A DNA stretch of 64,000 bases from Zygnema circumcarinatum SAG 698-1b (GCA_037447605.1 CM074812.1:930001-994000), one strand, 5' to 3'. Counted from the stretch's first letter, positions 1 to 64,000 are shown. A program made the numbers and translations. The notes: generated by a model from the letters alone, not told the origin.

Positions 1-290
1 TTCCAGGCCCCTGGTTGATAGATTTCTGGTCTCATATGAAGGTTTTTGGTCAACAACCCTTGTCAATCATGTGTGCACATGCATGTCTTTTTTTCGAATG
101 AACCGTATCTGCTCTCTCTGGCTGTGTGAGCAGGACATGTTCAGACAGTGCAAAATGCAAGTGAAAGAGTGCGGAGCCCTGCAAGGCGTCCAATCGAAAT
201 TTCGAAGTTTCGATTCGAATCGAAACGAATCACGAGTTGGAGTCGGTTTGCTTTGAAGGCCTCTGAACGAATGCTCTGCTTCTGGTTCAG

Positions 291-957
291 GTCGACATCA
301 TCAGCGTCGATCTCAGCAGCCGATTGCCATTTCGCTTCCACAGGCCCATGCTCGATGCAGCCATTCAGGTACAGCTCTGCGATTTCATTCGATTTGACTT
401 CATCTATTGATCCATTTATGCCTTTTTTTGTGTCTCCGCGCCGCCTTACTCGGATTCACCAACGCAGCAGAGGCAGATCAGGACTATCATATTCCAGGTT
501 TTTTTTTTGGTGTTGTCTTGTGCGGGGTGAAACCTATTGCTGAGAGATCCCGATGTTGAAAGCATCAACATCAAGAAATGTCATCACCAGTGCTTGATTG
601 AGGGCTGCTATGTGCTGACTTTGTTGTTTGCTGGTATTTCAAATGCAGAAGGGTATTTTTTTTGAGATCACATATTCAGCAGCCCTTCGAGATGTAGGAG
701 CGAGAAGGCAGCTCTTTGCAAACGCACAGGTTAGTCGTTTTTGCTAGGCCCAAGGTTTGTTTCATGCTTTGTATTATTATGTTTTCAAAACCGGGAAGGT
801 GTTATCCCCAAACTCTAACAGACAGGCGCTAAAGGACATCAGCATATATTTTGGTTGTGATGCGTGATAGCATCATCTCATCTTGGTTGATATGTGATCG
901 TTTATGATTGGGATGCGATGCTGAAGAGAAGATGATGATGATGATGATGAAGATGAA

Positions 958-994
<37 letters not shown>

Positions 995-2040
995 CGTGAT
1001 GTTAAGGAGCGTTATGTGGCTCTGCTTGAGCAGATGCTGTACGACATGACGCGAGGGCGCAACATCATTGTGAGCAGCGGAGCCCTTCAAGTGGCGGAGC
1101 TTCGCGGGCCCTACGATGCTGCGAACTTGGCCACGCTCTTTGGGTTTGACGCCAAGGGAGGGAGAGACGCTCTCTCGCACAATTGCATGTAAGCCCCGAT
1201 TTCTGATCACTTTCGTTCGTTGTTCTCTACTCTGGAGCACATCAGGTACAGAAAAATAGGTATGGTTGAACAGCTCAAATCAACTGCACACTTTCTGTAG
1301 CACTCTTTACTGCTAATAACGAGTATTTTGAGGTTGATGTGAACCATACCCAAGGTCGTAATCGTCATGTACCTTGTAGAAGGAACCCTGATTATGCAGT
1401 CTGATGTAACTCATATCTAACACGTATCATGAATTGGGTAAATTCCAGGGCTGTCCTTGCACGGAGTGAAGAAAGGAGGACCGCTTTTAAGGCCATAAAA
1501 GTTGAGAAGCTTCCGCAGCTTACCCCAGACCCTCCCTCTCTCCATTCAAAGCCTCGGGGCTCTCCTGCTGCAGCCAACCCCTCATATACCTTTGTGATTC
1601 CCAAAGAGTGGGATCCTCCTCAAGCTCCAAAAGCCACTGCTGCTTCGCCCTCTACTTTAGGTCACTCTCCTTTCAGAACAGGGGGAAGGGGCCCTACCCC
1701 TAGAGGGCCTCAGCTGAATGCTACCCCTCCGCAGAGCTCCTTCCCTTTCAGAAGAGATGGAGCTCTGTCTATGGAGGGTGGTTCAGTGCGGCCTTCAGAC
1801 AATACTGGAGGGCTGCACCTTGCAGGGAGTAAGAGGAGTACAGTAGAGGCTGTGGGAGAGCAGGCATTCCAAGATGATGGCTTCATTCCAATGGACCTTG
1901 ATCAGTATGATAATAATACAGAGCGGATGCGATCGAGCAGGAACTTGCAAAGTAAGTCAAGTCAGGCGGCAATGAGAGGATGGGGCTCACAAGGGGCGCT
2001 TAGGCGGGGCTCTGGTCGGTTCGGTAGGCAGGCTATATAG
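291..2040 (+). CDS. RPP30: RNase P/MRP subunit p30 (3' part; exons about 291-368, 649-729, 1034-1188, 1449-2040; upstream exons not resolved)
   Basis: GT-AG exons join in frame: VDIISVDLSSRLPFRFHRPMLDAAIQ / KGIFFEITYSAALRDVGARRQLFANAQ / MLYDMTRGRNIIVSSGALQVAELRGPYDAANLATLFG...SHNC / MAVLARSEERR. These match recalled plant RPP30 motifs (TRGxNIIxSS, ELRGPYDxxNL). Confidence 0.85.
930..997. repeat. (GAT)n microsatellite in an RPP30 intron
   Basis: Near-perfect gatgatgat run; it explains the poly-Met and poly-His ORFs. Confidence 0.95.
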
Positions 2041-2254
2041 GCTCTTATTGCTAATGTGTGGCACCCGTGTTGTGGATAAAGTGTATTACTTGAATGGTAA
2101 ATTTACAGCGTACAATGCATGCATGTTGTTGGGAACTCGTAATATTTGAAATATGTGACACTGGGACCAAGTGCAAAAGTCCTGAATTGCTCCAAAGCAT
2201 CACCCAACTGAGTAACAATCAACGCAGACATGCTCATTTTTTACCTACGATGAG

Positions 2255-2460
2255 AACTCGAACTTGAACTTGAACTTGAACTTGAACTTCATCCTCGTTG
2301 CTAACTAGTTGGTGGGGCATTCTGGAGGAGATTGCATGGGCCCCTCTCACCCACACCCTCAACCTCTAAACTCCAACCGCCTAAACCCTCAACCTCAACC
2401 TCAACCTCAACCCTTAACCCACAACCCTTTAACCTTAACCCTACACCCTGAACCCGAAAA
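2255..2460. repeat. (GAACTT)n run and degenerate telomere-like (AACCCT/AACCTC)n tract between RPP30 and the LIMR gene
   Basis: gaacttgaacttgaactt at about 2260-2290; ctaaaccctcaacctcaacc...cttaaccctacaccctgaaccc at about 2360-2457. Confidence 0.8.
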
Positions 2461-2998
2461 CATTTGTAACAGGACGGAACTGGAACAAAACGGAACTGTA
2501 ACAGGACGGAAGCGGAACAGCGCAACAGCGAATCCCGCTCATTAAGGCGCCCCTGAGACCACCTCTGGAGGCGATCGCTGCCGTCGATCTTGGCCGATCG
2601 GACGGCGCTCGTCGTTTCAGGCGGCGCCGGCGGCGCGCCGGCTGAAGGGGGCCCTCCGCATTGAGCCCTCCGCGATCCAGGGCGGGCAGCCATGGCTGGC
2701 CCTGCTCGGGCCTCTGTCTGGGAACGAATGCTGCCGCTGGGAAGGGAATGGAAGAGAAGGGAAATGGAAGGGAAGGCCTGAAATAGCTCTCATATTCACC
2801 GGGAATTTCTTCCTAATGAGCCGCATTCGCAGGAAGGAGGGCAGGGCGTGCTGTGAAGGGGCTTGAGGGAGTGAGGTGAGAGGAGGAGGAGGAGGAATGC
2901 GGATGAAGGGAGGGAACATGTGAGGGAGGGGGTGTGAAGGATTGGATTCGTTTTCTTTATTTATATTCCGGATATTACGTGCGTGAAAGGATCCAAGG

Positions 2999-5900
2999 AT
3001 GTCGGACTTCGACATTGCTCTGGTGGTCGTGGCTGCCGTGTTGTGCTTCGTGGTGCTGGTTGTCAACATTTACCTTCTGATCAGCTATCAGCATCCAGAT
3101 GACTACAATCAGGCTTATTTTCCGAAAATTATTGTAGTGAGTTTCGTGAATGCCTTTATTTTCAGCCGGAAGGCGCCAATGTCTCTAAGTGCTGGCGTCG
3201 GACATGAGCCTGCACGCAGCCGATTGATGGATTAGAATGAGTCGCCTGCATAAGAAACAATATTTCAATAACAATGTGCAAACTTGCCAACCATCTTCAT
3301 CAAGAAGAACAGCCGCAAGTCCAACTTACTTTGAGGTGTAGCTTAGCATATGGTCGGAACGCCTTAGCATCAAGTCGTTGCTATAATCGCTTGAAACAAA
3401 AAAAAAATAAAGTTCATTCTTCTCTACAATGCATTTACTTGTGTAACCAGTGATATGTAACTGTTGAATTAACTCGTAAACCGCTACTCCCATCGAAATC
3501 CTGCATTGTGAGTGCAGGTCCTGGGCCTCACAGTAGCGCAGTTGTCCATACTGATGCTCCCTGCTGACGTTGCAAACGTGAAAGCATGCGAGAACGCAGT
3601 GGTTACGGGCGCCTGCAGCTTCACTCTGCCGATGAAAACTTTGTGGTACATCGTATGGATAGTAGACGCCGTCTTCATCTTCTTCATCATTCCGTTCACA
3701 CTCTTCTTTTACGAGGAAGGCGAGGACAGGTCAGTAGGTACATTTTAAAAAATCACGTTCGAAAAACTGATTTATGTCCACACTATTAAACTAGTTATCT
3801 TTCTTGTGATTCTATCTGTTTGTGGAGGGTCGTTTCCTGTCTACATGGTAAGGAGCGGACGGAACGGTTTTGAGGGGTTAAATGGGTGGCTTTTCTACTG
3901 AACAGGAGAGCTTCCAAGAGAGTTATTTTCTCTCTCCTGTGGTGCCTCGGAATTGCTGCCGTGGTTGGGGCTGTCCTTGGCGGCCTCTTTGGTACAACCT
4001 TCTAAAGCCTTTCCTTAAACAGTACTTCCTGGACTGCACGTTGCAAAAGGGCAAGATTTTACATTTCTTGTCAAGTGCTAAAAGTTACGATTGAATGATT
4101 TAGAATGTTTATGCTACTTCTTACAGTCCATGATGCTGTGAGTATGTAGACTATACCTCTTGTTACGTTTGGATATGCTCTGAAAGTAGGTATAGGAGGT
4201 GCAGCAGGGGCTGATGAGGGGCTTGGTTCTGCGAAAAGCACGTTTCATGTCAACTGTATTGATCTAATGTGTTCATTTGCCCTGGCATCCCTGATGTGTC
4301 TTCCTGCAGCGGGTGTTGGGTACGTCGACTTCCCCGTCCGGCGGCTTGCCTCTGCCACAATACCCATTACAACGGACTTTGGAAGTCTGACGGCTAAAAC
4401 GCCGTGTCTCTCTCCATACGAAAACATAGGACGCAAAGCTGTAAGTAATCGTGTTGAAGCGAGTCTTCTGTTCAATTTGCATTGCAGGCAAGAGCCGTAG
4501 ATAGGGGATACCATTCTAAATGCAAAACAAACCTTGGGCGGTTATACTACCTCATGGCTAAGAAATCCTTAACTTATCTCTATTCTTTCTCTTTTTTAAG
4601 ATATTTTTATTTCTCCGCTTGTTGTTTTAGTGCGCAACATATACAGCGAGCACTGGGTCGTATACCACATGGACTTTGCGGGCCAGCTTTCCAATGTACG
4701 TTGTGGCCCTCTGCACCATCGCCGGGTCCTGCCTCTTCTCGGTGAGAATATCACAGCTGCGAGAAAAGTCAAACAGCATCATAGGATTCTTTTTTTCTTC
4801 CAGCATCGTGGATCAGGCTTCTAGCGCAAGTGCACGTGTCATCAGGCTGATGGACCCCAGCTGAGCTGCGTAACACATAGGAAAGCACTCAATAGAAGTA
4901 GAACCTAGGTGGAAACTATGAGAATCTTTAACCCAAGACATCTGCATTAGAAAGGATCTCAGGCAGAGGATACCTTCCGAGAGATAACAGAAAGACTTGA
5001 TTGTAAATAAATCGTTCAATTTGGTTGCTTCAAGCTGCGATCGTCTCACTTTTCACAGCTAAGGGCACCCCTCTGCAGACATAAGTTTTACGCTTATTTC
5101 TAGCGGTATTTATGGTGAAGGTACTGACTAAGATGCTTATACTTAATTTCTTCACATGTAGATTGAAACGGAAGTTAGAAAAGTTTATATTATAAGGATT
5201 GCTTGATTTAAGTTTTACCCGATATTGATGCAAGATCGTCTTTATTGCTTACGTTACAGGTATTCGGAGGTGTTGGAATAGCGGCCCTCCCCCTCTCAGC
5301 AATTGGCTCTTTCCTCCGTCGACCGAAAGCCACAATAACTCGAGCGCAGTACATTAAGGTATGACGAGTGTACTCCCGAAGGCCAGATTCATCTCGCTCT
5401 ATCTATTTATATCTGAAAGACAATCAAGCATACCAGTAAAGACACCACGCTCGCCTTTGAGCTATTTTTACGCCTACAGTAGTTTAAGCCATCCTGTTGA
5501 TAAAAGTACGGAGGACTCGCAAGCAGGTGCACAAGCACATGCACGTACATAAGCAGATAAGGAGGCAGACTGATTACTTGGTCCATCAGAACCCATATCC
5601 TAGCAGATTTTTCTTGTAACTGAGTTACATTCTTACTGATTTATCTTGCAGGAAGCCACAGAGCTGGGCAAGAGAGCGCGTGAACTTCGTGGAGTTGCAC
5701 AAACAATCCGCAATGAAGAGAAGGGTGGATTCAAATCCTGGAACTGGAGGAGAAAGGTTCAAATGCTGCAACAGGTCTTGAATCCTTCCTTTCTAAATAC
5801 ATCAAGGAAATGTCACTTCATTTTAAGGAATTCTCTCTGTAGCGAACGTTTTTTTCTGGAATGTGATGGAGGTTCATAGCTACATATCTCGTACACATGT

Positions 5901-7931
5901 TATATCGTTGGTTTTTCTATTTCTTAGGAGATGGCGATTCTTGAGGAGGACGAAGCAGAGCTGGAGCAGCGATTTCCACAGGGAGAGCAGGCGGAGCTTT
6001 CATGGGCTTTCACTGTCCTTCTATACATCGGAAACTTGCTTTCCGGTATTATTGGGTGCGTAAGCTTCAGCTTGGAGAAGGAACTAGATACGTAAATAGT
6101 TAAATTCTAAGAATCCGACGATGCTTGAGTCAATACACGTACACAAGAAGAGAAAAAGAAGCTATTTTTTATTGAACGACTGTTCCTCTGCTTGTCCCCA
6201 GAGTATGTGTCTCCATTTTATGGATTCTTCACATCATATTGTGCATGCTACTGAAGCCGCGTCCCACCACCTTCCTGAACCAAGTCTTTATCAAGCTCGA
6301 CAATGCCTGGGGTTGGTACATTCTTTGCCTCTAATCTCTTATGACATAAGATGGCCTTGCTATCTTAACATCCTAACAAGAGTCAACACATCTGCAGCTG
6401 GAGGAAATGCCTTCATATTTACTTTATGCACTGGAAACACACACACACACACACACACACACTGGTGTAGTTCTTGCATGCCCATGTCCAGGTTCAAATA
6501 GTATCTAGACTGCTGCATATGGCTGTACAATCCAGATGCGTCATTTTAAATTCTCCTCATACGTAAGCTTGCACATCTCCTAATGGGTGTCATGGGTTGT
6601 TCCTTTCATTCTTACATTGTAGGACTACTGGGGACGGCAGCCTTCGCCTTCTTCTGCTTTTACCTTCTGATGGCAGTCATAGCCGGAGAGATGTACCTCG
6701 GGCTCAACTTCGCCATATTCAGTGTACATCCCATGAAGTAGTTTCACTAACCTTTACCTGAGCATCCTACCCACATGCTCATATTGATAAGGTCGCCATC
6801 AGGTTCATTGTCAGTTGAGCACTGAGAAGCGCATGGGCATCAATTTGGCCTTTCCTGTCACAATCTTCTGTCCCCGTGTTGATAAAGCTGGTCCCTGAAC
6901 TCTTGAGCCTCCTTTTTGCTGTTTGCAGAGTAAATGGCACCTTGATGAGCTCTTTCCTCTTCAATGTGGCCCTCATCATGTGCTGCTCCATCAGGTGGGA
7001 CATGCACAAAGCTTAATCTTCATTTCCAAAATAAGTACTCCCAAGCAGTAGAGCTTGCGTTCTTAAAAAGTTCAGCTGTTTTAGATCAGCACATTCTAGA
7101 CTAGCAATTCACTATACGCATGGATGCAAGGTATTCCTCTGTATTCATTTCGACATCTCCCTTTCGTTTCACTGCCAAATGTTTCCTGCTAGTTATGTTC
7201 ACCTGTCTTTCAGTTGTAATTCTTGATGCAGTGTGATTCAATTCTGCGCCAAAGCCTTTGGAGAGTACGCTGAATCGACGGCTGTGTGGGAAATATTTGG
7301 GCACACACTTGAAAACTTGCGTGGTGTGCGATACCTTTACATGTGAGAGCCACGGCGACTGTAATTTTTTCACATATGCCTTTTTTCACATATGCCTTAG
7401 AACACACCTTCACCTGCAATTGATCAAGGAATTAATCTAGCCTGGGGTTCTTATATAAGTTAAAGCTCACCATAAGGAGGCGCATTTGGTGTGTTTGCAG
7501 ATACAACGTTTTCCAAATTGCCTTTATCATTTTTGCGGGACTCACTACTATCTGGTACTTCAAATGGGTGAGTCCAGAGCCGCAACCCTTTTCATACTTT
7601 TTTTAACTCATGCCAACTGAAGCAAGCAAGAACACTGTCCAAGGACATAGAAAATGGTGGCAGAATAGTACTCGATTCAGAACCAGAAAGTGTGCCTTTC
7701 AACCTAGAGATGTTTGGAACATCATTTTCCTGAAAATCCCTAACTCAGTGTAGAATACCAATCATATAAGACCTCAGAATATACTGTCTTCAAGGTTGAC
7801 AGATTATTTACGTGCAGGGGAGGAGAAAACTCAGTATTGGGGTGATGTATGACTGGTCATGTTTCCAGGGCTGGAAGAAGAAGAAGAATAAGAATGGGAG
7901 TCGGAAAAGGGTTACAACTGAAACGATTTAG
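2999..7931 (+). CDS. LIMR/LMBR1-family multi-pass membrane protein (multi-exon)
   Basis: Exon 1 (2999-3136) [43 protein letters not shown]; exon 2 (3518-3729) [13 protein letters not shown]...LPMKTLW...IPFTLFFYE; later exons include [15 protein letters not shown] and [13 protein letters not shown]; last exon 7869-7931 GWKKKK...TETI*. This matches the recalled plant LIMR family (YQHPDDxNQAYFPK, MLPADVAN). Confidence 0.9.
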
Positions 7932-9259
7932 TTTTTGGATACATCGTGCCTTTCAACTACAAGCTTTCCTTTCAAGACTAAAACCTCAGTATTGTGCCTT
8001 CCTCAAGACCTGTCACCTTAGCCATCCAGTCGAGGGCCACCAAAGGCAGCCTCGCTTTATGTGACTGGAATATTCTCAACCCCTATTTATCGGTGTTAGT
8101 TTCCGTCTGACATCATGTTCTATATGGAGAAAGACAATGTTCTGCCTGTATAAAGCCCTCTCTCTACAAGTACATTAGAGCTTTTCACATATGAACTATG
8201 AAATTCTTGAAGCTTCGCGATTCTCCGCCCACAGAAGTCTTCCAAAATGACCGTCTTCAAATTATTTCATTACATCCGCCAGAACGAAAAAAACGACATA
8301 AGGAATTGTGACCCTATGCCAAAATTTGGAACTTACCTTGGAGCCTTATTTTTGAATTTATTCGACCCTGTGATTTTCGAGCCGTTGAATTGCAGCTGGA
8401 GGCCAGAACGGCTTTGTCCATGCATGCAGGTCAATGGATCTGCTGAAGGGGGCTGGATTGGTGAGCGTTAGACCGGACTAGCTCTTTTTACTATGCGGTT
8501 CGTGATGCTGAACCCACAAGGTTATCCACAGTACAGTAGCCGGCCTTCCACTCTCTGTCTCTCTCTCTCTCCCTCCTCCCGCCTCGCGTCCCCCACCCTC
8601 CCCGCTCCCCCTCCCCCTCCTCAACCCCCCCCCCCCTCCCCCTTCCCTCTTACCCCTGCTCCTCCCCCCCCCCTCTCTCTCTCTCACTCTTTCTTTCGTA
8701 CACTGATTGCACTTTCACCTTCACCTTCACCTCTTATTAACATTAAGAGTAGCATGCTTGATAGTTCAGAAGGCTTTAGAACCACTTAAAAAAAGCTGAA
8801 TGGTGGGTTCAAGAATCCATCCTTCGGTCTTGCCATCAATATGTATGTTCATCGAGTAGAGAGAGCGATGGCATGCATGACGCATGTTACGGCATAGCAC
8901 GGCATTGCCATGATTTGTTGTGAAAGAGATTATTCTCAAACGCAGAGCAGGTGTTTTTTTTCCTTGCAAAATCCGCAAATGCCCTCAGGAAAAACACCAA
9001 AAGAGACCCTACAAGCGTTTGGGTGGTAAAGCTGCACCCTTTGTTTTTATTTTCCACTGTAAAATGGCGAAGGTGCACATTTTGCGCTTTCTTAACCGCC
9101 TCATCATCTCAGCTATGCTGATGACCACTACCTCGTCTACTGTTATTGCCGAGCTATGACTCAACCCTTTACCTAAGCCATCTTGAAGCCCCTTCATTTC
9201 TGTGAAGACTTTCTACCCAACTCTTTTCAGAACCTTTTTCTGTAACCAGATTGAGCGGT

Positions 9260-9650
9260 TCAACTAACTTCCACAGCGGCCCTCTGCTTCTCAAAAACCT
9301 CAGACTCTTTCGTCAACTGTACAAGTGTTTGGAAATATATTTTGTCTGTGCGAGGGTCATCGACCCATATAGATTTCACGTCCGTCCAAACGCCTAAGTA
9401 GCCCTTAATCTTTATGCCCTTGATTTCGTTAAGGCAACCGACACCCATTTTTGCTTTAACAACAGGTTCAAATCTCAATGTCGTATTGTCTAAAAAGTGA
9501 ACTTCCATAATTCCCGGCATGACCACTCTGAGCTGGCCGTGATGCATCTCCCTCTCCCATTTGTAAGAGACAAGGTTCGTTGGAAATAAACCGATTGGTA
9601 GGCCAAACTCTGATAAAAGGTCCACTAGGCGCTCAGACTCCGACTTCACT
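9260..9650 (-). CDS. DUF538-family protein (main exon; first exon uncertain, possibly about 10272-10320)
   Basis: LLSEFGLPIGLFP...LRFEPVVKA...IKGIKIKGYLGVWTDVKSIWVDDP..KIYF resembles plant DUF538 (LLxExGLPxGLLP). A ttgcag acceptor lies at about 9650. Confidence 0.75.
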
Positions 9651-10769
9651 GCAACCACAAGAATGAAAAAGAAGTGGGTCCTTTAGGCCCACCCCTATTC
9701 ATTTCGGTGACAGAGAGGGAAGAAGAGAGTGGCCAGGGAAGGAAACAAGGAGGAGGTTGAGGAAGACGGAGAAAAGCAGAAAAAGAGTGTGGGTGTGCGC
9801 GTGCGGTGCGTGCATGTGTGGGTGTGAGAGAGAGTTAGCGAGAGAGAGAAATAGGGAGTATTAGCAGTTCACACAAAACGGGCTTTAAACAAGCCATGAT
9901 TAATGCATTTGGAGGCTTCACCAGCAGCATTTTGCGACTCCTGCCTTAAGCACTTCAGGGCAGAAAAAGGGCAGCCTTTTACGAATGAACAAGCTCTGTT
10001 GAGGATTCAAGCAATCCCGAAAAGGGTGGAAAAGTCATAGCTTGTGCTTCAACACACAGGAAGTAGTATGGACATGAAGTTTAAGGTTCCTCACGTGTTT
10101 ATAGGTCCTTCAATACTTTCAGGGATTGGAGTGGTCCTATGAGGCTACTTCAGGCCAATTCCCAAGAAAAATGAGTGTAGCATATAGGGAAAGGGGAGAG
10201 GGGAGGGGGAGGGAGAGGGGGGGGAGGGGGAAAGATAAGAGAGAGAGAGAGAGGAGAGAGACAGGGGCACTTACATGCCTTGAGATGCACCACATCCCCT
10301 ATAATGGTTCCTACTGCCTGCATTCACGCCTCCCAAAAGCTTCGTCAGCCATAGGGAGCGCTCCATGCAGCGCTATGTCCAGATACAAAGCACCCTCACT
10401 TCAGCAACATCTCCTCCGCCTGCTTCCACTTGTTTAAGGTTTCTGGTTTACGGCCAGAAACTCTAAAGTGCACTTGCGTCGAATACACTCTTCGCAACCT
10501 GCAGCTTTGCAATATGGTAGCTGCGCTATGGCCGCTGTTTAAAGAAGGTGCAGCGCATAGCTAAGCTGATGAAATGGAGCGACTAAGCAGCTGCATATTT
10601 CTCCCGCCCTCCCGACCGTTCTCCCCTCTCGCCCTCCCTCCCTTCATTCCTCCCTCTCTCCCTTCCAGGGATTCTATCCCTCTTATGTCCGCATCTGGCA
10701 GAGAGCAGAAATCTCACCCCGAGGCGCGCCGATGCCTGCTGGAAGATGCTCGCCATGGCTTCCTCCCTC

Positions 10770-10915
10770 CCTCCCTCCCTCCCTCCCCTTCCCTCCCCTC
10801 CCCCTCCCCTCCCCCCCTCCCCCCTCCCCCTCCCCCTCCCCTCCCTCTCCCTCTCCCTCTCCCTCTCCCTCTCCCTCTTCCTCTCGCTCTCCCACTCCCC
10901 CTCCCCTTACCCTCC
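10770..10915. repeat. (CCCCT/CCCTCT)n polypyrimidine tract
   Basis: Almost pure C/T on the + strand. Confidence 0.95.
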
Positions 10916-11536
10916 CACGGAGAAAGGAAAGCCCTTACCTGCAAACCCTAACTGGAGACCGGAGCATGCAACCGGCCCCCTCCATATTTGTTACAGTCCG
11001 GCAGTCATCCGTACGGTACGGTAACTGGAGCGTGTCAGACTCAACATAAAATCGAACGGACAATGCCCAGGCCTCCTAAAATAGGGTTTTGGTCCTAAAC
11101 TACGGGACTACCCCCCTACATTGGTTTTGGAAAAACAAGTAAATAAGGCATGTACGGACGATAAATACAGTATCTGCCCCTAATATTTTCGCCATGGTTT
11201 CGGCAAATATTGGGCGAAAATCTTGGAATTTGAAAATATAAGGTAAGGAATAATCGATTTTAAACGGGGTATTTTAATCGAGTAAAGTTTAACGTTTTTT
11301 TTTTTTTTTGTTTTTCTACGACTCTCCTAGTATTCATTTTGGCGTTGAAACACAAAAAAATCCTTTTTTTGGTGAAAATACTATGATTTTTTCAGTTTAC
11401 GATACCGTAAACTCGCCGTACAATGACACAGTGTAAAAAAAAAAAAAAAAAAAATCAAGAATTAGAAATGAAAAGGCTGTCAAAGAGGCTTGAGCTCAAT
11501 AGCAACAATTAATTTATTGTCAATTAAATGTAGAAA

Positions 11537-11572
<36 letters not shown>

Positions 11573-11832
11573 CCAATTCTAGAATGGTAATTCGCCCTGC
11601 TAATTCGGGCGCACCTTCAACATTGGAGACCCTTAAAAGCTGTAACAAAAAGGAAGACAACCCTTCCTAGTTCCCCCGCGAGCACAGTCAGCCGGCTCAA
11701 AAACACTTCCATAAAGACCCACTTTTTCTTCTGTTGGGCTGCTCAGAAACTCGAATCCCCACATACCCCAAAATCCTAAAACCTTTGAAAAAAAAACCTG
11801 GAACCTGGAATAAAACCTGTGTTTAGTTCCAT

Positions 11833-12480
11833 TCCCTCCTCCCCCCCCCCCCCCCTCTTCTTCCTCCCCTCCCCACCCTCCCTCCCCCCACCTTCTTCTT
11901 CCTCCCCTCTCAGCCGCCTCCCCTCCCTCCCCTCTCCCCCTCCCCTCCCCTCCCCCTCCCCCCCTCCCTTCACCTTCTCCCCTCCCCTTCTCCCCCTCCC
12001 TCCCTCCCCTCCCCCTCCCCTCCCCCCTCCCCTCCCCTCCCCTCCCTCCCTCCCTTCACCTCCCCCACTCCCCTTCTCCCCCTCCCCTCCCCTCCCCCCC
12101 TCCCTTCACCTCCCCCACTCCCCTTCTCCCCCCTCCCCTCCCTCCATTCCCCCCTCTCCCTTCACCTCCCCCACTCCCCTTCTCCCCCTCCCCTCCCCTC
12201 CCCCCCTCCCTTCACCTCCCCCACTCCCCTTCTCCCCCTCCCCTCCCCTCTCCCCCCCTCTCTCCCCTTCTCCCCCTCCCCTCCCCTCTCCCCCCATCTC
12301 TCCCCTTCTCCCCCTCCCCTTCCCCTCCCTCCCCCTCCCCTCCCCCCCTCCCCTCCCCCTCCCCTCCCCCCTCCCCTCCCTTCACCTTCTCCCCCTCCCC
12401 TCCCTCCCCTCCCCTCCCCTCCTCCCCCCTCCCCTCCCCACCCTCCCCCTCCCCACCCTCCCCCCTCCCCTCCCCTCCCT

Positions 12481-12495
<15 letters not shown>
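11833..12495. repeat. (CCCCT)n polypyrimidine tract immediately 3' of the GT47 gene
   Basis: About 660 bp of nearly pure C/T with internal repeated units (cttcacctcccccactccccttctccccc). Confidence 0.95.
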
Positions 12496-22951
<10,456 letters not shown>

Positions 22952-23452
22952 GGCGGCTGCCTCTCCCTCTCCGTCCCGCCCTCTCTCCCTCCCTCTCCCT
23001 CCTCTACCTCTCTCCTTCACTCCCTCCCTGTCTCCCTCTCTCTCCCTCCCTTCCCCTCCTTCCCTTCCTCCCCTCTCCTTCCTTTCCTCCCTCCCTCCCG
23101 CCCTCTCCCTCCCTCTCACCCTCTCTCCTTCCCTCCCTCCCTGACTCCCTCGCTCCCTCCCTCTCCCTCTCCTTTCCTCCCTCGCGCAGAGCGAGAGCGC
23201 TCGGAGAGGGAGGGAGAGGGTGAGGCGGCTTTTCCCAGCTGTTCCAACCAATCGTCGAACGCCACGTGTACAATGTGTCCACGTGTCGCGTCCCATTGGC
23301 GGTGCTTCGAATTTTTCAACGCGTCGTACGGACGGCTTGCGTGTACGAACATATACGGCAGTCCGCTCGGAAAAGACAAGGTCGAGATATGGCCGTACGC
23401 GTATCCGCTCTCAAGATCTGCCATGCGATACACGAGCCGCGAGGAAGTGATT

Positions 23453-24257
23453 CACAGATCGGACCATTAGACAAACCAGTCGACTGGTTGGCAACCAGTG
23501 GTTGCGGACCGAAACAACCATTCGACTGGTTGCCAACCAGTGGTTGCGGATCGAAACAACCATTCGACTGGTTGCCAACCAGTGGCATCCACTGGTTCCA
23601 AACCAGTCGACTGGTTGCCAACCAGTGGTTGCGGACCGAAACAACCATTCGACTGGTTGCCAACCAGTGGATGCCACTGGTTCGCAACCAGTCGAATGGT
23701 TGCCAACCAGTGGCATCCACTGGTTCCAAACCAGTCGACTGGTTGCCACTGGTTGGAAACCAGTCGACTGGTTGCGAACCAGTGGCGCAGGACTGAAACA
23801 ACCATTCGACTGGTTCGGAACCAGTGATCAAATGGTTGGCAACCATTAAATTGTCGGTGTACGGATCCCCGTATTGTCGATATACTGTAAATATTTTCCG
23901 TATGATTTTCCGGCAATTTTTCCGGCAATTTCTTAAAATTGCCGGAAAATCGTACGGAAAATATTTACAGTATATCGACAATACGGGGATCCGTACACCG
24001 ACAATTTAATGGTTGCCAACCATTTGATTTAATGGATATAACCATTCGACTGGTTGCCAACCAGTGCTGCCGGATCGAAACAACCATTCGACTGGTTGTC
24101 AACCAGTGGCATCCACTGGTTCCGAACCAGTCGACTGGTTGCCAACCAGTGGCATCCACTGGTTCCAAACCAGTCGACTGGTTGCCGACCAGTAGACGTC
24201 CAACCATTGCCATCCAATGGTTGTCCAATGGTTGCCGATCCACTGGTCCGAACTGTG
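23453..24257. mobile_element. Non-autonomous TIR DNA transposon (805 bp, 14-bp TIR, 8-bp TSD; hAT- or P-like)
   Basis: TSD AAGTGATT at 23445-23452 and 24258-24265. TIRs CACAGATCGGACCA / TGGTCCGAACTGTG (13 of 14 match). Internal palindromic repeat arrays and a 94-bp-arm hairpin. Confidence 0.85.
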
Positions 24258-24559
24258 AAGTGATTACAGTCAGCAGTCCTTATATTTTCCACCCTGTACA
24301 GTGCGTCCCCAAGAAATTCGCCCCGATTTTGCCGAAACCACCTTTTTGTACGGTAACTCTGTGTTATCCGTACTACCCGTACTATCCGTACCCCTAAAAC
24401 CCTAGAAACCCTTAAAACCGTACTGGCCGTACTAGCCGTACTACAGTAGCCGTACTACATTAGCCGTACTTGCTGTACTAGCCGTTACGGGCTTCAGCAA
24501 AACTCACCGAATCTTCCCGCACGTGCCGCCGTAAGAGGCGCTCGCTCGTCTTTCCTCCT

Positions 24560-24695
24560 TTTTGGCCCCGATACGATACGATACGATACTGATTGACACA
24601 GTACGATACGGTACGATATGGTGTGGTACGATACGTACGGTCCAACATGAACTCTAACATGAACTCTAACATGAACTCTAACATGAACTCTAACA
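24560..24695. repeat. (GATAC)n and (ATGAACTCTAAC)x4 short tandem repeats
   Basis: Read directly from the sequence. Confidence 0.9.
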
Positions 24696-25019
24696 ATACC
24701 GCCCGTCTATTGGTAACACGAACCTTCTATTTGCAAAAATCAATATTTTCGCCTCATATTTGCCAAAACCATGGCGAAAATATGAGGACTGTTGACTGTA
24801 TTGGCCGTATGGTACGGCCGCCAGGGATGTTCAGGGCGCTGCAAATAAGGGAATGTTCCCTTAATATCGTATAATAAATGGTTTTGAGGGAACATTTGTG
24901 ATTTTTCTACGGGACTTTAAGGGATACGTTGCAAAACACCTCAAAAACACCCCAAAAAAAATCGTGATCCCATCCATAGTCATCATGCCATACTCTCCCC
25001 CCCCCNNNNNNNNNNATCC

Positions 25020-25480
25020 TCGTGCGTTGCCTTTTTATAGAAATGTCTTTGAACCTTTTTTATGTGAAGTGAACTGAATCTGAAACTGATTGAACACATA
25101 AGCTTAACGGGTACTTGATATACCCCATTTTCTGCGCATTCGATCCAATGAAACGTGCAACCAATCAGGTCGCGCGACGTGGCAACGTCAGGCTTGCGGC
25201 AACTATACCCCATTTTCTATAAATTCATCTTTGACAACCTAATCGAATACGTACGTCACATAAAATATTCAAACCGAACGCTGTTGTACGTAGAAAACGA
25301 CACTTGGCAATGACTGTGTGGTTACGCGATATACCCCATTTTCTGCGCATTCGATCTAACGAAAAGCACAACAAATCTGCACGCGCGATGTTGCAACGTC
25401 AGACTCTTGGCAACTATACCCCATTCAGCATATTATCGCTTTTGATTGGAAACTACCTGCGCGCTACGTGTCATATCTAT
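25020..25480. repeat. Dispersed repeat family with tandem units (ATACCCCATTTTCT...CATTCGATC...ACGTGGCAACGTCAGACT); second cluster at about 40500-40960
   Basis: Two diverged units here and two at about 40590-40930, in the same orientation. Confidence 0.75.
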
Positions 25481-26980
25481 CCTTTAAACGACTCGATATA
25501 TCTCCACTGTCAACACGGGCTTTAGCCGCTCGCCACGTGGCCAAAGGACTACTTCTACGTGTGCTCACCAAGAGACAAAGACTGTCTGTCTGTCTGTCGG
25601 TCCACGCCCAGACCGAATTTTTGAGGAACCTACGACAACAGCTAAAGACCGTACAGCGTACAATTCTAGGCTATACCCCTATTGTACCCAACACATACTC
25701 CGGTACAAACATGCCGTTCCAGCATTGCTAACCGACAATCACAATCACGCGATTACGAAAACCGAAAAATTACCGTTTCGGGCGTTGTCAACCGAACCAT
25801 TCCAAATCTTGCAATTAGGTGGATCGGACTGCCGCGCGACCGACATACTAGGACCGCGCGCGTACGGACGCGCCCCGCCTTTTGGCGCGTTTTGCCATCG
25901 CACCCGCTTCCTTCCATAGTTCACCATTCTCACATAACCATGCGAGACTTGTTGAAGCAGGGGTTTGCTCCCCACTTCCGGCGCCACCTTGGGTGTCGCC
26001 CTCCATTGGAACTTGAGTTCCCACGGATGAAGACATTCAAACACTCAAAGCTCTATCTTACTTCACTCATTGCCCATAACAACAGAATGAAGCTACAAGA
26101 CAAGCACAGCGGAAATCACAATGAGAGAGTGTTAGGAGAAAGCTCATGGCTCTAAAACTCCTTATAATAAAACTGTCTTCCCACAATGAAGTTCTCCCAC
26201 TACTTCAAGGTCCCTCTCACTCACTACCTCACGACACAAGTGTAGGCAGCCTAGCAGCACGAGCAGGCACAGAATAAGACCCGAGACTATGACAAAGTAG
26301 TGTGGGTGGGTTACTTCCCATAATAAAACTATGCACTATATAATATGGCGTCCGTGACGTGACACACATGTCACGTCGCGTCCGCCATTGCAAACCCATG
26401 CACTGAGTCTGAGTGGGCGCACTCAGGAATAGCAACCGGCTAGCTGCGCAAATGAAACTGCGACGACCTGGATTCTTAATGCGGCTCATTACACTGTCAG
26501 GTACAGTATCGCCAGCGTTTAAGCCAGCGCTCCTTCAGTCTTAAGCCCGCCGACGCACCGACGTACACTTTCGAACTTCAGCGGACCCACATTCGCGAGT
26601 GGTCACGTATGGCGCATTCAGGTTGCGCTGGCTCTTCCAGCCGTTTCCGGCGCCGCAACTGCGCTCAGCGTTCGCGCCAGCGCGCGGTACGCCAATCAAG
26701 TTAGCGCGGCGTCATTGCCGAATCCAGCGGCGGCGCAGAACCAATCAAAGTTAATTAAGATTCTCAGCTATGTATGTTGTGCCAGCGTCAATCGAGCGCC
26801 GCTGCGTACTCAGCGCACTCGCGGCGCACTCACCTGAGTCAGAGCACCGACATTCCTAAATCTAAGAGCACTACGCCTAGCAGATCTCATGTTCTACAAA
26901 CTGAGTACCACAACAAGTTAGTGTGTGCCATACAATGTCTAACTATCATACACTAACACTAACAATCCCCCTCTTGGGAC

Positions 26981-27745
26981 TCAGTTCCTCATGGGCCCTA
27001 GCCCAATCAATCTGCTGTTCACTAGTAGTGTCTCCCCACTGACCCCCTTGGTCAACATGTCTGCAGCCTGCTCTTTTGTTCCTACAAACTTCACCACTAT
27101 CATCCCTTCCTCTACCAACTCTCGCACATAATGATATTGCACCCTAATGTGCTTGGTTCTCTTATGAAACACAGGGTTCTCCATGAGGGCTATAGATGAC
27201 TGGTTGTCCGTAAAAAGAGTCAATGGTGTTTGTGGTTGCTTACATTCATCAAAGAAATGTTGGAACCACATCCCCTCCTTCGCTGCATGGCACGCTCCCA
27301 TGTACTCTCCTTCGGTGCTCGACAGCGCCACCGAATCTTGTAACTTCGAGCTCCATGAGATCGCGCCTCCTCCGTTCAGGAACACAAATCCTGACGTCGA
27401 TCGTGACGTGTCCACATCACCTCCCCAATCAGAGTCGGTGTACCCGATCACTCTGGTTGGCCCCCTTTCAAATCTGAGACCGTAATCCAAGGTCCCTTTC
27501 ACGAATCTGAAAATCCGCTTCACGGCCTCCCAATGTTCAGGACCGGGATTCTCCATGAACCGACTTGCTGAGCTCACGGCTTTTGCCAAGTCAGGACGAG
27601 TACCTATCATTAGATACATTAAACTTTGACGCCGGTCTGCACGGCACTCTACATTCTTGGACCTCCGTATCCGCGCGGCATCATACTCCTCGATAATCGG
27701 ATTTCGTATCTCCATCGGACTCCGAACAAGGACGGTAATCTCCAT
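26981..27745 (-). CDS. Copia RT C-terminus/RNase H fragment
   Basis: SLMYLMIGTRPDLAKAV, GYTDSDWGGD..TSRSTSG, ISWSSKLQDSVALSSTEGEY, KRTKHIRVQYHYVRE, QAADMLTKG. Confidence 0.95.
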   Translation of the reverse strand: MEITVLVRSPMEIRNPIIEEYDAARIRRSKNVECRADRRQSLMYLMIGTRPDLAKAVSSASRFMENPGPEHWEAVKRIFRFVKGTLDYGLRFERGPTRVIGYTDSDWGGDVDTSRSTSGFVFLNGGGAISWSSKLQDSVALSSTEGEYMGACHAAKEGMWFQHFFDECKQPQTPLTLFTDNQSSIALMENPVFHKRTKHIRVQYHYVRELVEEGMIVVKFVGTKEQAADMLTKGVSGETLLVNSRLIGLGPMRN

Positions 27746-29102
27746 TTTGAACCTGGCAAATACATCTGCTACTTCTTCTTGACAAAGAAGAAAACTGCTC
27801 TGCCCTGCCCTTCTTCACCGCATTCCTAGGAGATACTGCGCCTCCCCTAGATCCGACATTTTGAAGTTAGCTTCCAAAAGCTGCTTCAAATCATTGATTC
27901 TCTCCAATGAGAGGCTCACCATTATGAGGTCGTCCACGTAGATCCCAACGTACATGAGATCCGCCTCTTCTCCTTGTCGGTACACGGAATGATCCGTCTC
28001 GAATCGCGCAAATCGCTACTCTCTGGAGTAGGTCACCCAATTTTCTTGATCAATCCCTGGGCGCCCGTTCGGTACCCGTACAAACCTTCATACACGACAT
28101 GAAAGATCCCTTGCAGAACTTTCCCCTTTGGGGTGACCATGCAGACTCCCTCAGCGGATCCCGCAGAAACGCAGCTCTGTGATATCGAGTTGATGCACGT
28201 GTATCCCTCGGCCGCTGGAACCCAGATCAGGGCACGAGGACGCCAACTTCACTACGGGGGCCGGGGCTTGTGTGCCCACGCTGGCCGAGCCTTCGCCACC
28301 AGCCGCTGAGTCGGTCCACATTTCCGTCCCGCCTTCCCGCTTCACCTTGAACACCCATTGCATTGATGGTCCTTCCCCTCTGCCTCAAGTCGCCATGCTG
28401 CCGCTCCACAGCTGTCTGATCTCCGCTGCGACGCCGTCATCCTCGACCCGACCCGTCGTGCGCTTCCTCAAAGGTTTGCGGTTCGGTGATCATAAAACAG
28501 TGGGCAGCTCCCGCGAGGTCCGCTGAGTCTGTAGGCACTCTTTCCTGTACTAGGTTAGTCTGCGAAGGCCTGTAGTGATCAGGCCTCCTCACCAAACGGG
28601 TGCTCCTCCGAGGTCCTTGCGCTCTCCGGCTCCTCATGTTGAAGAAAATCCCCGGGACAAACCCGGGAGGCATGCTCGACAACATAGCCTCTCTCTCAGC
28701 CGTCTCCAAATCCTCAGACTCCTGCCCATGCAAAGGTACAGTTTCGGCCGAGTTCTCCTCGTCGGACAGGTGAGTGTGTAGTGGTGCCGTCTCTGTCAAG
28801 GCTCGCGGCTCCCCGCTCTGCGGCTCTCCATGTTCAACTCTGACGCCGCCTCCATGTCGGCGCTGTCTCCAGCCGCTGCCGGAGGCGTGCCACCTCTTTG
28901 AAAGCTGGGACCTGAGAGGCGTCCATGCCTTCTTCGCTGGTCTCCACATCCTCGTACACAATTTCCAAACCTGCCTTTGGGGTGCGGGTCTCACCTAGCC
29001 GAGTCACCGCCTCTTTTTGCCCACTTGTAACGCCTCTCCGAGTCTGCACTTTGTTGCTCCAGGGTTCCAGACCCGGCAGGTGCCGGCGCCCATGTCTGTA
29101 GC

Positions 29103-32100
29103 CGTTAGTGTTAGTGTGCTATAGTTAGACATTGTACGGGTTCACACTAGAAATATGTTGTGGTCTTGAGCGAAACATGAGACCCCGCCAGTAGTGTTCC
29201 TAGGAAATATGGGCCCGGGCCCAAATGTCGGTGGCCCCGTATGTCGGACTGCGACACGTTGCGGATGTTGGCGGAACTGCGCCACACTTACTACGGTCCT
29301 CGCACGATCAGGCTCATGATTGGAGCAGAACGAGCTACAAGTCGATGGCGACAGCAGATGGTTCGTGAAATGCCACGACGCAGATTCGCCGTGGACCTGT
29401 GCGATGTGTACGGTGCGCGCCAAAATGAAGATGCGCGGGCGCGAACGTGACGGCATGGGCGCGGAAGTTCCGGCGCTGGCCAATCCATCGACAAGTTCAG
29501 ACGGCGCGGAGCTTATGGGACGACCTGACTAGGTCGGTGCTGGCGTAGGTTTACGAAAGACCGCAAAGCTGGATGTTGAACGCGTACCCGGCTGCTGAAC
29601 GCATGAGGACGGCCGTGACGTGACATTGGTCAACAAGGAAGATGTCACGTAACACGGCCATGGCGGTATATAGGGTTTAGCTTTGTTATGTAGGATAACC
29701 ACATTAGACTACTGTCGTCCCGTGACTTATTCTGTGCCTGCTAGTGTTGCTGGGCTGACCTGCTTGTGTCGCAAGGTAGTGAGTAAGGGGAGAAGTAGCT
29801 AGTGAGAGGGGGAGAACTTCATGTGGGTGACATTCTTATTATAAAGGAGTTTTAGAGCCGTGAGCTTTCTCCTATACTCTCTCGTGTGTGATTTCCGCTG
29901 TGCTCGTCTCTGCGTTCATTCTGTGAGTTATGGGCTATGAGTGAAGTGAGATAGAGTGAGAGAGAGTGAAGATGTCTTCATCGGTGGGAACCGGGTTTAA
30001 TGGAGGGCGACGCGAGGTGGCAGCGGGGCGTGGCCCGGATCAATGCTCCGACAAGTGGTATCGAGCCAATGGTGGCGGCGAAGGACCGCGTGAAGTTCGG
30101 CATTCAAATTGACGGTCAAGACTACAAAGGGGTGGAGATGGCGGCTGTGGTTCTAACTGCTGCGTGATGAGCAAAGGGAATTTGTTGGGAGTACGTCAAC
30201 GGCACCATCAAGGCACCCCGGTCTTCTGGGAGAGCCTGTGAGGGACTTAGCGGTCGGAACACGAAGTGGCGCCGGATGGAGTGCCAAAAAGGACAACAAA
30301 AGCGCATCACCGGTCGTCATGAGTGTGAGGGAAGTCGCCGTCCATCTTTGTATGATCTCAAGACCTCACATCTTATGTGGAGGTGCTTAGAAAGATGTCT
30401 TATGATGTAAAGGATAGTCGCGATAGTGAATCTTTACCTTGACTTGGGAAGGTAGAAGGTGACCCGGATGAAAGCGGGTAGATATATGAGTAGGAGTTTG
30501 ATACCTTGATGGAGAGGTTCATAGCTCTACGAAACGTTAGAAAGTGACCATAAGATCAGCGATTCTTGAGGGGATTGGCCTCTGGAATTTGTGTATGCTT
30601 GTTGCTTTGGTACGCTTAGGGTGTCCTAACGAACTTCGAAAATGACCCTTGAGCAAGTGGGCGGGAGGATAAGAGAGGGAGGACTACAAATCCCCCTCGA
30701 ACACGAGAACACCGAGGAGAAGGTGCTAGCTGCACTCACGACAAGACGGACGAAGAGGTGCGCGAAGTCGGACGAGGAAGGGGCACTCTGAGGAGGCTAC
30801 GTCTTTGCGTGTGGCAAGGCCCGGCCTTACTGAAGCGAGGCTGCTCACAAAGAGCAAGAGTCCCCCAGATGGGGAGGAGGAGGCTGGCGCGGCCGTTAAA
30901 ACCCAGAAAGAAGAAGAAAGGAAACTGAGGGGATGCGCTTCAAGTCTCTGCGAAGCGAGGTCACAAGAGCACCCGAATCACGAGGAGGAGGGTCGAATGA
31001 GACCAATGCGATGATGGGTAGGCGAAGGTTGACTTTGTTGGGAAGATCGAGGTTGGGATGCGAGCGGCCACAGTTGTCGGTCCGGTGACACCGGCGCACA
31101 TGTGTGGCTGACAACCGAGATGTTACTCCACGTTGGGCGCGGCCCGGAAGACTCGATATTTCACTTTCGGCAGCAGGAGAGGAGTGGCAGTCACGAAGGG
31201 GTGGAGTAGTCAAGATGATTACCGAGCGGCTCACGTAAATACGAAGAAGAGAGGAGGAAGCGTTTGTGTATCGGTGATATCTTTCACTTTACCCAATTTT
31301 ATATGAAACTTCGTAATACATTAGCGAGGTGTGTAAATGATGCAGATCATTCAAAGAGAAGTCTTACAGCGTGGCCTAACTACGCGCGATGTGGGGAAGC
31401 GTTGTTTGAGGTATGAAGGGAGCTGTATTATCTTCATTATAGAAGGGCCGAGAGGATGAAGATGTGATGAAACGTGAGTTTGGCTACTACATAAATCTAC
31501 GGCATAAACTGGAGCTTGGGCGTCATAACCATCGGGGTTTGCTTGACTTACTAACGCTAAAGTACAGTCCGTGGGGTTAGGCGTAGATGTCGTGGAAGAG
31601 GCTAAACTTTTCTTGAGGAGTGTGTGGCGAGGGAAAGCGCGCCGAAACCATTGAGGAGGGAGGCCCGAGAGGAAGGCGTACCATGCTGAGGAGAAGCTGA
31701 GTTGGTTCACACACCGACAGCGGCCGTGACACGGCAACGAGTGGAGAACTCGGTACTTCATCGCTTTTACCGGCGATTTTTTTCGAGGAAAATTTGGTGA
31801 AATTCTCAAACGAGTCACGAGAACTTTTCGGGCCACATGAGGAAGTTGGCGGGAACTCAGATGGGCGAAGGCCCGGACTGGCTGAAGACTCTGGCGCTCT
31901 GGAACCCAGCGGGAGGGAAGTTCAAGTCCGAGGAGAATTGCGGCCAGGCTACCTCCAGACTCGTGGAGTGGAGGCATAGATGCACTCCCTGCTCCCCTCA
32001 AAGTAATGGAGCTGCTGAAAGGGTAAATAGGACGTTGGGGGACATGGCGCGGACCATGCTTATAGATTCCCCCTTCCCGGCTTCTTTCTGGGGAGAGGCG

Positions 32101-34260
32101 GTGATGACCGCAGCTTACCTTAGGAATAGATGCCCATCTTCTGTGCTCAAGGACCAGGTTCCTGAGGAGGTGTGGAGTGGGAGAAAGCCCACGGTTTCCC
32201 ACCTGAAGGCTTTCGGAGCGCGCTGCTGGTCGACAGTGCCGAAGGCGAGACAGAAGAGGAAGTTTGACCCGCGAGCCGTTGAAGGATATGTTACCGACTC
32301 TGACATAGACGGTCAGCGCCCTCTGAGTTTGGAACCAGCGGCGAAGAAGGAAGTCTCTTGAGGCTCGAGGGACATCGCGGTGGATGAGAGAGGGGGTGGT
32401 GTGGCGACTAGGTGAGACCCAACCCCAAAAGGCAGGATTGGAGATTGTGTATGAGGACGTGGAAACCAGCGGAGAAGGCGTTGAAGCCTGGTCCCGGTTT
32501 TAGAGGAGATCGGCCTTGGCCAGGAGGCCTTGAGGGTGACTTCGGGGTAGCTTACCGAGCGGTCGAGGCCGGGAGGCGGGGTCGAGGAACCAGTACCCGC
32601 CAGGGGCGGAGAATCGGCGAGGAGACGGCTCCACTACACACTCTGTCGGATAGGGAAGACTTCGGTCAGCTGTGCCTTTGCACGGACCGGGGAGTCACGG
32701 GGACTTGGAGATGTGGCGAGAGAGGCAGCTGATATGAGGGGCAAGGATGCCTCGGGGATTTGTTCCGAATTTTCTTCAACTCGAGGTGGGAGAGCCTTGA
32801 GGACGCCGGAGGAGCCCCGTGTAGTGAGGAAGGCACGAAGCGATCTGAGGCGTCATGATTAATACGTCACGAGGAGAGAGTGCCTACGGACTCTGTAGCG
32901 ACCTCGCGGGGATTCTTCCGGCTGCTTCATGATTACCCGAGCGCAAACCGAGGCTAGCGATGGGGTGATGGGCGAAGTGGCGGCGGCCCGATCGATGGCG
33001 AGTGGAATAGTGCGATAGAAGCGGGGCGTGATGGCGGCCCAGGAAGGCTACTTAGAAGGAAGGAGAGCGTTGGATGCAAGTGGGTGGTGGCGGAAGGCGG
33101 GGCCGGGGAGTGTCGGTAGCAGATTCTGAGCTGGCGGTGAAGGGCCTACGGCCGGAAGTACGGAATCGACTACCACGGAGACTTTAAGCCCGGTGGTGGT
33201 TGCTCCTCAGGTGCCCTAATCACCGATCGCGGTGGCGAGGGGATCATTAATCCACGTCAGTTAGATATCATCAGACCACAGCGTTTACGTCGCGAGGAGA
33301 TCTGCATTTGAGGAGATCTATGGAGCAGCCCGAAGGGAAAGTTGTCTGAGGCGAGGAGGCGTCTCGTCTGTCGCCCTGGTAGAGGTACACATGCGGATTT
33401 GAAGCGGAGCACCGGGGATGCAGTGCGAGAAGATTGACGATCTTACGAGGAAGCGGCGGATTTAGCGGCGCTTTTGAGGCGGATCATTAAAGATCTACCG
33501 ACAGGAGGAGGAGATCTCATATCACGTTGGGATCTCGTGGATGACCTCATTATGGTGAGTCTACCGGCTGGGAAAGTCGATGATGCGAAGAAGCTTTGAA
33601 GCTAACTTCAAATGTCGGATCTAGGGAGGCCTTGATATCTCACGAGGATCTGGTGAAGAGGCGGGGCGAATGCATTTCCTAAGTCGAGGAAAAATGCGCG
33701 CCAGCGGATATGCTTTGAGATTGATATGGAGGAGTGCGGGGCCGATGCGCGATCAGATAGAAGATATTTGCTTGAAGATTGTGTCGAAAGATATGGAGCC
33801 CGCGACGGACGCGGAGGTACAGCGCATGTACGGAGTGCCGTACAGATCTGCTATCGGAAGTTTAATGTACCTAATGATTGGTACCCGACCGGACTTGGCG
33901 AAGGCTGTGAGCGCCGCAAGTCGGTTCATGGAGAATCCCGGCCCTGAGCATTGGGAGGCCGTAAAGCGAATCTTTCGGTTCGAACGGGGGACCGTGGAGT
34001 ACGGACTTCGTTACGAGAGAGGGCCAAACAGAGTGATCGGATACACCGACTCTGACTGGGGAGGTGACGTGGACACATCGCGATCGACCTCCGGATTTGT
34101 TTACCTGAACGCAGGTGGAGCGATCTCATGGAGCTCGAAGCTACAGGATTCGGTTGCGTTGTCTAGCACCGAAGGCGAGTACATGGGAGCATGTCACGCA
34201 GCGAAGGAGGGAGTTTGGTTCCAACATTTCTTTGATGAGTGTAAGAGGCCACAACGTCCC
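29103..34260 (+). mobile_element. Second Copia of the same family, nested in inverted orientation (5' LTR about 29103-30053, PBS 30056, frameshifted gag-pol, truncated by the gap)
   Basis: LTR homologous to 25950-26964 in reverse; PBS TGGTATCGAGCC; integrase 31837-32361 (PQSNGAAERVNRTL, FWGEAVMTAAYLRNR); RT/RNase H 33670-34260 (YRSAIGSLMYLMIGTRPDLA). Confidence 0.85.
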
Positions 34261-34533
34261 NNNNNNNNNNGTCCGTACTTCGCGAATCCGCGGCCGCGCC
34301 TCGACCAATCAAAGTTGCGCGTCCGTTCTCCGCGCACATGTGTTAGCGCCGCGTCCAATCAGCGCCGCTCGTTTGTACTCCGCGCACTCGCGGCGCACTC
34401 ACCTGAGTCAGAGCACCGACATTCCTAAATCTAAGAGCACTACGCCTAGCAGATCTCATGTTCTACAAATTGAGTACCACAACAAGTTAGTGTGTGCCAT
34501 ACAATGTCTAACTATCATACACTAACACTAACA

Positions 34534-35768
34534 AGACTTGTCAAAACGGCCTGTGGACGGATCGTTTCGGACCAAACAGCAGTCTTATATGACAATTTCC
34601 TTTTAAAACGTAAACAAATAGTCTCTAACTCGTTACGGACACGCGGTAACTTTAATACTGTTGTATTTACCATAGACGGGACATTCACAATACTGCCTTT
34701 TAGACCAATTTGACCTATTCGTTTTACTTTCAAATCTCGTATAACCATGAACGGTATCCTAGGGGAAATTAATCGTTCTTCTACAGTATTTAAATCAAGT
34801 AACACTGATGGCTTATCATGAAACTGAATGTTTTGACGTGCAAGAAGAGGTATTCTTTTTTGGCTAGCACTTTTGAAACACCTCATACACATCAGATAAT
34901 CATATTTATGACATAAATCTTCGACACAGTATTTATGAATATCGTCGGTATACAGTTGAACATCTTTCATATATCGTTTAAAAAACAATTGAGTGCAACA
35001 AACACATACAGATGTTGGACCTTCACGTATGCTTAAATGGAATTTATGTTTTACTACATAAAATGATGATGGAAAATTCTTCTTCATAAAGTCATTGCAA
35101 ATATCAGTAAGAAAAGTCAAATCCATCCCACACACCATTGTAAATATCTCATCACTCCTATAATTTAAACCATAACTACTATCAAAACTCAATTTTTTCA
35201 TAAAAAAGTCACGACAAACTTTCACTATTTCAATATTATCAGCTTCCTTTATTTTCACATACACAAATCGACCTTGAAGACATATGACAAACAACGACGT
35301 CCAGTTATCGTCACATTCATATACACCTAAATCTTTTACAGTAGAGAAATCACCATCATGAATAGTTAACAAACCGTACTTAAATAACATTTTATCAACA
35401 CAAACATTAACATCAATTATGTCAAAATCTGATACAACAGTCATATAGTCAAAATTTCGTCGCTCTCTTGATGTACATCCAATTTTACACAAACTGTAAT
35501 CATATGCGTATGCAGCATGACAACAACATGAGAAAAGACCAAGACATAAATCCCATATTCTGCCAATTGTTAATACTGTCTGCCATTCATTACAGTTTAT
35601 CCGCTTTATACCAATAAAATTTGGTTTCTCAAGTTCGCAATTCCTATAGTCCATGAACGTAATACCATCTCTTTCGGCACGACAACCAACATGCAATGAA
35701 ACACACACACAATGATAATTACTTTTGCGCCGTCGTCGCTTTAACCTTCGTAAACTATGTTCTGACAT
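34534..35768 (-). pseudogene. Helitron-type ORF with a DUF6570-like domain, split by the Copia insertion; continues at 25944-25848
   Basis: CVCCxxLFF...CxxC, LLDLNTVEERLISPRIPFM, GQIGLKGSIVNVP, LPR, FKRKLSYK, IRPQAVLTSL|AWLCENGELW. These match the recalled N-terminal domain of Helitron/Helentron RepHel proteins. AT-rich and intronless. Confidence 0.7.
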
Positions 35769-37169
35769 ATTTTATATTTATGTCATCATCTATTTCAAAC
35801 GATAAGACAATACAATCATTGGCTGTATCAGACATCGTTCATTGACAATCAACATAAAAAAAAAGGGAGGTTAGACATGTACCGTGATGAAGTGACAGGA
35901 ATTGACGTAGCTTCACAGAACAGAAACCAACGACGTCCAAGCCGAAGTAAACGCAAATAAACAACGAACAAAACTAGTTGTCAAGTCACATCAAATAGAG
36001 AAGTCGTAACAATAGATACTGCAACGGCTACCTTATACCCTCTAACGACACAGTACGTTGAAGCTCATCTTAATTTAACTAACAAAACAACCGTTTTGGA
36101 CGTTGTCAACCGAACCACTTCTAATCTAGCCTGTCCATAATTAGACAAGAAATTACGGTTGTCAAACACATAACGGTACAAACATCCCGTTTCGGGCATG
36201 GTCAATCGACAACCGCAATTCTGCGATTACGAAAGACGTACAAAAAGGACCAGTCCAAATACAGCCGTTTCGTCCAATTACGGTGACGACGACGATTGAC
36301 ATACCGATTACCATCAGGTTATAGATCATTTGACCGTCAGGTCACTTTCGTCATTTTCCGGCGGCCTCCGTACAGCCAATCGCCAGTCAATTGTCGGAAA
36401 AAGGAAAGTTACGAAAATCAGCAGGCCAACCGGTCGACTGCGCGTCGCATCTGCGCGTCGCATCTGCGCGTCGTGTTCGCGTGTCGCATGAACAATGTCG
36501 CCGGTGTCGCACGCGCGCGTCGCGCGGGCGCGACACTTCTAGTCCACCCGCCGAACGCGGTAAACCCGCTAGATGCTTTTAGCGGTGACACACGACGGTG
36601 ATCTGGCGAACCGCCACGGGCTAGCAACAGCCACGCGGCGTCTCGCCACTGGCCAGCCCTTCTTCATGGTTAGTGTTCCGCCTTTTGNNNNNNNNNNTGT
36701 CGCTGCGGTTTCTCTGCCGTTCTGCTGCTGCAACAACTGCTGCATTTCTTCCTACCAGAGAAACCGAAATGACCGACAAATAATGATTGGTGGAGGAGGA
36801 GGAGGAAAGAGGAAGGAGGAGGAAGGAACATGGAGTGTGGTGAAAGGGAGAATGGTGGAAGGGCGAAGGAAGAAAAAGGAGAGGGTGTTGAGGAAGGAGG
36901 AGGAGGAAGGAGGGTGTTGAGGAGGAAGGCGGAGGAAGGAACATGGAGTGTGGTGAGAGGGAGAATGGTGGAAGGGCGAAGGAAGAAGTTGAAGAGGGTG
37001 TTGAAGAAGGATGAGGTGATGAACTAACAAGCCACGGTCGAGCGGCCAGCCCGTCGGCGAGCCCTGTGAGCCCTGTCTGCCAATCAGCCAATCCAGAAGT
37101 CAGCAGCTGTCTGCGAGCCAGCCGGCCAGCGAGCCAGTCCAGTGAAGTTGCTTGCGTTTTTTTCATTTT

Positions 37170-38360
<1,191 letters not shown>

Positions 38361-39084
38361 ATTTGCAGCGACTTTTACAACAAAAAAAAAAACAAAATCA
38401 ACTACTATATACAACATGAGGCCACATGTTGTAATACTCAGGTTGCATTATGTTTTCTTTTTATCCACATACAGATGAAGCAGAATGAGGCCTCATTCGT
38501 CGGCGCAGCTTTGTGTGTGGTTTTTTTTTGGCTTTTTTTCCCATTTTAGGGCTATGTGGTAGACTTACCATAACAGCATTCTAAAAATACACTAGATGTA
38601 CGCAATGTGGCAAATTCCGAACTGCAGATAAGATATAATTAGTTTTGTTGGTTTACTGGTAACATTTAGATCATTTTTTATTTTTGTTAAAAAGCCACAT
38701 ACAAACTGCGAAACAGAATGAGGCCTCATTCTGTTTTCGCAGTTTGTGTGTGGTTTTTTTTTGGTTTTTTTCCCATTTTAGGGCTACGTGGCAACACCTG
38801 ACTGGATAAAAGACATTCAAAAACACACTACATTTCCAAGGTGGCAATTCTTGACTGGAGAACTATATACCGCCTCCCTTTTTTGGTTATCCCGCCCTGC
38901 TTTTCTCAATCTATCTTTCCATTTTGGGCTATTCTGCCTCTTTCTCATTTTGGCATTTTGGGAGGAAATTGCTCTTTTTTTTAACATCTTCTTTCCCGTG
39001 CCTCTGTCCCTCCCCGCCCTCCCTGCCCTCCCCCTCCCCTTCCCTTCCCTTCCCTTCCTCTTTCTCAGAAAGAAAGTGAAAGAG

Positions 39085-39399
39085 AGTGAGAGAGAGAGAG
39101 AGCAGAGTGAGAGCAGAGGAGAGGGACTACAGGAGAGAGCAAAGGAGAAAGAAGAGAGAGAGAGAGAGAGAGAGCAAAGGAGAGAGAGAATGAGGAGAGG
39201 AAAGAGCAAAGGAGAGAGAGAATGAGCAGAGGAGAGAGCAAAGGAGAGAGAGAGAGTGAGTAGAGTAGGAGAGAGAGAATGAGCAGAGGAGAGAGCAAAG
39301 GAGAGAGAGAGAGTGAGTAGAGTGAGAGCAAAGGCGAAAGAGAGAATGAGCAGAGGAGAGAGAGTAGGAGAGAGAAAGACTAGAGGAGAGAGAGCAGAG

Positions 39400-39433
<34 letters not shown>

Positions 39434-39445
39434 AGAGAGAGCAAG
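39085..39445. repeat. (GA)n-derived minisatellite (unit about GAGAGAATGAGCAGAGGAGAGAGCAAAG)
   Basis: Repeated purine-rich units read directly. Confidence 0.85.
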
Positions 39446-39554
39446 CAAGCAAGCCAACCATTACATCATGACAGAGCTTCACACCCACCAAAAGAAAAAG
39501 GATAAAAAGAGAATAAAAAGTTCCTAAATATAGAAAAAATCGCAAACCGAGAGG

Positions 39555-40262
39555 AAGAAGGGAAGGGGAGGGGTGGGCAGGGGAGGGGAGGGAGGGAGGG
39601 GAGGGGAGGGAGGGAGGGAGGGGTGGGCAGGGAAGGGGAGGGAGGGAGAGGACGGGAGGAGGGCAGGGAAGGGGAGGGAGGGGAGGGGTGGGCAGGGAGG
39701 GAGGGAGGGGTGGGCAGGGAGGGAGGGAGGGGTGGGCAGGGGAGGGGAGGGAGAGGACGGGAGGGGAGGGCAGGGAAGGGGAGGGGAGGGGAGGGCAGGG
39801 GAGGGGAGGGGAGGGGAGGGGAGGGGAGGGGAGGGGAGGGGAGAGGACGGGAGGGGAGGGCAGGGAAGGGGAGGGAGGGGTGGGCAGGGGAGGGGAGGGG
39901 AGGGGTGGGCAGGGGATGGGAGGGGAGGGGTGGGCAGGGGAGGGAGGAGGGAGGGGTGGGCAGGGGAGGGGAGGGAGGGGTGGGCAGGGGAGGGAGGGAG
40001 AGGACGGAGGGGAGGGCAGGGAAGGGGAGGGAGGGGTGGGCAGGAGGGGAGGGAGGGGTGGGCAGGGAGGGGAGGGAGGGAGGGGAGGGGAGGGAGGGGT
40101 GGGCAGGGGAGGGGAGGGAGGGGTGGGCAGGAGGGGAGGGAGGTGGGCAGGGGAGGGGAGGGGAGAGGACGGGAGGGGAGGGCAGGGAAGGGGAGGGAAG
40201 GGGTGGGCAGGGAAGGGGAGGGGATGGGTGGGCAGGGGAGGGGCGGGGAGAGGACGGGAGGC
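39555..40262. repeat. G-rich minisatellite (GGGGTGGGCAGGGGAGGGGAGG)n
   Basis: Many degenerate GGGCAGGG units; G-quadruplex-prone. Confidence 0.9.
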
Positions 40263-41209
40263 GCGGGAAAGAAATATTAAAAACAGGGGGGCGATTTCCT
40301 CCCGAAATATCCAAAATGGGGGAGGGGGGCAGAATAGCCGAAATGGGAGGGTCGGATTTCAAAAAAACAGTGGCGGGATAACCAAAAAAGGGGGGGCGGT
40401 ATATAGTTCTCATTTTTGACAGGATAAGAAGTATAACAGATTCCGTTCGTGCTAACAAATAGGAATGCACCACGTGGCCACTTTCAACACTGCGCAAATA
40501 CCCTATTTACAACAATACGTCCCGTAAAACATTCAAACCAAAAACTGTCGTACATAGAAAAAGACACGTGGCAATGACAAAATCAGTACGCGATATACCC
40601 CATTTTCTACGCATTCGATCCGACGAAACGCACAACCAATCAGAACGCGCGACGTGGCAACGTCAGACTCGCGGAAATTATACCCAATTTCATTAAATTC
40701 ATCCTTCACAACCTAACCGAATCCGTACGCCACATAAAACACGCCGTCGTACGTACAAAGCAACACGTGGCAATGACATAATAAGTACGCGATCTACCCC
40801 ATTTTCGGCGCATTCGATCCAACGAAAAGAACAACCAGTAAGGACGCGCAACGTGGCAAAGTCAGACTCGCGGCAACTATACCCCATTTTCATTAAATTA
40901 ATCTTTGACAACATAATCGAACCCGTCGTACGGATCAAAACGACCGCAAAGCTTTTGCCTACGGCAACGCAAAAAAATGGCATTTAAGGCATAGAACTCG
41001 TCAGTAAGACAAGGATTCCAAAATCAGCAGTCCTTTATTCGTCCCTTAAAACGAAATATGGGACGGCCAAAAAATGTTCGGATTTAAGGGATCCGAACAG
41101 AGAGGCCCGGCGATGCTCCCCGCCGCCCCGAGCCGGTGCCGTACCGTACGGATGGTGCCGCCCGCAAGGGACGGAAGGGCAAAAAGGGCTTTATTCGCGC
41201 TAGGAAATT

Positions 41210-41872
41210 TTTAGGTGGCTGCTTCTAGCGGCTGCGTTGTGCGCCTAGGCGTAGTTTTCCGCTCCTACCTTTTATCTATTGTGCCTAGGTCCTTTGCGGC
41301 CAGTCCCTCGTGGTTCCACATGCTGCTTTTGTTCATGTACATTTGATGGCATCCATCGCCATCGTGAGTTCAATGCGATTCCTTTTTTCTGCCACTGCGC
41401 TACCGAGGAATAAGAAAAAAATTCGGAGACTGGTCGGAAAAAAAAGAAGAAAAAAGCGAAAAAAAAAAAAAAAAAAAAAAAAAGCGGTGGAATCAGCGAT
41501 TGCCGGTAATCGCTGGTTTGGAGGAGGGAGGAACACGGCATTGAACTCATGAAGGCGATGAGGCCATCAAATGGACATGGACAAAAGCAGCCTCATGGGA
41601 GAACCACGAGGAACTGGGCGCAAAGAACCTAAGGTCAAAAACGAGGAGGAGAAACGTCGAAGGCGCAATTTTAGAGTGGGTTGTTTAGATAGTGAGAGGT
41701 ATTTTTCCAGAGAAACTAATTGGCATTAAATTCATCAGAAAAACGCAAACTTTCATTGAACTCGCGATGGCCTCGCCATCAAATTTACATGGATAAAGGC
41801 AAAATGTGGAACCACGAAGGACTGGTCACAAAGGACCGAAACACAATAAAACGAAGCTAGGAGCGGAAAACT
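41210..41872. mobile_element. Foldback/MITE-like element; right arm interrupted at 41872 and resuming at about 51453
   Basis: 41255-41378 is the diverged reverse complement of 41753-41872, with a third copy at 41537-41637. The expected continuation (tacgcctaggcgcacaacgcagcc) resembles 51454-51478 cacgctaggcataacaacgcagcc. Confidence 0.6.
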
Positions 41873-43740
41873 GTGAGAGGGGCAGAGGGATGAGAAGCAA
41901 ATTCACCTTCCACCCTTTCTCCCTCTTTCACCGGCCCATGGAAATCCCTCCCGTGCCCGGGCAGCGACTCACCTCATTTTCACTCACGCGGCATACAATG
42001 GCCAAATACCACCTAGAGGCGGAATAGAAAACGTAGGAGCAGGCCCCAGCCCAAAAACTCCTTTGGCGATGACAAAGCTTCCAACTCAAGCCCCCATAAG
42101 CCTAGTCAAGCTTTCACCACATGATCACTACACCTTCACGCCAGGCAGCCTCCTCCACACACCCGAGACCTCACAAAGGTCCACCTCCCTCGCTGCTAAA
42201 GCCATGCCTTCAAACTGCCATATATAGCCTTGCAATGCATATCAAGAAGGTTGCTAACTTTACACAATCTACCTCACTACTATATAGTAGTGGGCCGTGA
42301 CGGACTACGCCTACGTCACACTCGCTCTGACCATGCATGCAACAACCTTATTCAAACAACCTAAATAAACTACTTCGTGTCTTGCTATGCATAGTACACC
42401 CAGCCTGGCAACATACCAACACCACCGCCCTAACCCAGATGGCCATGTGTAATTCTGCATCAGCTGAGTCAACTTCCCTACCACAATTCACAAGGACCAG
42501 ATAAAGCAAAAGTAGGCCCTACCGACTCCAATCGACTTCGTTGCCTTTGCCGCCGCATCAGTCCACGATTCCGCATGCTAGACCGATTCCTCGGCGCGGT
42601 ACCAAATGTCGGACTCCCGGCCGTACTCAAGGTCCGTACCGACTGTACGGTCCGTACGGTCCATACTATCCGGTAATGGCTGCGCGCGGTGTCGGTCTCT
42701 GGCCGCCGCGCGCACGCTGCAGGAAGTCCGTCCCCATACATGTCACACCTAGAAGCACACCCCTAGAACCAAGCGCCAACACAAACATGCTAATCTCAAC
42801 TAACTATGTACACTAACATTCCCCTCTTTGGCACTTTAGTTCCCGAGAGGCCCCGTGCCCCAATGAGATCCGAATTCAACTTCGGCGTCTCACCACCGAC
42901 CGCTTCACAAGCATATCGGCCGCCGCCCTCGTTCCACCTAACTTGATAATGACAAGTCCTCTCACCTCCTCCCCGGCCTCAATGAATGGTATTGATCCGA
43001 ATGCTTGCTCCGCTTTGTGGAACACCGGATTCTATTGGGAAAGCAATAGAGGACTGGATTGCCCGCGGAAGATGTAAGGGAGCCGAGGCCGCCACACTCC
43101 CCAAAGAAGTTCCGCAGCCCACACACACTCTCGCCGCACGCAGCCGCTATATACTCGCCTGGCCGAGAGAGCCATCAAGATCAAGTAAGGTGGAATTCCA
43201 TGATGGCCCCCACCTCGTGATTCAAGAAAATTTGGTATCCAGATGTGGGTGCTGGGATGAATCCAACTCCTCCCTCAGCTGTCTCGATAGCTACGTGACT
43301 CCGGGCCGCGAAGTCCCCAAACCTCGGGAGGCCATAAACCCGCCAGCCCTTCAAACCGAAATAGCACGCTTTGACTCCTTCCCAATGCCCTCGCCGGGTT
43401 CTCTTATGAATCCGCTTGCTGTGCTTCACGCTTTCTCGTAGCGTCTGTTGCCATCAAATTGCTACGAGGCTCCCAATCGCAGATCGAGCATGGCACTCCC
43501 TCGCCATTGCTCTTGCCTCCTCTAGACGGGACATCTCCTTTCGTGTAGCCAACTCCCAAATTTCCATGGGACTTGTGCATGGCCTCGTGACCCCACATGC
43601 TGAACTTCCCGCAAATACCCTCGTGATACTTTGACAAAGGNNNNNNNNNNNNNNNNNNNNNNNNNNNNNNNNNNNNNNNNNNNNNNNNNNNNNNNNNNNN
43701 NNNNNNNNNNNNNNNNNNNNNNNNNNNNNNNNNNNNNNNN

Positions 43741-45990
43741 GGTATACTGGTGATCCTTTGTTCCTGGATGGCCAAGGTAATGGCTATAAGGACAAAGTGG
43801 TGTCTAAGGACGGATTCCGGTACCACGGTGAAGGAAGCCTGGTCGCATGAGCCGGACCACGGAGCCATTCCTGGGTGAGCCACAGGACCCCTCCGCACCG
43901 AGACTACACTGGGCGCTGCCAACCGCGAGCACCGCCTTGGAGTTCTGGCGGCCCGCAATCTCCAGCATGTGAAAAGCGTATGTACTCGTCTGTCCAACTT
44001 ACTAATCAAACAAACCCTGGAACTCAAGGATTCCTGGCCAGCCAACCCCTCACACCTCCTTTCCAAATGGGATAGTGCGGATGGGACTTGATCAGATCTT
44101 CCTGCCAGACTTCGGGGGCACTAACTCCATCCTCGCTTTGTTCGGTACACTCAGCAAGCATGTGCACTTTGTATCTACTACTAAGTGCCGGCTTGACGAG
44201 ACCCACGGTTGTATGTTGACAAAGTGTGGAGCCAGCATGGTCTTCAGTCAGAAATTGTGTCTGACCGTGATCCACGATTCACCGGCCATTTTTGGACGGA
44301 AGTGCTCAAAATCGTGGGGACCAGGCAGGCGTTCAGTAGGTGTCCATCCCGTGGAATCGATGGCGACACGGAACGGGTGAACAGGTATCTTGGAAGATTA
44401 CTCTCGGCATTACGTGGGACCTACCCGGGATGGGGGTGGGACGGCCCGCTTTGGCTGCTGGAGATGCCATCAATAATGCTTTCCATGAATTGGTACCACC
44501 CCCTTTCTTTTTAAACTTTGGCCATGTCCTCTAAATCCCGCAATCGAAGGGATCAGCCCCCATCCACAAGACTGTTGCACAAACACTCCCCATCCTCTGG
44601 CAGCTTGAGAGGACTTGATGGGACTCAACCTCCGGAGCCAGGTCTTTTGTCTGGTTAATGTTGAGGCGTGAGAAAACAGCCAGAATGGCCAGCGGCCAGC
44701 TGCGCTGAAGGCAGGTGATGCGGGTGGTCATCAGGATCTTGCAGTCTAGGATCAATCCAAGCCACTGAGTGCTACTACTGAACCTCAGTATTAAAAATAC
44801 GCTGGAACACATCAAGGTGGTCCGCTTCACAGGAGTCCCTTTAAGGTTGCTGAAGCGATCAATGATGTCGCCCTCAGGCCGGACTTTATCATTCATGTGG
44901 GACAGACATCTGCTTTCATGTGGTTAGAAGTCTCACGATGAGTGGGAGGATCGAGCCACCCACCAGCGAGCCAGGGTGAACTTGAAGATGAGCCCCATTC
45001 AAGCCCACTGCCCCTTGGCTAAATTGTTCCCCTTTGATGAGATCGTGAAATGGTTGGTATGGGGTTGAACATAGCACATGGGAAAATGAGGGCAGCTAGG
45101 AATGCCAGGAGCCCATCACTGCACTGTGAGGCTGGAGCAAAAAAGTTGGGTGAGATGATGCAGAGTTCCCCTGGCCGTCTGTGGAACTTGGAGGGGGACC
45201 TGTTGATGCGCTGACCTTCCCGACTCATGTAGGATCCATGTGTGCGCCAACATGGCTGCTGCCTCACCACCCATGATGAGGCGCCCCACTCACAGGGGGA
45301 GTAATGTATGGGCTGCCAGCATCCACCCCAAGGACTGTGTGGTTTATGTTTCCATCCAATGCATCACCTAATGGTTAGGGCATCGGATCCCCTATGGGAC
45401 GATGGAGGTCCTAGGTTCGAACCGTAAGAACTGGTTCACCCGTGGGGCCGCCACGTAGTCACGGTGGGCCCCACATCATCCCCCAACGTCCCCCCCTCAG
45501 CATAGCGGAGGATCGGGGGACAACGGCACTACGGGGACCAATCCGGTCTCGCGATTGGATCTCGGGCCGCGGCCCGGATCCCCCTTTTGGACTTCTCCGT
45601 TCGTCCGTACAATAACGGTTACCCGTTGGTACGGACAAGCTGACAGTCGGACCCCGCGCCGCGCGCGTAGGCTCCGACCGTGCACCGACGTACGGCGGCG
45701 CGCCGCCGCGGAATGCGGCGAGCACTCGTACGTTGTACACCTCTGACCCATTCGAGTCAGAGAGGTACACGTGGCAGCCCGCCATTGGACATCCGTCCAA
45801 TCCTCCATGCGAGGAGGTTCGATCGGGAAGCGCAAAAACGGTGACGCTGCGCCCAGTCGAACGACCGCATACAGTTGCACGTCACTCCGGGCCGCTCCCC
45901 ACCTCGAAGCTCTCTCTCTCCTATCCCTCTCAATCTGAACTCCGTTTTTGTTGAGTGCGGTGTGTGATTCCGCCGCAGGCGCAGAGCCGG
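43741..45990 (+). mobile_element. Decayed Gypsy, family B, plus strand (integrase remnant, PPT, 3' LTR about 45306-45990)
   Basis: Integrase-like LSKHVHFV and ERVNRYL; PPT ACAGGGGGAGTAA before TGTATGG; LTR is the reverse homolog of 46351-47087. Confidence 0.6.
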
Positions 45991-46350
45991 TTCCAGCCGC
46001 CTCACGCTCTTCCCCACATCTCCATCCTGCTTCCCTCATCTTCCGGCGCGTCACGGTGACGTGGGCCCCGACCCACGGGAGGGCCCAGCCACGGAGCCAC
46101 GGGCCCCGGTGCTGGGTGGGGAGAGGGGCGGTGTTCTCCGGGTGACCTTGGTCACCCGTGGGCTCGGGACTCGGCCCCTCCATAGGGACGGGCGTAGTCT
46201 CCGAGTTCTCCTCCATCTCCTCGTCCCGGGGGACGGGAGGTGGAGGTGGCGGCCCCGAGGGCCCCGGGTCCCCTCCGGCCCGGCGAGTGGTCACCATGAC
46301 CCACTAGGTTCTCCCAAAAGAAGAAGGCCGCAACGCGGCTCTGATACCAA

Positions 46351-47087
46351 TGTAACAGCTGAAAACTGCCTCTTCAGCCTGCGCGGAATCACACACCAGC
46401 ACTCAGCAAAACAGAGTTCAGATTGAGAGGGATTCAGAGAGAGAGAGAGAGCTTCAGAGTGGGGAGCAGCCCGGGGTGGGCGTGCAACCGTATGCCGGTA
46501 CGTTGGTCGGGGTGGACGGAGTCACCCCTGCCCTTTTTACGCTTCCCCGTCGGGCCTCTGCACCAGGACGTGAGGATTGAAGGAGGGTGGTCACTGGGTC
46601 CACGTGTCCTCTCTGACCGAATGGATCAGGAGGTACAACGCACGAATGCTCGCCGCATTCCGCGGCCGCGCCGCGACGCGACGCGCCGCCGGCATCGGCT
46701 GCACGGTCGCTCCTGACGCGCGCGGCGCGGGGTCCACTGAGATCCCCGTCCGCACCAACGGGCGCCATTGTACGGACGACCGGAGAGCTCAAAAGGGGGA
46801 TCTGGCCGCTGCCTCAGATCCATCGCGAGACCGGACTGGTCCCGGCTGCCGCCAGTCTGACCCTCCTCCACGCCAGCAGGCACCCTTGCCGGCCACGCGG
46901 GCCCATAGAGATTACGTGGCACCTGACGCGGCCAGCTCTTACGGTTCGAAGCCAGGACCTCCCTCTCGCCTGCACTAAGTATCCGATGCCTGACTGCCAG
47001 GTACTGGGCCATTGGATGGGAAACATAAAGCCACGCCGGGCTCTAAGTAACCCTTCCCCCTTGGGGTGACTGTAGCGTTTCGCTACA
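46351..47087 (-). mobile_element. Family B LTR flanked by both a PPT (about 47088-47100) and a tRNA-iMet PBS (about 46335-46349)
   Basis: Minus strand reads AGGGGGGAGTAA|TGTAGCG...TGTTACA|T TGGTATCAGAGCC, then a gag start MVTTRRAGG at 46297. Confidence 0.8.
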
Positions 47088-47099
47088 TTACTCCCCCCC

Positions 47100-50000
47100 T
47101 GTGAGAATGTGAACGCCCTCGTTCACGTGTGTGGGGTAGTAAAGGCAGCTCGTAGTTTCAACGGCACGCGTCGAACTCTACGTGATAACCGGGAGGGCTC
47201 AGCGATAATCCCGGTCAAGTCCCTTTCCGAGCTGCGCGGGGACGGCCCGGGAACCCCCCGAGCCGCCCTCGCCCGCTCTCCTGCGGCCTGCGCCTCCCAG
47301 TACAAGTTGATGAGCTCTTGGCAATTGGTCAAGTTGCCCTCGGTTTCCCATGTGCTATGTTCAACCCCATAGCCCAACCATTTCAACGAGGTACTCCGTG
47401 ATCTGGGTATCGATCCTTCTCACAACACGGTGGGCCCGAACGGTTTCAACTTCATACTCAAGTTCACCCTCAAGCTGCACTTGTGGGGGAGGGGTGGCGG
47501 GATCCTCCCCATCGCCACGCAGACTCTTTAGGAGCCCACATGAAAGACGGATGCACCTTCACGTGATGGGAAATCCGAACCTGCAGCGAACATCACCGAT
47601 CGCTTCAACACGACCTTAAAAGGTCCTATGAAACGGGGCCACAGCTTACGTGTTCCGCCATAAGCTTTGAGTCTTAAGTTCGCCGTACTCAGCAACACCT
47701 CATCGCCTTCATTGAAGGTGAGTTGGGTACGGTGACGGTCAACATAGGCCTTTTGTCGCGACCGGGCCGCTGAGGAGTGCAGAAGCCGTCATCACCACTG
47801 CTGTATGATGTGGGAGAGCAAAGTCTATTCTGTGCCTTGATCACCAAGCACTCCCAAAATAATATCAGCACGGTGGCCAGCTGTGTCAGAAGACACGTCA
47901 CTGCCCTGGAGTATGATTGGAGCTTGATCTTGAGTGTGACGCTACCAGAGATCTGGCCCTTGCGTCCGTCCCCCGAAAGTAACACTTTCCGAATGGGGAT
48001 CTGTGGTCAACTTAAACCGCTGGGTGAACGCAGAACTAACAAAGTTAGCATCTGCCCCAGTATCTAGCAGTAGAACTGCTGGGTGACCATTGGCTGATCC
48101 GATGAAGGTCATGGCACGATGGGCAAGGTGGAACATAGATCGCACTATATGCGAAGGTTGAGGACGAGTCGTCCTCCACACCAATGTGTAGGGTGAGCTG
48201 AACCAGCAAGCTTGTGGATCCTTCCATTCTCAGTGACATGTGCCTTTCCTCAACGCTCACGGGCTGAAGTGTGCCGGTAAGAGGATGACCCTCATGTGCT
48301 GAGGGGCCAGGAGACTGGAGTGAAGGACATGGCAGGTGTTTCCCATGACATGCAAAGCATCCATGGCACATTGCATGAGAACATCATCGCCCATGACATT
48401 GAGGATAAAGACATGCCAATCACCATTCATCACGACATCGATAAACCCAGAAGGAGTCACTACAGTGGCAGGGGAGAGGGAAATGGAAGAAGGGAGTACA
48501 TCAAACACAAAGAGATCTTGCACTCCCAAAGGCCTGTCCACCAAGTTAAGAATGTCCAGGGTTCTAAGAAACAAATGTCCCCTAGTCCTGGCAGCAGTTT
48601 CCATCCTTCCCCCTAACCTAGCATGTCCACCAGCAACGACCCCTAAGCTGCTGGTGGGTTGGGGTTTTCCGGCCCCTTGCCCTTCTTGTCCTTGGTGTTC
48701 AGAGGGCAATCACGGGCCTTGTGCCCCTCCTTGCGGCAGCGGAAACACTTGTTCTCCCGCTGCATCTTCTCCATTTCCTCTGGAGTCAACTTCTGCGGCC
48801 GTGCAGTGGGTGGGCGGGCAGCCACTTCCGGCGCTCCGTTGTTCTTTCCCCCGCCAGCTCTGACACAGCGTGGGGTCCCGTTCCACGACCTGCCACGCGC
48901 GGACCTCGCTGGGGTCGGGAGGGCCGTGGATCGCGTGGAGGGCGAGGATCCATGAAATGGCTGCATTGCAAGCACAGCTCAGCAATTACTTGGGGTTCAT
49001 GGCCTTCAGACTTGGTCAGCCCCCTGCAGCCCTCCCAGGTGCGGCTTCAAGCCATCCCTGAGTGGCAAAGCAACTGGTCGCTGCCAGTGCGTGAGTGGTG
49101 ATTTGGGGCATTACTTACGGAGTCCGCAGAAACCGCCTGACACGCCGGTCGATCATGTTCTGAAACTCATCCGGGCCTCCAAGCCGGGATCCAAGGCCCC
49201 AAGGTGTTTGCAGCAAGTTCATCTCTGACTCATCCCAATTCGTCCAATCTCATTAAGGCAGAGGCCCTCATACACACGGTACGCGGCTCCCTCAGTGCTG
49301 GGAAGCAAAGCTTACCCATTGCAGGGGCAGAGCTGGTCCAACAGAGAACCTTCGTCAGACTGAACGACCGCCTGCAATCGGCAACATCCCGTGCAGGATG
49401 TTCGCCCAAAGGAAAGAGGGGCCACCCTGGCCGATCCGCCTGCACCCCAGAGATGCGGGAAGCATCTCAGCACGGCATCCTCCGCCTGATGCTGCGCCAC
49501 GGGGTCCCCCACCGCGGGGCGGTCGCCACCCCCACGGAAGGCGGCTTCCCGTGGGAATGTGGGGTCGGGCTCTGCGGCCGCCTCCGGGGCTGGCTTGGGA
49601 CTGCGGACACCACGCTACTGGAAGCTGTCACCCTTCCCAGGACCTGCTGGATCCACTGCCTCTACATGAGGAGGGTTCTGGCAGCAACTGCCCATCTTCT
49701 GAGCTGCTTGTGAAAGACTCGCAACTCCATTTGAGTGGATCATTACGGCACTGCTGATCCCACCTGCCGCCCACCTTCCTTGGTGAGCTGAATGGCATTC
49801 ATGTTGCCCCCCCCACCCCCTCAGACCTCAATCCTGCTTCCTCACTTCTTGGCCTGCTCGATGGCATGCTGGCCCCATCACGGGGCAGGGCCCAGCCGAG
49901 GCTCGACGGGAGCCACGGGCTCCGGCCGGGGTGGGGGGAGCAGTGCCTGGTCCGGGTGACCTTGATCACCGCGGGCTCGGGACTCCGCCCTCCAGCAGGG

Positions 50001-50150
50001 ACGGCGGAGCTTCATTCTCCTCCACTCCCTCGCCCGGGAACGGGAGGCTGGCAGGGTGGCGGCCTCGAGCAGCCGGGTCCCCTCCGCCCGCGGCCGGTCA
50101 CGATGACCCATTAGGTTCTTCCCCAACAGAAGGGCGACGCGGCCCCCAGA
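47100..50150 (-). mobile_element. Internally deleted Gypsy: gag (zinc knuckle) - protease - [RT/RNase H/integrase core missing] - GPF motif - chromodomain
   Basis: CFRCRKEGHKARDCP (about 48700-48760); LLDTGADANFVS (about 48040-48080); frameshifted KLWPRFIGPFKV (about 47610-47650); KWLGYGVEHSTWETEGNLTNC (47123-47386). Confidence 0.8.
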
Positions 50151-51489
50151 CCATTGTAACAAACCCGCCCTATAGGTTCAACTCGTGACCTCCGATATTC
50201 ACCTAAGTGTTTACCATTAAAAGGCAACTCACGTGTACTTGGCCATACAACCCATGTATAGCGCTCCCACCGTGCAGGTGCACCACCGCGACGCCGTCCT
50301 TCATCGACACGTCCTCCAAACACTTCCACATCTCGCGCGGTGTCGGACCACGCGCGAAGGCGTCCCCTTCACATCATTGCAATCCCGAGCGACCGCTTTG
50401 CTGCTCACCTGCCTCCCACTTCGCAGTCCTCACGGACGAGCTGCGGCGCCTTCACCTTCCCAATCACATGACTAAGAGTCCCTTCCCTTCAAGGCACGGG
50501 GGTCAGCTGCCACTTCCATTTGCGCAGTCCGTCCCATCACGGAGGATATTAAATCACACTAGCCCGGTTTCCCCTCTCCACCACCAGCCTCCACACCACC
50601 GCCAGGGGATAGGGATGCAAGCAAATTCACCTTCCACCCTTCTCCCTCTTCACTGTCCACGGAAACTTCCCTTTGGTGGCCAGTGTCTCACCCTACCTCC
50701 ATCTAGCGCGCATACAAATAGACGAGAGGCGGACACAAAAACGAGTAAAACTTCAGATAAATCTTTATGATGACAAGCTTTCCAATCTAAGCCCCTATAA
50801 GCGGAGTTCTAAGCTTTCACCATGATCACTTCAGCTTCACGCGCTGCAGTCCACACGAAGGCCCCACAAAGGTCACCTCCTGCCAAAGCCATGCCTTCAA
50901 ACTGTCAGCCTTGCAATCACATATCATGAAGGTCGCCAACTTACACACCCACTTTACTATAAGTAAGCATGGGGCTTGCGACGCGACCATGTCACGTCAT
51001 ACTGCCCACCACTACTACAACCCCATTCAAACAACCTAAGAAGGCATTTCTGCTCCTCATCAATACATTAATCTGGCACGTACCAACACCACCGCCTGAA
51101 CCTAGACGGCCACGGCTCGACCGCCGAGCGAACTTCCCGCCGTCACCTAGAACAATGTCCCCATGCAAAACAGAGTCCCTGATTCCATTGATCGCCGCCT
51201 TTCGCCGTTGGGATCAGCCCTGTCCTTGACCGCACGCCAGGACCGACTCCCCGTGGTATCAAATGCCGGATTCTGGTGGGTTCCCGCACCCAGCCGCACG
51301 GCCGACGGTCCATGCACTGACCCATGACCGCCGCGCCGGCTCGCGCCGCGCGCACGCTGCAGCAGCTTCCGCCCCATACATGCCAGCACTGTAAGACACC
51401 CTAGGAACTACCGCCATACACGCGAATTTAAGGAGTTATGACACCAATAAAACCACGCTAGGCATAACAACGCAGCCTGAGAAGCACTC

Positions 51490-54050
51490 GCGAAGGTCAC
51501 GATGTGAGGGGACGCGTGTATGGCCGGAGTCATCAATACGGTTATGAGACGCAAACTATCAAGAGCTAACAACCGAGGTATGAAGGGACTGACGCAAGCA
51601 TGCCGCCCAGACAGTGATTAGAGATTTGTGAGGAGGCATTTTGGCCGCGAATTTGAAGAGCGACGCGCAGGCTGGCCAAGTAAGTGATTCTAAACGGGTG
51701 CCAGGCAGCCAAAAATCTTAGCAGCCATAGGAAACAAACTTGCGCTGCATCATTGGCCAGCACACGGATGCCTCGCCAAGGGCCGCATTGCGAGCAGCCA
51801 CGCTTCACGACGGCCCATGACATACGCTGACGACCGGATCGGCCACACAGCATCCCTAAATACGCCGGACTACCATCCATAAAAGCCAATCAGCGATTCG
51901 CCACGAAACAGCGCGGCCGGAAACACATGAGTGCCGCCCGCCTGCACAGCAGCGAGTCTGAGCCACCGAATAATCGCATTCGCCCAGAACATTGTCATGC
52001 AGCCTGCCGCCCCCGCTGCACATCGAAGAGACGAACGCCCTGAAAGCTAAATTGAACCACTACAACACAATGAGTGTACTGGATGCGGATGGCAGCCTCA
52101 GATGAGTCTGCGTGGAAGTGAAGTGGCTGGAAGTCAACCAAGGTGGAAAATATTGGGGTAATAGCCTAACCAAGCTTGACCTTGTGCTGGGAGACAAGAA
52201 GCGAGAGCGAGGCATGTGCACATTAGAAGGAAGAGCGCAACAAGGGGTAGAGAGCTTAAGGAGCAACAACTCTATCAGCCAAGTGCTGGACACGTGGAAC
52301 AGACTTTGATGGACAGTTGAACAAATGAATGACGAGCTAGATGCTACAACACTATGATGGCCATCACGATGATGAAGATTATACTACCTACCAAGGATGC
52401 GAGAACCGAAGCAACTGATGATTAGCCAGCAAAATGCGAAGCTAAAGAAGGTGTTGTAGTCACTATCTAAAAATGTAGTGTGCTGATATGAACGTTGGGC
52501 CAAACCGAAACGCTTGAACAGAAGCGTGCTTGGACGTAAGCTGGCTTTGGTCGTATTGAAAATACTAGGACTGAAAGTGGCGACTGACATACAGAAAACA
52601 AACGCTACATTCCAGACTCGCAATGACTCAAGGAAGCAGGACTTAGCAAGGAGAATTCGCAAGAACATCACGACCCAACAAAACTAACGAGCAAGCAAAA
52701 AAAAAGCTACTCAGATACCCAGATGCTGAAGCTCATCACCCTGAGACGTATCCTTAACCAAGCATCATCAACAAAAACGATCAACATAAGATGCACGCCA
52801 AAGGCACCCAAAACATGAATACCAATCCGACGCAGGACAATCTTGGACACCACAAGAAGCGAAGGAGATAGCTATACGAATCGGAGACCAAGCTAAAAAG
52901 ACTTTCGAGAAATTTAGTTGTCGAAATCGCAGCAAAGCGCTATCGAGGAGGAAAACTGCAGTAAACGCGCATCGACTGGCCATGAGTATGCCATCAGCGA
53001 GCATCGCCACTCATGGAAAAGTGACCGTGAAAGCCTGTCTGAGCTTTAGAGCGCATGAACGCTGTGAAGCCGACAAAACACCTCCCTAAAGGGTCGCCGC
53101 CGGCGGGTCCCGGTCGGACACTTCGACTCGCCACTCCACCAGACGCATCGCGAAGAGGAAAAGGAGCGGGTCGAACGAGACAAATGTGCGCATAAAAGAA
53201 AAAAGGGACGCAATCGGTGCAGGGCTCGGAACGCGAAAAATCTCATGACGATCCACCGCATTAAAAACGTCACATTAACCCTTGCAAAATAGTCTAATTA
53301 GGTGGACATCGAACGCCGTATCAAATTGCCATGAACTATGGCCTCCAGCGCGTGGGGTCGCTATACCAAATGGGCAGGGGAAAAAATGATCCTGAAAGGC
53401 CCCTTGCAACTGAAACACATAGTGCGAGCAACCATGTGAACCATACAAAACCTCCTCCTTACTGAGATGGCGATTTCCTCTGAGGCTTGGAAGGCAACTA
53501 AACGAGTCACGTAGTAACATGATCACGACGAGGAACACGACCCGCGAGATGACACAGGGAAGTGAAAAGCAAACCAAACCCACTATCCCCGGTGTCTCAA
53601 AAACACATCACGAGCAACTCATAAACCATGCCCGAGGCCCCCGCAGACAAATGAGGGGGCTGAGTGCGCCGAAACGAAAGCGGCACGCCGAGCACAAACG
53701 AGTCGATAGGCTTAAAAGTGTCGACGAAGGAAAGGATATCTAAAGTCGATTTGGACGGAGAGTCCGAGTGGCCATTCGCAAAGTGTCGTTGCTGTTGGCC
53801 TGCGCAAAGGGTCGAGAGCGCGAGCAGCCAGGTGCTTTGGATCGGCTGCATGATGCGCGACCATGTCCAGCGCAGCGCCCTCGAGCAGGCGGAACGAGCG
53901 GCGGAGATGACAGAACACGATGTTGATCAGCTTGTCCGGTGGTGGAGACTCTCCAACCCATCAAAAAATGAAGACATCGCCGCGGGGTCCGCGAACGGCG
54001 CCGCCACCACGAGAAACTCAAAAATCTGAAGGCAAAGAAGAGTAACATCG
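51490..54050 (+). pseudogene. Possible highly decayed LINE-like reverse transcriptase region
   Basis: TACGCTGACGAC (YADD) at about 51822; a GVP(Q)GS-like string at about 51695; AAATATTGGGGT (KY(L)G-like) at about 52148. Frameshifted throughout. Confidence 0.3.
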
Positions 54051-54399
54051 AAGCAGGACATTTAACGGATCACACGCAAGACGAGTAACAGCAACGCAAA
54101 GTATTATGAACACAAACACATGCAAAACCTCGCTGCATACGATGACGAGACGACGGGACCCAACAAAAAACGACCCAAGGACATCTAAAGACTGAGCATA
54201 CGCCCAAGCAGCCGGACTAGGCCCAACATGCAAAGTAGACCCAAGGGTGGCAGTGACGGGTAGAGAAGAAGAGGGAGTAGAAGAAGACTCTTCACAACTG
54301 GAGAGGACGACAGACATGCACATGCCGGGTACAGTTGCAACCCTGGCCAAAACAAGTCCCAGACTGATCACAGGAACCGGGGGCAGCTGGCGGAGAACT

Positions 54400-55330
54400 G
54401 GCAGGGGAAGAAGGAAAGAGGGAAGAACGGAGATAGGAGGGGGAGAGCAGAGAGGAAGGATGACAAGGCAAGGGGGTGGGAGGGGGAAGGGGTCGAGGGT
54501 GAGCGACGAAGAGGCATGACGGAGAGGAGGGAAATGATGAGGGAAGGAAGCGGGGTGGCGGGGGAGGAGAAGGGAGGGAGGGAGGAAGAGAAGGGAAGGG
54601 ACGGGAGGGGAGGGAGAGGAAGGAAAGGAATGGTGAAGAGGAATAAGGGTACGGAAGAAGGGAAAGGGGAAAGGATAAGGGAAGGGGATGGAAGGGAAGG
54701 GGTAGAGGAAGGGGAGGGAAAGAAAGGGAGAGGAGGCGGGGGGGGGGAGGAAGGGGAGGGAAGAGGAGGGAAGAGGAGGGACAGGAAAGAGAGGAGAGAA
54801 GGGAGAAGAAAGGGGGGAATACGGGAAAGGAAGGGGATGGGAAAGGAAGGGAGGAGGGAAAGGAAAGGAGAGGAGGAGAAACGGGGAGGAAAGAGGGAAG
54901 GGGGGGGAGAGGGGGGGGGGGGGGGGGGGAGAAGGAAAAGGAAGGGGCAGGACAAAGGAAGGGATTGGAAGGGAAGGGATAGGGAAACAGAGGTGGAGGA
55001 ACAAGGAAGGAAGGAAAGGAAAGGGACCAGGGAGGCGACGGGAAGGGAGAAGGGAAAGGTAGGAGAAACAGCAGAAAAAGGGTGGAAAGGGCATAAAAGG
55101 CGAGAGCAGCTCAAAAAGAAGAAGCACAAGGACGAAGAGACGCAAAGGGGGAGACAAAAGGGAAAACGCAACACAGCAAGACAAGCTACGGCAGAAAATG
55201 TCAGAAAACAAGGCGAGAAACGTTAGAACAGAAAAAACCGCAGCAAAACAGCAGCAAAACAACCAAAAACAAAAAACAAAAAACGAAAAGAAGCACAAAC
55301 AACAAAAACAGAGCAATGCAGCAAGACACG
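54400..55330. repeat. Purine-rich low-complexity tract (GGGAA/GGAAA, A-rich)
   Basis: Almost no T on the + strand; source of several spurious ORFs. Confidence 0.9.
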
Positions 55331-57632
55331 CGACAGGAAAACGCAAAGACAACGACAAGAGGCTGCCACGTGGCCGCGGCAGAGGCAGCGGCAGCAGGCG
55401 CAACGGTCGGAAGCGCCGTTCGCGGGGCCTAGAGTCTATCAGAGGTAAAGAGGAGACTAAGACTGTTCTTAGGGTTTTTAGGGTTTTTAGGAATACACGC
55501 GTGTGAACTGAAGGGAGTAAACACAGTGCCGTACATTATTGATATTTCTTCTCGTAAATCAATCTCGAAGGGACATAGATCAATGAGTGTGGGTTCATGT
55601 TTCATGGTCAGCACTAGTAGAGGTACAACAGACAGGGTAACAGACCCAGTTTCGACATTAGGATGGTCCACATTAGATAGGATGAACGAAACAATGGAGG
55701 CACAGAAGGGTAAAATGTTCACTACCTGCTCTATTCGGAACTACAGTAGAGAGTCTTCTCCCAGTGGGGACTCTTCCCAAACAATATTTCGTATTCAGGG
55801 TGAATCGCCATTGGAAGACGCTCTTGCAAAAAGTCGTGCCAAGAATGCAGTAAACCGGAGGATGTAGGAGTTTAGTAGAGGGGGGCAGACAGTGAATTGG
55901 GAAATAGAATCTGAGTTAATTTCGAGTATCTAATCCCAGTCGATGCGCAAGACCTCCATGATATCATTCTAATCAACGACGAACAACTGAGTAAGTGGTT
56001 ACTCAAAATCTGAGGGGGGTCAAAGCGCCCGCTAGCTCCTCCCTGGGTCCGTCGCTAGCAGGTCGAGGATAAGCATGCAGGTACAAAGGTATGGGCAAGC
56101 TGATGCAGGATGTAGATGCGACCATATGCCATCAGTCACAGCTGGGTGAAGCTTCATTTCCTTCCAAGAAAAGGAAGGCCTTCAAGAGGGGAATTACAGT
56201 ACTGATTTCGCCCCAGCTCTGACCTGTACCAATATTCTCCAAGATTTTGATCCAAGTTCGTACTGTGGTTCGATCATACACTTTACATTAGTGCACATTC
56301 ATGGTTTGATATGCCAAAGCCTTGCCCAATCCTTGGCTTTCTNNNNNNNNNNGAAAAACAGCAGAAAAAGGGTGGAAAGGGCATAAAAGGCGAGAGCAGC
56401 TCAAAAAGAAGAAGCACAAGGACGAAGAGACGCAAAGGGGGAGACAAAAGGGAAAACGCAACACAGCAAGACAAGCTACGGCAGAAAATGTCAGAAAACA
56501 AGGCGAGAAACGTTAGAACAGAAAAAACCGCAGCAAAACAGCAGCAAAACAACCAAAAACAAAAAACAAAAAACGAAAAGAAGCACAAACAACAAAAACA
56601 GAGCAATGCAGCAAGACACGCGACAGGAAAACGCAAAGACAACGACAAGAGGCTGCCACGTGGCCGCGGCAGAGGCAGCGGCAGCAGGCGCAACGGTCGG
56701 AAGCGCCGTTCGCGGGGCCTAGAGTCTATCAGAGGTAAAGAGGAGACTAAGACTGTTCTTAGGGTTTTTAGGGTTTTTAGGAATACACGCGTGTGAACTG
56801 AAGGGAGTAAACACAGTGCCGTACATTATTGATATTTCTTCTCGTAAATCAATCTCGAAGGGACATAGATCAATGAGTGTGGGTTCATGTTTCATGGTCA
56901 GCACTAGTAGAGGTACAACAGACAGGGTAACAGACCCAGTTTCGACATTAGGATGGTCCACATTAGATAGGATGAACGAAACAATGGAGGCACAGAAGGG
57001 TAAAATGTTCACTACCTGCTCTATTCGGAACTACAGTAGAGAGTCTTCTCCCAGTGGGGACTCTTCCCAAACAATATTTCGTATTCAGGGTGAATCGCCA
57101 TTGGAAGACGCTCTTGCAAAAAGTCGTGCCAAGAATGCAGTAAACCGGAGGATGTAGGAGTTTAGTAGAGGGGGGCAGACAGTGAATTGGGAAATAGAAT
57201 CTGAGTTAATTTCGAGTATCTAATCCCAGTCGATGCGCAAGACCTCCATGATATCATTCTAATCAACGACGAACAACTGAGTAAGTGGTTACTCAAAATC
57301 TGAGGGGGGTCAAAGCGCCCGCTAGCTCCTCCCTGGGTCCGTCGCTAGCAGGTCGAGGATAAGCATGCAGGTACAAAGGTATGGGCAAGCTGATGCAGGA
57401 TGTAGATGCGACCATATGCCATCAGTCACAGCTGGGTGAAGCTTCATTTCCTTCCAAGAAAAGGAAGGCCTTCAAGAGGGGAATTACAGTACTGATTTCG
57501 CCCCAGCTCTGACCTGTACCAATATTCTCCAAGATTTTGATCCAAGTTCGTACTGTGGTTCGATCATACACTTTACATTAGTGCACATTCATGGTTTGAT
57601 ATGCCAAAGCCTTGCCCAATCCTTGGCTTTCT
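55066..57632. repeat. About 1.29-kb tandem duplication (55066-56342 and 56356-57632) across an N gap; probable assembly artefact
   Basis: ORFs 55526-55867 and 56816-57157 are identical (offset 1290); the junction is exactly the 10-N gap. Confidence 0.85.
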
Positions 57633-57912
57633 GCCTTTTCCGCATTTGTCAATGGACAATCTGTCGTCCTGTTTCGTAAGTTCCACGAGGGTTTAAAAGG
57701 GGAAGTCCAAGACTATAGACAATAGATATGCACGGGATGCATAGATCAGGTAGAACTGAGAGCATCGAACACAAACCCTCACCATTTTCAGGGGACATCA
57801 CATCGACAAAAAGTTGAGCTTTAACAATTGCCTTCCTTGGTACAAGCAGCAACGGAGCCCAACAGTGCGCTCAGCAGAGACAGGCCTCCCTCAGACCATG
57901 CGAGAGAGCAAC

Positions 57913-60900
57913 TCAGGCAGCGACGGCCTCTGTGATGGGGAACTCGAATGTGACCTCCTTGCCCGTCAGCTTCTTGTACACCCCCCCAAACGTCTCCAGC
58001 TTGTACTCAGTGCTGTTCCGCTCCTTCGGATCAAGATACACCTGCTCCAACAAGAGCTTGTTCTCCACTGCTTAGCGTTGTGGTTAACCTTGAAAGGTAA
58101 TAAAACAGTTCAAACGACAAGCTCCAAAAACCCACCAGCACAAACCCCCCCAGATTCTTGGAAGCTCTCCCTAAAAGAGTGCATCGGGGAGGCAGAGTTC
58201 CTAAACTAGGCTCACCCGCATAATGCGTGAACCATCGAGGCGGAAGCGCACACGCTTGCCCACAATCTCAGTGGGGAAGACCAGGTCCTCCAGAATGGCC
58301 TCGTGAACAGCAGTCAGCGTGCGGCTGCGCGGGCGGGTTGCAGCCGATCCCTTCTTTGGAGGCTTCATTATCCGGCGGGTGGCCACAATAACAACATCCT
58401 GCAAGCCACCATCCAGATGTGCAAAGAAATATTTACAAGTGTGCACCAGGGGAATTCAACATACGAATGGGATAGAGTGTAAGGAGACAGGAGGAGACAG
58501 TGGGGACGAAAGAAGAAAGCGAATGATACTACATTCGATGAATTAACTGGAGAAACGTGAAGTTCAGAAACTCTACAAGGGTATGGGGCCACACGTTCAG
58601 AAGGAAGCAGGAAAAGGTGCAAACTACTTGTCTAGGCTAAAACCGAGTTTGAATCCTCTCTAACTTCAGCACAAGTGAAAATTGAGGCTGACCTTAGAAG
58701 CACATACAAATGAAGTATCTACGTTAACCTAACAAACACTGACACAAATGGGTGTAAAGACGAGTTAGAATAATAGTGATTCAAAAAGGATAAGACTGTA
58801 CTAACTTTGCCACTGAATTTCTTCTCAAGCTCCCGTACAAGCCGTGCATGAATCTTCTGGAAGGCCTTCCTCAAACGGTAGGGGACATGTACAATAATGG
58901 CCTTCCGGCTGCTAGACACATCAATCTCCCTGTTCCAGCTCATTCACAGAGAAGAAATACAAAAGTGCACCTCAGTATACCAGATTTCATAGTTTTACCA
59001 CAGGGTTTCTGATACCATCTACTGCCGGACACAAAGTGCACAACAGACCTAGAGCAGACGTGACCACAACTAAGTACCCAAATCTACCATTAGTTTTCAA
59101 ACTCTATTTCTCACCAGATGGCTTCCATTGACAAGTTCGACTCGAAACTGTAGCTACCCTTTCCTAACGGTCTATCGAAGAGGCACTCGAGTACAGCAAA
59201 GAACCCCAATCTCCGTCTTGCAATCCAACTCGAGATACAAGTAATACACCTTTACATTTGCGTTTCAAAATGAGTCAAATTACATGAGAAGACCAAGCTC
59301 ACCTGGCTGAGTTGATGTACAAATCACGCAGGTCGCTTTTCAGCTCTTGGTTGGTGGCCTCCAAGTCAAACAATGCCTGAACAACGCAAAGACATACACA
59401 TGAGGAAATCGGCCTTGGCTCTCGTGCTCCCGTAGATAAGCAAAAAGTCAACACCCCAAAGTCCATCCCATAAACATCACAGCAAACTCTCTGATCAATC
59501 AAAAAGAGGAAAATGGCTGAGGCCTTCAAGATAAATGTCAAACCACAACCCTCATATTACCCTGACTATGTATAGCACAAGGAGACACGCGGAATCTGTG
59601 ATAAGCTAAACAATCCGAGTTCTATCTGGATCAGACTGACGTGCAAATGTGTCAATCCTCACAATGGGGCAAGCCCAAATAGGACTGGGGCGACAAAGGT
59701 CATCATCATATCCAGCATCAGATTTGGTGTGTGCCACTGATCAAATTGCTGAACCCACATATGCTTTCTAGGGTGCAGCAAACTCACACAGCCTAGCAAC
59801 TCACAGTTTCACTAACATAGCGTCAGCCAAAACAGCACATGCAAGGTATAAGGAAAGCCATAGCCCTTATCTTTCTATAAAAATGACAGGGTAAAAGGGG
59901 CATCTATTCCCTTATACGAAAACAAAATGGCAGGACCAACCTATGCCCGCTAAGTCTTATACGAGCTGAACGGTTGAAGAATCAGCATTCGACATCAAAC
60001 GAGCCTCATAAACTGCCCAGGCCTTCAAGATGATGGAGCAACAACGATATTTATAAAGGACTAGCTCTGTTACGGTAAGATAGCCCTTATCATCATTACA
60101 AACAGGCGGAATACTTAAACTTCTGAGGCAAAACAGCTTAAAAATTAAAAAAATAGCCGCCTGAGTATTGGATCAGACTGACGTGCAAATGTGTCAATCC
60201 TCATAATGGGCGAGCCCAAATAGGACTGGGGCGACAAAAGTCATCATCATATCCAGCCTCATAAAAATCTCTTTACGAGCTTAACGGTTGAGAATCAGCA
60301 TTCGACATCAAAAAAAGACTCATAAACTGCCCAGGCTTCTAAGACGATCAAGCAACAACGATACAGGACTAGCTCTGTTACGGTAACATAGCTCTTATCC
60401 TCACTACAAAACAAGCAGAATACTTGGACTTCTGAGGCAAAACCGTATAAAAACTAAAACCTAGTTGCCTGGGTATTGGATCAGACTGACGTGCAAATGT
60501 GTCAATCCTCACAATGGGCAAAGCCCAAATAGGACTGGGGCGACAAAAGTCATCATCATATCCAGCATCCGACAAATCTTTTTACGAGCTTAACGGTTGA
60601 AGAATCAGCATTCGACATCAAAAAAAGCCTCATAAACTGCCCAGCCTTCTAAGACGATCGAGCAACAACGATACAGGACTAGCTCTGTTCCGGTCAGATA
60701 GCTCTTATCCTCACTACAATAGAAGCAGAATATTTGGATTTCTGAGGCAAGACCGTATAGAAACTAAAACATAGCCGCCTGGGTATTGGATCAGACTGAC
60801 GTGCAAATGTGTCAATCCTCACAATGGGGCAAGCCCAAATAGGACTGGGGCGACAAAGGTCATCATCATATCCAGCATCAGATAAGACTTTATACGAACT

Positions 60901-62707
60901 TAACGGTTGAAAAATCAGCATTCGACATAAAAAAGCCTCATAACGGCCTGGGCCTTTAAGACGATAGAGCAACAACGATATTTGACCAGGACTAGCTCTG
61001 TTATCGTAAGATAGCTCCTATCCTTACCACAAAACGAGCAGAATACTTGATTTCTTAGGCAAAACAGCATAAAAACTAAAACGTTAGCCGCCTGAATATT
61101 GGGTCAGACTAACGTGCAAATGTGTCAATCCTCATAATGGGCGAGCCCAAATAGGACTGGGGCGACAAAGGTCATCATCATATCCAGCATCAGATAAGGC
61201 TTTATACGAACTTAACGGTTGAAAAATCAGCATTCGACATAAAAAAGCCTCATAACTGCCTGGGCCTTTAAGACGATCGAGCAACAACGATATTTGTCCA
61301 GGACTAGATATGTTATCGTAAGGTAGCTCCTATCCTTACCACAAAACAAGCAGAATACTTGATTTCTTAGGCGAAACAGCATAAAAACTACAACATTAGC
61401 CGCCTGAATATTGGGTCAGACTGACGTGCAAATGTGTCAATCCTCATAATGGGCGAGCCCAAATAGGACTGGGGCGACAAAGGTCATCATCATATCCAGC
61501 ATCAGATAAGGCTTTATACGAACTTAACGGTTGAAAAATCAGCATTCGACATAAAAAAGCCTCATAACTGCCTGGGCCTTTAAGACGATCGAGCAACAAC
61601 GACATTTGTCCAGGACTAGATATGTTATCGTAAGGTAGCTCCTATCCTTCCCACAAAACAAGCAGAATACTTGATTTCTTAGGCAAAACAGCATAAAAAC
61701 TACAACATTAGACGCCTGAATATTGGTCAGACTGACGTGCAAATGTGTCAATCCTCATAATGGGCGAGCCCAAATAGGACTGGGGCGACAAAGGTCATCA
61801 TCATATCCAGCATCAGATTAGGCGTCTCCTACTATTCGAATTGCTCACCACCTAAGCTTTCAAGGGTGCAGCAAAATCACAAAGCCTAGCGACTCACATT
61901 GAACTAACGTAGCATAAGCCAACAAGTGCACATGTAAGGTGTAGGTAAAGAAATAGCCCTATCAGAGTAACAGCGCAATAGGGGCATCCGTTCCTTTACA
62001 CGAAGCAAAACGCAGAAGTAAAATTCCGCATCTAATTCCAGTAGCCTAGACTGTTGATAACAGCATATTCAGTTTAGCTTCCACCTGACCAATGTGCAGA
62101 TGTGTCGTTCCACACAACGGAGCAACCCCAATTAGGCGACGAGGTCATCCTCTACCTATACCAGCTAAGTCTTTTAAGAAGCTTACGGTTGAAGTATCAG
62201 CATTCGGCAAAGCCTCCCGAACTGCACAGTTCTTTCAGACGATCGAGTAGCAACAATACTTATGCAGGACTGGCCCTGTTATGGTAAGATAGCTACTATC
62301 CTTCACTACAAAACAAGCAGAACGCTTGAACTTCAGAGGCAAAACCGCAAAAGAACTAAAACAGTAGCCGCCTGGGTATTGGATCAGACTGACGTGCAAA
62401 TGTGTCAATCCTCATAATGGGCGAGCCCAAATAGGACTGGGGCGACAAAGGTCATCATCACCTCCAATACTCAAACCTTCCTGGCATGATTGATCGATTG
62501 ATCAACCAAAAAATGTGTGACAAAACTTAAATACTGTTCACCATTTAAACCCTCTTAACTCCCTTCACCTTCCCCAAGCTCACGCTCTCCTCCTCTCACA
62601 TTTAATGCAAGCGGTGCATGCATGCAGCTCACCTGAGCCACCGTTTCCTCCAATTCATCAGGTTCCAACCCCTTCTCCTTTTGAATCTTCCTCCGTGCTG
62701 TTAACAT
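57913..62707 (-). CDS. RPS7: 40S ribosomal protein S7 (eS7); exons 62633-62707, 59303-59376, 58806-58929, 58216-58398, 57913-58041 (194 aa)
   Basis: [25 protein letters not shown]|[25 protein letters not shown]|EIDV...[13 protein letters not shown]|[10 protein letters not shown]...[28 protein letters not shown]|[18 protein letters not shown]; all junctions are GT-AG and in frame. Confidence 0.97.
59627..62466 (-). ncRNA. Intronic box C/D snoRNA array: copies at 59627-59714, 60169-60255, 60477-60564, 60787-60874, 61100-61186, 61412-61498, 61724-61809 and 62380-62466; decayed copy at about 62085-62165
   Basis: Sense unit UGGAU-AUGAUGA(C)-...-UUGUCGCCCCAGUC-...-AUGAGGA(C')-...-AUUUGCACGUCAG-U-CUGA(D)-UCCA with a terminal stem. 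The guides are complementary to the conserved LSU rRNA motifs CUGACGUGCAAAU and GGCUGGGGCGGCA (recalled). Same strand as RPS7. Confidence 0.85.
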
Positions 62708-63161
62708 GGTGCTGCAGCCCCGCGTCCTGTAGAAACAAAGCAGCGCACTAGACCATTAGGAGAAGCTGAAAAAGCGTCTCATATGGTGCAGTAAAAACTC
62801 TGGCACGTGAGAACAAGAGACTGAATCATAGGAAAACAGAGATACCCAAAAAAAATGCCTGGTGAGTGCAACTTGAGATGAGTTTCTGAAGAAGTTTGCA
62901 ATGTGGGGGATGCAACATGAGCACTTGATTCCCTTCCGTTGAGGAAGAGAACTGCTGCTGAACTGGCTCAATTACATGCCAAACCTGAACCTTCAAGAGG
63001 TTTGGCGGAAACTGAGTGAACAGAGAGCCTCAAACCCTGCTAAAACTTTGGGCCCATGCTTCCAGACTTCGAATTGTGGGTCCAAAATGGACCACCAGGA
63101 AAGCACACTCTGTTTTCGTATGGTCGCATCAACATCACCAGCAGGGTACATCAACGCAGTA

Positions 63162-63448
63162 AAACCCTAATTTGCAAACATTCACGACCGGTGCCGGCTG
63201 TCCATAAAACCAGGCTACTTACTTTCACAGAATTCAATCACATAAACTCTAATCCTGATAGGCCTTACGGCCTATGTTACCCCGCATTCGCCTTCCCCCC
63301 TCCCACTTCCCACGTGCCATGGACGTCTAAACGGAGAAACAAGCGGCTTTCAGCGAGAATGTGTTATCGCGAAAGCGGGCCCATGAAAGAGAGTGCAGAA
63401 AGAGAGGGAGAGAGAAAATGCGAGGCCCAAAAGTTCACATAACCCTAA
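63162..63448 (-). promoter_or_regulatory. Telo-boxes (AAACCCTA at 63162 and 63441) and site II elements (GGCCCA at 63378 and 63424) upstream of RPS7
   Basis: Motifs read directly; the telo-box + site II pairing is established for plant ribosomal protein promoters. Confidence 0.55.
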
Positions 63449-64000
63449 ACTACAACCCTACCCTACCCTACCCTATACAGAGCTCAACAGTCTCCAACTG
63501 AAAGAGCAGGAAGCCTTTACTGCTATGCCGGTGTGCATGTTGCAACAGGGCGGCCTTGGCGGCAGGTGCTCACCTCTAGAGGGCGCGCTGCGAGCAGGAG
63601 AGGGAGCCCGGACGGAGCCTCGCGGGGGAGGAGGCGCGGCGGAAAGGGCCGGCGCGGAGGGCTGCAACCTCTTTATACTTGTCCAACCCTAAAATTTGGA
63701 CAGCGGCAGCCGTCGATTGGCACCACGTGGAACCATCTGGACCGTTGGTTGGATCGGAGCTCGGCCCTGAACCCTCTGACGAGCTGCGTGCGTCACATGA
63801 TGGCTGAATAGCAGGCGGTTTATATGTGCAGTTCTTTGGGTCCCGTTACAGTTCGCAGTTCCTAGTTCACCGTTTAACAGGTAACTGGTTTGCTCAAAGT
63901 TCTCACGACGGCCTTCTCTGCAGTTCAGTTACGGCGAGATGCTAAAAATGAAATATGATTCCAGTTATAAAGTTCTCCATGGGCTCTGTACGGATATTCT

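Follow-up and report, generated by a model that had tools for sequence, protein, structure and literature searches.

The intron that follows codon 25 of RPS7 in Zygnema circumcarinatum SAG 698-1b very probably (we put this at about 0.85) carries one box C/D snoRNA gene of the U31/snR67 lineage in eight tandem copies. Within the window, that is, the whole 64,000-nucleotide stretch of DNA analysed, this intron carries eight intact box C/D snoRNA genes of 86-88 nt and one decayed copy, all in the sense of RPS7; the intact units were found in three ways, by pattern search, by a direct-repeat search (family D3), and with Rfam. The first-pass annotation had proposed tandem amplification, in host sense within the RPS7 intron, of a box C/D snoRNA with two guides, and the Rfam matches, the boxes, and the spliced junction of the intron all support that proposal. 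The snoRNA is of an already known kind, a box C/D snoRNA of U31/snR67 type, to which the eight-copy RPS7-intron array is added here. As an annotatable locus it comprises eight snoRNA genes, one pseudogene, and two predicted LSU methylation sites (Table 1).

The host gene was identified as RPS7 from the translations of its exons and from Pfam Ribosomal_S7e on the homologues. The intron is 3256 nt long, in phase 0, and bounded by GT..AG, and its junction (62632/62633) is found spliced, on the minus strand, in RNA contigs of three runs. Word depth in the RNA contigs is approximately 10^4 for the RPS7 exons versus approximately 10-90 for the intron; RPS7 is very highly transcribed, and the intron is removed by splicing. 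The assembled contigs contain the intron at the pre-mRNA level only and show no mature RNA of approximately 87 nt, and word depth is raised over the snoRNA parts because the eight copies share the same words.

Table 1. Features of the RPS7 locus and its intronic snoRNA array (positions counted from the first nucleotide of the window; the snoRNA copies are numbered in the order of transcription).
Feature	Position	Strand	Evidence and remarks
RPS7 coding exon 1	62633..62707	-	25 codons from ATG; translation, ~10^4 word depth, junction
RPS7 intron hosting the array	59377..62632	-	junction in 3 runs, intron ends read
snoRNA copy A1, first transcribed	62377..62469	-	7-bp terminal stem; snoZ122 44.6 bits, snoU31b 41.0 bits
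Decayed copy (pseudo-snoRNA)	62085..62160 (about)	-	66/83 identical to A5; no Rfam match
snoRNA copy A2	61718..61812	-	3′ half of terminal stem shortened; snoU31b 34.7 bits, below gathering score 37
snoRNA copy A3	61409..61501	-	U-to-C beside D box, weaker terminal stem; snoU31b 37.1, snoZ122 33.1 bits
snoRNA copy A4	61097..61189	-	D-guide C-to-U and the stem change of A3; snoU31b 37.2, snoZ122 29.1 bits
snoRNA copy A5, reference copy	60784..60877	-	snoU31b 43.6, snoZ122 39.3 bits
A5 parts, 5′ half	stem 60874-60871, C box 60869-60863, D′ guide 60857-60844, D′ box 60843-60840		
A5 parts, 3′ half	hairpin 60837-60825, C′ box 60821-60816, D guide 60808-60795, D box 60794-60791, stem 60790-60787		
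snoRNA copy A6	60474..60567	-	snoU31b 44.1, snoZ122 41.8 bits
snoRNA copy A7	60166..60258	-	snoU31b 43.8, snoZ122 38.2 bits
snoRNA copy A8, last transcribed	59624..59717	-	~250 nt upstream of 3′ splice site; snoU31b 43.6, snoZ122 38.1 bits
Block B, seven ~225-nt spacers alternating with snoRNA copies	59948..62383	-	duplicated spacer sequence
Block C, extra block in long spacer before A8	59716..59947	-	second copy 61811-62084
RPS7 coding exon 2	59303..59376	-	translation; 88-92% against exon 2 of relatives L051-L053, 79% against that of L054

Start-to-start spacing of the copies is 309-312 bp in five intervals, and 541 and 657 bp in the other two; TRF gives a period of 312 bp with 6 copies and 91% matches. 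Of the earlier description of eight units at about 310-bp spacing, the number of units stands, whereas the two longer intervals restrict the spacing to the six central copies. That description also mentioned a guide substitution in one copy and the decay of another, and both are present. In A4 the D guide has changed from GUCAGU to GUUAGU, which amounts to a G-U wobble at guide position 4, while the decayed copy has a 7-nt deletion in its D′ guide, no D box, and mutated C and C′ boxes.

The C box AUGAUGA and the D box CUGA occur in 8/8 copies; the C′ box (UGAGGA) is good and the D′ box (CCUA) degenerate across copies. The terminal stem (UGGA/UCCA) comprises 4 bp in A5-A8, 7 bp in A1, and 3 bp in A2-A4, where it has been weakened through a U-to-C change or a deletion, and all copies have a hairpin of 4-5 bp between D′ and C′, folded in A5. 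Pattern search and folding recover every element previously listed, namely the C, C′, and D boxes, the terminal stem, and the internal stem. Rfam matches to two families, snoU31b (RF01285, gathering score 37) and snoZ122 (RF00343, gathering score 38), are found on the host-sense strand only, the former spanning the D′ guide of each copy and the latter the D guide. The snoU31b model is matched over its full length in all eight copies at 34.7-44.1 bits, seven of them at or above the gathering score (37.1-44.1) and A2 at 34.7. The scores for snoZ122 range from 28.7 to 44.6 bits, with five copies passing (38.1-44.6) and three below (28.7-33.1). Given the weak terminal stems of A2-A4 and their position at or below the Rfam thresholds, the number of productive copies may be below eight.

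The likeness to U31/snR67/plant snoU31b (RF01285) includes, besides the full-length covariance match, an identical D′ guide core, UUGUCGCCCCAGUC; as in the U31b consensus, the C′ box is followed by UUGAC, and the geometry of the terminal stem is equal. The plant consensus differs in having a short, U-rich, unconserved stretch where the Zygnema RNA has a 14-nt D guide. In yeast, the second guide of snR67 is directed to another site, U2724. The consensus of rice snoZ122 (RF00343) shares an identical D guide and D box, AUUUGCACGUCAGU-CUGA, but is without a conserved D′ guide. Two Rfam families, which are separate in flowering plants, fall on one RNA here, as they also do in distant eukaryotes. 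The genomic setting is different as well: in Arabidopsis, U31a/b belong to duplicated clusters of mixed snoRNAs (PMC8053127) rather than to an intron of RPS7.

Rice, Drosophila, and Chlamydomonas are known to have clusters of snoRNA genes within introns. Literature summaries describe several snoRNA genes per spliceosomal intron, in host sense and derived from local duplication, as is the case here; those clusters are of mixed species, whereas all eight genes of the RPS7 intron specify the same snoRNA. Where an intronic cluster is taken as at least two snoRNA genes within one spliced intron in host sense, the RPS7 intron contains eight such genes, each with Rfam support. The notion that several snoRNAs per intron would be unusual does not hold for this lineage, considering these described clusters, and the array in the RPS7 intron, although real, is rather unremarkable as gene arrangements of the plant/algal lineage go.

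Complementarity to rRNA was judged on generic eukaryotic LSU (primers and rRNA printed in papers); rDNA was sought in three viral-contig scans, which returned none and only 48 chance 15-mer matches. On this generic LSU the D′ guide, UUUGUCGCCCCAGU, forms 13 pairs, including 2 G-U, with GACUGGGGCGGUA, and a count of 5 nt from CCUA leads to the second G of the P-loop GGGG. The D′ guide had earlier been aimed at the snR190 region, a claim which is not supported, given the Rfam snoU31b match in all copies, this being the P-loop guide of U31/snR67; an snR190 identity was likewise rejected since Rfam gives no snR190 match up to E=10 and the D′ guide is of the U31/snR67 type. The target assignment is corrected here from snR190 to U31/snR67. 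The D′ target had also been quoted wrongly as GGCUGGGGCGGCA; the P-loop target is present in a published 28S primer, which reads GAGUUUGACUGGGGCGGUA. Since the snoU31b match covers the D′ guide, the guide points to the conserved P-loop G and, judged from its sequence, should direct methylation at the equivalent of yeast G2619 / Arabidopsis G2620. In Arabidopsis, U31 guides 25S G2620, the methylation of which is lowered in the hid2 mutant (PMC8053127), and this residue corresponds to Gm2619/snR67 in yeast and Gm4166/U31 in human (PMC8817022). The supplements for Ostreococcus contain no U31-type entry.

The D guide AUUUGCACGUCAGU, which lies directly 5′ of CUGA and is identical in seven copies (A4 having one C-to-U), forms 13 Watson-Crick pairs with CUGACGUGCAAAU of the generic eukaryotic LSU. 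Published sequences show this target to be a universal LSU primer site that is also found in chicken 28S. The complementarity to CUGACGUGCAAAU and the placing of the +5 residue at the A of CUGAC, both claimed earlier, are supported on generic LSU, and the guide is predicted to direct methylation of this A in CUGACGUGC, LSU domain II. Yeast snR50 (Gm867) pairs with the same LSU stretch, and the predicted Zygnema site would adjoin G867; unlike snR50, the +5 rule here gives A and not G, and Rfam reports no snR50 match. By yeast numbering and spacing logic, we provisionally take the site to be the A after yeast G867, which would presumably be A877 in Arabidopsis 25S (yeast +9, own numbering). In the RiboMeth-seq table for Arabidopsis, methylated sites are absent between A826 and A885 of 25S (PMC8053127), so that the site of the D guide is seemingly unused there and its use in Zygnema is a prediction. 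Literature text searches for the annotated target of Z122 gave no description.

With guides that pair with two distant LSU regions, and which are kept together in distant eukaryotes, the snoRNA could be regarded mainly as a folding chaperone joining LSU domains II and V, amplified for stoichiometric amounts; the first-pass annotation had suggested dosage amplification of a guide bridging two distant LSU domains, perhaps as such a chaperone. However, no feature sets it apart from dual guides of the ordinary sort; each duplex follows the +5 methylation rule, the P-loop is a proven methylation site, and, judged from the consensus lines, angiosperms have the two guides in separate Rfam families, which indicates that their linkage is not required. 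It is common for C/D snoRNAs to carry two guides for distant sites, and there is no evidence for a chaperone bridging two domains, a role we consider highly improbable. The general view of how snoRNAs work is unchanged by the RPS7 array.

The mean pairwise difference between units is 4.6% in the snoRNA versus 20% in the spacer, and variable columns number 10/89 versus 112/229, respectively (Fisher p=1e-10), in agreement with the earlier observation that the snoRNA is far better conserved than the spacers. The 310-bp unit might nonetheless consist of two genes, the C/D snoRNA and a second structured RNA in block B, and perhaps block C. Certain runs, such as GAAUGCUGAU and UCAACCGU, do not vary among the seven spacers; the spacer before A8 possesses a perfect AUGAUGA with CUGA approximately 105 nt downstream; and long-range pairing is predicted by RNAalifold, including a single GC/AU exchange. 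Conservation of the spacers is, however, flat, with approximately 50% invariant columns and no island near the level of the snoRNA. The RNAalifold covariation term is +0.31, with a double change in 2 of the 45 predicted pairs, and spacers folded singly do not outperform shuffled sequences (z of 0.56 and -1.13 for block B and -0.46 for block C). The candidate C box is intact in 3/7 spacers and a terminal stem is absent; the spacers have no Rfam match up to E=10, and no further copies of them occur in the rest of the window or at the metagenomic loci. A search of block C for H/ACA or C/D features, by eye and by folding, revealed nothing consistent between its two copies. On the basis of the flat conservation, the lack of covariation, the shuffle-like folds, the C box count, and the Rfam result, we rejected the idea that the spacers contain another RNA gene, and a two-gene unit is very unlikely.

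The two copies of block C and the spacing of repeat families D7 and D8 in the direct-repeat search (2093 and 2084 bp) indicate an older higher-order duplication of approximately 2.09 kb. The array probably grew in this lineage by unequal crossing-over, with the older duplication of about 2.1 kb preceding a recent amplification of the 310-bp unit, three units having spacers that are only 2-6% apart; selection would hold the snoRNA part as the spacers drift, and some copies are beginning to decay. Read in this manner, it is a tidy case of birth-and-death evolution of snoRNA genes in a ribosomal-protein intron. A less favourable reading is that the array is mostly dead weight, consisting of one or a few functional copies and otherwise of young neutral duplicates with no dosage function. 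One copy has already decayed, stem-weakening changes are common to A2-A4 with a guide change too in A4, and the spacers of these three units differ by only 2-6%, which makes them too young to show selection. Against this, the older units (A1, A5, A6, A7, and the A2-4 group) differ by 20-30% in their spacers and by only 2-9% in the snoRNA, from which it follows that at least 4-5 copy lineages have stayed intact, whether through selection or through gene conversion confined to the snoRNA. We consider an array of mostly idle copies unlikely, while granting it some weight.

Relatives were reached by searching with RPS7 exon 4 alone (82-89% identity). In three of them the RPS7 intron is present at the same position with a length of 196-218 nt, and no snoRNA match was found in the RPS7 loci of five relatives; the intron of approximately 200 nt without a snoRNA in three relatives suggests that the array arose in this lineage. 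The absence of the insert from relatives would also suit a satellite, or a snoRNA borne by a transposon (a retrogene or captured fragment), independent of host expression. Yet the borders of the array have no terminal inverted repeats, its ends show neither a poly-A tail nor a target-site duplication, and no copy of any block exists elsewhere in the 64 kb. All copies are in host sense, a must for intron-processed snoRNAs, and the snoRNA part is under constraint, so that a mobile or satellite origin of this type is scarcely credible.

Expression of the array of intronic snoRNA genes can be pictured by analogy with plant polycistronic and intronic clusters. Each C/D kink-turn in the intron RNA would be bound by the core proteins Snu13/15.5K, Nop56, Nop58, and fibrillarin, after which endonucleases would cut the spacers of approximately 225 nt and exonucleases would trim to the protein-protected ends. 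With such cutting and trimming, one host transcript could yield up to eight snoRNAs of approximately 87 nt. By the same analogy, the D′ guide UUUGUCGCCCCAGU would pair with the LSU P-loop, leading to 2′-O-methylation of the second G in GGGG, whereas pairing of the D guide AUUUGCACGUCAGU would be with the domain II stretch CUGACGUGCAAAU of the LSU, leading to methylation of the A of CUGAC.

Pattern search also revealed two metagenomic eukaryotes, unrelated to each other, in which a single C/D unit has both guides, and where the units are again intronic and the hosts are translation-related genes, one for an eEF3-like ABC protein and the other for a Brix/RPF2-like protein. The occurrence of a two-guide snoRNA in two unrelated metagenomic eukaryotes suggests that the combination is old, and one RNA for two families hints at the origin of the single-guide plant snoRNAs. 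A possible scenario, offered tentatively, is that the ancestral eukaryotic U31-type snoRNA was a dual guide (P-loop G and CUGAC A), preserved in the Zygnema lineage and the two metagenomic eukaryotes; that angiosperm snoU31b and snoZ122 are descendants keeping one guide each; and that in Zygnema the ancestral form entered RPS7 intron 1, where it was multiplied to eight copies. If this is true, snoRNA output would be tied to ribosomal-protein transcription, and splicing-independent cutting of the 3.3-kb intron would be needed. The C box, the D′ guide, the UUGAC motif, the D guide, and the D box are common to the Zygnema and metagenomic units, and the hairpin between D′ and C′ is kept in the latter with unrelated sequence. 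The D′ box of locus L002 reads CUUA, like that of the U31b consensus in Rfam, and the one of L001 reads CCGA.

The tandem array at 59627-62466 was recorded by TRF as a 312-bp period present in 6 copies with a 91% match, while a repeat finder resolved eight copies of a unit of ~97 nt, spaced at 541, 309, 310, 312, 312, 311, and 658 bp in plus-strand order. On the minus strand each unit opens with CUGGAU-AUGAUGA and closes with CUGA-UCCA. Every copy matches two curated Rfam C/D families along their full models: snoU31b (RF01285; 34.7-44.1 bits), whose gathering score of 37 is passed by seven copies, and snoZ122 (RF00343; 28.7-44.6 bits), whose gathering score of 38 is passed by five. No other family came near in the Rfam search of the array. 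Alignment with the Rfam consensus sequences reveals that the unit shares with U31b the C box, the D′ guide UUGUCGCCCCAGUC, the D′ box region, and a C′-UUGAC motif, and with Z122 the D guide and D box (AUUUGCACGUCAGU-CUGA) and the terminal stem.

Features of the snoRNA array, its host intron, and a related metagenomic locus (A5, reference copy; L002, metagenomic eukaryote locus, in its own coordinates)
Feature	Position	Strand	Remark
RPS7 intron hosting array	59377-62632	minus	phase 0 after codon 25; RNA-contig junction
A5 5′ stem	60874-60871	minus	
A5 C box	60869-60863	minus	
A5 D′ guide	60857-60844	minus	
A5 D′ box	60843-60840	minus	CCUA
A5 hairpin	60837-60825	minus	
A5 C′ box	60821-60816	minus	UGAGGA
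A5 D guide	60808-60795	minus	
A5 D box	60794-60791	minus	
A5 3′ stem	60790-60787	minus	
Decayed snoRNA copy	about 62085-62160	minus	in one long spacer; 66/83 identical
L002 tandem U31-type snoRNAs	1057-1144 and 1238-1324		

The host gene, RPS7, lies on the minus strand, on which the snoRNA units also read. The exon preceding the array translates into 25 protein letters and that following it into 24; the later exons encode ribosomal protein S7e, and Pfam PF01251 is found on all homologues. The contigs of three RNA runs contain a splice junction that leaves out 3256 nt, the ends of which are GT..AG in minus-strand reading, and word depth in the RNA contigs is ~10^4 over the RPS7 exons versus ~10-90 over the array intron; the intron was delimited on these two grounds. 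Depth over the snoRNA parts is accounted for by words shared among the copies and is therefore no evidence of accumulation.

Among the seven units having a following spacer, the snoRNA part (89 nt) differs by a mean of 4.6%, compared with 20% for the spacer (~225 nt), and variable alignment columns number 10 of 89 and 112 of 229, respectively (Fisher p=1e-10). Between the older unit lineages the spacers are 20-30% apart, whereas the snoRNAs are 2-9% apart. Since the spacers diverge far more, the snoRNA sequence must be maintained by selection, or by gene conversion restricted to this part. The spacers of the three central units (A2-A4) are only 2-6% different, and these units are a recent amplification. 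Terminal stems are weakened in these same copies, and in A4 a G-U wobble adjoins the target position as well; there may be five productive copies rather than eight. Both long spacers contain extra blocks (repeat families D7 and D8), which lie ~2.09 kb apart and show an older, larger duplication. The decayed copy carries a 7-nt deletion in its D′ guide and has lost the D box. In RNA run X2 one A is added after 60928, within an A-run of a spacer; either the array is polymorphic in length at this point or it was assembled differently.

Whether the spacers hold a second RNA, itself conserved and covarying, was considered, and no support for it emerged. Conservation is even along the spacer, the RNAalifold fold (-24 kcal/mol) has a covariation term of +0.31 and double changes in 2 of 45 pairs, and single-sequence folds were no better than shuffles. 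Only three of the seven spacers have an intact candidate C box, and the spacers have no match in Rfam. No spacer copies were found elsewhere in the window or in the metagenomic loci, nor transposon-like inverted ends at the array.

The predicted targets lie in LSU rRNA. Against the sequence GAGUUUGACUGGGGCGGUA, read from a published 28S primer, the D′ guide pairs with GACUGGGGCGGUA at 13 positions, two of them G-U, and the fifth position from the D′ box is the second G of the G run. By 23S numbering, this region is the P-loop of helix 80. The first-pass annotation had assigned the guide to the snR190 region; because it pairs with the sequence of the U31/snR67 site, that assignment was wrong, as was the target sequence quoted for it. 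The equivalents of this site are Arabidopsis G2620, yeast Gm2619 (snR67), human Gm4166 (U31), and Dictyostelium Gm2952 (PMC8817022). Methylation of Arabidopsis 25S G2620 is guided by U31, and in the hid2 mutant both U31a/b and G2620 methylation are lower (PMC8053127).

In published eukaryotic LSU sequence, the D guide is exactly complementary to CUGACGUGCAAAU. This stretch is where the LSU reverse primer ACGAACGATTTGCACGTCAG binds, a primer in wide use that has been applied to green algae; it also occurs in chicken 28S and is thus universal in eukaryotic LSU rRNA. The earlier proposal that this guide pairs with LSU rRNA and, by the +5 rule, addresses the A of CUGAC is borne out as a prediction. 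Going by the 9 nt that separate Gm867 from Am876, this A is presumably the nucleotide after yeast G867, and with a numbering of yeast +9 it would be Arabidopsis A877. The Arabidopsis table of methylated 25S sites has none between A826 and A885 (PMC8053127), so the site appears to be unused there; its use in Zygnema is only a prediction.

Metagenome contigs scanned for units that combine both guides returned two loci. The first (L001), GC-rich and marine, carries the snoRNA once, within an intron of an eEF3-like ABC/HEAT gene. In the second (L002), a tandem pair of copies shares one intron of a Brix/RPF2-like gene, and one member of the pair possesses both guides. The upstream member retains the P-loop (U31) guide with one G for U and has a different D guide; on a small scale, the pair illustrates how a guide is replaced once a snoRNA has been duplicated in tandem. 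Alignment reveals that the C box, D′ guide, UUGAC motif, D guide, and D box are conserved in all three organisms. A short D′-C′ hairpin is also kept, despite unrelated sequences. The two-guide combination is therefore old. Flowering plants have the two guides in separate Rfam families, which suggests, by inference only, that each family later lost one of them.

With RPS7 exon 4 as query, homologues were recovered at 82-89% identity, and five genomic loci were compared, including one from the liverwort Calypogeia fissa. The exon 1-exon 2 arrangement is the same in three of the five, with a gap of only 196-218 nt. None of the five contains a snoRNA at Rfam gathering scores or E<=0.05, or either guide motif. 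From the short intron in three relatives and the missing snoRNA in all five loci, the array was acquired and expanded in the lineage of this alga; the relatives compared may be distant. One of these loci (L051) has a palindromic hairpin at 13703-13817, matched on both strands by several miRNA-precursor models far below gathering scores, which is probably an inverted-repeat element.

According to summaries of the literature, rice, Drosophila, and Chlamydomonas have intronic snoRNA gene clusters, and plant snoRNA families are as a rule multi-copy. Modestly new are the eightfold occurrence of the same snoRNA inside one ribosomal-protein intron, an insertion specific to the lineage of this alga, and the union of two Rfam families in one RNA. 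Beyond the observed sequence features, family membership, constraint, and splicing, plant intronic and polycistronic clusters suggest that core proteins would assemble on each unit, that the multi-snoRNA intron would undergo endonucleolytic separation followed by exonucleolytic trimming, and that fibrillarin would methylate both predicted sites. Ideas of dosage and of a “folding chaperone” are speculation.

The surroundings of RPS7 yielded further observations. In exon 1, one contig of RNA run X1 diverges from the window past 62682, its letters being similar but different, which suggests that a paralogue or allele of RPS7 with another N-terminal exon is expressed. Upstream of the start are telomere-like motifs, AAACCCTAA and AACCCTAAA, at 63162-63170 and 63441-63449; the “telo boxes” of plants are described from the 5′ regions of genes that cycling cells express (PMC3022908). 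Downstream, at about 55500-57720 in minus-strand reading, is a direct repeat of ~1.29 kb in which the translated segments 57577-57425 and 56287-56135 are identical and which includes a run of N (assembly gap) near 56300-56340. Possible origins are an LTR pair, tandem duplication, and an artefact of assembly.
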